A DNA stretch of 63,202 bases, counting the filler, from Globobulimina sp. (taxonomy: Eukaryota), in NCBI GenBank assembly GCA_003354225.1. It is 56 parts of 56 records of this genome, joined end to end, with 100 filler letters (N's around TTAATTAATTAA, not from the genome) between each part and the next. Parts side by side here need not be neighbours in the genome. Positions count along the whole stretch, not along the records: positions 5,656 to 6,686 come from PIVH01025325.1; 55 more parts are not named here. One strand, given 5' to 3'. The position numbers were made by a program, and so were the translations under genes. Below are positions 1 to 63,202 of the stretch, piece by piece; the first letter of the stretch is position 1, and every line of letters begins with the position of its first letter. The notes below the pieces were generated by a model that saw only the letters and a list, made by a program, of their open reading frames with translations, was not told where the DNA came from and made no database searches.

Positions 1-538
1 CTAGCAACAGACTGTTTATGACATTGTTTAAAATGACTCCGAAAAATGTCCAAGTTTTACGAATATTACAAAACAATATATAAGACATTGTTCAACAAAA
101 CACACTATACCCAATATTGTTTTGATATGTTTGCGGCGTTTGTCGAAACAATCTGAATCGTAAAGTTTGGCTAAACTTATCCATCATATTACTTGTTGTA
201 TGCTGATATGAGTGATATCCATTGCTGTACAATATATGCAATTAAATGTCTTCAAAAAACACGGTGATGTACGGATTGTGCAATTTGTACTCCTTTTATT
301 GTTTTCAAAAAAAACTTTTAAACTTAGATTCTTAGACTTCTTGTTAAATGATATACAATCATGTCAACTATATTCAATACTTCAATAATATCAATATCAA
401 ATCCAACCTCACTAAATACATCAATCACAACTCATATCGACGATGTTTTCGGATTTACACCGCTTTTCATATTCGGTTTGTACAAAAAATACACGTTTTC
501 ATTTAATTTGGCAAACCCACAAATATAAACATATTTGA

Positions 539-1031
539 TTGAAACCAGCCACATTAATCTTAATGGTTTTTATCTTATGTTTAGCTGTATGGGTACTATT
601 AATCTGCCATTATCGCTTAAAATATCAAATTGCCACATTAAAACAATTCAATACCATAGATAATGCAACATTATTTCAGCAAATTGCAAGACAGCCAAGT
701 GCTGCTTCGTCATATATGGTCGACACTGATCATGGGAAATATCATCAGAATTATAATCACGATGACAAAGACGAGAATGCATTATCCCTCGACATCAGTC
801 ATTCCTACAACCATCACAAAGAAAAAACGCAATCCCTTGATCAAAGTTCGCTGAATCATAATTTGACAGTAAATCGTTTGTATAACTTCTCCAAACAAAG
901 CAAATCAAGCAATACGCAGTCGGTGGTTGTGATTGAGCCGATAACCTACGACAAATCAAGAGACTCTGCGTCGGATTCATCCTTTTTGAGTTATATTGGT
1001 TTATCACAAGGACAATCCTCAAAAAAATTGA
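539..1031 (+). CDS. Hypothetical single-pass membrane protein, partial
   Basis: Open frame to the contig end with an N-terminal hydrophobic stretch; no family recognised. Confidence 0.3.
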
Positions 1032-1131
1032 NNNNNNNNNNNNNNNNNNNNNNNNNNNNNNNNNNNNNNNNNNNNTTAATTAATTAANNNNNNNNNNNNN
1101 NNNNNNNNNNNNNNNNNNNNNNNNNNNNNNN
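1032..1131. other. Artificial contig spacer (N44-TTAATTAATTAA-N44); first of 55 such spacers
   Basis: The same 100-nt block recurs about every 1130 nt and has stops in all six frames; the contigs between spacers shrink from 1031 to 1029 bp. Confidence 0.99.
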
Positions 1132-2125
1132 CATCATTTATAAGAGTAGCAACATTATATTTTTTTTTATTATTCCCACCAGAATGTACAGCAAATATTA
1201 CTGTGATATTATTGTGTTTGCACCAAATGGCAGCTCCCGACTGTCCGACAGTTGTATCAATTTCTTTTTGTTTGAGATAAAATTGATGGCTTTTCTTTGA
1301 TGTTTGGATTGAATAATCATTGGATGTCGATTCCATTCCGTACATTTTATATTGTTTTGATTTCTCATTCATTGGATATCCATAAATGTTAAATTTAAAA
1401 ACGTTTTTATTTTTTAAGGCTGATATTTTGTTTTTAATCGTGATATTTTTACAATATTTTAAGTAATTATAATTATCAGTATTCACAAAGGACAATAAAC
1501 AATAATCAAATCCTGCAGTTGTTAATGGATACAAATTATAATTATTTTCATCAACATATTCACACAAACACTGATAACATTGTTTATTGTCTCCAAATTT
1601 ATAAAGAGTTGTTTCTTTTTCCTCATCTGATTGTATTGAACATTGTGTTTTAATCTCTCTTCTTCGAAATAATATTTTTGTTGCTGATATTATTTTATAT
1701 TCCAATTTATTATCATTACAATGAATACAGTGACTGACATTTATTCCATTTATCACACACTCCATATATTTCACACACTTTGTACACTGTTTAATTTTCC
1801 TCCGAATATTATGAGCAGCACTCAAAGCAAAACACATTTTATTTTTATGTGTATCAAATACGGTGGCAGTGCCCCATACAGTTTGTTGATAGTCTTGTTT
1901 TGCATATTTATAATTTGCCTCCAACTGACCAATGCATTTTATAATATCTTCTTTATTCTGTGGTGAATCTGTTATTGCATGCCTTTGATCTCCATTATGA
2001 ACTATCACTTCCTCGAAACAAGCATATTCTGTTGGAAAGTCATGCAGTCACATTCCACAGCTAACATTATGGCAAAATGTAAAGCATCTCAACAAACCTT
2101 CCTCATAATCATAATCTGGAGCCAT
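1132..2125 (-). CDS. Trypsin-like (V8/glutamyl endopeptidase-type) serine protease, 3'-truncated; intron 2029-2097
   Basis: Motifs LSAAHN (catalytic His), FDYCLL (Asp), TTVGQSGAAIW (Ser) and AVHSGG; a GT-AG intron joins MAPDYDYEE to EYACFEEVIVHNGDQR in frame. Confidence 0.8.
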
Positions 2126-2262
2126 CTTTTTTTCATCGGTTGTGCTAGGTTGAAAAGCCATTNNNNNNNNNNNNNNNNNNNNNNNNNNNNNNNNNNNNNN
2201 NNNNNNTTAATTAATTAANNNNNNNNNNNNNNNNNNNNNNNNNNNNNNNNNNNNNNNNNNNN

Positions 2263-2875
2263 CATCATCATCAGTATGGATATCATTATGCTTATCCTCT
2301 TCCGATGAAAACGATAAATCGATATCAAGATTATTTCGTTTTCTTTTCCTATTTTTATTATCGTTGTTATCATTGTTATTCGTTTTATTTTGAAATATTT
2401 GCATTCGTTGAGTTAATTTACGAATTTGCCCTTTCAATTCATCGCATTCCTCGTCGATATCGATATTTTTTTGTATGTAGGATGTTGTCGTTTGTTGTTG
2501 TTGTTCAAGTTTGGATTTTATTTCATTATTTTGGTTTTGCAGTTGGATTTTGTCAGTCTTCAAGGTCTTTATTTGTTGATGCAATTCGTCGACTTCTGTT
2601 TGTAATGTAACTAATGTTTGTAATGTACTGTCATTTGCAGCATTTGCAGGCGATAGGTATAGTTTGAATATCTGCGACTTTTTCAGTTTTTTATTGCAAT
2701 TTGGACATTGTTTTTTGATGTTTAACCATTCTAAAATGCAATGAGAATGAAAGCAATGGCCGCATCTTGCTACCTAAAAGAGTTAAATATTAAGATAATA
2801 AAATGAATGCATCAAATAACTGTTAACTTGTAAGTCTGTCAATAAGGGATAAAGACAAATAGTACAGTTGGACAT
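2263..2875 (-). CDS. RING-H2 E3 ubiquitin ligase with coiled coil (TRAIP-like architecture); intron 2774-2827; RING missed by the ORF track
   Basis: Spliced translation MSNCTICLYPLLTDLQ/VARCGHCFHSHCILEWLNIKKQCPNC, then a coiled coil and an NLS-like RKRKR. Confidence 0.85.
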
Positions 2876-3085
2876 TATCCGTTATTCAGAGTTTGAAGAA
2901 ATGGTTTTTTTGAGTTTTTCAACAGATTCATCTGATTTTTAATGGTGATAATGGAACCACCATCTTCCATTTTGTAACAGAAAAAACTGCATGATTTTCA
3001 TCTAAAAAACCTTTTTTTTCACACATTTCCACAAGTGTACATTGTGTTTGCCTATTTTGCAGTGCAAACTTATTAGATCAACGTG

Positions 3086-3293
3086 ATGGAAGATGTAGAT
3101 GCAGATATTATGATGTATTCACAGTTAATCAATATGGGATTTGATGAAAATGTTTGTATGAAGGCGGCAAAGAAATATCCAAATAATTTAAATCAGGCAA
3201 TTGATTATATCGCAAAATGTGAGAAAGTAAATGATAATGATACAAAAGCAAACGATGAAAAAACCGCTGATAATTTTATTGATTATGCATATG
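3086..3293 (+). CDS. UBA-domain protein, partial
   Basis: QLINMGFDENVCMKAAKKYPNNLNQAIDYI matches the UBA MGF...A-I pattern. Confidence 0.75.
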
Positions 3294-3817
3294 NNNNNNN
3301 NNNNNNNNNNNNNNNNNNNNNNNNNNNNNNNNNNNNNTTAATTAATTAANNNNNNNNNNNNNNNNNNNNNNNNNNNNNNNNNNNNNNNNNNNNGGGAATT
3401 GATATACTCAAATGTTGATCCAATCCAAAAAAAAAGATGCATTTGGTAATTAAACAATGCTACACACAATCCAAATTATTCAGTATATGCACCGATTACA
3501 CACAATAAAAAGCTAGATCTAGATTCATACCGTATAATGGCCGGGTCATTTTCGTGCTACGTTGAATATGTTTTTCGTACATACTGATGTCCACTAATAT
3601 TATGGCATCATCAGATTAATCAGAACAATATTGGTTTTTGTTGAATGTTCTTTGAATGTTGCCACATTTCTTGCTCATCTTTTTTTTGTTTTCTCTCAAA
3701 CTCCACCAAACTTCTTTTTTTTTGTCATTCCAAACCATTCCTTTTTTCGAACCTCCAATTGCGTTGGAATCCATCCGTTGGGTTTAATTTCCTAGAAATA
3801 AAATCGTCCTGTTAACA

Positions 3818-4424
3818 ATGCAAACATTTTTAAATTTCAATATTAATCAAAACATAAATAACAACAACACCATCAAGCACACGTACACTTATCCACCATG
3901 TCCCACCGCAGATAACGCCACAGCATTTGGTCCGCGCTCAATTTGCGATATGAATTTAATTCGTCATCAACTTGCTTGTCCAAATTTAAATGAATTCCAA
4001 GTATTAAGCATGGCGCGCGATGCAATACTCCATGGCTATATGGAGCAACACAAAATCTTCCTAAACAACGAATATTTTCACAAATTTGTCCATCAAAACA
4101 TGATATTTGTATTAAGTGAAGGGTTTGACGTCGTAATCTCAATAATTTGGGCTAAAAAGCTCCAAATCGTTCGAGAGCAAACCTTACGATCCTCAACTTT
4201 TCGTTTAGTACCACCCCAACAACAAAGCTATACTTATACAGCTCCGCCTGTTGCAAATATCCAACAAACCAATCATCAAAACGAACAAAATGAATTTGAC
4301 TGCATGCTCAATGAAGAATGTATTGATGAAATTGTTAACCGCTTAATCGAAGCGGATGTGGCCATGGAATCCAATGAAAACTTATACCCTCCATTGCCGC
4401 CTGCGAATGCAGAAACGTCAATCC
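3818..4424 (+). CDS. Hypothetical protein, partial
   Basis: About 200-codon open frame; no family recognised. Confidence 0.4.
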
Positions 4425-5435
4425 NNNNNNNNNNNNNNNNNNNNNNNNNNNNNNNNNNNNNNNNNNNNTTAATTAATTAANNNNNNNNNNNNNNNNNNNN
4501 NNNNNNNNNNNNNNNNNNNNNNNNAAAGCAAAAATGCAAAGTCGGCGATCCTGCCGTTAAATTTATATTCGTTGATTAAAAAATAATGAGATGAGTGTGT
4601 CTTTGTTTATTTATAATAGATTTATCCATGCTCTTTCTATTTGAATCGAATCGCACTTTCATTGTTCAAACAATCACAAAATTGCAGTGGAGTTTTAAAG
4701 TCTAATGTCGTTTAGTCACATTATGAATTTCTGTTCAATATAATTCTTCATATAACCAACTTGAAATGAGAATGCACAAAAAATACAAAAAATATTAAAA
4801 GAAAATATTACAAATATAAATTGCAAGATTGCGAGGTAGATTTAAAATAAACATCTTTAATCTAGTGGATCGAATAATATATACTGTATATTATTTGAGA
4901 TAATATATTAAAGAAATGGTGGACCTGTCAAGGGATAATATTTGATAATATATTTATTCTTTGATAATATATATTTATTCCATCATATTGCGCAATTATA
5001 AACAGCTTGAACTTAAAATGATGGACATTACAAAAGACGAAGAAATATGTTTGGTCTCACATGTTTGAGTCTGATGGAACCTAGTCATTCACAACTGATC
5101 ATCATCATCATGAAAAGAATACCATGCATTATATTTAATAAATTATATTATTACAAGATATGAATGGAACAATGGAGTTAGTGTTCATCATCGCAAATAT
5201 TGCTATATCAAGGAAAAGTATGTATGTATCAACATCAAATACAACTTAGCAGGTTCAATTTATACAAGAATGGAGGGTTTAGCAATTAGCATATATTTAT
5301 GTTTGTTACAATATATTATTTTCATGCTGAATTTACTAAGCCTGATGCTAAACGTATATTTATTGGTGTCTAAAATAGCAAAGTGTATCAAATAGCTGAG
5401 ATCCTCAGCTTTCATTTGCGCATCATGATGTTTCA

Positions 5436-5555
5436 TTTGCCGTGGGACCGAGAATGGGTCATTGAGTCGTTGAGCGACAGCACCATTTACATGGCTTATT
5501 ATACGATCGCGCATTACCTGCAAAACGAGAGTATGGATGGCGGCGCGGCTACGAA
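5436..5555 (+). CDS. LARS1: Cytosolic (eukaryote/archaeal-type) leucyl-tRNA synthetase fragment
   Basis: [29 protein letters not shown] is the highly conserved LeuRS block. Confidence 0.9.
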
Positions 5556-5655
5556 NNNNNNNNNNNNNNNNNNNNNNNNNNNNNNNNNNNNNNNNNNNNT
5601 TAATTAATTAANNNNNNNNNNNNNNNNNNNNNNNNNNNNNNNNNNNNNNNNNNNN

Positions 5656-6142
5656 TTACGAATTCAACACTATATTCATCTTTAATCTTCTCTCCCCGCG
5701 GATAAACCATGGCAAGGAGCGGCATACCCCATGTGCGTGCTTCATAGCTGACTTTTCCAAAATCATTCAGCATGATTTTTTCATCACCGTCTCCGATGTT
5801 GATATGAATGGATACAGCATCCGCACCAAGCTTTATCGCTTCTTCAACCGAGCATACAAGTGTTTTTGCATGGGGAAAGGGTGACAGACTTGTTGAGCCG
5901 GACAGATGAACGATGAGCCCGATATCTTTGCCGTGTCCGCTATGGCCTGACCCTCTGAGGCCCTTGTGCTCCGCAATGGCGTTTGCGCCTCCTTCGGGAA
6001 CATTGTTCACCGCCTTTTTCATATCAATAACACCTTCGATAGGTCCCACGGAAATACCGTGATCCATTGGAACGATAACTGCTCTTCCTGTATTTCTGTT
6101 AATAATACGTTCCATTCTGATCTGTTTCCCAATAATTGTCAT
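5656..6142 (-). CDS. aroA': 2-amino-3,7-dideoxy-D-threo-hept-6-ulosonate (ADH) synthase, DhnA-type class I aldolase, bacterial; 3'-truncated
   Basis: [75 protein letters not shown] upstream; the aromatic-rich leader favours ADHS over FBP aldolase. Confidence 0.85.
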
Positions 6143-6169
6143 GCGGAGTTCCTCCTTTGGTATTTGACG

Positions 6170-6210
6170 AAAAAAGGCCGTGAAACATAGTCGTTCTCAC
6201 GGCCTTTTTT
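6170..6210 (-). terminator. Intrinsic terminator 2 (segments 5:6) just upstream of aroA'
   Basis: AAAAAA-GGCCGUGA-loop-UCACGGCC-UUUUUU on the minus-strand transcript. Confidence 0.85.
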
Positions 6211-6216
6211 GAACAT

Positions 6217-6253
6217 AAAAAAACCGTGAGTTTTCTTGTCTACCCACGGCTTT
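6217..6253 (-). terminator. Attenuator terminator 1 (segments 3:4)
   Basis: AAAG-CCGUGGGU-loop-ACUCACGG-U7 on the minus-strand transcript. Confidence 0.8.
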
Positions 6254-6278
6254 CCTCGCTAATTATGTTGGTTTGATT

Positions 6279-6365
6279 TCAGCGCAGCCCAGGCAGACCC
6301 ATACTAAAATAATAGTAATAATACCTGGAAAATATAAAGTGTCTGCCTGAAAATCGGGCCATCAT
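6279..6365 (-). CDS. Putative Tyr/Phe-rich attenuator leader peptide (28 aa)
   Basis: MMARFSGRHFIFSRYYYYYFSMGLPGLR, with 5 consecutive Tyr and 4 Phe codons; AAGGA SD-like sequence upstream; precedes terminators and an aromatic biosynthesis gene. Confidence 0.8.
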   Translation of the reverse strand: MMARFSGRHFIFSRYYYYYFSMGLPGLR

Positions 6366-6788
6366 GAAATAGTCCTTGTCAAAATTCGTTATTGGCTTCT
6401 TTGTTCGTTCGATGCTAAAGTCAATCTCGCCGTTTTCATCCATACCACCGCCATTGAACCAATACATTAGGAGTGATATTCCCCATTTTTCATCGCTAGT
6501 AGAGGACTTAAATTTATTTTGTAACCAATCACCAACTATTTCATGTCCAAATGAGAATAAACATGGGCGAAGAAATATTCGATTAAAACTTGCATCATGT
6601 AAATCTATGGCTGCTTGTAACATTGGAGCCATTAGATTTATATCAAAGTTGTCATATAAATACAATAAATCAGCAACAAAACACTANNNNNNNNNNNNNN
6701 NNNNNNNNNNNNNNNNNNNNNNNNNNNNNNTTAATTAATTAANNNNNNNNNNNNNNNNNNNNNNNNNNNNNNNNNNNNNNNNNNNNAA

Positions 6789-7187
6789 AATAAATTAGAT
6801 ACCCAACATAAAATTGTAAAAGAAAAAAATCAGAATTACAAAAATTTTAATAATGGTCTACTTAAAACACGGCATACAGTTATTTATCATGAGCTTAGAG
6901 ATAAGTTGGGTCTTTCAATTTTGGAATATTGTGTTGCAGATATTATATTTAATTTGGGTAATGCCAAGGAAAGTAGAAAAATTGGAGGCTGGTGTTATGC
7001 TGGAAAAGATAAAATTGGAAAAAATTTAGGTTTTTCAAGAGTTTCTGTTTCAAAATCAATTAATAAACTATTAAAGAAAAAATGGGATGGATGTAGTTTA
7101 CTTGAAAAAAGTAACGTAAATTCCAGGCATCTAAGGACAACCGATAAATGGTATCATGAAATAATAATTTATAATCCCAAAAAATAA
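6789..7187 (+). CDS. HTH protein resembling the N-terminal domain of phage/plasmid replication initiators (copy 1, 5'-truncated)
   Basis: Frame open from the contig edge; YHELRDKLGLSILEYCVADII..GWCYAGKDKIGKNLGFSRVSVSKSINKL..HLRTTDKWY. Confidence 0.65.
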   Translation, partial: NKLDTQHKIVKEKNQNYKNFNNGLLKTRHTVIYHELRDKLGLSILEYCVADIIFNLGNAKESRKIGGWCYAGKDKIGKNLGFSRVSVSKSINKLLKKKWDGCSLLEKSNVNSRHLRTTDKWYHEIIIYNPKK

Positions 7188-7241
7188 TTAAGATTCCCTG
7201 TGTGTTAAGAAAGTTAACACCCAAGGAAATGTAAAATTATT

Positions 7242-7553
7242 ATGGCTAATGTTATTACATTTTTAGCAACGACAAATATAAATCATTCTTCAAGAAAGAA
7301 ACTAAATTTATCATTAAATGAATATTGTGTTGCAGACACTATTTATATAGCAAGCAACTCACCTGAAGGAAAAGAGGTAGGAGGTTGGTGTTGTATTAGT
7401 AAAGAAGGTATCGGTGATCTTCTTGATTTAAATAAACGGACAATAAGTATGATTATTAATAAATTGATTATATCAGGGGTAGTAGAAAAATTTGAAGAAG
7501 GAGAATGTCATCTAAGGACAACAGATAAATGGTATCAAGCAATTAACTTTTAA
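7242..7553 (+). CDS. HTH initiator-like protein (copy 2, paralogue of copy 1)
   Basis: NHSSRKKLNLSLNEYCVADTI..GWCCISKEGIGDLLDLNKRTISMIINKL..HLRTTDKWY. Confidence 0.7.
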   Translation: MANVITFLATTNINHSSRKKLNLSLNEYCVADTIYIASNSPEGKEVGGWCCISKEGIGDLLDLNKRTISMIINKLIISGVVEKFEEGECHLRTTDKWYQAINF

Positions 7554-7592
7554 GTATTAACTGTGGAAAAATAGATTTATATGTATTTAAAG

Positions 7593-7720
7593 TGTAAACT
7601 ATCTTTCAAAGTTTTGTAAACTTTCTTACATATTAATGTAAACTTTCTTATCACTATAATAATATTATATATATAACAAATTTAAATAATATTTATAAAT
7701 TATATTTTTAAAAATAAAGT
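7593..7720. repeat. Three iteron-like direct repeats at 22-bp period, followed by an AT-rich tract (putative replication origin)
   Basis: TGTAAACT(A/T)TCTT at 7593, 7615 and 7637; about 60 nt of almost pure A/T follow. Confidence 0.65.
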
Positions 7721-8036
7721 GCTCAAGCTATCGCTTTCGCAATCATTTTAAACATTATTAAATTCTCATTAAAACGCCGTTCTGAGCGTTTTTTTAAATA
7801 TCAAATTTATTTATACCNNNNNNNNNNNNNNNNNNNNNNNNNNNNNNNNNNNNNNNNNNNNTTAATTAATTAANNNNNNNNNNNNNNNNNNNNNNNNNNN
7901 NNNNNNNNNNNNNNNNNTCTCATCTTCATTGGTGTTATATTTAAAAACAGCTTAAATAAATCTTCGGATATATCCTTGCACTTTATTTATAAACAAAGAC
8001 ATTAATGTACAAATAATTTCAATTATATAAACATTT

Positions 8037-8942
8037 TTAAGTATGAAGTTGAATATATTGATGAATAAAATGAGCAAACTCATTCTGATACAAAAGTTTA
8101 GTTAACACAAAATGCGACGAATTATCAATTTGTTTCTCGCCAAAATTACAAATAATCCAAACCGCTAAATGTTCAATATCATGTTTTATCGCCTTCTTAT
8201 CAAAACTCGGCTTATTTTTTCCATTTTTCTCCCCTCTTTTTTGCCTATGAAACAATGTGGATTTGTATAATATCACCGGCAATATCAAAAATTGTATAAA
8301 TTTATCCGTCTCCACCACGCCTTTTAAGTCACTATCAAATTTATTCCACATCTTATCCGCCAACTTGCTGTTTAATATCGTCTCCAAAAACTGCGACAAA
8401 TTCTGCTCACTCTTACTGTGCGACGCAGTGATTAATGTCATGCATTTTGCTTCTTTTCTGCTGTCATTCAATACACTTTGTTGAGACTCGTAATCTGCAT
8501 AATGGAAATAGTAAAATTTAAATATTATACTCAGAATTCCAAATGGAAACAATATCGTTGTCGTAATATTATATCTGCGAATATATCCATTCACCAATAT
8601 TTTCTGCCTTTCTTTATGTTTATTATATGGATGGTCCTCTGTCTTCCGTATTGGTGACAGTGGCTCAGTCACAATTATTTTGTATCCATGTTTCTTATTT
8701 GCCTTTTTTGCGTACACTACGGGCGGAGCAGCGACATCGATGACAAATTCAGGTTTCTCATTCGTATATGTTTTTGCTTCGATGTGTGGTGGTGATGGTG
8801 GTGGTGGTGATGGTGAAGTTGATGGTGAAGGTGAAGGTGATGGTGATTGCGGTTTGGAATCCACTTCTTTTTCATCGTCGGTTGTCTGGCTTTGATCGCT
8901 ATCATTTTCTGGTTGAAATGGTTGAATTGATTGCGTTTCCAT
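8037..8942 (-). CDS. Hypothetical protein with Pro/Ser-rich N-terminus and a possible degenerate EF-hand
   Basis: 301-aa ORF with ATG and stop; SPSPSP repeat; MWNKFDSDLKGVVETDKF. Confidence 0.6.
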   Translation of the reverse strand: METQSIQPFQPENDSDQSQTTDDEKEVDSKPQSPSPSPSPSTSPSPPPPSPPHIEAKTYTNEKPEFVIDVAAPPVVYAKKANKKHGYKIIVTEPLSPIRKTEDHPYNKHKERQKILVNGYIRRYNITTTILFPFGILSIIFKFYYFHYADYESQQSVLNDSRKEAKCMTLITASHSKSEQNLSQFLETILNSKLADKMWNKFDSDLKGVVETDKFIQFLILPVILYKSTLFHRQKRGEKNGKNKPSFDKKAIKHDIEHLAVWIICNFGEKQIDNSSHFVLTKLLYQNEFAHFIHQYIQLHT

Positions 8943-9152
8943 GTTTTTNNNNNNNNNNNNNNNNNNNNNNNNNNNNNNNNNNNNNNNNNNNNTTAATTAA
9001 TTAANNNNNNNNNNNNNNNNNNNNNNNNNNNNNNNNNNNNNNNNNNNNTATGCCCATGTTCTTTCTCCCAAGCTTGGCTATATTTTGTTACCACCCAAAG
9101 TCATCTGAACTGCAAAACGTTTTAATAATATACTGTTACTAAAGTCTAAAGC

Positions 9153-10079
9153 ATGTCTTCGTTTGGTTTAGTCAGACGTAAATCACACGGTGTATCATTA
9201 GACGATGTATTCCAACAACGATTTAAGACCTCCGATTTACGATTTGGTTCAATTTTACAATTAGCAATTTTTTTACCATATTTTGTATCTTATTTATTTT
9301 TATCCACCATATTATCTGCATTTTTTCGTGGTGGTCGTTCAATATGGTGGACACTCTTAGCATGTTATACATTATCTCGTTTATTAATTGGTTTCGCATT
9401 GGTGGTAACCTTCCGATCTATTGGCGCCATCACTGAATATGTAATGTCCATCATCGACTTTATATTTGTTGGCGTCATCCGTTCCAAAAAAGAAACAGAT
9501 TTATTATATAAATTGCAAACCAATTGTACCTCATATGAGCAATTTATTGCTATTGGCCAAGATTTAGATAACATCTCCTCATCCATTCAAAAATGGAAAA
9601 ATACGCCTTCTTGCGATGATTTTGATTATGAATTATTAGAATTACAATTAAAAACAATGCAATCCGAACTAGATCAAGATATCTCGCAATGTAATATAAG
9701 TAAATTAATGCAAACCATATCACACGTCTTCCGCCGAACTTTTTGTTCCTTACACAACGGCAACTTATATAACACATATTGCTACATTGGGACCAAACAT
9801 TTAATTGAAAAATATTACCAATGCTTGACCCAATGCGTCAATAAAATCGCCTCCTCCAACCCTGACGCTTCTTGCATTCACAACGACGATAAGTTGGAAT
9901 ATTTCTATCGTTGCAAGCGTTCCTTAGGTCGCACCGCATTGTGTTTGTCCGGCGGCGGTTCCCTTTCCATGGCGCATTGTGGCGTGATCCGCGTCTTAAT
10001 ACAAAACAACTGTTTGCCCAAAGTGATCAGCGGCACCTCCGGCGGGGCCATAATCGCCGGCTACTTGGCCTGCATCACC
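9153..10079 (+). CDS. Patatin-like triacylglycerol lipase (TGL4/SDP1 type), partial
   Basis: GRTALCLSGGGS, LPKVISGTSGGA (GxSxG), and an upstream DUF3336-like region (GTKHLIEKY). Confidence 0.9.
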
Positions 10080-10179
10080 NNNNNNNNNNNNNNNNNNNNN
10101 NNNNNNNNNNNNNNNNNNNNNNNTTAATTAATTAANNNNNNNNNNNNNNNNNNNNNNNNNNNNNNNNNNNNNNNNNNNN

Positions 10180-11037
10180 ATAGACATAAAAAATGAATTG
10201 ATTGCAGTGAATGGTAAGCGGTGCTCATCGGAAATAGTATTTGTCGCAGCATTCAAACACATTCATGAAATATCTAACAAATATTTGAAAAAACAGAAAC
10301 TCAAAGTAAAAGATGAGGAAATTCAATTTATAATCACAGTGCCTGCCATATGGAACGACGAAGCAAAGAATAAAATGAAATCTTGGGCAGTAAAATCCGG
10401 ATTAATTAATAAAAATATTGACAATCAATGTAAGATTGTTTATGAACCGGACTGTGCTGCTCTGGCGATTTTATATCACATGAAACAAATAAACAATCCA
10501 AACTATGCCAGCACTAAAAAAAAGAGCAAACAGTCACAACCAACAGAAATGAAAGATGTTGAGCCATTGGAGGAGGAATTTAAAATTGGAGAGAAATATA
10601 TTTTGGTTGATGCTGGCGGCGGTACTGTCGATGTAGCGGTCCATGAAGTTGTGGGTGAGTTTGCTATCAAAGAAGCACATCATCCATCCGGTGGAAAGTG
10701 GGGAAGTACGTATATCGATGATCAATATATCAAATTATTGGCAGCAATATTTAGTGAGGAATGGATGAACGAATTCAAGTCACAAGAACCAAACATTTAT
10801 GTTGAGATAATACATAATTTCCAACAAGCAAAAGCCTCATTTTGTTCAAAGAAGAATAGTCATAATGTTGAATTACCATTTTCTTTTTTGGGATTCATTG
10901 AAGAAAAGTTATCAGAAAGTAAGTGGAAGGACGAACAGGGCCAACTTGAACAGGGAGAATATACAGAGTTTTTTATTAACAGTACAGAGATTTATGGAGG
11001 GAAAAAGTTAGGAAATATGTTGATATTTTTATATTAA
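10180..11037 (+). CDS. HSPA12-type atypical Hsp70, partial
   Basis: IITVPAIWND, EPDCAA, LVDAGGGTVD, SGGKWGSTYIDD. Confidence 0.85.
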   Translation: MDIKNELIAVNGKRCSSEIVFVAAFKHIHEISNKYLKKQKLKVKDEEIQFIITVPAIWNDEAKNKMKSWAVKSGLINKNIDNQCKIVYEPDCAALAILYHMKQINNPNYASTKKKSKQSQPTEMKDVEPLEEEFKIGEKYILVDAGGGTVDVAVHEVVGEFAIKEAHHPSGGKWGSTYIDDQYIKLLAAIFSEEWMNEFKSQEPNIYVEIIHNFQQAKASFCSKKNSHNVELPFSFLGFIEEKLSESKWKDEQGQLEQGEYTEFFINSTEIYGGKKLGNMLIFLY

Positions 11038-11593
11038 AGTTTTTGTAACAATGAATTAATCTATTTTTTAAGTGGGATATCGATCGATGGAGAACAATTA
11101 GGAATCCATGTACCGTAGAATGGGTTTCAATTGTACATGTAATTTTCGACAAAATGTTTTGTTCGCTCATCCTCATTTCGTGAAAACCAATATTGGTATT
11201 TTACGAATGTNNNNNNNNNNNNNNNNNNNNNNNNNNNNNNNNNNNNNNNNNNNNTTAATTAATTAANNNNNNNNNNNNNNNNNNNNNNNNNNNNNNNNNN
11301 NNNNNNNNNNCATTCTTCAAGTTTTAAGGTTTTTAATAGTGCATAAAAACATATATCAAAAAAAAAGCTTAACAAACAATGTCAACAAGTAAAGCCTTGA
11401 AAGCAATGCAATTTTTCAAACCATTTGATGGATCCACAGCTCTTCATTGCAACCAAGAGAATGTGCTATATGTGCAACCTACATTATTTCGTTTTGGGTG
11501 TGCAAATTTACAGTAAATTTTAATTAATTTGTGGTACAAACTACAAACATATAATATTTATTTAGACAATCCGAGGACGAGGAACAGCACGAA

Positions 11594-12341
11594 ATGTGGC
11601 ATTGCATGTTTACAACTGAAAGGTTTATAATTTGTAAAGAAAATAATGAGGGGATGATAACCGATAGAAAACAATTACATTATGAAAATATTAAACATTT
11701 TAAATTGAAAAAGAATAAAAGATTTAAAAAATCAAACCTTCCATCGATTAAAGTGTATATCACTGAGAAAATAGTGGAAAATAATGAAAATGTGGAGGAG
11801 GATGATCCAGATTCAAATAGACCAAAAGTTATTTTCTCATTTAGAAATAATGAGTTTAGGGACAATTTCTATCAGAAAATGCTTGACATCATTGGACATA
11901 AAAGAAAAAATAATCATTTCTCTGAAACCGAAACAGAAAACGAATGTAATCCAATCATTTTCAATTATGACTTATATAATACCTTAGCGACAATTATTAA
12001 ACGACAAGACATTTACAACCAATACTTAGCAATGAAAGGCAATGACGCTTTGGAACCATTTCGTTTTTTAAATGTAGTAAAGTATCAAGCTCAGGAAATG
12101 GTGAATATATCATCTAAAATCTCATATGTTCATAAATTGTCATCCGATGATATCAAACACATTTATGCGTATTATAAAACAAAACAAGATAATTTTGAGA
12201 TTCGTAATAATCGCAAACAATGGTTTATAAATTGTTATATCGCCACATTATTATTTAATGAGTATTTCCCTGTCGTCGGGATCTCAAATATTAGTGAAGA
12301 AATCAAGTGGTGTTGGATCAAAGAGCTCTGCCGATCGTCCA
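11594..12341 (+). CDS. Hypothetical protein (possible PH-like fold), exon following an intron
   Basis: Long open frame; no firm family. Confidence 0.35.
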
Positions 12342-12480
12342 NNNNNNNNNNNNNNNNNNNNNNNNNNNNNNNNNNNNNNNNNNNNTTAATTAATTAANNN
12401 NNNNNNNNNNNNNNNNNNNNNNNNNNNNNNNNNNNNNNNNNTGCATAAAATATTGCATATTAAACACAAATTAAAAATAG

Positions 12481-13257
12481 CAACACCCAAATCTTCCCAT
12501 TTTGCATTTGCTTTGGATGATGGCCTCCATTTTATTGATCCAAACACATTCAAATATATTATCATCGGCGGGAAAGCGGTGAATTGCGAATCTGGTGAAA
12601 AAAGCAGATTTTTTGGCTTTGATGATAGTGTGGTTTCCGTCAATTTTTTGGCATTTGGTGTTGCAATATTTTGGAGAGCCAGAGAATGGCGGTTGGAGTG
12701 GCATACATTGTGAAGGAAATGTGTACAAAATGATATTTACGGTGTTTATGTGGGATATAATATTCTCAGACATTCCATATGTCTTTCAAACAAAATATCA
12801 GAATGCCCCGCTTGATATAAATACAGAATGGTTTTATTTGAATAGGAAGCAATTAATTGAGAAACGTGTCAATGCATTGCATGCGTTTAGTAATCAGGAT
12901 ATTGAGCAAATTGTAAAGGAAATTTATGCACAGCATTATGGGGAAAATGTGCTGGGTATTTATTGGAATAGGTTTGATTTGAATGAGTTTATTGATATTT
13001 GTAAAGGAATCGGCGGATATGGCATTGGAGAGATTTGTTTGTTGTTGGCAAAGAATTATAGGTTTTGGGGCAGTGGTTTGCCAGATTTGTTGTTGTGGAG
13101 AAAAGTAAAGCATAGTAATGAGGAATTTGAATGTAAGATTGTTGAGGTCAAAGGACCGAGAGATCATTTGTCGGAAAAACAAAATTGTTGGATTCTATAC
13201 TTAGAGAAATATGCCAAATTAGATGTGTGTGTTGCCAAAATTAAAGAAGAGTTTTGA
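12481..13257 (+). CDS. FAN1: Fanconi-associated nuclease 1, C-terminal VRR-NUC region; frameshift near 12645
   Basis: GKAVNCESGEKSRFFG, then LVLQYF..GWSGIHCEG, FQTKYQNAPLD, SGLPDLLLW, VEVKGPRDHLSEKQ. Confidence 0.9.
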
Positions 13258-13281
13258 GCCTTAGTCCTCAACTTCAAAACA

Positions 13282-13472
13282 ATGTGGTTGGTTATAGCTC
13301 CTTTCTTGTTTACTTATTACACATGCATTGTTCACGTATCCGTGTCGAGCCACGACCAAATATAATCATTATCTATACTGATAATCAAGACTTAATGCTT
13401 GGAAGTCCAGATTTTATGCCAATTTTACAATCACAAATTGTATCAAATGGAAAAACATTTTCCAATGCATTT
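13282..13472 (+). CDS. Sulfatase N-terminus (N-acetylglucosamine-6-sulfatase-like), partial; likely frameshift in the signal peptide
   Basis: RPNIIIIYTDNQDLMLGS...GKTFSNAF. Confidence 0.75.
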
Positions 13473-13572
13473 NNNNNNNNNNNNNNNNNNNNNNNNNNNN
13501 NNNNNNNNNNNNNNNNTTAATTAATTAANNNNNNNNNNNNNNNNNNNNNNNNNNNNNNNNNNNNNNNNNNNN

Positions 13573-14233
13573 AACATTTTAACTCCTCAATCAAAATATG
13601 ATATTGGTTCAATTCTTTACCTGTTAATATATTTTCAACTTTATTTTTATTTTTAATTTGTTGTAATTTATTAGAAATAATTTGATCAATTGATGGAATG
13701 TTACTATTCAGTGATAATTTATAATTACAAATATTATTATTATATTGAATATATTCTGTCATTGAACATAATGAAATAATCCATGAGACACACACATTTT
13801 TTAATGGCCAACATTCGTCGTATTGTAAATATGTAAATATATTGCATAAGACATCATTGTTAATTCTATAAATTGCCGCTCGTAAATAATTATTGTTCAT
13901 TTCAGTACTTTTTATTTTCGTTATTTGTTCGTTACTCGTATTGTTCAAAATGTTGTACAATTTTTCATGTTGAATTATCGTTAAATTGTTTGGTTTTTGC
14001 AATATACTCAATAATAAAGTTTTGAATGTTGATATTGAGATTATATGATGATAGTTTGCATCATTCATTGCAATTTGATAAATCCTTTTCATTGTTAATT
14101 CCGATGATTTTCGTATGAAAACAGAGACGCTGCCAAATATCCCAATGATCGCACAGCGGCGTCTTGATAATACGTCATCGTTCATTGCTGTCAGTGACCG
14201 CCGATTTGATAGCCACAAACAAAGTGAATCCAT
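13573..14233 (-). CDS. Hypothetical protein with a possible F-box-like segment
   Basis: RINNDVLCNIFTYL...LKNVCVSW. Confidence 0.4.
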
Positions 14234-14913
14234 GGTAGAAAAAGTGAAATAACAAAAAATGGAAATCTTTATAGCTCAGAAAGAAACCACTGAACGAACT
14301 GAGACAACTGATCCAGTTTCTGAAAACAATCTACCATAGGTATCGCATATGTATCCCATATGAATCTCAGATGTATTTTGATATATCGAGATATATATGG
14401 GATAAATATGGAATATCTCAACACCATTATTTAAATCAATATTACGGATATACAGAGGTGTTCCGGATAAGATGTAATTTAGGATCACATGTTGCCATGT
14501 TTCAAATGTATTACTCACTATGAATATTTTAAATGTTTGGAAAAACTTCAAAAAACCTTCAAAACTCACCCTTTTCTACACAATTAATCCTCCCTATTTT
14601 CGCNNNNNNNNNNNNNNNNNNNNNNNNNNNNNNNNNNNNNNNNNNNNTTAATTAATTAANNNNNNNNNNNNNNNNNNNNNNNNNNNNNNNNNNNNNNNNN
14701 NNNATTAACGATAGTATTCGATGAGGGTTATGTACCGTTTTACCGGCTGCCCAGAATATGACCTGATGGACAACGGTTCACAACTCTAATTCGCACTCAT
14801 CCATAGTTTATTAGAATAGAAAAACAGGTAATATATATATAAATAAAACAAGAAGATAATAAGAAGAGCAATGAACAAAAACAAGTCTAAGTCGAAATAT
14901 ACAAGCGGCTAAA

Positions 14914-15411
14914 TTATACATCGTGAACGTCTTTATGACTGCAAATGTCTGCACGAGAGACGCAAGTGTAATCGCAACGATTACACTCGAAATGTCCCGC
15001 ACGAGGGGGCGGATTGGGGGCATCGCTGTGATTGATGTGCGAATGCCGTATCAAGTCCGTATAGCAACGGTAAAATGCGCCGCAAAGGGGGCAAGTGTGT
15101 TCTTTTGCAACGCCGTAAAAATGCGTATGAAATCGGCCGACCCGACACTTAGGAAGACTGAACTCGGGCGGCGTAACGGCTTCCGGAGGGCGCATTGAAT
15201 GGATAGGCAGCGGGAGGCCTGCTGCCGGAGGCGGAGAATCGACCGGTTCTTCCATAGGGCACTCGCTGATGACGAAAGGGAGCGAGGCGGCTACCGGCGG
15301 AGGCGGGGAATCGGCTTCTTCCAAATCCGAAGGACAATCCGAGATGACGAAAGGCAACGGCTCGGCCACGGGCAAAAATATGGGCGGAGTAGGAGCTATC
15401 TCGCGCGCCAT
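14914..15411 (-). CDS. C2H2 zinc-finger protein, last exon (GC-richer, probably animal)
   Basis: CPLC-x12-HSHINH and CNRC-x12-HKDVH; duplicated LPFVISxCP segment. Confidence 0.65.
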   Translation of the reverse strand: MAREIAPTPPIFLPVAEPLPFVISDCPSDLEEADSPPPPVAASLPFVISECPMEEPVDSPPPAAGLPLPIHSMRPPEAVTPPEFSLPKCRVGRFHTHFYGVAKEHTCPLCGAFYRCYTDLIRHSHINHSDAPNPPPRAGHFECNRCDYTCVSRADICSHKDVHDV

Positions 15412-16627
15412 AACGGGAGAAGACGGAGGGGCGTTGCCGAGACCGACCGAGGCTTTTGACTTATGTCCTAAAAAAAACGGGTATTAATAACGCGTACGTC
15501 GAATTGGAGGAAAAAAAAACCTACCACGAACGACTTTACTGCAATCGCTAAAACTCTGCTTAGCAGCCAAGAAGCGGGAAAATTTGGTGCACTAAAATAA
15601 CAATCGAGTCATACGTATATATGTAAAAAATGCTATAATTGTACCATTTCGCAAGTGCAATCCCGAAAGGCGCAGGCGTGATCCACACCTTTGCCGATAT
15701 CCAGACTATGAATGCGGCACAGTTCGCAGAAGCCNNNNNNNNNNNNNNNNNNNNNNNNNNNNNNNNNNNNNNNNNNNNTTAATTAATTAANNNNNNNNNN
15801 NNNNNNNNNNNNNNNNNNNNNNNNNNNNNNNNNNAATTAGCATAATACACATTTGCACAACAATATGCAAATTTATATAAAAAGCGACAACTGTGTAATC
15901 TACGATATGTAAATATCGTCACCCCCGACAACAAAAGAATCGGAAAGTGACAAAAACAATAAATTAGTTTTTACAATACAATAATATAATCTACCATAAC
16001 TAACAGGAATTTAAAATATCATGGAATTAAAAGAAAAACCCATAAAATTGGGAAAAGAAAATTCCTAAGTTTAGAAAGAAAAAACCATAATAAATGGAAA
16101 AAGAAAACTAATACTAATTTTTAGAATTTAAAGAAAAACCCATAATAATGGGAAAAGAAATTTCTAATATAGAAAAGAAAAACCACATAATAATAACAAT
16201 AAAATATAATAATAATAATATTGTCTAATTCTAAATACATAATATAAATTAATATAAAAAATAATATAAAATAATTTTTGAACTTTTCGTTTTCCGGTCA
16301 GGACCTCCGCCACCAAAAGGTGTTGATTCCCATTGGATTTGAGTAGTTTGAGTGTCAACAGGGGTGCCTTATCGAAACCGTTTAGCCCCCGTTTTTCGCA
16401 GAGTTGTGAGGACACATTGTGCTGTTGTGGATGGCTAACTGGACCAACGGAGGGTGCCATATTGTGTTGTTTTAGATGTATTGCCGGAATGAGTGTGGTA
16501 GTCAAGTTTTGCTGTGGCTGATTTGCGGCAAGAACTGACTGTCTGATTGGCGGAAACTGTACCGCTGGCTGTGAGACCGGCGGAAACTGAACCGCTGAAT
16601 ACGTAGGAGGCGGATAAACGACCTCTG

Positions 16628-16788
16628 GCGGACTAGTCACCGCTGATTGAATTAGACTCGACCCAGTCATGGTTTGCACTTGCGGACTAGTTACCGCTGA
16701 TTGAATTTGACTCGGCACAGTCATGGCTTGTACTTGCGGACTAGTTACCGCTGATTGAATTTGAGTTTGACTTCTCGGCACAGTCATG
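16628..16788. repeat. Tandem repeat, 54-bp unit, about 3 copies (coding, SQIQSAVTSPQVQxMT on the minus strand)
   Basis: GCGGACTAG recurs at 16628, 16682 and 16736. Confidence 0.85.
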
Positions 16789-17086
16789 TTTATAGTCTGG
16801 GCTTGAGGAGACATTTTAGAAGCACCGAGACTGAGTCGCTTTGGTGCTTGTGAGACACCTTGTGCNNNNNNNNNNNNNNNNNNNNNNNNNNNNNNNNNNN
16901 NNNNNNNNNTTAATTAATTAANNNNNNNNNNNNNNNNNNNNNNNNNNNNNNNNNNNNNNNNNNNNGCCCCGTCATAAATAAATTTCGACCACCGTGTCAC
17001 CAGCGGTCGCCCGGGATAAACCTCAACCAACATTGTCACCAAGTCCCCTTTAGAAATAAATATATGAGTACCCGCCACCCGCCAAT

Positions 17087-17383
17087 AGACGGGTCACCCA
17101 AGGTACATTAGCTATACGCAGTTTTCTAGTTGAATAACTTTTTAATATATGTTCAAATGTCGAACTCCTACTTAAGCTACCTACTAATATTATTATATGA
17201 TCCCTTGACAGGTCCACCATATGATTTAACTAATATATATATGTATGAGTAGATAATGTTTCCCATAAGTGTAGGTCAGTTAGAAAGTAGGTCGCATAAG
17301 TAGGAGTTCGGCACGGGATCATATATTAAAAAAGTTACTCAACTAGAAAACTGTCTACAGCTAATGTACCGGGTGACCCGTCT
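17087..17383. mobile_element. MITE/foldback-like element with ~95-bp imperfect terminal inverted repeats
   Basis: AGACGGGTCACCC..GGTACATTAGCT..CAGTTTTCTAGTTGA..TAACTTTTTAATATATG..CGAACTCCTACTTA mirrored at the right end. Confidence 0.75.
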
Positions 17384-17504
17384 GCTTTCTCCAGACATGT
17401 AATACATATATTATCTAATTTTTTGGATTTGTAAATTGCATTGTTGGCGCTCCAAAATATTAATGGATTTTACTTAGACATTGTTGATTATTATGGAATG
17501 AATC

Positions 17505-17930
17505 ATGAATATGTTGCAACATTTTCAAATTAAATATGATAAAGTTGAAGATACAGACGTTAATATGCAGACAATCTCAGCTTCAACGAAGTTAGTTCGT
17601 TATGAGGATTTTTCTGAATGTATAATAAATATTACTCAATCAGCTGTGGGTAAAGCAAATGATTTGGATTGGATTTTAAAACTGAAAAAAATATATTATA
17701 CATTTGATGTTGTTGAAATTAGGGTAAATTATGCATGTTTGATGCGTGATATATTGGCATTGTTGCATGTGAATTTAGAGAGAGATGCAATGGAAGAGAA
17801 GGTAGAAGATGCAGTGTCAAATGCATTGCAAGCATTTGATTTATGGCATGAAAAATTATCACTTTTGAGCGCTGATACAAACGCAAAAGGTGTTTATGTT
17901 CGTTTTGATTTGATCTGCATTCTGCATTAA
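17505..17930 (+). CDS. Hypothetical protein
   Basis: 141-aa ORF; no family recognised. Confidence 0.3.
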   Translation: MNMLQHFQIKYDKVEDTDVNMQTISASTKLVRYEDFSECIINITQSAVGKANDLDWILKLKKIYYTFDVVEIRVNYACLMRDILALLHVNLERDAMEEKVEDAVSNALQAFDLWHEKLSLLSADTNAKGVYVRFDLICILH

Positions 17931-18096
17931 AAATGTTAAAGAAATGGTGATAAACGAAAATGCAATGCAATCATAATGAACTGATTTTTAGAATGANNNN
18001 NNNNNNNNNNNNNNNNNNNNNNNNNNNNNNNNNNNNNNNNTTAATTAATTAANNNNNNNNNNNNNNNNNNNNNNNNNNNNNNNNNNNNNNNNNNNN

Positions 18097-19127
18097 AGAA
18101 ATCGGATGGCTATCAAATACATCAAATATATCAACTTGTTCACCCTCATCGGCATCGTCTTCCTCGTCCTCGTCAACTAGCTCTACAGTGCAGTCATTAC
18201 AGTCCACGCCACACAAACAACATATTATAAGTGAGAATGACAACGAACTGGCAGAATCATCTCAATGTTCATCAATTGTTGATTTTACCTCCGGATCCAT
18301 TCGAAATGCATCAAATGTTCACGTTTTATCTTTGCCCTTTGGTATGAATCAGTTGTTATGGTTATTATTGAGATGTTGTCCAAGCAAAGAATTTTTAACT
18401 TTGCTGCAGCAAAATAAACAAATAATCACTTTATTATTAGACATTGTAATGAACAAAAATCGCATCTCAAATATATCGCCAATTTCAAAAATATTAGCAA
18501 TCAAAATGTTAATATGGATATTACCAACCATGAACCCACAAAACATTAAAATCAAATCGCAAGAGTTTGAATATAATGCATTTTTTGAAAACATATTTGA
18601 AGAAATTGGCGAAAGTGATTACTATTCGTTCGATAAACTGAATGAATGTCCATTAAAAAAGGAGGAAAATCGCATAAAGAATGATATTTGTTTAGAATTG
18701 TTATATTTAATTCGTGTATTATTTCAAAATAGTAACTGGACCGCAATCATTGAAAACATCTGTTTTCGAATATTATCCATTCCATTTAATAAATGTGACG
18801 ATGTCACAATGAATTCACCAACACCTCACTCCACTAAATCTGCTCCAAACTCTTCAATGTGTGCCTCGAATAAATCAAGTCCTCTTTGTTCGAGTAAAGG
18901 TAGTCTTCGCTCCTCAGATAACGATGACGACGATGAAAAATTTGAATTACAAAATATATGCGAATTAGTGGAAACGCCATGTGGTTCCCCATCAGTTCCA
19001 TCATTACCCATTTGCACGAAATTGTCATTTCAACAAAAAGATGACGAAAAAGAAGCAAATCAATCCATGCATGGCCACCATCCACACGCAACAAACACAG
19101 CACGTACAGCCGCAGCGCATACCATCT
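18097..19127 (+). CDS. Internal fragment of a large helical protein
   Basis: Open frame across essentially the whole contig. Confidence 0.5.
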
Positions 19128-19960
19128 NNNNNNNNNNNNNNNNNNNNNNNNNNNNNNNNNNNNNNNNNNNNTTAATTAATTAANNNNNNNNNNNNNNNNN
19201 NNNNNNNNNNNNNNNNNNNNNNNNNNNCAACAGAACATGTACAACAAAAAAATGTTTACTTACTTCGGTCCGAAGTAGTCAGTTATGTCCGATTGATAAA
19301 CACAGCGTTTGCCATTTGGAAGGTTTTCATTTTCATAACCATAACAATACCATCTATAATCAGGGTCATAAGCATTGCATATCTCCCCAGGGTAGTGCAA
19401 GGTTCCACAGTTCTTAGTGCATGACGATTTCTTCATAGTCGGAGACGACATTACAAAAATCCAAATTGAAGCCTGAAATTTTGAGAAAAGCGGTCGGTCG
19501 GTATACATGAACGCTAATTGTTGTCTGTAGTAATTACTACAGTACACAGGCCCTACAAATGGAAGAGAATTTTACTCAATAATTTGTTTGCTCACTTGCT
19601 TCGGCCTCAAATCTGCAAAATATGTTTGTGTATTAGGTGTAATCTCTGGCCGAAGGCCAGAAGTTTTGCGAAAATCGGCGTTCTGAAAGCAAATTTCCCT
19701 GATTGGGGGATGAACTCCCTGATTGCGCTGCGCATGAACCCGGGAAACATTATATGTACATACTTAAAGCTATAAACAGGCCACCAAAAATTGACAGAAT
19801 CGCAAGAATCCAAACCAATAGAGTAAAAGCGCGCTTTAGTATACACTGTAATTGAACACAAATGATTTCAGGGGTAAAAATCATACCGCTTAGCGATTTT
19901 CTAAAGTTGAAAATCCTGACCAAAATCCCAATTTTTCCGACTTTATGTAATTAATTTTTT

Positions 19961-20088
19961 CAGAGGTCTTAGCGATTTCAGCCATTCAAAATTCATGACT
20001 TTTTCTGATGACTTCTCATGACTAAAATTTCAATTTTTCATGACTTTTCTCAAAATGTTCTAAATTTCATGACTCGCTAAGACCCCTG
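19961..20088. mobile_element. Small TIR element (hAT-like CAG ends)
   Basis: CAGAGGTCTTAGCGA ... TCGCTAAGACCCCTG (14/15 inverted match); internal TTCATGACT repeats. Confidence 0.45.
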
Positions 20089-20485
20089 TTTTTTGACTGA
20101 AAAATCACTTTTTACCTGGCCGAACCCCAGAATTTTTGCGAAAACTAAGTACGTATAATACACAAAAATAGACTTGCAGGGCGGAATCTGGACGAAGGGT
20201 CGAATTTTTGGGAAAATTCGTCACTCAATATTTTCGTAACATGGAGTTACTGGTGAGTNNNNNNNNNNNNNNNNNNNNNNNNNNNNNNNNNNNNNNNNNN
20301 NNTTAATTAATTAANNNNNNNNNNNNNNNNNNNNNNNNNNNNNNNNNNNNNNNNNNNNAGATGTTCCAAAGGGACAAGAATCACTTTTTAGAACGCTTGC
20401 AGCTAAAGCCCTTCGGTAGTAAACAGAAAAGTTTTTTCGAATGTTTAACCTCCGAACTTAAATGGCAGTAGTCTAATCTGGAAGC

Positions 20486-21389
20486 ATGTCATCTTTGCTA
20501 TTTTTGATCTTTTTTTTTCTGTATTACGCAGCATTTGGCAAAGAAAAGGATATTTACCATGTAATTACAGGAGAAGCAGAGACGCCACTTAAGAGAAATC
20601 TTGATCCAGTGTATTACGTTGGTGTTTATGATAAAAAGCCATTATCATTACCTTCAAAAGTTAAAACAACTCATCATAATGTATCTAGTTTCATATCCTC
20701 GCACATGCACACATTCCAATTATTTATACAGTATGAGATTGAACTGATGACTGCAGATTCAGGCAAAAGATTTACATGCATTATACCTAAAGATGACGGC
20801 TCAGCAAATACAAATAATGAAACCAGCAAAAAAGGAGCAGACTCTGACTCGGAAGAGACATTAATAACAAATAATAAACAACAAACTGAGCTGGAATCAG
20901 ACACAGAAATAGAAACAGAAACAGAAGAAGAAGAATATATGGATGACGAAGCAGAGCCAGTTAAAACAACGGAGGAATTATTACAAGAGGCAGACACATT
21001 GGATAACCGTGACCGCTACATCCAAGAATCCATAGTCCACTCTCAAAACCTTCCAAATCCCGCACCTAACCGAAAAAAAACAAAATCACGAAATTCCCAC
21101 TGTTATTTCTCTCGTGAAGGTTACTGGAATTATGAGCTCTGTCTCTATGACAAAATCAATCAATTTCATGGCATTAAAAACAAACGTGATCCAAATATAA
21201 AATTGGGTGATTTTACCGCTTATATCGATGTGTCGAAAATATTAATGAATGACGAACATTATCCTTACTTATATTTAAAAGACATTTATGGGCTGCCCTT
21301 ATTTGAAAACACTGAGAAAAACTTTGTCCATTTATTATACACTGCCGGTCACCATAAACGGCAATCTCTTGTCACCTTGCAATGTTCGA
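20486..21389 (+). CDS. OS-9/ERLEC1-type ER lectin (MRH domain), partial; probable short intron near 20682-20732
   Basis: Signal peptide, GKRFTCIIP, CYFSREGYWNYELCLYDKINQFH. Confidence 0.85.
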
Positions 21390-21508
21390 NNNNNNNNNNN
21401 NNNNNNNNNNNNNNNNNNNNNNNNNNNNNNNNNTTAATTAATTAANNNNNNNNNNNNNNNNNNNNNNNNNNNNNNNNNNNNNNNNNNNNTATTTCTTATT
21501 TTCCCCCT

Positions 21509-22520
21509 TTGTTTTTTTACAATTCCGATGATAAAAAACTCTCACAATCCTGCTTTGTATTGCTATATGTTTCAAACAGTAATAATTGGGCTATATTTGA
21601 CAGAATCGCTGTTAATTCGGATGACATCTTAAGTTTTGCAGAATGTGTGTCGTATTTACAAGAACTTAATAAAATAACTGAAGTTCACATTGATTTAATA
21701 ACCACCATCACTCAACAAATCATAGTTCATTATGGAGTTGAAATTGAAGAAAATGAATTAAACTCTTTATTTTTACAATATGCTGCGATATTTTTGTATT
21801 TTGAAGAATTTGATCATGATTTAAATGGATTTATCAATAAAAATGATTACTTAGAGATCTCTGCACGAAATCAATTCAATGCCATTGATCTCAACAAAGA
21901 TTATAAAATCACGCCGGGTGAATTAAGCATTGTATTATACGGCGATTTATCCACCGACTATTCATGGACGAGTAAATTGAAAAATATTTTCGGAGAAAAT
22001 TATGAAAATGTAATGCATGCATTAGAAACAACTGAGGCAACTCCTGAAATCGTTGAAAGTGTATCGCTAAACTTGCAAATATCACCAGTCCAAATTAATA
22101 ATATTGCAAATAGCATGCAACAAAACAACACATTAAAAGATGCCAATAAACAACATATTTGTTTTAGAAATAATTATTGTTATTTTTCATATTTTGGTGC
22201 AGACACTAAAGACACAAAACATATTTTTTATCCACCAGTTATTCATGAAATATTTGATCCCATTTTGCCAAATAATAAATTGCATACAGAAGAAGAAAAT
22301 GACAGAATCAAAGAAGCTCAAAATATATGTAATCAGCAAAATTGTTGTCGTGAAGACGATGATAAATTATATGCGTCCAATCCACAGCAATCAGCATGTC
22401 CAACCCTTGATTATTTACAATGTTTATCGCCTGAAAACGAATGTGTTTGGGATTGTTTATTACCGCAAGAAAATAATGACAATGCTATACATTTTAAACG
22501 TGTATTTAAAGGCATTGATC
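21509..22520 (+). CDS. EF-hand calcium-binding protein with a Cys-rich region, partial
   Basis: FDHDLNGFINKND and IDLNKDYKITPGEL loops. Confidence 0.7.
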
Positions 22521-22620
22521 NNNNNNNNNNNNNNNNNNNNNNNNNNNNNNNNNNNNNNNNNNNNTTAATTAATTAANNNNNNNNNNNNNNNNNNNNNNNN
22601 NNNNNNNNNNNNNNNNNNNN

Positions 22621-23276
22621 TTATTATTATTTGCATGCACTAGTACTGCTTCTTTGCTTTCATCCGAATTGTTTGAGTTAGTGACGGATGAATTTGTGCA
22701 ATTTATACAATATTTTGAGGCACGCTGTTCTGTGCCACAACGCATACAACGAACGTATTTGGTGGAATATCTATTAATTTGATGTGGTTTATAATTGTTG
22801 TCATTGGCGTAGCCATTATTTGTGTTTGATTGTGCGAGGTCTTCATTGTTTTCATCATGGCAAAACCGACAGACATACCATTTATTACAACATTCGGCTC
22901 GCAACCAACAATTTCGTGCATAATGAGTACATCCAAATATTCCATTTTGTTCATTATGATAAGATATTTCTATTTCATTATTTAAGTTTGAATCTTTGTT
23001 TTGTTGCAATTGGTTTTGATGATTATGATTATGAATATTGTTGTTATTATTTTCTTGATGATGTTTATAATTGTCGTTGTTTGCATTAATATTTTCGTTT
23101 TGTTGTATCTGATGTATATTTGCGTGGTGTTGTTGTTGTTGTTGTTGATGGACATGGAATGAATCATGATGATCCTCGTTATTATGTGTATCAACATCCC
23201 ATTGTGTTATTTGTGTATCATCTACTTCAAGAATGGCAATTTGTGCCATACCAATGGTCTGAACTATGGTTTTCAA
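22621..23276 (-). CDS. CHY zinc-finger protein (RCHY1/Pirh2-like), partial
   Basis: GCTHYARNCWLRAECCNKWYVCRFCHDE...HQINR..CMRCGTEQRASKYCINC. Confidence 0.9.
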
Positions 23277-23751
23277 AATAGTCTGTTTCAGTGATTCAGA
23301 TTCGACTCAAGTTAAAGTCGACCACCACAATGAAAATAGCCCATAGTTCATTTGGTCCATCATCATATGGGAAGATTACTGATTAGTGTTAGGATAAAGA
23401 CATAATTGAGATTATGAAGCAGATGTTTTATACATTGTATTAAGTGATTATGAGATAAAATACTAAAATTAGGCAGTTGCTACTTCCAAATATTAAAATA
23501 AAGTGAATAATAATTAAATTAAATTAATAATTAATGGCAAGTTTAGCAGAAGCAGTAGGCGGTGTATCTTTGCATACGGAGGCAAAATCAATTCGAGATT
23601 GGCAATCAGTCTGTGATCATGTCATAAAACGTTTGAATGGCATTACAATTGNNNNNNNNNNNNNNNNNNNNNNNNNNNNNNNNNNNNNNNNNNNNTTAAT
23701 TAATTAANNNNNNNNNNNNNNNNNNNNNNNNNNNNNNNNNNNNNNNNNNNN

Positions 23752-24782
23752 GCGCACCGGAATAACCTCTATCTTCCGGCAACGAGTACCATCTCTCACT
23801 CACTTCTCTGTTCTCCAAATCAATTTTGACGAGCTCGCCGCGATAGGTACAATTCTCACAACTCGACGATGTATACACACCGCCATACGCATACCGCCCA
23901 TCCACGACAAAGCCATCGGTCATACAATACCTCGCATTGCCGTTCACTGTCAATGGTATGCTGAACAATGTGCTGCCATCAGATTGTCGCAAGGCCAATG
24001 CATAGCAGGTACTGCTCATTGAGCCCCCATTTGGAGTGCCAATCAACACCGCTTTGTTGCCCTTGGAGTCTCTGTATAATGCTACGCCGTTCCGACTGAT
24101 CAATGCAAGCTCCGTATTGACAGCAGTCGAGATTCTTGTTTTCCAATTCACTGTACATGACTCCAAATCTATACTGCTGACATAGCCCGAACCATCCACA
24201 AAATAGCCATTGTTGCTATGTTTATCTGTGGCTATAAAGCCAGAGGCACCGGATGTGCTGTCTGGGTCTGCAGCGTCGGATAAATACGCACATAATGGCG
24301 CCAACCGGGCGATATTCGAGGTGTTGACCATCGAGGCAGTGGCTGCTCGTTGTTGGTTCGCTAAATTGCCTATGGAGTATAGAGTGTTTTTAATAGGATT
24401 ACAGAGTGTTTTTGAGTAAGGCATACCTCCCCAATTTGGCCAATCACCAAAGGGCCCGGGTTCAACATTTCTGCCTTCGGCATTCTGAGAAATGCCGTAT
24501 ATAATTAAGCCAAACACAACGATGACTATTAGGAAAATGAGCGGTGCGCCACCCAAAACACACTGTATTGGCGTGAATGGATCCAATTCCTTTTTTGTAT
24601 GGAAATACGGTTTGAATGTTTTCTCGCTCTTTGCTTCTTGTACTGGCTGTAGTGTCGCATCACATTTTTCCTCCTCTTCCTCTTCGAGTGTCTCGATGTC
24701 AGCATCGACGGTAAAGCGTCGCACTGCTTCTCTTGGATCGGCGATCAGTGCCTCTGTCATGCTATCGATTTGATGTTTCATT
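23752..24782 (-). CDS. Membrane-anchored PQQ-repeat beta-propeller (polyvinyl-alcohol dehydrogenase-like), partial; probable short intron near 24371-24426
   Basis: TM segment, then GDWPNWGG/NLANQ, NTSNIARL, GYVSSID..VNWK, YAYGGV..YRGELVKIDLE..W..GYSGA. Confidence 0.65.
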
Positions 24783-24882
24783 NNNNNNNNNNNNNNNNNN
24801 NNNNNNNNNNNNNNNNNNNNNNNNNNTTAATTAATTAANNNNNNNNNNNNNNNNNNNNNNNNNNNNNNNNNNNNNNNNNNNN

Positions 24883-25913
24883 GTGGATAACCAATACCAT
24901 TTTGTTGATGTTGTTGATGTGATTGTGCATCTTTTATACGTTGTAACATAGCTTTATCTCTCGCCATTTGTTTATTTCTTTTATGAATTGGATCGTCTTT
25001 GTGTTGATTCATAGCATGTGCATTATGGAAGGATGGAATACCACAGATTTGACATCCGCGATTTAATCTTTCTCGCAATCTCTCTCTATTGGTTAATTTT
25101 GGCTGCATTGGATTTTCTGGTTTGTAAACAAAATCATTATGTTCATAACGGTTATGCGAGAACGAGTGCGCTGGATTATTTTTCAAATTATATTGCTTTC
25201 GAAATTCTTTATCTCTCCACAGTTTCGTAGGTATTCGCACATTATCATACAGTATGCCTTTGACTGAATTTGATTTAAATGAAATCGATTGGTGTTTGCC
25301 CATATGATGCGGATATTTTACCAATGAAACCGGAAATGGAATACCCACATCGGTCGGTATTTTAGCTGCAATTCCAGTTTTTGCATAATCCACAGCTTTA
25401 CTGTGTGCTTTTGCTAATTCTAAGCATTGTTTTGAACCAACAGATAATTCTAAATCGCTAAAAGATTCATGCAATTCAGCAATGATACCGACACAGTCAT
25501 TTATCTGATAATCCAACCAATACTTGACACACATTGAAATATCAACATATCCACTCATTTTCAGCGGTTTGTCTGCATCATATTCCATGCAGTTAATGAT
25601 GTTTCCGTTTAAGGGCAATAAGTCGGATTGTACCACACATAGAAAATCATCACCGTCCAAATCACCGCCGGATAACTTATGCACTTGTGATGTACTGCAA
25701 TATTTACTCGATGCAGAAAAGACTAATACTTCACCATCGAACATTTCATCTAATTCTTTATAATAAACTGCATTAAATAATCGATAGGAGCCAGGGTGCA
25801 AACAGGGGTTTTTGAGTAAACCAATTGGACCACGATGTACGTAATAAATTGGATGTTTTGCATTACATCGCGCATTGTCACACTTTTCGTACCAATATTT
25901 AATACCGTTTTTG
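24883..25913 (-). CDS. Eukaryotic (RNAi-type) RNA-dependent RNA polymerase, catalytic region
   Basis: KNPCLHPG, LSGGDLDGDDF (DxDGD), LAKAHSKAVDYAKTG, YPHHM, SVKGILYD. Confidence 0.95.
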
Positions 25914-27414
25914 NNNNNNNNNNNNNNNNNNNNNNNNNNNNNNNNNNNNNNNNNNNNTTAATTAATTAANNNNNNNNNNNNNNNNNNNNNNNNNNNNNNN
26001 NNNNNNNNNNNNNAATCACAGTGTCGAATTGGCGGAGGAGCCACAGAAGGAAGAGAAAGTGTGGTCAGAAGGCGTTGAGTTGTCTATGAAGGTGGAGAAT
26101 GAAGGTTGGCCAGAGGTGGAATTTGCTTATTGTATTTTGGTCCCCGTCTCAAAAGGAATTTCCCCCCAGTTCAGTTCATTGTTCAAATTGTACCAAAAAA
26201 GTCTTCGGCCGAAGCAAAGAGAAAAAGGAAGGGCAGAGAACTTCCAATGGTACTTGTTATGTTTCCGGTATTTTGGTTGGTGCGAACTTGAAGCCTCGCG
26301 AACTTCTAACAAGCATCATGTCTTTATACCACAGAAGTGCAACTCTTAAAAGGCGGGCGTTGGGTGTCTCGCAAGACCCGACTTGTGCCTGCCCTTGAAA
26401 ATAACGACAATGACAGTGATATCGTGTCAAAGAAGTATGGTTTCCAAAGTGGCAGTGAGGATGTCACACATGGATAAAGAATGTAATTCCAAATCACTTC
26501 CAGTCAAAGAACGTAATCAGAAAGGTTCAAATGGGAATGCTAACACTAGAATGGATGTGTGGAAGATTGATAGCCACAAGGAGAGAACACAAGAGAAATA
26601 CAAGAAATAGTGATGGATTATGGCAATACCAACAAGCCAATGGGAAGATAAAGCCAGGAGAATCGACTATCAAGACGCCAGAATGTGAATAAAAGAACGA
26701 GAACAGAGAGAGAAGATTTGTCGTCATTGGATTCAAAATGTATATATGTCATTGTTCGTAATTCCCCTCAAAGAAACCTACTTTGATTATTGGTAGGGGA
26801 GGGAGTAATATGTTATATTACTAGCTATTGTATTGGAAACAACCTTTTTGTGTAAATATCAATTATTTGTGGTAATGCATTATGTAAATAATAGGTAATG
26901 TGATTTATGGTAATGAATGTATGAAAAGTTCTCATGTAAGCAAGACAACAGGCACGACTCAATGGCACATTCCACCATCAATCAGCAACGCAAACGACAA
27001 TTTATTGTAAAGCCCACATAATATGCAAACACTACTGCAAGTTCNNNNNNNNNNNNNNNNNNNNNNNNNNNNNNNNNNNNNNNNNNNNTTAATTAATTAA
27101 NNNNNNNNNNNNNNNNNNNNNNNNNNNNNNNNNNNNNNNNNNNNAAAATATCGATTCTTGAAAAAAGTAAATCGGGACGAGTCGATTTTAGATTGTCCTA
27201 AATATGATTTTTGATTCGTCGTAGATACTTTTATACGAAATTCTCTCGTAAAAATCATATTTAGGATCGCCAATCTAAAAATCATATTTAGGATCGCCAT
27301 GAAATGTAACGGTCTCGAAAATCACTTAGTTGGGTATAGTCAATTTAGTTACTATTTAGCAACTATTTAGGCAACTATTTAGGAAACCTAGGCTCCAATC
27401 TTTTCCAAATCGCA

Positions 27415-27924
27415 GTGAACATAATGTCGACAGTGATCAGTTGTGCTTTATCAAAATCCAGATCAACTATTGCTAGACTCTCAAATATTCCATTTTTAAA
27501 ACGGCAAAGTATTCACCGTCTTGTTGGGAGCGATGTATTTGCGTTGAGTGGATGTGATCAGTTCGAAGTCCATTCAATGGACAGAGTTATTTGCACTATA
27601 TATGGAACAGAAAGAGGTGAATGTACATTGAATATGTTGAATGATGGTAATAAATCAATTGAAGCGGTGGTAACAGAGATGATGACCAGTGAATATACTA
27701 CGCCTGGCGATGAATATGATTGGGGAATAAATTATGAATATCTGCGTCTTTGCCATTATTCAAATAACTTAGAAACACTATGCAAAGACGGATTGGATTA
27801 TATTGATGAAAAATTTAAGGATGCATTTGAGAATGAACAGATGTGGATTATGCGACAAGTAATAGAGCAGAAAGAGGAGAAAGGCTGGAATATTCATCAT
27901 TGGATGTTATTTGAAAAAGAATGA
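27415..27924 (+). CDS. Hypothetical protein
   Basis: About 165-aa ORF; no family recognised. Confidence 0.35.
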   Translation: MNIMSTVISCALSKSRSTIARLSNIPFLKRQSIHRLVGSDVFALSGCDQFEVHSMDRVICTIYGTERGECTLNMLNDGNKSIEAVVTEMMTSEYTTPGDEYDWGINYEYLRLCHYSNNLETLCKDGLDYIDEKFKDAFENEQMWIMRQVIEQKEEKGWNIHHWMLFEKE

Positions 27925-28043
27925 AGAAATTGAAACTCGATCAGTGCAATACGATCAATATTTATGATCAGAGAATTGCCATTCATATTCAATGCGTATT
28001 CATTGTTTGCCATAAACTTCAACTTTTTCACTCCCACTCGATC

Positions 28044-28175
28044 ATGGATTTTATCTCGTATGCATTCGTATTATTAACTGTTGCTGCTTATTCCCAATGC
28101 GATATCAATATTACACAATCATCAACAATAACAATTCCTGACAATAACCCAAACGGAATCCAAGACAATATAACC
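28044..28175 (+). CDS. Secreted protein, probable proprotein-convertase P-domain start, partial
   Basis: Signal peptide MDFISYAFVLLTVAAYS, then TIPDNNPNGIQDNIT. Confidence 0.5.
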
Positions 28176-28276
28176 NNNNNNNNNNNNNNNNNNNNNNNNN
28201 NNNNNNNNNNNNNNNNNNNTTAATTAATTAANNNNNNNNNNNNNNNNNNNNNNNNNNNNNNNNNNNNNNNNNNNNC

Positions 28277-28996
28277 CAAAAAAAGAAAAAGCCAACAAAA
28301 CAAAGCCAAACACAGCAAGTCAACAATGCAATCCATAAATTACGCGAACATGTGTCCATGTTAAATAAACGAAAAGTGCATTCAGAAAAACAAATTACAA
28401 ATTACAATAAGACCGCTCAACAATGTGTAAAAAAGAAGAATCGAAAAGGTGCAATGGCCCAAATAAAATTGCGAAAACAGGTCGAAAAAAGAGTGGCAAC
28501 ATTAGAGAATCAAATATTTAATTTGGAGGTGCAAATAATGGCATTGGATGAGACATTGATGAACCGCAACATGTTGGACGCCATGAAGACTGCCCGCAAT
28601 GCGATGCACGTCGAAAACCCAGATGCGATGATTGAAAAAGTGGAACAAACGCAAGAAGATATTGCAGAAGCACTGGAATTGCAGCAGGAAATGACCGATT
28701 TGATGAGCCGGCCATTAGTCGACTATGATGAGGATGAGTTAGAGGCAGAATTAGCGGAATTGGACGATGAAGTAATGGATGACGGATTATTGTATGGTGG
28801 AATGCGAATGAATATGAATAAGAGTATGAATAATAAAAATAAAAAATATAAAGTTGAAGAAAAGGAAGAGTTTGAAAGTGAGGAAGAGGCTGAGGCTCAA
28901 TTTAAAAAATTAGAAATGGAGTTGAATTTAAATGCAAATATTATCGATGTCCAAGTTGTTCAAACATCAGCACCAAAAATGATAATTGCGTGTTAA
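28277..28996 (+). CDS. SNF7: ESCRT-III Snf7/CHMP4 family protein, 5'-truncated
   Basis: KNRKGAMAQIKLRKQVEK..LENQIFNLEVQ..MLDAMK..DYDEDELEAELAEL. Confidence 0.85.
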   Translation, partial: QKKKKPTKQSQTQQVNNAIHKLREHVSMLNKRKVHSEKQITNYNKTAQQCVKKKNRKGAMAQIKLRKQVEKRVATLENQIFNLEVQIMALDETLMNRNMLDAMKTARNAMHVENPDAMIEKVEQTQEDIAEALELQQEMTDLMSRPLVDYDEDELEAELAELDDEVMDDGLLYGGMRMNMNKSMNNKNKKYKVEEKEEFESEEEAEAQFKKLEMELNLNANIIDVQVVQTSAPKMIIAC

Positions 28997-29407
28997 AGCC
29001 AAAATATTCGATTTTTTTTATTGTTATTGGTAATCTGATGCATTTTCTTTTGATTGTTCCAATCTGAGAATTAATGTTTTAATTAAATATCAAATTTGAA
29101 AGTGTTTTTTTTTTCCACGTATTTAGAGTGTATCCTTGCACTTGCTAAAGTACCGAAAACTTTAATTGAAGTTTTGAAGAGACGCAAATTATACAATTTT
29201 CATGATAAAATAATATGGTGGCAAATGTGATGACCCAGAAGATGTCGCTTGATGTGATCCATGTGCTTGACGAATATTGTTGGATCCTGCTGTAGATCAA
29301 TTAACTNNNNNNNNNNNNNNNNNNNNNNNNNNNNNNNNNNNNNNNNNNNNTTAATTAATTAANNNNNNNNNNNNNNNNNNNNNNNNNNNNNNNNNNNNNN
29401 NNNNNNA

Positions 29408-30205
29408 TTCTCCCTTACATGATGATAATGATACTTCTGGTCGACGATACAGAGAATTTAATCCAACGTTTAATATGTCCGGCAAACACATCAATAAAAC
29501 AAAAAGAACAGTGAAGAAGTTATGGAGTGACAATGCGCGAGATATTAATGAAATAAATTCGCTTCATGCATTTTGGCTGAAATGGTACGAGTATGACCCT
29601 CTCGATGAGGATGAGGAGGAGTCCGATGATGATGATTTTAAAAATTATAGCATCAATGTACTGTCGCCGCAAGTATCTACCATACATAGCACCTTTAAAC
29701 AAGCCGAAGAAGCGAGTATGAAAAGAGATTATTTAGATTTCATGCATCAAAAAAAAGTATATAGTAAAAAATACGAGGAAATTAATATTGAAAACGATAT
29801 TAAAGAGCCGCCAGAGCAGAACCATGGAAATGCCACACCGCAGCAATTAACCACGCAACAAGTGCCTGATCCCGATGATATTCCTAAAATTCAAGCATTG
29901 AAAATAATATCCAGCCGACCTGCAATGAAAAATTGGTTGCAAGAATACAAAAATAAACCAGGCAGTGCGTGTGGAGAATGTAAGCAAATATTTAAAAGAT
30001 TTCGTTGGGAAAACGATGTCTCGTATACATTGCCTATGAATTTATGGAACTGGGAGTCTGTCGTATCGTTTATTGAAGAAAACGAATATTTAAAGCATTT
30101 TAGCAGTATTTTTTATGAATATCAAATTGATGGACAAGAATTGATAAATATGAACTTTAAAACCTTTGAATATTTGATTGAAAATGCATTGATGGAAAAT
30201 CAAAA
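29408..30205 (+). CDS. SAM-domain protein, partial exon
   Basis: WNWESVVSFI..LKHFSSIFYEYQIDGQELINM. Confidence 0.65.
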
Positions 30206-30539
30206 TGTATGTCACCTCTTCTTTTTTTTTTCTTCAAAGGTAGAGCAATGATATGCGCTCTAATTTAAATTAAATACGTCACACGACATTTATCCAACAT
30301 TTGTAAAACATTTGTGTATATAACAAAAACATGGACACAAACGTTTTTGTTGTATCACAATCAAAAATAACACAAAAATAGCACATAACAGATACACAAT
30401 ACACAAAAATGTTTCACATAGATAAGATTAAATAAAANNNNNNNNNNNNNNNNNNNNNNNNNNNNNNNNNNNNNNNNNNNNTTAATTAATTAANNNNNNN
30501 NNNNNNNNNNNNNNNNNNNNNNNNNNNNNNNNNNNNNGG

Positions 30540-31001
30540 CAAACTTTTGGGGCACGGTTTAATCCAGGGAGAGACTATTTATTGTTTGCTATAGTTTCTG
30601 GGGTTAGAGACTATAATGGAGAATATACTATTTTTAAGCCAAAAGGTTTGCCAGAAAAAATAGCATGGTTTACAGAAAGCGAAAATAAAATTTTTATATC
30701 TGATACAGTATGTGATTGTGGGGAAAGTAGTGAATGCTCATTAGAAGATGCACAAAGATGGGCTACTTATGATAGTGAGATCAAGATTATGTATAATAAT
30801 GATCGACCTACTTGGGTAACTCATCCTGATTGGCATAGTCATTCATGGCTAGGTTATGATGAATACAAAAAGGCTCTTGAAAAATATTATAGCTACCCAA
30901 ACAGAATAGGGTACGATGAGTATAAAGTAATTTTAAATATGATGAAATCATTTATAGATGAAAATTATGAATCAAGAATTGTTTTTTGGTTTGATAATTA
31001 A
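30540..31001 (+). CDS. Phage-like hypothetical protein, 5'-truncated
   Basis: RDYLLFAIVSGVR..PKGLP..DWHSHSWL..RIVFWFDN resembles a common uncharacterised phage family; intronless and tightly packed. Confidence 0.7.
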   Translation, partial: QTFGARFNPGRDYLLFAIVSGVRDYNGEYTIFKPKGLPEKIAWFTESENKIFISDTVCDCGESSECSLEDAQRWATYDSEIKIMYNNDRPTWVTHPDWHSHSWLGYDEYKKALEKYYSYPNRIGYDEYKVILNMMKSFIDENYESRIVFWFDN

Positions 31002-31023
31002 TAAATAATACAGGAGAAAAATA

Positions 31024-31209
31024 ATGAAAAAAATAATAATTATATTTAGTTTTTTTATTTTAATCAGTTGCACAGATATAGAAGATAAAACTAAAGCTTT
31101 GCAATCATTTCAAAAAGGTTGCAAAGTTAAAGTTTCTGCAAAATTTAGCATTGGTTCTTGGAATAATTATTTTGAACTTTCTTGTGATGACATAAAAGAA
31201 ATAAAATAA
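31024..31209 (+). CDS. Small phage-like lipoprotein
   Basis: SD CAGGAG; MKK + hydrophobic core + LISC lipobox. Confidence 0.65.
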   Translation: MKKIIIIFSFFILISCTDIEDKTKALQSFQKGCKVKVSAKFSIGSWNNYFELSCDDIKEIK

Positions 31210-31272
31210 TTAACGGACAAAATACTGATTATGTCACATAGTATTAAAATTTAAATAAAAAGGAGTAAAAAT

Positions 31273-31568
31273 ATGAATTTTTATAAAATAGAAATTTTAC
31301 ATGCAGCACCAAAGGATAACATAACAGCTTATCGTGAATTTGTTTTTGCGAACAATGATGAAGAAATCTATAATTATATAGATAAAGAATTGATGTATGA
31401 TATTTGGTCGGACAAGACAGAAGAAGATAGAACTTTTGATATTTATGATGATGAGTATAATGTCATAGGGACTGAGACATTTAAAGAGAAAATGATAAGA
31501 CTTAAAGGTGAAATATATGATGAGGATGTTGATTTTTCTGATGCTTATTATGGTGTAACTCTTTATGG
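31273..31568 (+). CDS. Phage-like hypothetical protein, 3'-truncated
   Basis: SD AAGGAG; acidic open frame to the contig end. Confidence 0.65.
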
Positions 31569-32098
31569 NNNNNNNNNNNNNNNNNNNNNNNNNNNNNNNN
31601 NNNNNNNNNNNNTTAATTAATTAANNNNNNNNNNNNNNNNNNNNNNNNNNNNNNNNNNNNNNNNNNNNCACTGTGTTTACATAAAAAGTAGTGGTTAAAC
31701 AGTAAATATACTGTTTGTCTATTTGTTTTTTCAGAGAAAAACAATGGAAGATGATATTGTTTTTTTGATAGGCATAAAAATATAAATTGAACACTTTAAA
31801 CACCAGCACACACATAAACATATACAAACTGATTGCAACAAGCTACAATTAAGATTTATTGATATTTAATCTAAATTGCAACAAATTGTAACAACTTCAA
31901 ACTTTTTTTCTTAAAGAATTATAAAGCAGTTGAAGCAGATTTTTCACATTGTAACAAATTGCAACAATGTAGGACCTAGGACCTAGGGTCCAATTTTCAT
32001 TACGTAATTTAACATCACTCCCTAATTTTTCAATTGATAGTCTTCAAACAAACAAAAATCAACAAACATGGATCCCAAAACCTTATCCAAAAAGTGAT

Positions 32099-32699
32099 CT
32101 AATTCCATCTTATCTCCTGAAGTTCAAAATTTTCATTACATCCTAACGGTTGAATTAACCAACGTTCATTCCATCCGCATATGTTACAATTCCTATTTGT
32201 AATTACGAAACAAAATCCATTTACAGCTGTTTTGATATTTCTTGAAATATTATTTAAATCATTTACAATATCATTTGCATCCAATTCCTTTGCATCTTCT
32301 TTATTCATTCTGTTCATATCACAAATAAACATAAAATCATTTATTTCCGATGATTCCAACAATAATAATACAATTCGAGAAATTTTAAAAATTATACTTT
32401 TCAAATCAATTTTTGATTTTCTCGCCCCATTCATTCTGATTTTCATTTGTTTTCTTTTTATTTGTTTGTTTTGAAATAAACCGATTTCGATCCCATACAA
32501 TATTGACCCATAATTTTCATCATCTACCTCAACTCCAAAATATTCGAGTGATTTACATTCAAAAATCCGAGGAATAATAATTTTTAAATGCTGTGGTGAC
32601 GGAGATATTAAATTATACGCAAATGGATCAATATAAACTTTTTTAATATTTTGTCCAGATTTTAATATTTCGTTTATTGTTTTAGTGGATGGTGCACAC
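32099..32699 (-). CDS. Hypothetical protein C-terminus
   Basis: Frame appears open from the contig edge to the stop; no family recognised. Confidence 0.35.
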
Positions 32700-32799
32700 N
32701 NNNNNNNNNNNNNNNNNNNNNNNNNNNNNNNNNNNNNNNNNNNTTAATTAATTAANNNNNNNNNNNNNNNNNNNNNNNNNNNNNNNNNNNNNNNNNNNN

Positions 32800-33640
32800 A
32801 CTTGTCAAATTCTGCCACTGTTATTGGCATTGCTGACGACCTGGTTTATCTAAGGAAGGCCCAGTCTGTGACAGAACAAGCGGCTATTATCCAAGATATA
32901 AATGCCATTTCAAGTTGTTATCATTCTTTGGATTTGAAGCTTAATATTAACAAAACGAAATATATGCTATTCACATTGTCTGATGTATTTCCAAAACCTG
33001 AATTTCACCCTCCATTTCTGGTCAACAGATTGACCAAGTTCAGTCATACAAGTACCTGGGTGTTTGGCTCGATCCTAAGCTCTCTTGGAGTGAACATTGT
33101 GCCAAGACCACTCTCAAATGTAAGCGTGCAATTGGGGCATATTCGCGGACATGTCGACGATTTGTGCCACAATTTGTATTTCGAAAGCTATATTGCCATA
33201 CTATTTTACCATCACTCCTTTACTCGATCCCTGTGTTGTGGCCAATTTATGAGAAGGATCAGAGAAAGTTTGAGTCTGTTCACAAGTATGCGGCAAAGTT
33301 AGCGACCAATAATTTTGTTTCATCTTATGATCATCTTCAATCTCTACTTGGATGGCATTCCATTAATCACATTGCAGCTGAGCGGAGGCTATTGTTGTTA
33401 TACAAATACCATCAAGAATTACGATTTTTACCGGATGACGTTATGAAGCTTAAAGAAACTCATCTATCTACTAGAGCGAGCATTAATAATTCTTATCAAT
33501 ATGTATTACCAAATGTAACACGTGATCGCTGTAATAAGACATTTTTTGTGCGTTCAATTAATGTTTGGAATTCTTTGCCTGATAGTATGATTACTTTGGA
33601 TTTGTTTCATTTTAAGAAAGCAGTGAGGCGTCGTCAGTGA
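32800..33640 (+). mobile_element. Non-LTR retrotransposon (CR1/L2-like) RT C-terminus, frameshifted
   Basis: ADD, LKLNINKTKYM, then in the shifted frame YKYLGVWLDPKLSWSEH, ILPSLLY, FFVRSINVWNSLP. Confidence 0.85.
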
Positions 33641-34230
33641 GTGAGTACAGTTTTCTCCTTACTAATTACATATTACTAATAACTGTGCTCACTCGCGCGG
33701 TGTCTCACTGCTTTGAGTAACAGTATAAATAAAGCTTGTGTGTGAAAAAAGTAATTAAAGGCAGTGAGCCAGGGCGCGTCTCCTGACTCCGCCTCTTTTT
33801 AGTAGGCCAAAAAAAGACATTTTAGTAGGNNNNNNNNNNNNNNNNNNNNNNNNNNNNNNNNNNNNNNNNNNNNTTAATTAATTAANNNNNNNNNNNNNNN
33901 NNNNNNNNNNNNNNNNNNNNNNNNNNNNNCCCCATCGAGCAAGATGGTGAATTAATCAACGATAGCCAATGTGACATATGTCAAGAATGGTTTTGGTTTC
34001 CGGATGAGCTGAAACAACATCGGATGGACGAACACGAGGTCGCAGGTGGCAGCAGTGTTCAGTACCAATGCGCATACATCGGATGCAACGAAATGTTCGA
34101 TACCAGGCAGAACCAAGCAGCTCACATGAATGAGCACGTCAAACCGACTGAAGAGGAGCCGGAGGAACAGAACGAGACCTATGGTAAGTAATATGTAGCT
34201 CAGTTTCATAGCCATTTACACGTATTGCAG

Positions 34231-34959
34231 GACTCATCCATGACGACCTGCTGGACAACGCAGAAGTTCTGATGGACTCGAGCAGCGCAAAAGCGCTTTA
34301 CACCACTCACGGAGAGCCCATCGTCGACCGGTCGGGTCTGAAAACGTTCAAAAGCGTTCGAACCAGGTAGTCATTCAAACTGACTCCCAGGGCTTTGAGA
34401 TTGTGTCAAGAAGGCCAAGCATTGCAGGTGCTCTGCAAAGTGATCGGTTCAATGACGAAGAAAATCGTTGATAAATCTGGACACATCCAAGTGAAAGTCC
34501 TAGCCGAATCGCTGGAAAATCCAATAACGCTGCCCTTAATTCCATGCAAAATATTCCAACCATTGGTTCTCTTGAATTACATCGAAAGTGTAATGTCGTC
34601 TAAAGATCAACTCTCGTTGGACGAAACGTTGACCTTCGACATAATTCACGTGGGAGACATGAGCGGCGCGGGACGTCGGATGACGGGCACAATACTCGAC
34701 TCGTACCTTAAAAGACGTTCAGGGGTCTTCGACGCAAAGAACTGGGATAATCGATGCCTGGGGCTATGTCTCGCGGCCTCCATCATGATCGCCGAAAAAC
34801 CCAACGACTTTCTCCAAGCGAAGTTTTACAAGGATCCACAAAAGTGCAAGGAATTACAACAATTGGCAAACGCGCTATACCTAAGAGCTGAAGTCGACCC
34901 GGACAAGGAATGCGGCGAAGCCGAACTGGAAAAATTTCAAGCGATTTTCGACAACAAGC
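34231..34959 (+). mobile_element. Polinton/Maverick (adintovirus-like) protein-primed DNA polymerase N-terminal region, partial
   Basis: LNYIESVMSS..LTFDIIHV..GAGR..DNRCLGLCLA..ANALYLRAEV...CGEAELEKFQ pattern recalled from invertebrate Polinton-type PolB. Confidence 0.55.
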
Positions 34960-35155
34960 NNNNNNNNNNNNNNNNNNNNNNNNNNNNNNNNNNNNNNNNN
35001 NNNTTAATTAATTAANNNNNNNNNNNNNNNNNNNNNNNNNNNNNNNNNNNNNNNNNNNNAGCATGCTGGCTGGTCCCGACCACACTCGGAGCTTGATAGA
35101 GCGCGGCGTCGGGCTGAGCCCGTGCTTCAGCTGTGGTTTTTCATGAATTTGCTCG

Positions 35156-35445
35156 TGAAATCAAATGCGGCACTGATTAATATTTCGCGCGGACCTGTTG
35201 TCGATACGGAAGCGTTAACGCAAGCGTTAAAGTCGAGTCAGATAAGAGCGGCTGCTTTGGATGTGACGGATCCAGAACCTTTACCGATAGATCATGAGTT
35301 ATGGACATTGGATAATGTCACTATATTGCCACATATCGGAAGTTCTACTGTTGGAACAAGACAAAGAATGATGAATTTGTCACTTGATAATATGTTACGT
35401 GTATTGAATGATGTTAAGTGCACAAACATTGTTAATTCAACATGA
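35156..35445 (+). CDS. Glyoxylate/hydroxypyruvate reductase (D-2-hydroxyacid dehydrogenase) C-terminus
   Basis: [28 protein letters not shown]. Confidence 0.9.
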
Positions 35446-35509
35446 GTGTTTTTGTTAGCGGAGTATTGAAAAGTTTTCGGTCAAAATTATTTAATACAAA
35501 TCGTCAATA

Positions 35510-36089
35510 ATGTCTAAAGCAATAAGGGCAGCGTCAGCTGGAAAATTAACAAAATTAAAACAAATTGTAAAACAAAATGGATTGGTTGTGAATCAATGCA
35601 ATCGTGATGGATACACTGTATTATCGACAGCAATATCATCTCAACAATACCAAATCATTGATTATTTATTACACGATGATGATATTTCAAACATAATTGA
35701 TGTTAATGTTGGACATAATAATGTTTCACCAATCTTTGTTGCATTAAACACAAACAATGAAGATATTGCAATTCAACTAATCGATCACGGGGCTAATCCA
35801 AATACATTGTGTCCAAATAATACATCAATCATTCATTATTGTCTCCAATCAAATCTGTTGCGTTTGATTCGCAAATTATTTAAAAACCCAACATTTGATT
35901 ATAAAATAATGTCAATTACAAATGAAAATATTTTTCATATTATTGTCGACACTGAAAACGAAAAACTATTGAGTAATATCATCAATTTAATAGATAATAC
36001 GGGCAATACAAAAGATATTGAGATAATGATGAATGCGTTAAATAGTTCAAATCACACTCCATTATGGAAATCAATTAAACAAAATCGAG
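35510..36089 (+). CDS. Ankyrin-repeat protein, partial
   Basis: DGYTVLSTA, SPIFVAL..LIDHGANPN, HTPLW. Confidence 0.85.
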
Positions 36090-37321
36090 NNNNNNNNNNN
36101 NNNNNNNNNNNNNNNNNNNNNNNNNNNNNNNNNTTAATTAATTAANNNNNNNNNNNNNNNNNNNNNNNNNNNNNNNNNNNNNNNNNNNNAAAAACAATTC
36201 AGACAAATGCCTCGTAATAAATATATTTCATGGCAAATCAATAAAAAATGTAATTGGTAGCTTGAGAAACGAATCATCATTAAAAACAAATCAATTGTTA
36301 CAAATAACTAAACTTCACAAAAAATACTGCATCCGATCGATCCGCACTACCATCAATGTCCGAACCTAGATAATGTACAGAAACTGACATAATTCGCAAG
36401 CCATCAAATAAAAAGCAACCAATTGGTACCAGTACAGTTTACACTAAAAAATAATTTAAGCCATGTGGTAAATCAAAAACTATCCACATTCGGAATTCGG
36501 ATATTTGATACACATTTTAATGGCTACGAAGTATACAAACACAAATACTAAACTTCATTCAGCTTTCATCGCCTCAGGAAATGTTGGATTATTCTCGCAT
36601 TGCGTTCCCTATTTATTCTGAAACATACAATGATGAGGTTGATGAAGGGGAATATTGCATAAAATACGAATATAAATATGTATAGTTTCAGAGAGTTGAG
36701 GTTGTAATCATATAATTTTACAATCAGGGTTTAAATAAGTGTTAATTGAAAATATCATCAAATCAATAATTAAAATAAAATCAAAAACATACCCATTGTC
36801 ATTCATGCCATCCATATTTAAAACGATCGACGTTGTCTAACAACAAAAACAATAATTATTACAAACATTGGATCGATGAATAAATCTAAAAATAATACAC
36901 AAAATATGATCAGATATTTAGTAGAGATTTGATAATTAATCATAAACTAATTCATATCCGAAAGATGGTACTATTCAATGTTTGTCATCAACACAGAAAA
37001 ACGTACAATAATTAGTCAGCTAAACCTATTTATTATTATTATTATTATTCAATATTACTCATCAAATGTAATTTTCTATTATTTGTGGTTTAATAAAAAG
37101 TCAAGAAAATGGAGTTATTTTAACCTCAGTACTCACCTCAAACTCTCATTAATCAAATACAAAAAGCATAAGGACCGCAAACTGATAATTAAAAAATATC
37201 AAATTGCATTGAGGTATACNNNNNNNNNNNNNNNNNNNNNNNNNNNNNNNNNNNNNNNNNNNNTTAATTAATTAANNNNNNNNNNNNNNNNNNNNNNNNN
37301 NNNNNNNNNNNNNNNNNNNTA

Positions 37322-38327
37322 ATACCCCATGGCGATTTCTCATATGACCCATCACTTGTCCATTATGAAAACGGTTCTGCAGAATTACACAATGCGAGTG
37401 TTGCTGTTGGCGATTGGATAATCAACGAAATGAAACCAGATTTAATATTTCTAACCACCCCTCATGGAATGGCACTGGACAATGATTTCCTGATTTATGA
37501 AAACGAACAAGAATCTGGCTATGCAATGGTCGGGGCAGATTTACACAATAGTTCAGCTAATCTGACCAAAGTGACACTGAATATAACCTCAAATGAGAAT
37601 ATGGCCACTTCATTGACTCAGATATTACGCGCAAAGAACCCAAGCAATGGTAACAATGTTTCGGGCATAGTAGGATTTGCAGACAGTAATCCATTGCCTA
37701 TCAGTTGGGGTGAAATATTGCCTATAAAATACCTTCAAAGTGCCACTGTCAATAATAACCAATCATTATTGCCTGAGTTTATCATATTTTCAATGCCACT
37801 CAGGTATAGTTCATTTTTCCGATGCGCGGAATACAATAAATTTCATTCTGCAAAAGACGGTATAATGATTCAGTGGCGATGAAACAGGAATTATTGGACA
37901 AAGGCTATGATATTTGGAACATATTAAACGACGAAGACATCACAGGTGACATCTGCGGATTTAGCGCACACATATTTTTGTGATAATATCTGCGGATTTA
38001 GCGCACACACACACTGCAAATATAATGCCATACGGGAATTGTACCTGTGCTGAGCCGTATGATATTGTGATTGGGAATTGGATAAAAACCATGAATGCCA
38101 ATTATTTATTGGACACAGCCTCTTCTGAGCAATCCATTGGCGCAATGTCGTGTGGGTACATAGGATTTGTATTATTGCAAGGGATGTTTAATGGAAGTGT
38201 GCACACCAATGGCACAATGAAATTTAAAAATATCAATGCTGTATGGGATTCTCAATTGTTGGCAAACTACCATCCCACATATTATGGCATGGCTGTGGCC
38301 AATTTTACTCGCATAAACATGTACTAA
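37322..38327 (+). CDS. LigB/Memo-fold (extradiol dioxygenase subunit B-like) protein; intron near 37804-37856; local 22-bp duplication disrupts the frame
   Basis: IPHGDF, KPDLIFLTTPHG, WGEILP, IISADLAH, SCG, PTYYGMAVA. Confidence 0.75.
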
Positions 38328-39579
38328 CGACTCAGTGAATAATGACTGCNNNNNNNNNNNNNNNNNNNNNNNNNNNNNNNNNNNNNNNNNNNNTTAATTA
38401 ATTAANNNNNNNNNNNNNNNNNNNNNNNNNNNNNNNNNNNNNNNNNNNNAAAATGCAGTTACTATTAAAACGATCAATCCATAAATTGTCCATGCTAGCC
38501 ATGCTTCAATAGGCTCGGCCATGATTTGAAGTGTTTGAGAATGATAAACTTAAAGTGTTTTTTATATTAATATTATTATCATCGGAGAAGAGGAAACCTG
38601 TACACAATGCGACGTGCAGCTTTTCGGTATTTTGTGTCTGTTATTAATGAAATTTCTTTAAATTTCTAAGTGTGTGTCGTAATATAAATATATAACCGTA
38701 GAATGAATTGGAAGACATTGAGTGTAGCAATTTCAACATCATGTCTATTAACACAATCCAGCGTGGCATTATGTGATAATAATAATATAAACGATAACCA
38801 TTTAACGCCATTCTTAACCAAAGAAATAAGCGCGGATCAATTCATAATCCAAACCCAAGACGAAAACATGCATTTGAAGCAATTTGTGAAACCAGAAAAT
38901 AGTTTTTTAGAATGGGGGATGCATTGCAATGCAAAAGCGCCAAAACAGAATAGCTTCTTTGAAAAAATTAAAATAAAAACAATTAAATTCAGTTCCAACG
39001 TCCAAGTTGCTTTGGACATTGATGGCAATCTATACTGCAAATACAACAATGTTTGGTTTGTTTTTATGTGCTAACAAATACTTTGCACAAAACGTACAAA
39101 TAAATAATAGGATGAATGGGTCAAAGTAACTGATTTCAAGTATTTTTTAGATGTCGCAATCACAAATGACACAATATACTTAATCGACTACAAAGGACAT
39201 TTAATCGAGTTGCAATATCATAATTTGCCCAACAAATATGACGATCCATGCATTGATAAATCATTACAACGGCAACAGCAATCCCAAAGAGATGAAATAT
39301 TGGAGCAAAACATCCAAAACTGTCTGGATCACCGACGCAAAAAATCATTCTCATCCATGCCAATCAATAATTATCACAAGTATTTGCGTGAAGAATATGA
39401 ATGGAAATCGAGTCGGGAATTTGCGCATTTTTTGAATCTAAAATATAACAAAAACGAATTCGAATTGAATGACATCAATNNNNNNNNNNNNNNNNNNNNN
39501 NNNNNNNNNNNNNNNNNNNNNNNTTAATTAATTAANNNNNNNNNNNNNNNNNNNNNNNNNNNNNNNNNNNNNNNNNNNN

Positions 39580-40609
39580 TTGTGGCCAAAGAAGGAGGCA
39601 CAGACATTTAAGAATTATTTAGAAGAATATAACAAGTTATTTGCACAAAATAAAGTGATCGATAACGAGCAATTATTATAAAAACACAACATAACAACAC
39701 AAGCGATCTACGAAAGTGGCCAGGAATTACGCGATCAGATAATATCAAACACATCGCAGGATATCCTCGGCTTAAAAATTGGTAACAAATTCACAACGAA
39801 GCCGTGGATGACAGAGGAAATAAAAGAAGCGATCAAAACAGCAAAGGATTATAGAATAAAATGGAAACAATATTCAAGAAGAAAGAAAAGTAAATTCAAA
39901 CATAAATTAACTGAGCTTGAGCAGAATGCCTATTATCATGAAGAAAATGGCCGTATGCTATGGATTGACAGCTATTTACAATCAAATATTATTAATGCAA
40001 GCACTGACTTCAAGACAATTAATCAAATTATAAATTATGGAGTAAAGCAAACAGATTATATTCCGACGTTAATTGATTCAAACGGTACAATTATTGCTGA
40101 GTCATCAAAAGAAAAAGCAAATGTTTTACTAAATCACAAATTACGATTCGAAAACAGAGTATTCTCGACCAACGATATGCGCATTGAAGAAAATCATCAA
40201 ATAAAAGACACATTAATTAATTGGAAGAAGCAGAGACAAAATAATATCATTTCACATAAATTAGTGCGTGAGCTGCGTTTTGCAAATGCGCCATTACCAA
40301 ACAGTGAAATTAGAAAATCCGTATTCTCGTTTGGTGAAAATAAAGCAATTTGTCACAATTTCATATCAAACAAAGTGATGCAAAGAAACTACGACGTAAT
40401 TGAGGAACCACTAAATTTGTTATATAACATGTTATATCTCAATGGATTGAGAATGAATGAATCCAATTATGGTGAAATCCACTTTATTCCCAAGAGTGGT
40501 AAGGATAAGCGACAGATGAAAAATCTGAGACCATTGCAAATTGGCTCAAATTTTATTAAACCTTTAGATAAAATTATTGCTCGTCGTACGCTCCGATTCG
40601 CAGTGAATA
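39580..40609 (+). mobile_element. Non-LTR retrotransposon ORF2 (linker to RT domains 0-2), with one in-frame stop at 39679
   Basis: KPWMTEEIK, EKANVL, IPKSGKDKRQMKNLRPLQI..KPLDKII. Confidence 0.75.
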
Positions 40610-40869
40610 NNNNNNNNNNNNNNNNNNNNNNNNNNNNNNNNNNNNNNNNNNNNTTAATTAATTAANNNNNNNNNNNNNNNNNNNNNNNNNNNNNNNNNNN
40701 NNNNNNNNNTATAGTCGGTAATGAATAGGATAGGATGTACAGTAAGTAAATGTTCTAATATGAGACTAAATGCCAAATAAATATTTTAAAAAAAAAACTA
40801 ATAAAACATACAAATAAAGCATACCAAATAACTCAAATCTATAATATACGATCTTAAGCAGTTTCTTAA

Positions 40870-41739
40870 CTAGACTTTACTCTCAGCTGCATGACCCATT
40901 AGTTCTGATTCTTCATGAATAAGAGAGTTTGAATGTTTGACTGAGTACCGAGTGTTTGTACATGAAAGTGATGTTGTGGTTCTACTTCTTTCCTTAACAG
41001 GATCAGCAAGGACAAGTCTTCCCCTCTTTAAATTGATTAAAAAGTTCCACCCGACATCCCGATACCATTTCAACACCAGTAAACTAGTGATTCCATCAAA
41101 CACTGGATTGGACCACATTCCAATATGGCACATTGTATCCAGCCACCTGTTTTCAAAGCCTCCTAATGCATGTGAAATGGCGTATACTAGCAATGGGCCA
41201 CTACATATTAACACTAGGGCTGTCTAAAATTGCTTTTTTTAAATATAAATATATATTTAAATATTTTTAAATATAATATTTTCTATATTAAAGAAAATAT
41301 ACAGTACAATGGCGAAAATGTCATAACATTTAGTCATACTTTATACCGCCTGTATAGCTCATCAAATCAGTACACCTTCTTACCTGAATCCAAAGAGCTC
41401 GAATCATCTCTTGATTCTCCTTTATCTTCCTTTCTTCAATATGACTCAATACTTCCAACGCATGCTTCTTCAACTGTCTACTCATACGAATAGTGCAATA
41501 GACTGCAAGACACTGCATCATATTACAGCTTGCTCCTTGTAGCACAGTAGTTACACCAGAAAGAACTGTCAATCGGTGTACTGTAGTGCAATACCATGGT
41601 TGTATGGGCAGTTTCGAAGGTTCATCTAACATAAACGGGATAAGAAAAGCGATGGAAATGAGATGCGAAGCTAAATTCATAGTGGCGATTTTCCCTTTTG
41701 TGTAGATCTTCTTGTACAGAGTGCTACTGTGACAGATGG
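40870..41739 (-). CDS. Nematode-type serpentine 7TM chemoreceptor, 5'-truncated; intron 41224-41383
   Basis: Multiple TM segments; RALWIQ|gtaaga...ttttag|TALVLICSGP; NPVFDGITSLLVLKWYR. Confidence 0.65.
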
Positions 41740-41839
41740 NNNNNNNNNNNNNNNNNNNNNNNNNNNNNNNNNNNNNNNNNNNNTTAATTAATTAANNNNN
41801 NNNNNNNNNNNNNNNNNNNNNNNNNNNNNNNNNNNNNNN

Positions 41840-42479
41840 AATAATCAGTATGTGGTATATTAGCCTTGAAATCACTCATCTTTTTGGATGTATATCCATT
41901 AATTAAGTATCCAATGACAAAATACATTGATAACACACTTACAAATATTATTAAAAATATGCTGCCACCACTTAATCCATGTTCATCTGAATGGTGTAAA
42001 TCAGCAGTGACACATGCTAAATATGTAGTAATTTCTAAATAATATGCACTTGCTCCTTCATCACAGCTCACATCAGAAATCAGCTTTGTTCCATGAGGAT
42101 CACAAATAAATGTAATAAGAGTGTTACTGTTACTTGCATCCAAACCATTTGTATAATTAAATTGATACATATATGCATGCCCTGTAGTATCATTTATAAA
42201 TTCCTTTGGTAGTGTTTTCTCATTGTCCCATTTTGCTGCAACTGTACACTCATCAGTTTCGGTGTTATATTCAATGACCATTGCCATTGCCACATTACCT
42301 CCCGATACACATTCTATATTGTTGTTACATGGCGTATACTGTAAACTTAATTGGTTTCCATATTGGCATGTCATTGGTGGAAGATTCGTTAATGGAGTCA
42401 AGGAAAATTTATCCCAATTACAACCATTCACGCGCATTAAAATGCAAATCAGTACATGCAACTGAACGCAAATAGTCAT
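41840..42479 (-). CDS. Mannose-6-phosphate receptor/ATG27-like type I membrane protein, partial
   Basis: Signal peptide, Cys-containing MRH-like domain, GLSGGSIFLIIF..YFVIGYLIN..IPH. Confidence 0.8.
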
Positions 42480-43115
42480 GATTATGCTAGTAGTACTGGG
42501 TAGGTTTTATGCTAAACTTTTGTGCTTCACGCAATCTGTAGAGAATGAATTCACCCACAAAGTTCCAGACATTATTTAAATTTCCAGGGTCGTCAATTCC
42601 ATCTTTAGCACATCCGCCAAACAACAGCAACAAAAAAACGAATGTAATCTCACAAATTCCGTACTCATCCTTGTTACCAAACATTCCGCCAAACCACATG
42701 CCCTCTCATCCAATAACACCACATAATGTTAGAAACATTAATAATATGAATAACATTAATATACCAAATCTAAACAATATGACAATACCTCCACCGCCAT
42801 CAACATTCGATGTGTTGAGTCCAAGAAAGGTTGTTAGCCCTTTGAAGCCACCACAATTATTGAATAAACNNNNNNNNNNNNNNNNNNNNNNNNNNNNNNN
42901 NNNNNNNNNNNNNTTAATTAATTAANNNNNNNNNNNNNNNNNNNNNNNNNNNNNNNNNNNNNNNNNNNNCGTCTATAGTTTTTCTTCTGAATCATATTCC
43001 AACTATTTTCAAGGTAAAATGGATCTAACATGTGACAAAAATCTACTTTGTGATTGATCAAATCATATATATACAAAAAAGCTGAGAAAAAAATCACTAT
43101 TTATAATTATATTAA

Positions 43116-43826
43116 TTAAAAAGGGAAGGAACAATACTCTTCATTTTGTAGAGGATTTTCTATATCAAAATTTCTCTGCAAATTTTCATTACCATTTATC
43201 AGTACGTCTTCCATAAAATTATCAGACCGGGCACCACTAAAATCACTAATTGCAATGAAAATATCCTCTCCATTTATGGGATTATATTGTTTATCGATAA
43301 ATTCATCGATATTCAGTCCTGTTTTAACATTAGAAACACCTGAAATATCAAAATTATCATCACCTACAAAGACAATAAAAGCAGCTTTTGGGAATGGGAT
43401 ATTATCCATCGATGTTACTATAGATAAGTCACTCAGTAATTTTTCAACTACTAAACCAGATGCAATCTCTAAACCTGTTCGATAAAAAGCATCCTCATTC
43501 TCCATTTTTATGCTTGTATGCATTGGATAATCATCTCCTATCTGTTGTAAATTATATATTAATGGTAAATATTTATTATATACATACACATGCAAACAAG
43601 TCAAAGTATGATTTGTCTGCGAATTATCAATAATAAATTCACTCAAAACCAAATCATTTGAAGCTGGTCCAAAAGATTGAATGCTATTATTTATCCAAAA
43701 CGTATCATCAAAAATTAGATTTACTTTTGCATTAAAAACACCATACAATGAATTTACCAAATTATTCATCGTCGTCACGTTTAATACCGGCGATTTTTCA
43801 ATTAATTTCTTCATCGCCACCGGAGG
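43116..43826 (-). CDS. Hypothetical protein, terminal exon
   Basis: 234-aa open frame preceded by an intron-like segment. Confidence 0.4.
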   Translation of the reverse strand, partial: PPVAMKKLIEKSPVLNVTTMNNLVNSLYGVFNAKVNLIFDDTFWINNSIQSFGPASNDLVLSEFIIDNSQTNHTLTCLHVYVYNKYLPLIYNLQQIGDDYPMHTSIKMENEDAFYRTGLEIASGLVVEKLLSDLSIVTSMDNIPFPKAAFIVFVGDDNFDISGVSNVKTGLNIDEFIDKQYNPINGEDIFIAISDFSGARSDNFMEDVLINGNENLQRNFDIENPLQNEEYCSFPF

Positions 43827-44101
43827 TACACTTTGATATTAAAACGTAAACACAACAAAACAACGTATGTATACAATATATATACAGTACCTTAATATGA
43901 CTTTATTTGATTTATAATAATATTCGCCATCATTGATTTCAATCAAATATTGATTATCATTATATTTATCAATTGCTGTTACTTTGTGATTTAACAAAAN
44001 NNNNNNNNNNNNNNNNNNNNNNNNNNNNNNNNNNNNNNNNNNNTTAATTAATTAANNNNNNNNNNNNNNNNNNNNNNNNNNNNNNNNNNNNNNNNNNNNT
44101 C

Positions 44102-45129
44102 ACAATGCATATATGTCAATGCAAAGATCCATTGAGCACAAAGGCATTGACATTGTTATTAAATAATGATTTGTTGGGTGAATATGGAAAACTTAATTTA
44201 TTTATGCAAACAGCAGAGGGCGGAGATAAAAACTGTGCAATGCATTGTGCCTTTGCTAATATTTACAGTCAACACATATTGCAGATATTAAGATATTTTA
44301 ATAAAAATAATAAAATGTTGATGGAATTACTTTTGGTGCAGAATGTTGAAGGAAACTGCCCGTTGGCTCTCGCAGTGGATCCTAATGTATTATTGCGAGT
44401 CTTTTATTATTTTAGAAATTCACGGTTACGGCTGATGCGTTTGTTGGCTTTAAAAAATAAGAAAGGCCGCAGTGTGTTTGGTATTCTTTTGCAAAGTTTT
44501 AGTCAACAAATTGAATATTCCGCAATCAAACCATTACAATATATTTTAAGCGATAAAGTGTCATTGACCGATAAAGATAAACTTGAATTATTTTTGAATT
44601 GCGATGACGAGGGCGATATACCTTTAATGTATACGGATGATGACATTTGCTGTGAAATGTTGAATCATTTTAAAAATAGCAAAGAATCATTAATGGAATT
44701 ATTAACATTTGAAAACAAAGAAAAAAGAACAGCATTAATGTTTGTTCAGCGGCGCAGAAACGCAAAGTGGAAAACATTAAATTTCATATTAAATAGTCAC
44801 ATTTTGGACGACAAGGATAAATTCAAATTATTGGCACATTGTGATGTCGCAGGCAAATCTGTATTATATCACACTGCGTCGTGTTGTGCTGATATACGAT
44901 TTTATGGCACCTATTTTAAGGAGTTATTGAATGATATATTAACAATACGAATTATCGAATATTTATCGAGTTTAAAAGATGGAAACAAAAAACTACGACG
45001 CATTTTATTGCAAGCAACCAGCGGCGGGGACACTTTTTTGATGGCTGCTGTCAAAAAAAGAGGAATATTCGCAAAGATATTACAATGTTTGCAAATGGTG
45101 AATGATAATAAACTTATTTCAGATTTATT
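44102..45129 (+). CDS. Divergent ankyrin-repeat protein, internal fragment
   Basis: Repeated GNCPLALA, GDIPLMY, RTALMF, GKSVLYH, GDTFLMAA. Confidence 0.7.
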
Positions 45130-46156
45130 NNNNNNNNNNNNNNNNNNNNNNNNNNNNNNNNNNNNNNNNNNNNTTAATTAATTAANNNNNNNNNNNNNNN
45201 NNNNNNNNNNNNNNNNNNNNNNNNNNNNNAATTTGGGATAATAATCGGATCCGGAACCAATTTATAATTATTACCAACCAATTCCGCCATACGCCATCGT
45301 TCTGAGAATATTATATTTTATTTTATACATTCACAACACACACACAAACCAAAACATAATAATAGAAACGTATCTGCTTTAATTCGAATTCTCTCCATGT
45401 GACATGATTTAAGATGCAGCTTACTACAGTTTTTGAAAATGTGGCAGACAGCTTAACATTTTGTACGACCTGTACAAATAAAAGGGAAAATAATTAAATT
45501 ATAATTTGATGATTATGCAATTGCAAACTTAACTTGTTGTAGCTAGCAGCAGCAGGCCAGCAGCTTGCTTGCTATTTTTGTTTTTTTCTATTTAAATATA
45601 AATAAATAATAGGCATGACCCACATTTCGAATCTAGTTACTGTCAGTATACCGACAACGTGTATTTTGGTCAACGACGGTTGATGTTTGAACCAAAATAC
45701 CTATCCGTAATATTTGTATAAAATTCAGTTATTATCCCCAAATCCATTAATTTTATAATGAAAAGCATGCGGCATTCAATTAAGTTTAGGAAAAAGGTGT
45801 TAATTTGAAGGTTTTGTGTGTGAAAGTTTTTACATTTGGGATCTAGAGACAATATTAACTGATTATACGCTATATATTTGTTATTAATATTGGTATCTGT
45901 TATGTCTATCAATTATTAATTTATGCAATCAAAGTCATGATCAAAAGCACATCATTTATTGCATGAAAAAAAAGTAAGAAAGTTACATTCAATCTTCGTC
46001 GATGTTATTGGATATTAAACAAAGCAAGAAAAGAACTGGAAACCATGCATTTTTTGTAAAAGATTATGGATTTGGAGGCAACAAAAATAATTTCAAATTG
46101 CACCGCCAGATGGTTCATTCACAACCAACAGCCAGCCAGCCAGCCAGACACACCCA

Positions 46157-46194
46157 CACCGCACCGCACCGCATCGCACCGCACCGCACCGCAC
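46157..46194. repeat. (ACCGC)n microsatellite
   Basis: About 7 pentamer units seen directly. Confidence 0.9.
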
Positions 46195-46364
46195 CTCCAC
46201 CCAACCCCCCTTTAGCCACTACAAACGTCATCGGTCAAGCTATGATTATACTGAATAAANNNNNNNNNNNNNNNNNNNNNNNNNNNNNNNNNNNNNNNNN
46301 NNNTTAATTAATTAANNNNNNNNNNNNNNNNNNNNNNNNNNNNNNNNNNNNNNNNNNNNTCAAA

Positions 46365-46472
46365 TGACTTTTTAGGCTTAAACTTCTAAACACTTCTTTT
46401 GTGATTGGCAAGGTTTTTGGGTTAGCTAGAGTGGTTTTTAGAAGTGTTTAGAAGTTTAAGCCTAAAAAGTCA
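46365..46472. repeat. Perfect 33-bp inverted repeat with 42-bp spacer (MITE-like)
   Basis: TGACTTTTTAGGCTTAAACTTCTAAACACTTCT at 46365-46397 and its reverse complement at 46440-46472. Confidence 0.85.
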
Positions 46473-46505
46473 AATGGGTAACAAGAAAACAAAAAACGTT
46501 TCTAA

Positions 46506-47276
46506 CTAAAGGACCAACAATGAGGCCATAACCATTGTACCACAGAACACTCCCAAAAAAAGTTTATTATTCTTATTGTACATTCTCATTAAAGGTTCGG
46601 CCATATTTATTTGTTGTTGATACGATATTTTCCCAGCACATCCTGGTCTAAATAAAATGCATGAAAAATATACAATTTCAATCATAAATATTACATAATT
46701 GAAAATAAGCGAATTCCATAAATCTCTGTCAGAAATAATGTCATCGTATGACTGAGATACATATCGTATGGTTATAAATAAAATTGAATAAACTGAGATT
46801 ATGAATCTTATGCAAGTATCAATTGCACCACGCACTTTCCACTGAGTAATGTTTGATTTTTTCTCCCTTTGCAATCCCTTATTTCCAGTCCAATTGAAAT
46901 ATGCCGAACTCATTCTTATCGAATCTTGAAATATTTGCAACAAAATATGTATGAATCCGATGATAGGAAATGACCACAACGCATCATCGTCACCATCCAC
47001 ATCAAACCCATACCGAAGCGTAAACATTCGAACATTACACCAATAAAACGACGACATTAATATTTCTGTAATAATTTCAAACGAGAAATTTGGAACAATT
47101 ATAGCTGTATCAATTTTCCTCGCACTTCGTTTCAATATCCATTTAGAGGCAAAGTATATAACCACCAGCATTGAGTAGAAAATAACTCCGAAATCATCAT
47201 ATTGTTTGTCGTTTACAGTCAAGATTACAAACCATAAAAGCAATAATACGCAAAATACAAAACAATATAATGCCAT
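46506..47276 (-). CDS. Multi-pass membrane protein, terminal exon
   Basis: About 6-7 hydrophobic segments. Confidence 0.6.
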   Translation of the reverse strand: MALYCFVFCVLLLLWFVILTVNDKQYDDFGVIFYSMLVVIYFASKWILKRSARKIDTAIIVPNFSFEIITEILMSSFYWCNVRMFTLRYGFDVDGDDDALWSFPIIGFIHILLQIFQDSIRMSSAYFNWTGNKGLQREKKSNITQWKVRGAIDTCIRFIISVYSILFITIRYVSQSYDDIISDRDLWNSLIFNYVIFMIEIVYFSCILFRPGCAGKISYQQQINMAEPLMRMYNKNNKLFLGVFCGTMVMASLLVL

Positions 47277-47951
47277 ATATATCTGAACTACAGCAAATTA
47301 AATTAATTATATATATATATATATATGTATGTATATATGTAGTTATATATGTACCTCTTCGTGCAGCTTGCTCCAATTCTGGATAAGTTNNNNNNNNNNN
47401 NNNNNNNNNNNNNNNNNNNNNNNNNNNNNNNNNTTAATTAATTAANNNNNNNNNNNNNNNNNNNNNNNNNNNNNNNNNNNNNNNNNNNNGTCGAGTATTT
47501 GAATGTTGATTTGTTCGGCATTTAATGGGACATTTAATTTATAACAGACAAGCAAGCACCAGATGCATGCTGATATTATAAAAAAAATGGATTTCAGACT
47601 CAAAGCTGTCATTGTCAACCAAAGGTTAGCTAACTTCACTAGTTTTAAAAACAATTAATGCACGCATTTCTTCCTATGGTGAAACAAAATGAAATTCAAA
47701 TTAACGAAAAATAAATAAAAACAAATACATATTTCGATATAGAAACACACATTCGAGTAAACCCAACATACATAAATGTTGTAAATTTGTTGCAACACAC
47801 GTCCAAGGTCTAAAACTGAAACCTTTGACGGTCACAAACACAAAACAGAATAAACGAGAAAGTATTTATATAAAAATATACACTCACACACAAATAATAA
47901 ATTAATGAAATCACTCACAGGGAAATATCAAATATACCAAATACAACCAAT

Positions 47952-48452
47952 CTAAAAACATTTTCTATGAACAATGCCAGGGCCACTCTCATCGTATTCA
48001 TTTTTAGTAATCCACATCTCCTGAAAAGTAGACAGCGAACTTAATATACTGCCACCAATCCACACTGAATACTTTCTTTCCGCGGGGGCTACAATTTTAA
48101 CTTTAACAGAGGCCGGAGCTAATTGCTTCATTTCATTTAATAAACGCACATCAATGCCGGGGAACATCGTGGAACCTCCACTTAACACACAATTCGTATA
48201 CAAATCTTTACGAATATCAATATCGCATTTCATGATGGAATCATACGTTAATTTATGTATTCCCGCACTCTCTTTACCGATTAAACCAGGTTGGAATAAT
48301 ACTTCTGAGCAACGAAATCTTTCTGCTCCGATAGTGATCACCTGACCATCGGGTAATTCATAATCCTTTTCAATATCTGATGAAGTCTCCGATTTTGCCA
48401 TTTCTTCATCAAAATTCAAGGCAACGTAGGCTAAATTCTCTTCGATGCCACG
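47952..48452 (-). CDS. act: Actin, C-terminal part (divergent protist type)
   Basis: [65 protein letters not shown]. Confidence 0.97.
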
Positions 48453-48619
48453 TAACAAAAACAAAAAAAAACAAAAGTGCGATTTCGCGTAAATGTGTTT
48501 ATGCGTATTTGCGTACATANNNNNNNNNNNNNNNNNNNNNNNNNNNNNNNNNNNNNNNNNNNNTTAATTAATTAANNNNNNNNNNNNNNNNNNNNNNNNN
48601 NNNNNNNNNNNNNNNNNNN

Positions 48620-49641
48620 GCCGCTTCTTCTTCTTCGCCGCCTCCGCGTTTTCCACATTCTGCTCTTTCTCCGCACGCGATTTCAACTTATTGGTCGATT
48701 CCGGCGCCATTTCGCTCTGCGCCTTGTTCAATTTCAACGCATCTTTACCTCGCTTAGACTTTGCTTTTTTAAGCGGGATATCATCTATGTACCAACAACA
48801 AAAATGTAAACCAGTGTCAAACGGTACGTATACGCAAATTCGCAGTATATACGTACCAAAATCAGCAAAGCTGTTCATAAACGAGCCCGACAACGTGACG
48901 CTATGCTTACCGCTGCCCTTCAAAGACCGTCTTTTCTTCAATTTCTTGGACTTCTCGCCTTTGCCTCGCGGTGCCGGCAATAACACGGTGCTGGATTTGG
49001 ACTGTGTGGATTTCTCAGATGAGGACTTGGACAGCTTCATCAGCAACAATTCCCTGGCTCTTCTGGGCGACAAATTGCCCGATTTATCCACGCCGAAGCC
49101 GTTGGAGCCGTTGCCGTTGGAGGTGGTGGTGTTTGCATTGTCCTCGTCGGCGAAGAGGATGTCCTGCGTAGCCACGGAGGTGTGATGCGGAGGGAGTCTA
49201 TGGTTTTGCTGCGGGTCGGCTTTGTTGTCGTCGTCGAAGAAGGCGAAGGGATCGTCCGTGGGCTCATTTGGATGCGTGGTGATGGTATTGATGGAATGGC
49301 CGAACCAGTTTGGTAGGTCGGTGGGGTCGGACTGTGTGGGCGAATATGAGTTTGTCATGTCGATTTTGGGCGCGTTGGCCTGTGGAGACGTCGCCTGCTT
49401 TCTGTATATTTAGATTTATGGTCATATATATATTCGCAAAATCGCATAGGCCATGGCTTAACGGGTCAGCGGTTACTGTGACTTTCATGGATTTGGGCTG
49501 CGGTGCTTGGGTTTGGTTGGTGGCATGGCCGAGGATGTCGGCGAATGGATTCACGTAATTTGTATTGGTTTGATGGTTGTTTTGTGTTTTTTTGTATTTT
49601 TTTTTAGCCTCAAATGCGAGATATGAGGCAAACTCTGCCAT
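48620..49641 (-). CDS. Low-complexity disordered protein with short introns (NPF/DPF motifs)
   Basis: Consecutive ORFs separated by GT-AG segments; VNPFAD, DDPFAFF. Confidence 0.45.
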
Positions 49642-50524
49642 TTGTATTCNNNNNNNNNNNNNNNNNNNNNNNNNNNNNNNNNNNNNNNNNNNNTTAATTA
49701 ATTAANNNNNNNNNNNNNNNNNNNNNNNNNNNNNNNNNNNNNNNNNNNNAATTATAAAGAATAAATAAAGAATAAACAAAAATTTCAGTCAGTCGGGTTC
49801 GAACCGATCGGTGTCATGCGTAATATTGTTTGTCGTAAGAAGAACATAGTAAGACTTTTTGTTTCTATTTGTTTTTGACCTTTATAATGCATTTGCAGGC
49901 CGGTTGCTGACCAAATAAAAACAAGGTGGCATGAAAAACGGGCAAAAACAGGGGGAAAAGGCCTTTTTCCGCATAAATCGATTTTTGGTCACCCTAAAAT
50001 TTTTCATAACATGGATATGTAATATATCATTCGAAAGCTCTTGTTAAGGGCTAAAATCTGTAGGAAACGGATTTTTGATTAGACTCTTAGTTGGCGCGTA
50101 AACGACGATTATATTTGACCAGTCGATGTTGAACTGCATGACGGATATCGATCGAGCAGCGATATTACAGAAGCAGGTAAATTTTTTGCATCGATCGACC
50201 CAGAATTGGATAGAGCGTTGCAAGGCGATCATTTTGGGTTTTTTTCTGACCAGTTTCGACCGCCTGCTGGTCAACTACGTCCAATTTTGTGAAAAAGTGA
50301 ATGTTGAAAAATGGGTGTTTTGGGGTCCTTACTTCCGACGGCTGTAGCTATGCGACGATAAGGCATTAGAGGGCGATATTTTTTTAAAAAATGTAGCTTG
50401 TGATCCAAGGAAGACGATAGTGCAAGAATTAGCTTCTTGGCTTGCTGTGATCCGGTATGGCGCGCTTTTGAAAAACAGGTAAAAATTGCCCCTGAGTTTT
50501 TTATAAAAATTGTTTCGTCCTGCC

Positions 50525-50540
50525 GCCACCAGGGGGCGCT
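50525..50540 (+). promoter_or_regulatory. CTCF consensus-like motif
   Basis: GCCACCAGGGGGCGCT matches the core of the established CTCF consensus. Confidence 0.45.
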
Positions 50541-50881
50541 GTTGGGTAATATATATTGTGTTGTGTACCCAATAGGTACCCCTACCCACCCACCAAGTTT
50601 AATCCCCTTAGCCACTCCCAGCCCTGTATGAGATAACTTTTGCTATGTGTGACATCACATATTTTGGCCATATATGAGAGTTGGGCTCCCCCCCTAGTCC
50701 AGACTAAAAGAAGAAATAAATCAATGAGCAAACAATATCATATAATTCATATAATATAACTGATTGGTACAATAATCAGNNNNNNNNNNNNNNNNNNNNN
50801 NNNNNNNNNNNNNNNNNNNNNNNTTAATTAATTAANNNNNNNNNNNNNNNNNNNNNNNNNNNNNNNNNNNNNNNNNNNNAA

Positions 50882-51766
50882 GTGGCAGAGTCTGTACTGC
50901 AACAAAGAGATTTAGAAACTGCAAATAATACATTACGCTCACCAGATTATGGACGATTAATAAACGCATTTATGAGACAAGAAAAACAAAATGGTACAAT
51001 TGCAGCCGCAGCAAAAAGATTTGATTGTGATCAGAATTTCAAAAAGCAAATCAAAGCAACATATTCAAACATGATCGCTTCAATGATTGCTTCTGTGATT
51101 CATAAAGAAAGAAAACGTCCAAACGGCGGCCATGTTGTTTTTCTAAACAATAAAACGTATTTAAATCAAGCTGTGTTGCAATATTTGCAAATTGCTGACA
51201 ATGCACTTGAAATTGCAGCATTCACTGTTGTTGAATTAAAAAGTAATAATTTGGATTCATTACAACAGTTTTTAATTTATGGTATTGTAGCATTATCCAT
51301 TGCTGATAATCAGTTTACGCGGTTAGATGATGAGACATTTGGTACGCCGTTCGCTTTGCAGTGTGTTGATGTTTCTAATAATCCAATTCGCGGAGTTATT
51401 GATTTCAAGGCATGCAATGCTACTCTTTCAATGCCAGAGTGGTTCATTATGGAAGGATGTAAATTTGTAACAAGACTCGTAAACATACCCAATGCATTAC
51501 TAGCTCTTAACATTGTTGATTCGGGGATTACATCGCCAGAGCAATTAGAATTTGAGGATGGAATCGGATTGAAAGTTATTCGAACAAATCTTAATCAAAC
51601 AAAAGAGTGGCAAACGTTTTTCGGTCAAAATAGAACATTTGTTGACAATGGCACAGATTTTGATGACGTTTATATTTATATCAATTATATCGATGATAAC
51701 ATCACAAGAAGCTACCAATATTACGAGGAAATGCAGAGTAAGACCACCTGTAATATGACGAATTGA
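50882..51766 (+). CDS. Leucine-rich repeat protein, 5'-truncated
   Basis: LQYLQIADNAL, VELKSNNL, LSIADNQF, VDVSNNPI. Confidence 0.7.
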   Translation: MAESVLQQRDLETANNTLRSPDYGRLINAFMRQEKQNGTIAAAAKRFDCDQNFKKQIKATYSNMIASMIASVIHKERKRPNGGHVVFLNNKTYLNQAVLQYLQIADNALEIAAFTVVELKSNNLDSLQQFLIYGIVALSIADNQFTRLDDETFGTPFALQCVDVSNNPIRGVIDFKACNATLSMPEWFIMEGCKFVTRLVNIPNALLALNIVDSGITSPEQLEFEDGIGLKVIRTNLNQTKEWQTFFGQNRTFVDNGTDFDDVYIYINYIDDNITRSYQYYEEMQSKTTCNMTN

Positions 51767-52009
51767 TTTATATACATTTAAAGAAATATAATTCATTTCA
51801 ATTGCTTGACAATATAGCAAAGTTCATGACTCTTATTGCATCGTTCCATCTTATTGGCCCATACGATCCACGGTATGTTTCCAAAACAAATGGGTTCAAA
51901 TTGCTGCAGNNNNNNNNNNNNNNNNNNNNNNNNNNNNNNNNNNNNNNNNNNNNTTAATTAATTAANNNNNNNNNNNNNNNNNNNNNNNNNNNNNNNNNNN
52001 NNNNNNNNN

Positions 52010-52812
52010 ATTTTAAATACGAAAATAAGATCTGCATTAAATCATTGCTGTCGTACCAAGGATATGGCACTGTTACTTTATGAATGGAGGCGCGAATTTG
52101 CTGTTGGATTTTGCAAATATTCTCTTTATCTTTTTTCCGATCCAATGTTAACGGATATATCCGGTAAATAAAATCATTTTGTTTCTCTATAAAACAGCCG
52201 TATTCTTTGCTCATTATATCCAAAATTACGCGCGGGATTTTGGTGTCTAATGTTATTGGAATTGCGTTCTTATGTTTTTATATATGGAAATTTCGGGAAA
52301 TATATCGCCAAAAACACAATGTAAGTAACTTGTGAATAATATATATAAATTTGCATGGCGACATCTACAGCGTTGCCGTCGCCACTTATGCTAATTTGGT
52401 AATATTGTGAGGGATAAAAGGAGGATAAAAAGGAAGTGTTAGCTACGATTTCTTGTTCCTCGCCTGGGTGGGTTGATATTTTCTGCTTTGTTATGGTTGA
52501 TAGGGTGTCGATTTTCGCATTGCTTATACTCTCTATTCGTGCGATTATTAAGTCGGGCAGTTTGTAACATTGATCATGTAATGTGATGCTACGTTGTTGC
52601 CAAGGAGCTAATGATTGGGAAGATTGTTGTTTGGGTGTGCTTGTTTTGTGGTTATTGTGCACAGAAACGGAATCATTTATGTTGTATTTGCTAGGAATTG
52701 GTAAGGAAGCTGTTGTTGTTTTATGTCTAATACATCTGTTGATGATTGTAGTTGTTGTAAATCTATAATATATGCAGTGGTTTATACGTCTCACAATTTT
52801 AACTGGCATTAT
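52010..52812 (-). CDS. Possible KH-like domain protein with an intron, partial
   Basis: IARIESISNAKI...ISISGDGNAVDVA resembles a degenerate KH fold. Confidence 0.3.
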
Positions 52813-53139
52813 AAATCCGAGGATATATAGAGAACGCCGATCAAGCAAGTTTTTCATTAATTATTGCTTTATGTCAAATTTCATTAATCATGTCAAATTT
52901 CTTCACAATATTGCTTTATCTATTCATTAGTTATGACATTTGCATAATCTATTCACAAAACACAAATAATATATATGCAAAAAACGTAGACACACGAAGT
53001 CCTACAATATCATTGCAATCCTCATTTCTCCCAACACCANNNNNNNNNNNNNNNNNNNNNNNNNNNNNNNNNNNNNNNNNNNNTTAATTAATTAANNNNN
53101 NNNNNNNNNNNNNNNNNNNNNNNNNNNNNNNNNNNNNNN

Positions 53140-54169
53140 GCTATCGACAAATTGGAAGTACCAATTGCTAATGTTAATCCGACGATTATCACGCAAATGT
53201 TGACCAAAACATTCCAACAGTCAGCTTGTATGGGAAATTTTACATCAGATGCATTTTACGGAGGTAAAGTTACAACTGGATTGAATGAGGAACAACAAAA
53301 AGCAAAAGACTGGAATGGTTGGCGTTTGCCTTGGGGTACCGAAGGATTTTCACTGGCTTATTTAGCAGTACGTGGTACAGAAGAAAGTGTTGATGGAGAA
53401 AGCCGAATGAACATGAATCAAATTCGACAAACCATAGTATTGGTATGGTATATCTGCAAAGTAATGAAAGCATTTCCACCAGAAAGCGTCAGGATTTTGA
53501 CACCATATGCAGGTACAGTTGCAATTGTGGAAGACTTATTAGCACATTCTTGGAATAATGCAAGCATTCGACCTCGCTGCAAGACTGTCGATTCCGCTCA
53601 AGGTCAAGAATATCCTTGCGTAATTTTCTTGACAGTACGTTGTGCAAGTTTGGATCACTTGGCAAAATTTTGGTCAATGTATGGATTACGAGAACGAAAT
53701 TCAACAGATCCTGAATTCGAACGCCATTATCCAAACTACCAACACACAGTAATTCCAATGTACACAAAGGTATGGTTTACTGGATTTTTACAGAACTTGA
53801 ATCGAATTAACGTAGCAACGAGTCGGCATCAAAATGCATTGATTATACTTGGAGATCCCTTGACAGGCGATCTCAGTTTGCCTTTATACCAACTTAGTCG
53901 TTGGGCATTGGCAAATCATGCATTATTTGAAGATGGTGTCGCAGCATGGATTAGGATATCGGAACACAACAGAAATCATTGGTATAACAAGGAACACCAA
54001 ATGAAACCATTGAGTGTGATTCGTGACGAATCAACAGCAAAATGGGGAGAACATCCACCATTGACCATGTGCAAAATTGACGCATTGGAGAAATGGATGT
54101 ATGAAGAGCCTAAATTCCCTCAAGCTCAAAAAGAGGAAGTATTGGTACCTCAACAACGAGAAATGAAAG
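53140..54169 (+). CDS. Superfamily 1 helicase C-terminal domain (UPF1/DNA2-like, AAA_12), internal fragment
   Basis: ILTPYAG, TVDSAQGQEY, GFL..LNRINVATSR..LIILGD. Confidence 0.85.
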
Positions 54170-54387
54170 NNNNNNNNNNNNNNNNNNNNNNNNNNNNNNN
54201 NNNNNNNNNNNNNTTAATTAATTAANNNNNNNNNNNNNNNNNNNNNNNNNNNNNNNNNNNNNNNNNNNNCAAGGAGATAGACTTATGGTTGAGCGCCATG
54301 CTCGCTAACTATTAATTTACAGATAAATTACAAAAGTTTTTTTTTCTTCAATTATCAAAGCGTTCATTGAAGAAATGAACTAAAAGC

Positions 54388-54424
54388 AAAAACCCTAATG
54401 CTCTGCCAATTGAGCTAGGTGTCC
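54388..54424 (-). tRNA. 5' half of a tRNA-like sequence (3' half absent from the contig)
   Basis: GGACACC-TA-GCTC-AATTGGCA-GAGC-A-TTAGG gives acceptor strand, D-arm/A-box and 5' anticodon stem; no T-arm in the remaining ~120 nt. Confidence 0.5.
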
Positions 54425-54906
54425 ATTTTTCTTATTTGTAGCATTTTCCATTATTAAAAAAGTAAATCTGGAGAAGCGATTTTTAGATTGCTTTGAATCG
54501 GTTTCATATGAATTTAATACTAAATTGGGTTAAATTCATTAATGGGAAACCGATTTAAAGTTGGCAAACTAAAGCGGAAGTGACATGTAATTAACTTTGA
54601 AAGTACTCGAGTTAAGAAAAAGTTAGTTGACTTTGGTCTAATGTGAGCTGTCCCAAACCAAAAGAAAACATAAGTTATCAATAATGGCCGTGGGCACAAT
54701 CTGAATCAACTTTGTCACACGTGACACACGTCATTGATAAAACATATCCTTGCACTGTTATCATTCACTTTTTTTAATAACATTAATAATTAACTGTTTA
54801 ATAATCATTTATATACAACAATTTAAGATACTACATAAAATGAAACAATTTATAACTCAGCGGCCAGCTAGAATACCTGCGCCATCTTTTAAGATATAAA
54901 TGAAAC

Positions 54907-55299
54907 ATGTCTTCTCCTCAATTTGCTCACGATTCGCTGTCACCACACACTAGACTCGCAGACTTAGTCACAACACCATCCAGAAGAACAACAACAACAC
55001 AAGAGCAATTCACGCCGTCAGACAGTTACAATTTAGTAAAGTTCTCAATGTTTATCCTCGGAATTGGTACACTATTATCCCCAAACGCATTATTATTATG
55101 TGCCAGCTATTATGACCAACAATATCCAAATATATCCAACCTGATATATTATATAATGCCAACATACTCCATTTCAAACATAACATTGACAATAATTTTG
55201 ACAAAATCAAAATGGTGAACAAAACTATCGTTTACATTTAGAATCGTGATATCATTTTTGTTATCAGCAATCACTGTAATTTGTTTGGCTCAAAGCAAT
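54907..55299 (+). CDS. Equilibrative nucleoside transporter N-terminus, with in-frame TGA at 55216
   Basis: FILGIGTLLSPNALLLCASYY (TM1); after the TGA the frame continues TKLSFTFRIVISFLL (TM3-like). Confidence 0.7.
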
Positions 55300-55455
55300 N
55301 NNNNNNNNNNNNNNNNNNNNNNNNNNNNNNNNNNNNNNNNNNNTTAATTAATTAANNNNNNNNNNNNNNNNNNNNNNNNNNNNNNNNNNNNNNNNNNNNA
55401 CAAAGCAAAAAAAAAACGCAAAAACACAAAATATAAATGAATGTATATAATGAAA

Positions 55456-56349
55456 TTATGCATTTGGTTGCGTCGGACATGAAGCAGCAGTCAAACGCGT
55501 GAGAGCTTGCCAAGTACATAAAATAATTGCAAAACATGATACAATTGCAACGATTAAGGCTGCAGTATTCCGCACTGTATAACCTTTATGATATCGGATT
55601 TTATAATAAAAAAAACCCGGCAATGTAAATGCAATCAGAAAACCAACCGTTGAACCTAACAATCCCCACAATACCATCACAGACTGAGTTAAAAATGATA
55701 CTAATAAGCTACTACAAATCATTATAATTGTCTCTATTATCAACCATACTGTGGATGGTTTATAATTTATGGCAGACTCCAAATTTTTAAATGGTTTTAT
55801 AAACGGTTTTTCTTGCAACAATAACATATCATTTGGTTCATTTATTACACCCAAAGCATCGGTGGGTTGTCTTAATGGGGAATCTAAGTAAGAAAAGGAA
55901 CGCGTTGAAAAACTCATACTGGTTTCTTTTGCTTTGATTCTGCCATCCTCTGGATCAGCATCTGACATTTTGGAATATATCACAGCCGCACTATCCAATG
56001 AATGGTTGGAATCCGCATTATTATCCACATCTGATTGTTTCGCAACATTCGTATTGGTATTTAATTGTTGGACTTGCAATAAATTTGAGGATTTTTGGGT
56101 TGTTTCATTATCATTGTCATTGATATGCGCATGGAGGCTCTCAGCAATTATTGGGTTGCTATCATTATTTTGTTGCAAGTTCATATTTTTACAGGAACAG
56201 ACTTCATTTAACATATTATGTAACGAGGTGCGTGTTGGTAATATCAATAAGGGAAAAGTGAATAAAATTACACATCCAAGGCATAATCTGCCAATAGTGA
56301 CAATAGGATCGTCTGTCCGGTAGTTGAGCAGGATATTGCCGCAGGTGTA
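55456..56349 (-). CDS. Amino acid transporter (AAAP/SLC38-like), last exon
   Basis: GNILLNY..DPIVTIGRL..FPLLILPTR; VLWGLLGSTVGFLIAFTLPGFFY. Confidence 0.85.
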   Translation of the reverse strand, partial: YTCGNILLNYRTDDPIVTIGRLCLGCVILFTFPLLILPTRTSLHNMLNEVCSCKNMNLQQNNDSNPIIAESLHAHINDNDNETTQKSSNLLQVQQLNTNTNVAKQSDVDNNADSNHSLDSAAVIYSKMSDADPEDGRIKAKETSMSFSTRSFSYLDSPLRQPTDALGVINEPNDMLLLQEKPFIKPFKNLESAINYKPSTVWLIIETIIMICSSLLVSFLTQSVMVLWGLLGSTVGFLIAFTLPGFFYYKIRYHKGYTVRNTAALIVAIVSCFAIILCTWQALTRLTAASCPTQPNA

Positions 56350-56661
56350 CTTTTATTATGACATTACACAAAATAAAAACATTGGCATTGACGTTGACAT
56401 TGAGCATTGAGTCAGTAACAGACAAGTTNNNNNNNNNNNNNNNNNNNNNNNNNNNNNNNNNNNNNNNNNNNNTTAATTAATTAANNNNNNNNNNNNNNNN
56501 NNNNNNNNNNNNNNNNNNNNNNNNNNNNTTTACAACTCTTCATACCTGATTGATTTTGCCTGATCCTTTCATTCTTTCTGATGAGATGTCTGTCCCACTG
56601 AAGCTGTTATTGTAAATTGATCGCTTCAGTTCAAATTCTTTACTGTCTCTCGTTTCTCCAT

Positions 56662-57489
56662 TTAGCAACAAACCCATTTCGTCAGATGCGGAAAAGTAGT
56701 TGTTGTAGTTTTAGATTTAAAACCTTTCATATTCTTACCCAGTACAAGAAATGGTAAATCTTCTTTAGTCTGTTTTTCAAGTCCATGTAACAAAGCTGAG
56801 CGGGACAAATCATAAGAAATAGGACATGATCCAAGTTCTTTCTCAATTGCTGCTTTTGAGTTGTTGACAACAAGTTCAAATCCACAGCTTTTGCCTGATG
56901 CGGGGTTGCCACACATCTAGAACTTTCCAAAATAATTTCAATTTAATCATTTCACAAAATTTTAAAAGATTCCTAATGCAGATTTCACAACCTTAAGAAT
57001 TTCTTAATCAAATTACAATAAAATATCATGGTGCATTTTCCGATAATTATATTTTTCAATATCTGTATGGCATACTAACTGGACACATAGATAGGTGGAC
57101 CAAACTAAGACCAGGACCATCTGCTCTCTAGACCATTTTATCACAAAAACTTCTAAAGGGTGGATATGTAACAAGAAATAAGAGATTTTTTTCTTACCTA
57201 CCAATAAATATAAATTTGTGCGACCAGGCTTAATCATTCCACTCTGAATCTTTGTTTCCTTCCCAGTCACTGCACCACACATCACAAAAAACGGCACAAG
57301 CACATATTCCAATTCTGTTTGGTGTGCCCAACTATATTCAATTAATCTTCTTAGATCCAAATCATCTATGATATCACTCCAGTTTAATTCTTTTTCTAAT
57401 TGTGCTTTGCCATTTGCTATGTCAACACAATCCTGAACTGAATATTTTGCCGCCATTTCAGATAGTTTCAGGTTATTAATATTGTCCAA
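56662..57489 (-). CDS. DUF3987/YfjI-like P-loop protein, spliced, partial
   Basis: EYVLVPFF..CG..TNLYLLV, then after an intron CGNPASGKS (Walker A). Confidence 0.5.
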
Positions 57490-57657
57490 TAGTATTTCAG
57501 GAATTTAGCAATTGTGGGAAAAATGACGTGCGCTTATTACACAGTCAAACTATAATTNNNNNNNNNNNNNNNNNNNNNNNNNNNNNNNNNNNNNNNNNNN
57601 NTTAATTAATTAANNNNNNNNNNNNNNNNNNNNNNNNNNNNNNNNNNNNNNNNNNNN

Positions 57658-58686
57658 AAAAAGGCACGCAAATTGAGATAAACTTGAAATGTTACTTTAA
57701 CGGTATGATGATAGCGCATCGAATCTTTGCCCAAAAAATCCAATGTTATCTATCATTCCATAGCACAAATCATAAAAAAAAAATTAATTACTTCATGTTC
57801 CAGACACTTCAACGGAACGTTATTTAAAAAAAAGATCAACATACTCTATAATTCTTTTTTTTATTATTGGCCTCATTGATGGGTATATCGTCATCATCGT
57901 CGCTCGATTCCTCGCCATCAGCATTACCATCCTTTGCCTCATTCATTTCCCCGGGCTCTATCAACGTGATATGTTCCTTACGCAACGAACAAACGCCGAC
58001 GGTGTCCGCCTCTTCGTCCGTATCCTTTTCATTGCCGACACGAATGGACAGCTTATCGATCATCCAAACGGCCGTCGCCAATTGCTTAATCATCATATTT
58101 TTGGCGGTTAATTTCGATTCATAGTCTTGCCGAATCGCATCGATTTTCGTTTTCAAAACGCGTGCTTTCTCGTACTTATTGCGGTCATTCTGCCCTTTGA
58201 AGCGCGAGGAAGCGCCGAGATACACAAACTTGTGCTGGCCATTGATGTTTTCGACCCATTTTGCGATGTAAGTCACGGTCTTATCGTGGCAGATGCCGCC
58301 CCATTGCTGTCCTGGAATGGGGCACGGCGGAATGGGCGTATTCTCGCCGATGTTGAGGATGATGTGTTTGGGCAAAATCCTTCGTTTCAACTGGCCCATT
58401 TTTGGATGCGTCCCCCGTCCACGAAATAAACCTGGCGGCTCCACCTTGTAATTGCCCACTTTCTCGCGGATCCCATCCACTGAATACGTAAAATAAAATA
58501 GTTTTTGTCGGGGAATGTGTGCTTAATAACAAACCTAAAGCAAATCCAAACAGATTGTCAAATTTAGCTCGCTCTTCTTTCAATTTATCCTTATATACTT
58601 GCTCTTTTTTCTTGGCTTTCTCGTTTTCTTTCTTTTCTTGATACCAATTGTACATCGCTCGGAAGTCACATTTGGCCAAATCTTTG
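57658..58686 (-). CDS. TOP1: DNA topoisomerase IB, internal fragment with two short introns
   Basis: DGIREKVGNYKVEPPGLFRGRG.HPKMG, KYEKAR, IDKLSIRVGNEKD, ADTVGVCSLR, TLDFLGKDS. Confidence 0.97.
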
Positions 58687-59915
58687 NNNNNNNNNNNNNN
58701 NNNNNNNNNNNNNNNNNNNNNNNNNNNNNNTTAATTAATTAANNNNNNNNNNNNNNNNNNNNNNNNNNNNNNNNNNNNNNNNNNNNAAACTTGAAAACAA
58801 GTCCAAAATTAATGTTTGCACATCTTTTTGCGTTCCTAGTTAACATCTAACATGTTTGTTGCACGCAAATTTGTAAAATCATCAAAATTGCCGATACTTA
58901 AATCAGTATAACTCAAAATGCCACATTTCGATTTCAGTTATTTTTAAATCACTTATAGGCTGCCATGTGGGCTACATTCCCTGAAAAAATGGTTTCCTGC
59001 AAACTATAAGTGGCCAAGTTATAAGGAAAAATGGTAAAAAATTGAAGCATTGATTTTTGCGGTTTTTAAGGTTCCGACCCTGAATCAGGTTAAAAAAACT
59101 GAATTTTGTAAACATTGAATACACCATTCGATAGAGATTCGAAAGAGCTATCTTTTAGTGCAAGTCCCATGTTTCTACAATACCATTTGGCAACGCTACC
59201 ACTATTTGAACACAACTGGGTATGTTTGTAAAAAAATGCCGAAGCAGCTAACTTTGGCGCTGCCGTACCCAGCGATGAAAGGTTGCCAGGTTCTCAAACT
59301 TGGTATGTAATCTTACATTTATATATACTATCGAAAAGAGAGAAAAAAGTTGGGGGTCAATTTTTTTTGGTCCGCTTTATTATTGGACCATAGACCACTT
59401 TCAAAATAATGGCTGTTAATACCATGCAGTAATAGTTGTTGATTTAAATAAAAAACTTGAGACTGTCTCCACCTGTAGTCTAATATACATCCAAATATCA
59501 TTGTTGTGAAATATGTCTACAATATACGCTCCAGGTGACTTATATTTTGGATGGCCTTCTTTCTATAGGCAAAAGGTATACGGTCATGTCAAACATCGAG
59601 AGTTTCGTCACACTCCAGGTAGAAACTCGGTTTTTATAAAATACCGTAATATATGTTTTCCCATAGACCCTAACAAGATCACTATACCATTGAACGCTTG
59701 TCAAAGATTGGACGAGATTTTGGTTCCAGATAGAGCTACATTGGAAAACCGCACAATATTCCATGAAAACCCTATACTCATAGGCTTGTATTTGTCAAGC
59801 ACAATATGGATTCATNNNNNNNNNNNNNNNNNNNNNNNNNNNNNNNNNNNNNNNNNNNNTTAATTAATTAANNNNNNNNNNNNNNNNNNNNNNNNNNNNN
59901 NNNNNNNNNNNNNNN

Positions 59916-60944
59916 CGCTCTCCCTTCACAAATAAATATAACTCTTATGCCATATAATTTTTTCAGAAATCTAAACTGTTGATTTGTATCATATTCAACA
60001 GTTCGAAAATTGAATCCAGTTGAAATAGTATCAGGTTTGCCATCAATTCGACTCATAATATATTTTGGATTGCAATCATTTAAACTGTTGTCCAAATTGC
60101 AATTCCACACAGATGATACTAGTATTATTGCGCCACGTTCTGCCACTTGGTAATAACTTGTAATTGCTCCATCCGTTGCGTTGCTGGAAGTAAATAATCG
60201 GTTTTATAAAATATGATTCAATGCTATGACAAAAAGTATTAAATGTACGATAAAGTTCTTTTTAACGTAACATTATACTCTTTGTGAATTGTGATACATT
60301 ATCATATTATATAAAAGCACCATAACCTTAATATTTCATCAATTGTAAATAAATTATACCCAAATTCAGGCGCACCTGTACCCAATCTATCATATGTATT
60401 ACCTCTCTCCACTCCAAATCTATCAAAGCTTACATCAATTTTTACAAACACTGTGAATGCCCCAATATTATGAATGATATCAACCATTGTATCGTTTTCT
60501 AGAGGACACCAGGAGTACTGATGTTGATCAACACACATTTTTTAAACGTTAACACAAAACATATACAAAAAATCATACCATTTCGCAACGATTATTGTCA
60601 CCGCAAGTGCCAGTAAATAAACCTTCAGATTCAGGAGAGAACAATTCTTGTTGGCATGCTGTGATATTAGTAATGCTGCACGATGGCACATTAGCGTTTC
60701 CGTTGCAGAATGTTCTCGTTTGGTTAGGTGTTGTAGTTTGTGCAGTCATTATAAAAAAAACGTTTTCTTCCATTGCTGGTTGAACCAAATCCATAGCATC
60801 CATTATTATTAACTCTTCAAAGTCAACAAAGTTTGAATAATTCCCGATGCATCCAGTGCCTTTAAGTTTTACTGATGTTGTTCCTGTAACATTATCAATT
60901 GCCTGATAACCATTATCCAAATAAATTGTAAATACTACAACATA
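59916..60944 (-). CDS. P2X purinergic receptor, internal fragment with short introns
   Basis: GYQ..D..GTTSVKLKG, EENVFFIMT..TPNQ, TGTC, WCPLE, FTVFVK, WNCNLD, GFNFR, RFLKKLYGIR. Confidence 0.92.
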
Positions 60945-61044
60945 NNNNNNNNNNNNNNNNNNNNNNNNNNNNNNNNNNNNNNNNNNNNTTAATTAATTAA
61001 NNNNNNNNNNNNNNNNNNNNNNNNNNNNNNNNNNNNNNNNNNNN

Positions 61045-62073
61045 TTAATATTATATTGTGATTGGAGTGCTTTATGCAGTCATTTTAGCGGCACATTTCG
61101 TAAAAACAATATATTTGAACCTTTGGAACTAACCAAACAAAGGAATTCAAAATATTTTTATTTTAGCAAATTATTGGCTGAATCTGTTAAAGAGTTTGGT
61201 ATTTGTGGAGGCGATGGCAGAGAGATTGAAAGTGGGCCATTTTTTTGCGGCATTGACTGTGTACTCAATATCCCAACATTTGCCATAACATTTTTAGGGC
61301 CGTGTTCTACGAGCAAACAGATAGAGATTTCAATGAATTTTGCAAAGCGTTCAGGGATAATTATGCAACTTCAAAATGATGGATTTGGTGATATGCAAAT
61401 GTTTTTTGACTGTTCCTGGATTTCAAATTATGCAGAAGAGGATGAACGACTTTTTATGGCTGGAAATTGGGCAATGGCGTTAAGAATGGTATCAATCCGA
61501 ATAATAGACACCAGTCAAAATTATGAGTTATACTGTCATGCTTTTTATTTATTTGATGCAATGGTAACAGGCATTAAATTGGCTGCTAATATGATTATAA
61601 CCGCAACAGACATTGAAATATTAAATCAGTTAATAAATAATAAAGTAAATAATACCAAATATGAGTTTGATCCCTATGTTGTTGATACGTTTGACTTATA
61701 TTGTCATAAAAAAGAACAAATTGTAATAACATTTCGATGGATAAATCAATATTTTTTAAAATTAAGTGATTTAATAATGACAGATATTGTTGATTATGGC
61801 CTAAACAATAAGACATGCGATGATTCTCTCAATTTATTGAAAACACGAATATTTAAAATATTCCCAAACTTAAAGATTGTTCGGATTTTGACAACAACTG
61901 CAGGTTATCCTATAGAAAAAGGAGAATATGAATATCCAATATATAGTTTTTCATTATCATCATTTTTATCAGTAATTGAATGTGGAAAACCATCGATAAC
62001 ATATTATGTATTTGCATTTCGTAAAGAAGACAATAATCATAATTTTATCGGAGTAGTATGGTCAAACGATATT
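61045..62073 (+). CDS. Protein with an ADP-ribosyltransferase-like (R-S-E type) domain, partial
   Basis: LILYC helix, PFFCG at the YRG position, GPCSTS..ISMNFA, SNYAEEDERLF (ExE). Confidence 0.55.
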
Positions 62074-62174
62074 NNNNNNNNNNNNNNNNNNNNNNNNNNN
62101 NNNNNNNNNNNNNNNNNTTAATTAATTAANNNNNNNNNNNNNNNNNNNNNNNNNNNNNNNNNNNNNNNNNNNNA

Positions 62175-63149
62175 TGTGCGCATCCATGCAGTCCGAAAAA
62201 TTCCGTTGTTTTGATATCATTTGAAGAGCCTGCAACGGATTCATATAATAATCTGTCAAAAATTATTGATTATAAAAAAATGGAAGCTGCAATGGGTCGC
62301 CCAATGATTAATATAATAACTTTATCAAAATCCAATAAAATTAAATCATATGTAGCTGTTTTAGCGTTAGATCTACGGGGGCAACTTCATTTAAATGCAG
62401 TGCAAAATGATCAACATAAAACATCCATTCCACCATTTCGTCCGGATCCTGACTCTGATCCAATAAGAGCATTAAAATATGATTTTGATTGTGGTTATGT
62501 ACAAGCTCATTATCAAACTAACGCAAATGGAAAACTACAAATAATATCAACACAACAATTACCACGAATTAATCCAAATCAAGATTGGCATGAATTTTGT
62601 AAATGGAGAGGTGACACAGCCCCCAACGATAGGACCATATATATCCAACATGGTTTATTGGATAATAATTTTGATGCAATAATTTGTATAGAACATGATA
62701 ATCACATTGTTTGTATTTTGAGGGTGAAGGGTATTGTTTCCTCGTCACATGATTATGTCGCCAATGTATATGGTCGTGCTATTTTTTATCCATCAGTACC
62801 ATTGCAAGATGTTACCAATATAATTGTTCAAGGCAATAAAAGATTCATTGCCATTGATGTTGATCATCCATTACAAGCAAACAATGATTGTGATCCTTTA
62901 ATAAAAATACGTTGGACACCACGCAAAGGTGAAGCTAAAATTGGAGGTGATTTGGATTTTCTTTGTAAAGTTGGTGGTCATAATGGATCTCGTTGTAAAT
63001 TTTCTTCTTTTTTGTGTGATATTAATGGAGATGATATTCGCTCAACGGATAACAGTTATGAATCTATTCAATGTAATTGTAAATATCCCCAAGAGGAACA
63101 AGAAGTTCATGTTGGGTTTAGAAAGATTTCTCAATACCATGAATTATGA
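62175..63149 (+). CDS. Hypothetical protein with a possible RAG1/Transib-like transposase motif
   Basis: KIGGDLDFLCKVGGHNGSRCKFSSFLC resembles the GD-xxx-L-xxx-G-xx-G...CxxC block. Confidence 0.3.
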   Translation, partial: CAHPCSPKNSVVLISFEEPATDSYNNLSKIIDYKKMEAAMGRPMINIITLSKSNKIKSYVAVLALDLRGQLHLNAVQNDQHKTSIPPFRPDPDSDPIRALKYDFDCGYVQAHYQTNANGKLQIISTQQLPRINPNQDWHEFCKWRGDTAPNDRTIYIQHGLLDNNFDAIICIEHDNHIVCILRVKGIVSSSHDYVANVYGRAIFYPSVPLQDVTNIIVQGNKRFIAIDVDHPLQANNDCDPLIKIRWTPRKGEAKIGGDLDFLCKVGGHNGSRCKFSSFLCDINGDDIRSTDNSYESIQCNCKYPQEEQEVHVGFRKISQYHEL

Positions 63150-63202
63150 TTTTGAAACAGAAAGTACGAAGTCAGAATATTTATCTCGAATAAATAAATA
63201 AA

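Follow-up and report, generated by a model that had tools for sequence, protein, structure and literature searches.

A predicted aromatic amino acid leader-peptide attenuator with two consecutive terminators upstream of the ADH synthase gene aroA', and related leaders across Desulfobacterota

The minus strand of the window, the whole stretch of 63,202 nucleotides that was analyzed, very probably carries a ribosome-mediated leader-peptide transcription attenuator of the aroA'-aroB'-pheA-aroE operon, judging from the arrangement of its elements and from comparison with relatives. The operon would most likely be switched on when Tyr and Phe run short. The computational analysis identified the leader ORF, five helices with their conservation and covariation, the downstream gene identities, and the match between leader codons and operon.

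Leader ORF, helices and genes in the window

The elements are arranged in the order of SD-like sequence, 28-codon ORF, six segments numbered 1 to 6, a pair of hairpins with a U-tract behind each, Shine-Dalgarno sequence, and the ATG of aroA'. Coordinates, strand, and identity are as follows.

6399..6686, no strand: 5' part of the contig, probable chimeric join, showing no relation to the sequence upstream of the relatives' leaders
6373..6377, minus: SD-like site (AAGGA) for the leader ORF; it ends 7 nt ahead of the ATG
6279..6365, minus: leader ORF, 28 codons and TGA, MMARFSGRHFIFSRYYYYYFSMGLPGLR; ATG at 6365, TGA at 6281-6279
6341..6349, minus: segment 1 (CAGGCAGAC), 5' arm of the protector helix 1:2, 9/9 pairs with segment 2
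6306..6338, minus: regulatory codons F10-F20 (F, F, YYYYY, F), with the Tyr run at 6323-6309, in the loop of helix 1:2
6290..6298, minus: segment 2 (GUCUGCCUG), with segment 1 or segment 3 as alternative partners
6257..6284, minus: hairpin Pa, CGCUGA (6284-6279)/UUAGCG (6262-6257), containing the leader stop codon and forming the tip of the 2:3 antiterminator
6238..6245, minus: segment 3 core (GGGUAGAC), the end of the T1 5' arm and start of its loop, complementary to segment 2
6217..6255, minus: terminator T1 (helix 3:4), 13-bp hairpin followed by U7, -16.2 kcal/mol
6195..6230, minus: alternative helix 4:5, 14 bp, -17.3 kcal/mol, T1 3' arm and U-tract with the A-tract and T2 5' arm
6170..6210, minus: terminator T2 (helix 5:6), A6, 10-bp G+C-rich hairpin, U6, -21.6 kcal/mol
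6149..6158, minus: Shine-Dalgarno sequence of aroA' (AAAGGAGGAA)
5656..6142, minus: aroA' (ADH synthase), first 162 codons, cut by the contig end

The structural statements of the original prediction were all borne out. The leader ORF lies on the minus strand as described, with 5 Tyr and 4 Phe making 9 of its 28 residues aromatic, the YYYYY run included; the AAGGA site was found at 6377-6373, and the Tyr run is bracketed by helix 1:2, in which 6349-6341 pairs with 6298-6290 at all nine positions. In the alternative helix 2:3, GUCUGCCU.GGCU pairs with AGCC..GGGUAGAC, the inner CGCUGA/UUAGCG hairpin included. Of the terminator region, described previously as one GC hairpin with U7, the hairpin T1 was recovered at 6255-6217, but the second terminator T2 at 6210-6170 had been overlooked.

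The window holds the parts known from leader-peptide attenuators: a translatable short ORF with a start codon and ribosome-binding site, clustered codons for end products of the pathway (YYYYY and four Phe), an intrinsic terminator between the leader ORF and the first structural gene, present twice as T1 and T2, and an antiterminator (2:3) and protector helix (1:2) that share strands and covary modestly. The predicted helix 4:5 adds, at the level of structure, the extra alternative helix between antiterminator and last terminator that characterizes a his-type relay. The helices have similar energies of -18.5 (1:2), -20.9 (2:3), -16.2 (3:4), -17.3 (4:5), and -21.6 kcal/mol (5:6). The 196-nt leader folded at -70.1 kcal/mol compared to -42.6 ± 3.95 for 200 shuffled sequences (z = -6.95), none of which was as good.

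The window was joined from 56 contigs of about 1.03 kb each with N44-TTAATTAATTAA-N44 linkers, and the attenuator is therefore confined to a contig of 1031 bases (5656-6686). Because this contig ends within aroA', cutting it at 5656, the operon is not visible in the window.

The reading frame of the leader is open from 6665 to 6279, and this is the 128-aa ORF in which the leader was described as hidden; the ORF is probably an assembly artefact whose in-frame extension was supplied by the chimeric contig end. It is very unlikely that the aromatic stretch is the C-terminus of a real 128-aa protein (6665-6279) with the hairpins as its ordinary tandem terminators, even with the frame uninterrupted in the window. 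The 100-aa extension matched no Pfam or NCBIfam family and had no homologue among proteins of 55-175 aa, the size range searched. Homology to the closest relative, L001, begins only at window position 6385, 20 nt before the leader ATG, and the leader of the relatives is a free-standing ORF of 15-34 codons, often located behind a TTGACA promoter. A contig from sequencing run X1 is an exact fit to 6253-6398 and beyond it departs into other, promoter-like sequence, its reverse complement showing TTGACA, a 17-nt spacer, and TAATA, which resembles the promoter of L001. Based on the extension without homologue in that size range, the break in homology, and the diverging contig, the 128-aa ORF was rejected as a real gene. 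No contig covering 6399-6686 was found in four sequencing runs, and this gap was given no weight. In the window, the promoter of the leader is missing or replaced.

The downstream gene was also assessed as a possible FBP aldolase gene, and the comparison favours ADH synthase. The window aroA' protein, cut at 162 of about 265 residues, scored 212.6 bits on TIGR01949 (cut-off, 299.45) and is 89% identical to its counterpart in L001, and the full-length relatives scanned reached 360-392 bits, above the cut-off. The protein of relative L065 scored 328.6 bits on its best solved match, MJ0400 (2qjg), which we take to be an ADH synthase, versus 151.7 bits on a class I FBP aldolase (1ojx). The next gene in L065 and L004 encodes DHQ synthase II (497.5 and 500.9 bits, respectively; cut-off, 392), and the operon order in relatives is aroA', aroB' (DHQ synthase II), pheA, and aroE.

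Conservation of the leader and its paralogues

The comparisons drew throughout on related loci, with Desulfonema magnum (L065) and Desulfosudis oleivorans (L013 and L018) among the carriers available in culture. A Tyr/Phe/Trp-rich ORF of 15-34 codons was found upstream of aroA' in 72 of 80 related Desulfobacterales loci, with at least 6 and mostly 8-10 aromatic residues in 10. As to the remaining eight loci, six offer less than 200 nt upstream, the leader of L057 is weaker (5 in 10), and L061 lacks one. An SD-like tetramer is located 4-16 nt ahead of the leader start in 49 of 71 related loci, and a strict -35/-10 pattern was present upstream of only 36 of 71 leaders. On average, a leader contains 5.0 Tyr, 3.6 Phe, and 0.74 Trp codons. 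Trp codons occur in 46 of 72 leaders, and the codon content suggests that the family senses all three aromatic amino acids, with the window copy and L001 carrying Tyr and Phe codons only.

Aromatic-rich upstream ORFs accompanied by alternative helices, which the original prediction expected ahead of homologues, were thus found in these loci, with helices that are paired and covary. In the terminated state, 82.8% of cells were paired across 72 aligned leaders (the window and 71 loci) compared to 32-46% with the partners slid, and 27 of 36 pairs changed on both sides compared to 16.7 ± 2.0 after shuffling (reached in 0 of 500), in a control that, like the permutations, ignores phylogeny. Helix 1:2 had 83.2% of cells paired and 5 of 9 pairs changing on both sides, with one pair unpaired in 35 of 72 sequences, and helix 2:3 had 90.4% and 5 of 10, so that covariation in these two helices is modest. 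The values were 97.5% and 8 of 10 pairs for T1, 88.4% and 9 of 10 pairs for T2, and 87.0% of cells for helix 4:5. For each of the helices 1:2, 2:3, 3:4, 4:5, and 5:6, the duplex energy with its own partner was better than with permuted partners in 200/200 permutations, phylogeny again being ignored, and the control pairs 1:3, 2:5, 3:6, and 2:4 showed no own-partner advantage in the same test. With the criteria applied here, 65 of the 72 leaders have T1 and 62 have T2, some absences of T1 being an artefact of where the counting of U starts. Hairpin Pa, with 53.0% of cells paired and hence weak family support, was rejected as a conserved element and treated as optional.

All but 3 of the 72 close leaders have the motif GUCUGCC in frame 1; for the 28 leaders from the phylum at large, the counts are 13 for frame 0, 8 for frame 1, and 1 for frame 2. 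The constraint on it is at the RNA level rather than the peptide level. A leader that acts mainly on aroA' translation or mRNA stability, or whose RNA or peptide acts in trans, is a reading that we consider improbable. The end of T2 lies just 11 nt from the aroA' Shine-Dalgarno sequence, and trpL RNA and peptide act in trans in Sinorhizobium according to the published reports available to us. On the other side, the U-tracts after both hairpins are the signature of intrinsic terminators, the aroA' Shine-Dalgarno sequence is outside every conserved helix, 100-300 nt of unrelated sequence separates it from T2 in some relatives, and beyond the aromatic run the peptide shows no conservation between frames.

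A covariance model of the attenuator leader led to further loci across the phylum Desulfobacterota; of 29 that were examined, 28 have an aromatic-rich ORF, followed by ADH synthase in 14 and by DAHP synthase in 9. Because ordinary DAHP synthase genes can stand behind this type of leader as well, it is not restricted to the archaeal-type route. The proposal of a trpL/pheL-type attenuator ahead of ADH synthase is supported by the conserved ORFs, the covarying helices, the codons of the paralogues, and the identity of the downstream gene. Of 151 genomes sampled from the phylum, 64 gave a match to the model, counting leaders of related type for other amino acids. In genomes that carry the leader, paralogous WWWW leaders precede trpE-like genes (L086 and L088), an Ile/Leu/Val-rich leader precedes an ilvD-like gene (L087), and a YWWW leader (L092) precedes a gene whose product starts with MLIVMNKNAT and is presumably DAHP-synthase-like. 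The codon identity of a leader matches its own operon.

Taken alone, the aromatic-rich ORF is not decisive evidence against chance, as 7 of 1943 short ORFs in the AT-rich window (3 distinct stop sites) also have at least 7 aromatic residues in 10. A chance ORF in AT-rich DNA beside an unregulated terminator is, however, already contradicted by the comparative data and is extremely unlikely: the ORF recurs in the 72 related and 28 phylum-wide loci, the helices covary, and the fold departs from shuffled sequences by the z score given above.

Neither the window nor 10 related loci matched any family of Rfam 15 at its gathering score, Phe_leader and Trp_leader of E. coli included. When the Phe, Trp, His, Leu, and Thr_leader models were run on the window at E ≤ 10, only an opposite-strand Thr_leader match was obtained, with 18 bits versus a gathering score of 55. 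The orphan trpB motif of Rfam (RF04312) gave a weak full-length match at 26.5 bits, with E around 0.1-0.3, which could point to a ligand- or protein-binding switch, such as a riboswitch or a T-box-like or TRAP-like element, in which the ORF would be incidental. The score is far below the gathering score of 59, and membership in RF04312 was rejected. In the available text of the paper on that motif (PMC11109978), it comprises two hairpins, the second being a terminator, with the anti-terminator in the right shoulder of P1, and its authors themselves keep a classic attenuator possible. The likeness to the leader described here consists of the two hairpins, the competition of the P1 right shoulder with the terminator, and a shared CAGA...UCUG..GGCU; the motif differs in occurring in Firmicutes and Fusobacteria, and no ORF is described for it in that text (PMC11109978). 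Such a switch is quite unlikely in view of the aligned leaders. Although the loop of helix 1:2 differs between leaders in both sequence and length, it has codons for Tyr, Phe, or Trp in frame with the start and stop codons in every case, the paralogous leaders change to Trp or Ile/Leu/Val codons along with the operon, and no conserved unpaired core of the kind seen in ligand pockets is present.

Proposed mechanism and folding

For the attenuator, we infer ribosome stalling, a kinetic order of folding, and a relay. When Tyr-tRNA and Phe-tRNA (and in most relatives also Trp-tRNA) are charged, the ribosome would reach the leader stop codon and cover segment 2; when the leader is untranslated, segment 1 would trap segment 2 in helix 1:2. 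By either route, segment 3 would stay free and pair with segment 4, so that T1 forms and transcription ends before aroA'. At low charging, the ribosome would stall in the Tyr/Phe run within the loop of helix 1:2 and hold segments 1 and 2 apart. Segment 2 would then capture segment 3 once this is made, T1 would lose its 5' arm, and the polymerase would read on.

The 3' arm of T1 pairs with the 5' arm of T2, and one decision of the ribosome may therefore be relayed to two terminators. The freed segment 4 and its U-tract would pair with the A-tract and the T2 5' arm in helix 4:5, by which T2 would be disabled through the same decision, and polymerases leaking through a formed T1 would meet an intact T2. 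All 62 leaders with T2 keep at least 7 of 9 pairs of helix 4:5. The U-tract after hairpin 3:4 is missing in L026, L066, L109, and L112, which leaves 5:6 as their sole terminator, so the leader can control termination there only via 4:5. We give about even chances to the full proposal that a chain of five mutually exclusive helices relays one ribosome decision to two consecutive terminators, with the T1 U-tract pairing the T2 A-tract for a very low basal level while induction is kept, and that the same module is kept across Desulfobacterota while the first enzyme alternates between DAHP synthase and the nonhomologous archaeal-type ADH synthase.

Stepwise folding gave predictions in line with this scheme. 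With the A site at Tyr codons 17-19, the minimum-energy structure of the RNA 3' of the ribosome was helix 2:3, at -26.0 to -26.3 kcal/mol, in agreement with the earlier claim that 2:3 with its inner CGCUGA/UUAGCG hairpin sequesters the 5' arm of the terminator. When the A site was placed on codon 20, on a later codon, or on the stop codon, the RNA beyond the ribosome folded to T1. Once segment 5 was present, the minimum-energy structure was 2:3 together with 4:5, at -39.6 kcal/mol. The full-length equilibrium fold always holds T1 and T2 (-48.9 compared to about -39.6 kcal/mol for the ON state), and antitermination therefore rests on a kinetic argument.

The constrained folding suggested with the original prediction had a mixed outcome: helix 2:3 forms in the RNA 3' of the stalled ribosome, whereas a constraint that only keeps the ribosome footprint unpaired leaves the fold unchanged, with 1:2 and T1 persisting. 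The model consequently needs the assumption that no helix closes around the ribosome, and the stepwise folding, which used only the RNA 3' of the stalled ribosome, replaced the footprint-only constraint.

Known leaders and significance of the family

The E. coli leaders of pheL-pheA and trpL-trpEDCBA, in the descriptions available to us, share with the leader presented here a run of end-product codons, the helices 1:2, 2:3, and 3:4, and a terminator before the first biosynthetic gene. They respond to one amino acid, in contrast to the mixed Tyr/Phe/Trp codons found here, and their regulatory codons lie inside segment 1, compared to the loop of 1:2 here. Further differences are the presence of two terminators and a target that is the first enzyme of the common pathway, not of a terminal branch.

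In the his leader of Salmonella and E. coli, the alternative helices A:B, C:D, and E:F compete with B:C and D:E. Both systems have more than three mutually exclusive helices, which pass the position of the ribosome to a distant terminator, and the layout of L026, L066, L109, and L112, with no U-tract after 3:4, is exactly that of the his leader. In most members of the present family, by contrast, the hairpin in the middle (3:4) has a U-tract and is a terminator in its own right, and this U-tract also serves as the partner of the A-tract ahead of T2.

The logic of stalling and read-through in leader-peptide attenuation is summarized in the accessible text of PMC11802643, which also describes the aroR-aroF leader of Corynebacterium glutamicum (Neshat et al. 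2014), shown experimentally to respond to Phe limitation. As described there (PMC11802643), aroR is similar in having mixed aromatic codons (Phe-Tyr-Phe) ahead of an operon starting with DAHP synthase. It belongs to another phylum, Actinobacteria, and, in a comparison by description only, has three aromatic codons versus runs of 8-10 here, and one terminator, as far as that text says, versus two. Its first enzyme is DAHP synthase, compared to the nonhomologous ADH synthase here and DAHP synthase in other Desulfobacterota.

One sentence in Gurvich et al. (PMC3082878) names a 'pheL' of Desulfobacterium autotrophicum. This is probably the element described here, as the operon behind the leader has pheA as its third gene in relatives. 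The text of that paper describes neither a structure nor a distribution and makes no link to aroA', and its sentence was the only trace of such a leader found in the searchable literature. A search combining 'ADH synthase' with attenuation yielded nothing, and no text on aromatic leaders or Desulfobacterota was found in the accessible parts of Rodionov 2004 (PMC545781), Korolev 2016 (PMC4833913), and Naville & Gautheret 2010 (PMC2965389). For Actinobacteria, the accessible text of Seliverstov 2005 (PMC1262725) reports no RNA elements upstream of phenylalanine or tyrosine operons.

The proposed mechanism is a textbook one, and the leader family is not yet catalogued. Rfam 15 does not contain it, and many sulfate-reducer genomes would be better annotated with a model of the family. 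The linked terminator pair, if working as proposed, would be a neat design for tight attenuation. For the bacterial entry to aromatic synthesis through ADH synthase and DHQ synthase II, the control of which appears undescribed, the leader would provide a simple regulatory signal, and it supports, from regulation alone, the placement of these aldolase-family genes in aromatic biosynthesis and not as FBP aldolases.

Leader ORF, hairpins and the gene behind them

The window (1-63202) is made up of 56 contigs of 1029-1031 bases each, arranged by length with N44-TTAATTAATTAA-N44 linkers between them, and has a mean G+C content of 35% (range, 26-49%). Gene neighbourhood across linkers is therefore meaningless, and adjoining contigs are uninformative on the element, which lies on a single contig (window 5656-6686, 41% G+C). 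All parts named in the original prediction were located on the minus strand, namely, the 28-codon ORF with five Tyr and four Phe codons, AAGGA, helix 1:2, the alternative helix 2:3, the inner CGCUGA/UUAGCG, and the hairpin with U7.

Features of the leader (window coordinates)
6377-6373, minus: AAGGA, Shine-Dalgarno-like
6365-6279, minus: leader ORF of 28 codons, MMARFSGRHFIFSRYYYYYFSMGLPGLR, with 5 Tyr and 4 Phe
6349-6341, minus: segment 1, pairs with segment 2
6298-6290, minus: segment 2, pairs with segment 1 or GGGUAGAC
6255-6217, minus: T1, 13-bp hairpin followed by U7
6245-6238, minus: GGGUAGAC, alternative partner of segment 2, at the end of the 5' arm and the loop start of T1
6210-6170, minus: T2, second hairpin, preceded by A6 and followed by U6

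Helix 1:2 consists of nine perfect pairs enclosing the aromatic codons, and the CGCUGA/UUAGCG hairpin (Pa) is placed between segment 2 and GGGUAGAC. The predicted terminator corresponds to T1, but the second terminator-like hairpin, T2, had not been mentioned. From the end of T2, 11 nt lead to the AAAGGAGGAA Shine-Dalgarno sequence and then to the downstream ATG (6142). The leader (196 nt) folds at -70.1 kcal/mol, compared to -42.6 ± 3.95 for shuffles (z = -6.95). The aromatic ORF by itself would not be convincing evidence, because the AT-rich window yields other such ORFs: in 7 of its 1943 short ORFs, at three distinct sites, 7 or more of 10 residues are aromatic. Two further minus-strand short ORFs of this kind (window 16121-16240 and 14786-14884) were taken as AT-rich background.

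A 128-aa ORF had been described around the leader. The long frame is there but is probably an artefact, since the contig end (6399-6686) is probably a chimeric join. The contig is homologous to the related locus L001 (85.6% over 714 nt) from window 6385 onward, a point 20 nt ahead of the leader ATG; the sequence upstream of this point matched no relative, and the 100-aa extension had no family and no homologue among proteins of similar length. A 272-nt contig from sequencing run X1, which may be the source sample and is then independent of the assembler only and not of the data, fits 6253-6398 without difference and continues with 126 letters unlike the window. The 128-aa ORF was rejected as a real gene on these grounds. 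The reverse complement of the 126 letters contains TTGACA, 17 nt and TAATA, resembling the L001 promoter.

The downstream gene matched ADH synthase over the 162 codons up to the contig end (TIGR01949, 212.6 bits; NF005556, 232.7 bits), with 89% protein identity to L001. The TIGR01949 score is below the cut-off of 299.45 only because the protein is cut by the contig end; full-length relatives scored 360-392 bits. An FBP aldolase, the identity that would have contradicted the prediction, was not supported, because of these scores and the neighbouring genes. The protein of L065 (Desulfonema magnum) reached 328.6 bits on the solved MJ0400, an ADH synthase, versus 151.7 on class I FBP aldolase. The next genes in L065 and the related locus L004 encode DHQ synthase II (497.5 and 500.9 bits; cut-off, 392) and chorismate mutase/prephenate dehydratase, followed in the L004 operon by shikimate dehydrogenase.

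Conservation and pairing in related loci

Scanning a single genome from each species returned 350 relatives, of which the best 80 (75-89% identity, Desulfobacterales and allies) were kept. Aromatic-rich ORFs upstream of homologues, the proposed check, were found within 700 nt in 72 of these 80 loci (15-34 codons, at least 6 aromatic residues in 10, mostly 8-10). Six of the remaining eight had less than 200 nt of upstream sequence, L057 had a recognisable, weaker leader (5 in 10), and L061 had none. The alignment comprised the window and 71 loci, L080 being excluded because its candidate differs and sits 404 nt upstream. The order of parts was constant: segment 1, aromatic run, GGUCUGCC, stop codon, T1 with GGCAGAC in the loop, and T2. 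The 72 leaders averaged 26.3 codons, 5.0 Tyr, 3.6 Phe and 0.74 Trp; Trp codons occurred in 46 of them and in neither the window nor L001.

Repeats were inserted between T2 and aroA' in L065 (2830-3000), L058, L063 and L067. The Desulfonema magnum insertion showed runs of a GGTGTTA-like unit and then its inverted complement, and short palindromes of the type GGGGACAGA...TCTGTCCCC were present in other loci with insertions between attenuator and gene.

In the terminated state (1:2, Pa, T1 and T2), 82.8% of cells paired, compared to 32-46% with slid partners (1:2, 83.2%; Pa, 53.0%; T1, 97.5%; T2, 88.4%), and in the read-through state 90.4% paired in 2:3 and 87.0% in 4:5. Under shuffle and permutation controls, both of which ignore phylogeny, both sides changed in 27 of 36 pairs (shuffles, 16.7 ± 2.0; reached by 0 of 500), and each of the five consecutive segment pairs gave a better duplex energy with the locus's own partner than with one taken from elsewhere in the set (equalled in 0 of 200 permutations), with no own-partner advantage for the control pairs 1:3, 2:5, 3:6 and 2:4. 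Covariation was modest in 1:2 and 2:3. Judged from the sequences, the constraint on GUCUGCC acts on the RNA and not on the peptide, because its frame differs among leaders: frame 1 (Gly-Leu-Pro) is used in 69 of 72 close leaders, whereas of 28 phylum-wide leaders 13 have the motif in frame 0 (Val-Cys-Pro), 8 in frame 1 and 1 in frame 2.

Predicted ribosome-dependent switching and relay

The five helices have similar predicted stability (-16.2 to -21.6 kcal/mol), and in folding without a ribosome 1:2 formed earliest and T1 and T2 afterwards. If the A site of the ribosome is at one of Tyr codons 17-19, segment 2 would stay free, and the RNA 3' of the ribosome is predicted to fold into 2:3 at -26.0 to -26.3 kcal/mol, about equal to T1. 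With the A site at the stop codon or anywhere from codon 20 onward, the ribosome would cover segment 2 and T1 would form. Once segment 5 is made, the minimum-energy structure is 2:3 plus 4:5 (-39.6 kcal/mol). Since the full-length equilibrium returns to T1 plus T2 (-48.9 kcal/mol), read-through must be kinetic in this model, as it is in the Escherichia coli trp leader. Forcing the footprint alone unpaired did not break 1:2, so the model needs the assumption that no helix closes around the ribosome.

Helix 4:5 can form because the T2 A-tract and 5' arm complement the 3' arm and U-tract of T1, over 14 bp in the window. Of 72 leaders, 62 had T2, and each of these kept 7 or more of the 9 pairs of 4:5. 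Hairpin 3:4 lacks a U-tract in L026, L066, L109 and L112, where 5:6 is the sole terminator, so the leader there can act via 4:5 only; the his leader has the same layout. The chances are about even that 4:5 acts as a relay, passing one ribosome decision to both T1 and T2.

Spread, sister leaders and known systems

The top match of covariance model R1, spanning segment 1 to T1, was the aroA' leader in 5 of 5 genomes (82.8-114.7 bits). Matches at E ≤ 0.001, including weaker ones to other leaders, occurred in 64 of 151 sampled genomes of the phylum. Among the 29 best new loci examined, 28 had an aromatic-rich ORF. Of the genes behind the 29, 14 encoded ADH synthase and 9 a DAHP synthase (type I-beta, 8; type I-alpha, 1), shikimate kinase and trpE came once each, and 4 were unclear. 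Because the gene is an ADH synthase or a DAHP synthase depending on the locus, the leader goes with the pathway entry step, whichever enzyme performs it. Two complete aromatic leader and terminator units in tandem were seen in L107, L119 and L120 (from about 1456 onward, hit orientation), in contrast to one leader with two terminators.

Weaker R1 matches in the same genomes were sister attenuators: leaders with WWWW ahead of trpE-like genes (L086:1421-1770; L088 around position 1501), a YWWW leader with tandem terminators (L092, around position 1501) before a gene whose product starts MLIVMNKNAT and is presumably DAHP-synthase-like, and one rich in Ile/Leu/Val ahead of an ilvD-like gene (L087, around position 1501). 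No other internal control speaks as strongly for the attenuator reading as this match of codons to operons.

Rfam 15 contains no family for the aroA' leader element. Its best match was the orphan trpB motif RF04312 (window 6212-6349, minus strand), a weak resemblance along the full length at 26.5 bits versus a gathering score of 59, and the leader shares a two-hairpin logic with it. The authors of the motif were unable to exclude a classic attenuator (PMC11109978), so RF04312 may also turn out to be of the leader-peptide kind. The closest characterised system, as described in a review, is aroR-aroF of Corynebacterium glutamicum (PMC11802643), and Gurvich et al. suggest in a single sentence the possible use of a pheL by Desulfobacterium autotrophicum (PMC3082878). 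Nothing further was found in the literature searched on a leader or attenuator with ADH synthase, DHQ synthase II, DAHP synthase or Desulfo- names.

The attenuator interpretation was supported. The aroA' leader is a genuine, conserved element and represents a family that is new and uncatalogued, most likely with a textbook mechanism, to which a proposed two-terminator relay adds an aspect that may be of interest.

Follow-up and report, generated by a model that had tools for sequence, protein, structure and literature searches.

A probable six-segment attenuator of the his type with two serial terminators ahead of an aroA' operon

Introduction

The pheL, pheM, trpL and aroR leaders are four-segment, single-terminator devices. 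They belong to the attenuators described for aromatic genes, namely, pheL-pheA, pheM-pheST and trpL-trp of Escherichia coli and aroR-aroF of Corynebacterium glutamicum, as listed in the accessible part of PMC11802643. A longer chain of hairpins is known from the his operon attenuator (hisL) of Salmonella and E. coli: according to the model of Johnston et al. 1980, as outlined in the accessible text of PMC10989985, hairpins AB, CD and EF form in the terminating state, and BC and DE form in the read-through state, when the ribosome covers A. Two further cases touch on the locus analysed here through their gene or their shape. The Desulfovibrio vulgaris supraoperon headed by aroA' carries a 'putative attenuator' taken from a database listing (PMC1173090, accessible part), and this listing is the only item on control of the alternative (aroA'/aroB') shikimate route that we found in print. 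The trpB motif (RF04312), described in the available portion of PMC11109978, is a candidate riboswitch or attenuator of Firmicutes and Fusobacteria.

Here, we explored the region upstream of an aroA' gene in a 63,202-nucleotide stretch of DNA (hereafter, the window) from the Globobulimina sp. assembly GCA_003354225.1, for which an earlier, sequence-only reading had proposed two tandem terminators wired as a relay. Our analysis suggests that this region is probably the leader of an aromatic amino acid operon under ribosome-mediated transcription attenuation, in which the folding decision would be relayed to both terminators.

Results

An aroA' leader on a single contig

The window is a chain of contigs of about 1031 bases joined by 100-base linkers (44 N, TTAATTAATTAA, 44 N). 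All features of the attenuator lie on one contig (5656-6686) and on its minus strand (Table 1), and the flanking contigs in the stretch are unrelated to it. The product of the aroA' ORF corresponds to the N-terminal 162 residues of a DhnA-type aldolase (PF01791, E 1.3e-38) and matches two NCBIfam models of ADH synthase, NF005556 (E 7.5e-69) and TIGR01949 (E 9.8e-63), so that the label 'aroA'' proposed in the sequence-only reading is right. With a third of the protein missing, the scores against both NCBIfam models fall short of the curated cut-offs, which full-length relatives clear. The nearest relatives, with no more than 82% amino acid identity, come from metagenome-assembled genomes (MAGs) labelled Desulfobacterales or Desulfobacteraceae and from metagenome contigs. 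In relatives, the operon downstream of the leader encodes ADH synthase, 3-dehydroquinate synthase II and chorismate mutase/prephenate dehydratase (aroA'-aroB'-pheA).

Table 1. Features of the aroA' leader, in window coordinates
Feature	Position	Strand	Remark
Shine-Dalgarno-like AAGGA	6377-6373	-	7 nt ahead of the leader-ORF ATG
Leader peptide ORF MMARFSGRHFIFSRYYYYYFSMGLPGLR, 28 codons	6279..6365	-	ATG 6365, stop UGA 6281-6279
Extra Phe codons of the leader ORF	6353-6351, 6338-6336, 6332-6330	-	
Segment 1 (CAGGCAGAC)	6341..6349	-	partner, segment 2
Putative regulatory codon run Tyr15-Tyr19 and Phe20	6306..6323	-	
Segment 2 (GGUCUGCCUGGGCU)	6286..6299	-	partner, segment 1 or segment 3 (antiterminator)
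Small hairpin P2	6257..6284	-	holds the stop codon; tip of the 2:3 antiterminator helix
Segment 3, extent in the antiterminator	6251-6238	-	
T1 hairpin (3:4), CCGUGGG-UAGACAAGAAAA-CUCACGG, with AAAG ahead of the stem-loop	6249-6224	-	
T1 U-tract, U7	6223-6217	-	
Alternative 4:5 hairpin, CUCACGG-U7 with A6GG-CCGUGAG	6230-6196	-	proposed T2 antiterminator
Spacer AUGUUC, 6 nt	6216-6211	-	from T1 U-tract to T2 A-tract
A6 tract ahead of T2	6210-6205	-	
T2 hairpin (5:6), GGCCGUGAGA-ACGACUAUG-UUUCACGGCC	6204-6176	-	
T2 U-tract, U6	6175-6170	-	
Shine-Dalgarno GGAGG of aroA'	6155-6151	-	
ATG of aroA'	6142	-	
aroA' 5' part, 162 codons	5656..6142	-	2-amino-3,7-dideoxy-D-threo-hept-6-ulosonate synthase; cut by the contig end

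The anatomy proposed from the sequence is confirmed. The two near-duplicate terminators said to lie 6 nt apart, T1 and T2, were both located, together with the spacer between them; the T1 3' arm is complementary to the T2 5' arm, as claimed, and the two can form a hairpin (4:5) of 14 continuous pairs; this hairpin is followed by AACGAC, with no run of U; and the second terminator, placed by that reading less than 30 nt from the aroA' start, ends its U-tract 27 nt ahead of the ATG, an interval that contains AAAGGAGG. Folding of the window segments with ViennaRNA yielded -18.5 kcal/mol for hairpin 1:2 (z -4.6), -20.9 kcal/mol for the 2:3 fold, -9.8 kcal/mol for T1 (z -3.8), -15.5 kcal/mol for T2 (z -4.8) and -16.2 kcal/mol for 4:5 (z -6.2), with none of the 200 dinucleotide shuffles of 4:5 being as stable.

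The leader peptide and the upstream region

The leader ORF of the window contains 5 Tyr and 4 Phe codons among its 28, and its stop codon sits 5 nt 3' of segment 2. An aromatic-rich ORF with at least 6 aromatic residues is present in all 69 aligned two-terminator leaders, the stop codon falling in a common alignment column in 51 of these; among the last 30 residues of each peptide, Phe, Tyr and Trp jointly account for 647 of 1851 positions (259, 332 and 56, respectively). A contig from run X2, 93% alike, carries a 3-nt in-frame insertion within the Tyr run. The locus thus displays the features by which attenuators are recognized: a cluster of end-product codons in a short ORF upstream of a biosynthetic operon, predicted intrinsic terminators (T1 and T2) between this ORF and the first gene, and an antiterminator, 2:3, that shares a strand with T1 and whose segment 2 can be masked by a ribosome.

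In the window, the leader peptide is formed by the last 28 codons of a longer frame, a 128-codon ORF that enters the hairpin region. This arrangement, along with the A- and U-tracts on both sides of T2, which are readable as a plus-strand terminator, invites a different explanation, namely, that the hairpins are (bidirectional) terminators of an upstream gene, a dispersed palindromic repeat or an assembly duplication, with no role in aroA' control. We consider this explanation highly improbable. The 128-codon ORF is fragmentary: the 41 homologues found at E <=0.001, which belong to no Pfam family, are mostly about 200-216 amino acids long and align to its first 70-110 residues only, with the alignment beginning at about their own residue 67. 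As a real gene ended by these hairpins, the ORF was rejected on the same grounds and on the contig evidence that follows. Furthermore, a contig of run X1 tracks the window over 6253-6398 and then diverges; past this point, its minus strand shows TTGACA about 60 nt before the small ORF, and relatives have TTGACA-type promoters at the corresponding place, with the short aromatic ORF directly upstream of the hairpins. Because of this divergence and the position of the promoters in relatives, the window contig beyond 6398 is probably chimeric, or else a variant.

Reality and spread of the tandem pair

Near-duplicate hairpins so close to each other might be produced by assembly, and a check of this point had been called for in the sequence-only reading. 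The hairpins are a genuine duplication. Both of them lie within 5999-6259, a span that a Logan contig of run X1 reproduces with a single difference, this contig being the output of another assembler and not independent data, given that X1 contains 57% of the words of the stretch and is probably the source sample. No X1 contig matches 5901-5970 or 6399-6686, and other runs provide only short pieces, 90-95% alike. The tandem pair is found also at 85 other loci from independent assemblies, which likewise speaks against hairpins unrelated to aroA' control.

The survey covered 330 nt upstream of aroA' in 161 regions (the window and 160 related loci), searched with a hidden Markov model (HMM) built from 18 clear leaders. 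Matches were obtained in 120 regions, of which 86 contain T1 and T2, 30 contain T1 only and 4 are partial, comprising 3 contig-truncated T2 pieces and 1 decayed T2. The model was unmatched in 37 of the 161 regions, mostly those of distant taxa, including archaea and Desulfovibrionaceae, and 4 more had too little upstream DNA; the Desulfovibrionaceae loci that were examined have one terminator. The hairpin motif itself does not have the character of a dispersed repeat: GCCGTGG-N6-24-CCACGGC occurs once in the 2.3-Mb genome behind leader L001 (G003), at the leader, against one occurrence of the reversed control; in the 4.0-Mb genome behind leader L022 (G004), the corresponding counts are 5 and 2.

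T2 is dispensable, as judged from the leaders that lack it, which include that of the closest relative, L081 (82% amino acid identity), where the single hairpin resembles a T1/T2 hybrid. With the A/U extension included, T1 averages -19.0 kcal/mol in the 69 distinct T1+T2 leaders compared to -23.8 kcal/mol in 27 distinct T1-only leaders (Mann-Whitney p ~1e-6, uncorrected for relatedness); a weaker T1 beside T2 fits a shared terminator duty. A segment-5-like complement 3' of T1 is weak in single-terminator leaders (z <=-2 in 10 of 39, median z -1.1).

Conservation of the helices

The 69 distinct T1+T2 leaders were aligned over 262 columns (alignment A2; mean column identity 55%), and five helices, 1:2, 2:3, 3:4, 4:5 and 5:6, are conserved among them. 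The core of 1:2 (CAGGCA/UGCCUG, columns 17-22/89-94) is paired in 96.4% of cells, with 2 of 6 pairs doubly changed; the 2:3 antiterminator, in which GGUCUGCCUG pairs with the T1 5' arm and loop (columns 85-94/150-159), in 92.5% (4 of 10); the T1 helix in 91.2% (7 of 9); the 4:5 helix in 92.3% (7 of 12); and the T2 helix in 95.6% (7 of 10). For the small hairpin P2 (columns 102-105/137-140), the share of paired cells is 69.5%, with 4 of 4 pairs doubly changed. Mean energies across these leaders are -14.9 kcal/mol for 1:2, -22.9 for 2:3 with P2, -15.0 for 3:4, -17.0 for 4:5 and -15.6 for 5:6. In 46 of the 69 leaders, 4:5 equals or exceeds the T2 hairpin in stability, and in 64 it comes within 3 kcal/mol of it. 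At least 5 U among the 8 nt past the hairpin are found for T1 in 65 leaders and for T2 in 66.

Covariation of segments 3 to 6 in homologous leaders had been proposed as a check on the relay, and its outcome is divided: 3:4, 4:5 and 5:6 are all conserved, but the signal specific to 4:5 is modest. Pairing in 4:5 exceeds that obtained with partners shuffled among sequences (92.3% vs 90.8 +/- 0.3%; reached by none of 500 shuffles), and so does the number of doubly changed pairs (7 vs 3.6 +/- 1.1; reached by 2 of 500), although related sequences may beat such partner shuffles without any structure; sliding the partner columns by 1-3 positions lowers pairing to 58.7% or less. A telling case is the common T1 switch from U-A to C-G, present in 17 sequences, which both neighbors, G94 of segment 2 and U222 of segment 5, accommodate through wobble pairing. 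The reverse, a segment 5 C facing a segment 4 A, is rare (3 of 69), and, by eye in A2, C in column 222 accompanies G in column 176 in 4 of 7 cases. The relatedness of the sequences and the near-identity of the two hairpins confound the covariation in 4:5, and concerted evolution of a tandem repeat would be expected to give the same pattern; we treat the support that covariation lends to 4:5 in particular as modest.

The alignment bears also on the possibility that T2 obeys a second signal of its own (a protein, small RNA or metabolite, for instance), with the two terminators acting as tandem independent switches. Tandem independent attenuators do exist, as reported in the accessible part of PMC3641672. 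In the present leaders, however, the room for a second sensor is small, with 6 nt between the T1 U-tract and the T2 A-tract in the window and 8-28 nt between the two stems across the 69 leaders; a second ORF is lacking; no conserved sequence was seen between the terminators in A2 beyond the hairpin arms themselves; and no Rfam family matches at gathering score. We therefore regard separate control of T2 as improbable.

Leaders whose first hairpin has no usable U-tract

In some sister lineages, the first hairpin is not followed by a tract that could serve termination. The Desulfobotulus leaders L022 and L057 have 1 U in the 8 nt past hairpin 1, and retain the ORF and all helices, including 4:5. 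In the GTDB class to which the genome behind leader L051 belongs, we examined 18 genomes with 21 loci, 15 of which read as tandem; of these 15, 13 were parsed by motif. The hairpin-1 tail has no more than 4 U in 8 of the 13 parsed leaders, compared to at least 5 U in the hairpin-2 tail of all 13. Their 4:5 hairpins range from -18.9 to -24.5 kcal/mol, and in each genome a single core is common to both hairpins, CCAUGG in some and CCGUGG in others.

Given that hairpin 2 is the sole terminator in such leaders, the aromatic ORF would reach a terminator solely through formation of 2:3, release of segment 4 and pairing of 4:5, a route identical to the his scheme. As far as can be read from the sequences, the relay would thus be required in the sister lineages without a hairpin-1 U-tract, whereas in the window lineage the case for it rests on kinetics. 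The window lineage possesses the same chain, with the CD hairpin given a U-tract.

A predicted relay from the leader peptide to both terminators

From this anatomy, we infer the positions of the ribosome, termination at either hairpin and a kinetic precedence of 4:5 over 5:6, in the following scheme. The 28-codon peptide rich in Tyr and Phe would be translated while the leader is being transcribed. When aromatic aminoacyl-tRNAs are plentiful, the ribosome would reach the UGA and mask segment 2, so that 3:4 (T1) forms, and a polymerase that escapes T1 would run into 5:6 (T2), resulting in a double stop. When the ribosome stalls at the aromatic codons, segment 2 would zip with segment 3 into a long antiterminator stacked on P2, leaving segment 4 single-stranded; segment 4 and its U-tract would then capture the emerging segment 5 before segment 6 is made, T2 would be pre-empted as well, and transcription would proceed into aroA'.

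The two states of this scheme fare differently in equilibrium folding. Masking of segment 2 lets T1 form in 68 of the 69 leaders, and T2 likewise in 68, which agrees with the double stop that the sequence-only reading had predicted for the 3:4 state. The companion claim, that a freed segment 4 disarms T2, stands as far as the conservation of the 4:5 helix is concerned, but with segment 2 free and the RNA extended to the end of segment 6, the partition function of the window gives 0.86 for 2:3, 0.005 for 4:5 and 0.995 for 5:6, and only 20 of the 69 leaders have 4:5 above 0.5, compared to 49 for 5:6. Since T2 wins over 4:5 at equilibrium in the window, the relay has to act kinetically, with 4:5 forming first and lasting until the polymerase has passed the U-tract. 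Classical attenuators, too, depend on the kinetic pre-emption of a more stable terminator. Direct paths computed with findpath place a barrier of 11.0 kcal/mol on the way from 4:5 to 5:6 in the window (median 9.2 kcal/mol); for the classical step, 2:3 to 3:4, the median is 17.5 kcal/mol, and only 2 of the 69 leaders have the higher barrier at 4:5. By rough inference, the 4:5 barrier may be on the order of the transit time of the polymerase and not comfortably above it, and, the barrier being the lower one, segment 6 could invade 4:5 quickly enough for T2 to be restored.

These energetics are the chief argument for the most serious alternative, under which T2 acts as a simple fail-safe beyond the reach of 4:5: T1 alone would be regulated, T2 would take a fixed fraction of transcripts, and the 4:5 complementarity would be a by-product of tandem copying. 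The equilibrium preference for T2, in the window and in 49 of the 69 leaders, and the low barrier out of 4:5 are what a fail-safe would show; the near-duplication of T1 and T2 is readily understood as copying, and the existence of 30 leaders without T2 points the same way. Nevertheless, a fixed downstream stop would cut expression in both states, with no regulatory gain; the second hairpin is the sole terminator behind the conserved aromatic ORF in L022, L057 and 8 of the 13 parsed leaders of the L051 class; and the part of the T2 stem that is common to 4:5 keeps its sequence, whereas the distal pairs 225/240 and 226/239 are doubly changed more often, in 12 and 9 cells, respectively. On this evidence, we consider an unrelieved T2 unlikely, if well short of negligible. 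A kinetic relay of one ribosome-sensed event to two serial terminators, in which the T1 3' arm and U-tract capture the T2 5' arm and A-tract, has in our judgment slightly better than an even chance of being correct, and it is the best available explanation of a second terminator inside an attenuator.

Discussion

If the relay operates as proposed, repression would be the product of two terminators, and induction would open both. The leaders analyzed here probably control entry into the alternative shikimate route in a large group of uncultured sulfate reducers. They also constitute a natural series of one device, in which the middle hairpin is a terminator or not and the second terminator is present or lost. 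Such a series makes it possible to test whether a folding decision is relayed along a chain of hairpins co-transcriptionally, and whether a second terminator provides dynamic range or lower leak. The design may serve synthetic low-leak attenuators.

Among the described systems, the aromatic attenuators are the closest in what they sense. As in pheL, pheM, trpL and aroR (accessible text of PMC11802643), stalling at the aromatic codons of a short ORF would decide between an antiterminator and an intrinsic terminator, and aroR, like the present leader, sits before the entry enzyme of the pathway. Here, however, that enzyme is the alternative ADH synthase (aroA'), not a DAHP synthase, and the Rfam models Phe_leader and Trp_leader find no match in the window. 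The D. vulgaris supraoperon shares the operon head and the broad group of sulfate reducers, but the accessible part of PMC1173090 describes no leader peptide, structure or second terminator for it.

At gathering scores, Rfam yields no match in the window and none in 20 related loci. The best sub-threshold match is to the trpB motif (26.5 bits, with a gathering score of 59), which aligns over its full length to 6349-6212. As described in the available portion of PMC11109978, the 3' shoulder of the first hairpin of this motif can antiterminate and an intrinsic terminator follows, as in our leader, but the motif comes from different phyla and has one terminator, so that it matches by general shape only. 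The other sub-threshold rows of the permissive scan are miRNA, snoRNA and sRNA families.

Two control points in series are known from tandem attenuators and riboswitches, such as the Salmonella mgtCBR leader (PMC3641672, accessible part). In arrangements of this type, each control point has its own sensor, with two ORFs or aptamers, whereas here one ORF would serve both terminators via shared arms. The zipper-type attenuator of pLS20, as far as it is described in the accessible part of PMC13401043, is a different device. In the literature that we searched, with subscription journals outside the search, no description of a leader-peptide attenuator with two linked terminators was found.

The wiring itself is closest to that of the his operon. 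The sequence-only reading had presented the six-segment domino as an extension of the classical repertoire; this claim has to be withdrawn, given that the his leader already alternates between AB/CD/EF and BC/DE (PMC10989985, accessible text). Both leaders encode a peptide that contains a run of regulatory codons, and both have three hairpins in succession and a six-segment signal chain. They differ in the regulatory codons, which are Tyr, Phe and Trp here, in the operon, aroA'-aroB'-pheA, and in sequence, to which the his leader bears no relationship (His_leader has no match at E <=10 in the window). The main difference is in the terminators: in his, going by the same accessible text, a U-run follows EF only, whereas in the window CD, that is, T1, has its U7 too, which places two terminators in series. 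A CD hairpin without a U-run, as in his, is found in L022, L057 and 8 of the 13 parsed leaders of the L051 class, not in the window. The two-terminator wiring appears to have arisen when the middle hairpin of a chain like that of his gained (or lost) a U-tract, in Desulfobacterales and at least one other class. The leader of aroA' is thus a variant of the six-segment attenuator of the his type and not a new class, its new feature being that CD is itself a terminator.

Variation of the leader among aroA' relatives

Within A2, the alignment of 69 distinct leaders carrying both terminators (T1 and T2), one clade, comprising loci L007, L105, L106, L117, L123, L126, L145 and L155, has GCCAUGG within segment 3 (A2 columns 149/98). 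This variant places an A.C mismatch in T1; in the 2:3 antiterminator, however, it forms a U-A pair, and the perfect complementarity of segment 4 to segment 5 is kept.

Other relatives carry altered terminator sets. L081, the closest relative (82% amino acid identity), has only one terminator, located 100 nt upstream of the aroA' start, in which the 5' arm and loop resemble those of T1 and the GGCC...GGCC ends resemble those of T2, as if, judging from these sequences, the tandem pair had collapsed via a deletion between the repeated cores. In L045, both T1 and T2 are present immediately after a TTGACA promoter, 130 nt upstream of the aroA' start; no aromatic leader ORF is evident in this leader, which may represent a decayed or rewired version.

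Sequence context of the leader

Table. Features of the window and of matching contigs, in window coordinates
Feature	Position	Strand	Description
Pseudo-molecule	1-63202		about 56 contigs of 1029-1031 bases each, apparently ordered by size
Contig from run X2, record 9 (marine metagenome)	6248-6395		about 93% alike
Insertion in the X2 contig	6315		3 nt, within the Tyr codon run
Divergence of the X1 contig	6398		window and contig alike up to this point
Gene fragment	6399-6686		in-frame fusion to the leader peptide

The 3-nt insertion carried by the X2 contig keeps the frame of the leader ORF in this close relative. Upstream of the ORF, the gene fragment matches residues ~67 to 140-175 of homologues from a family of ~210 amino acids, in which no Pfam domain was found. 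The contig from X1, probably the run of the source sample, continues instead into other sequence with TTGACA on the minus strand. Thus, the contig carrying the fragment is probably either chimeric or a strain variant. Given that the contigs of the window are joined by linkers (44 N, TTAATTAATTAA and another 44 N), gene neighbourhood across the linkers is meaningless.

Comparison with single-terminator leaders

In single-terminator leaders, namely, those of L166, L167 and L170 and of Desulfovibrionaceae loci (L046, L047, L056, L062 and L079, among others), a stretch complementary to the 3' arm of the terminator, such as CCGCCGG versus CCGGCGG, lies 10-20 nt past the U-tract, a signal that is statistically weak (z <= -2 in 10 of the 39 single-terminator leaders). 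In L166, L167 and L170, a CCUCC-containing element comes after this segment-5-like complement, 30-40 nt upstream of the SD; such an arrangement may relay the signal to translation instead of to a second terminator.
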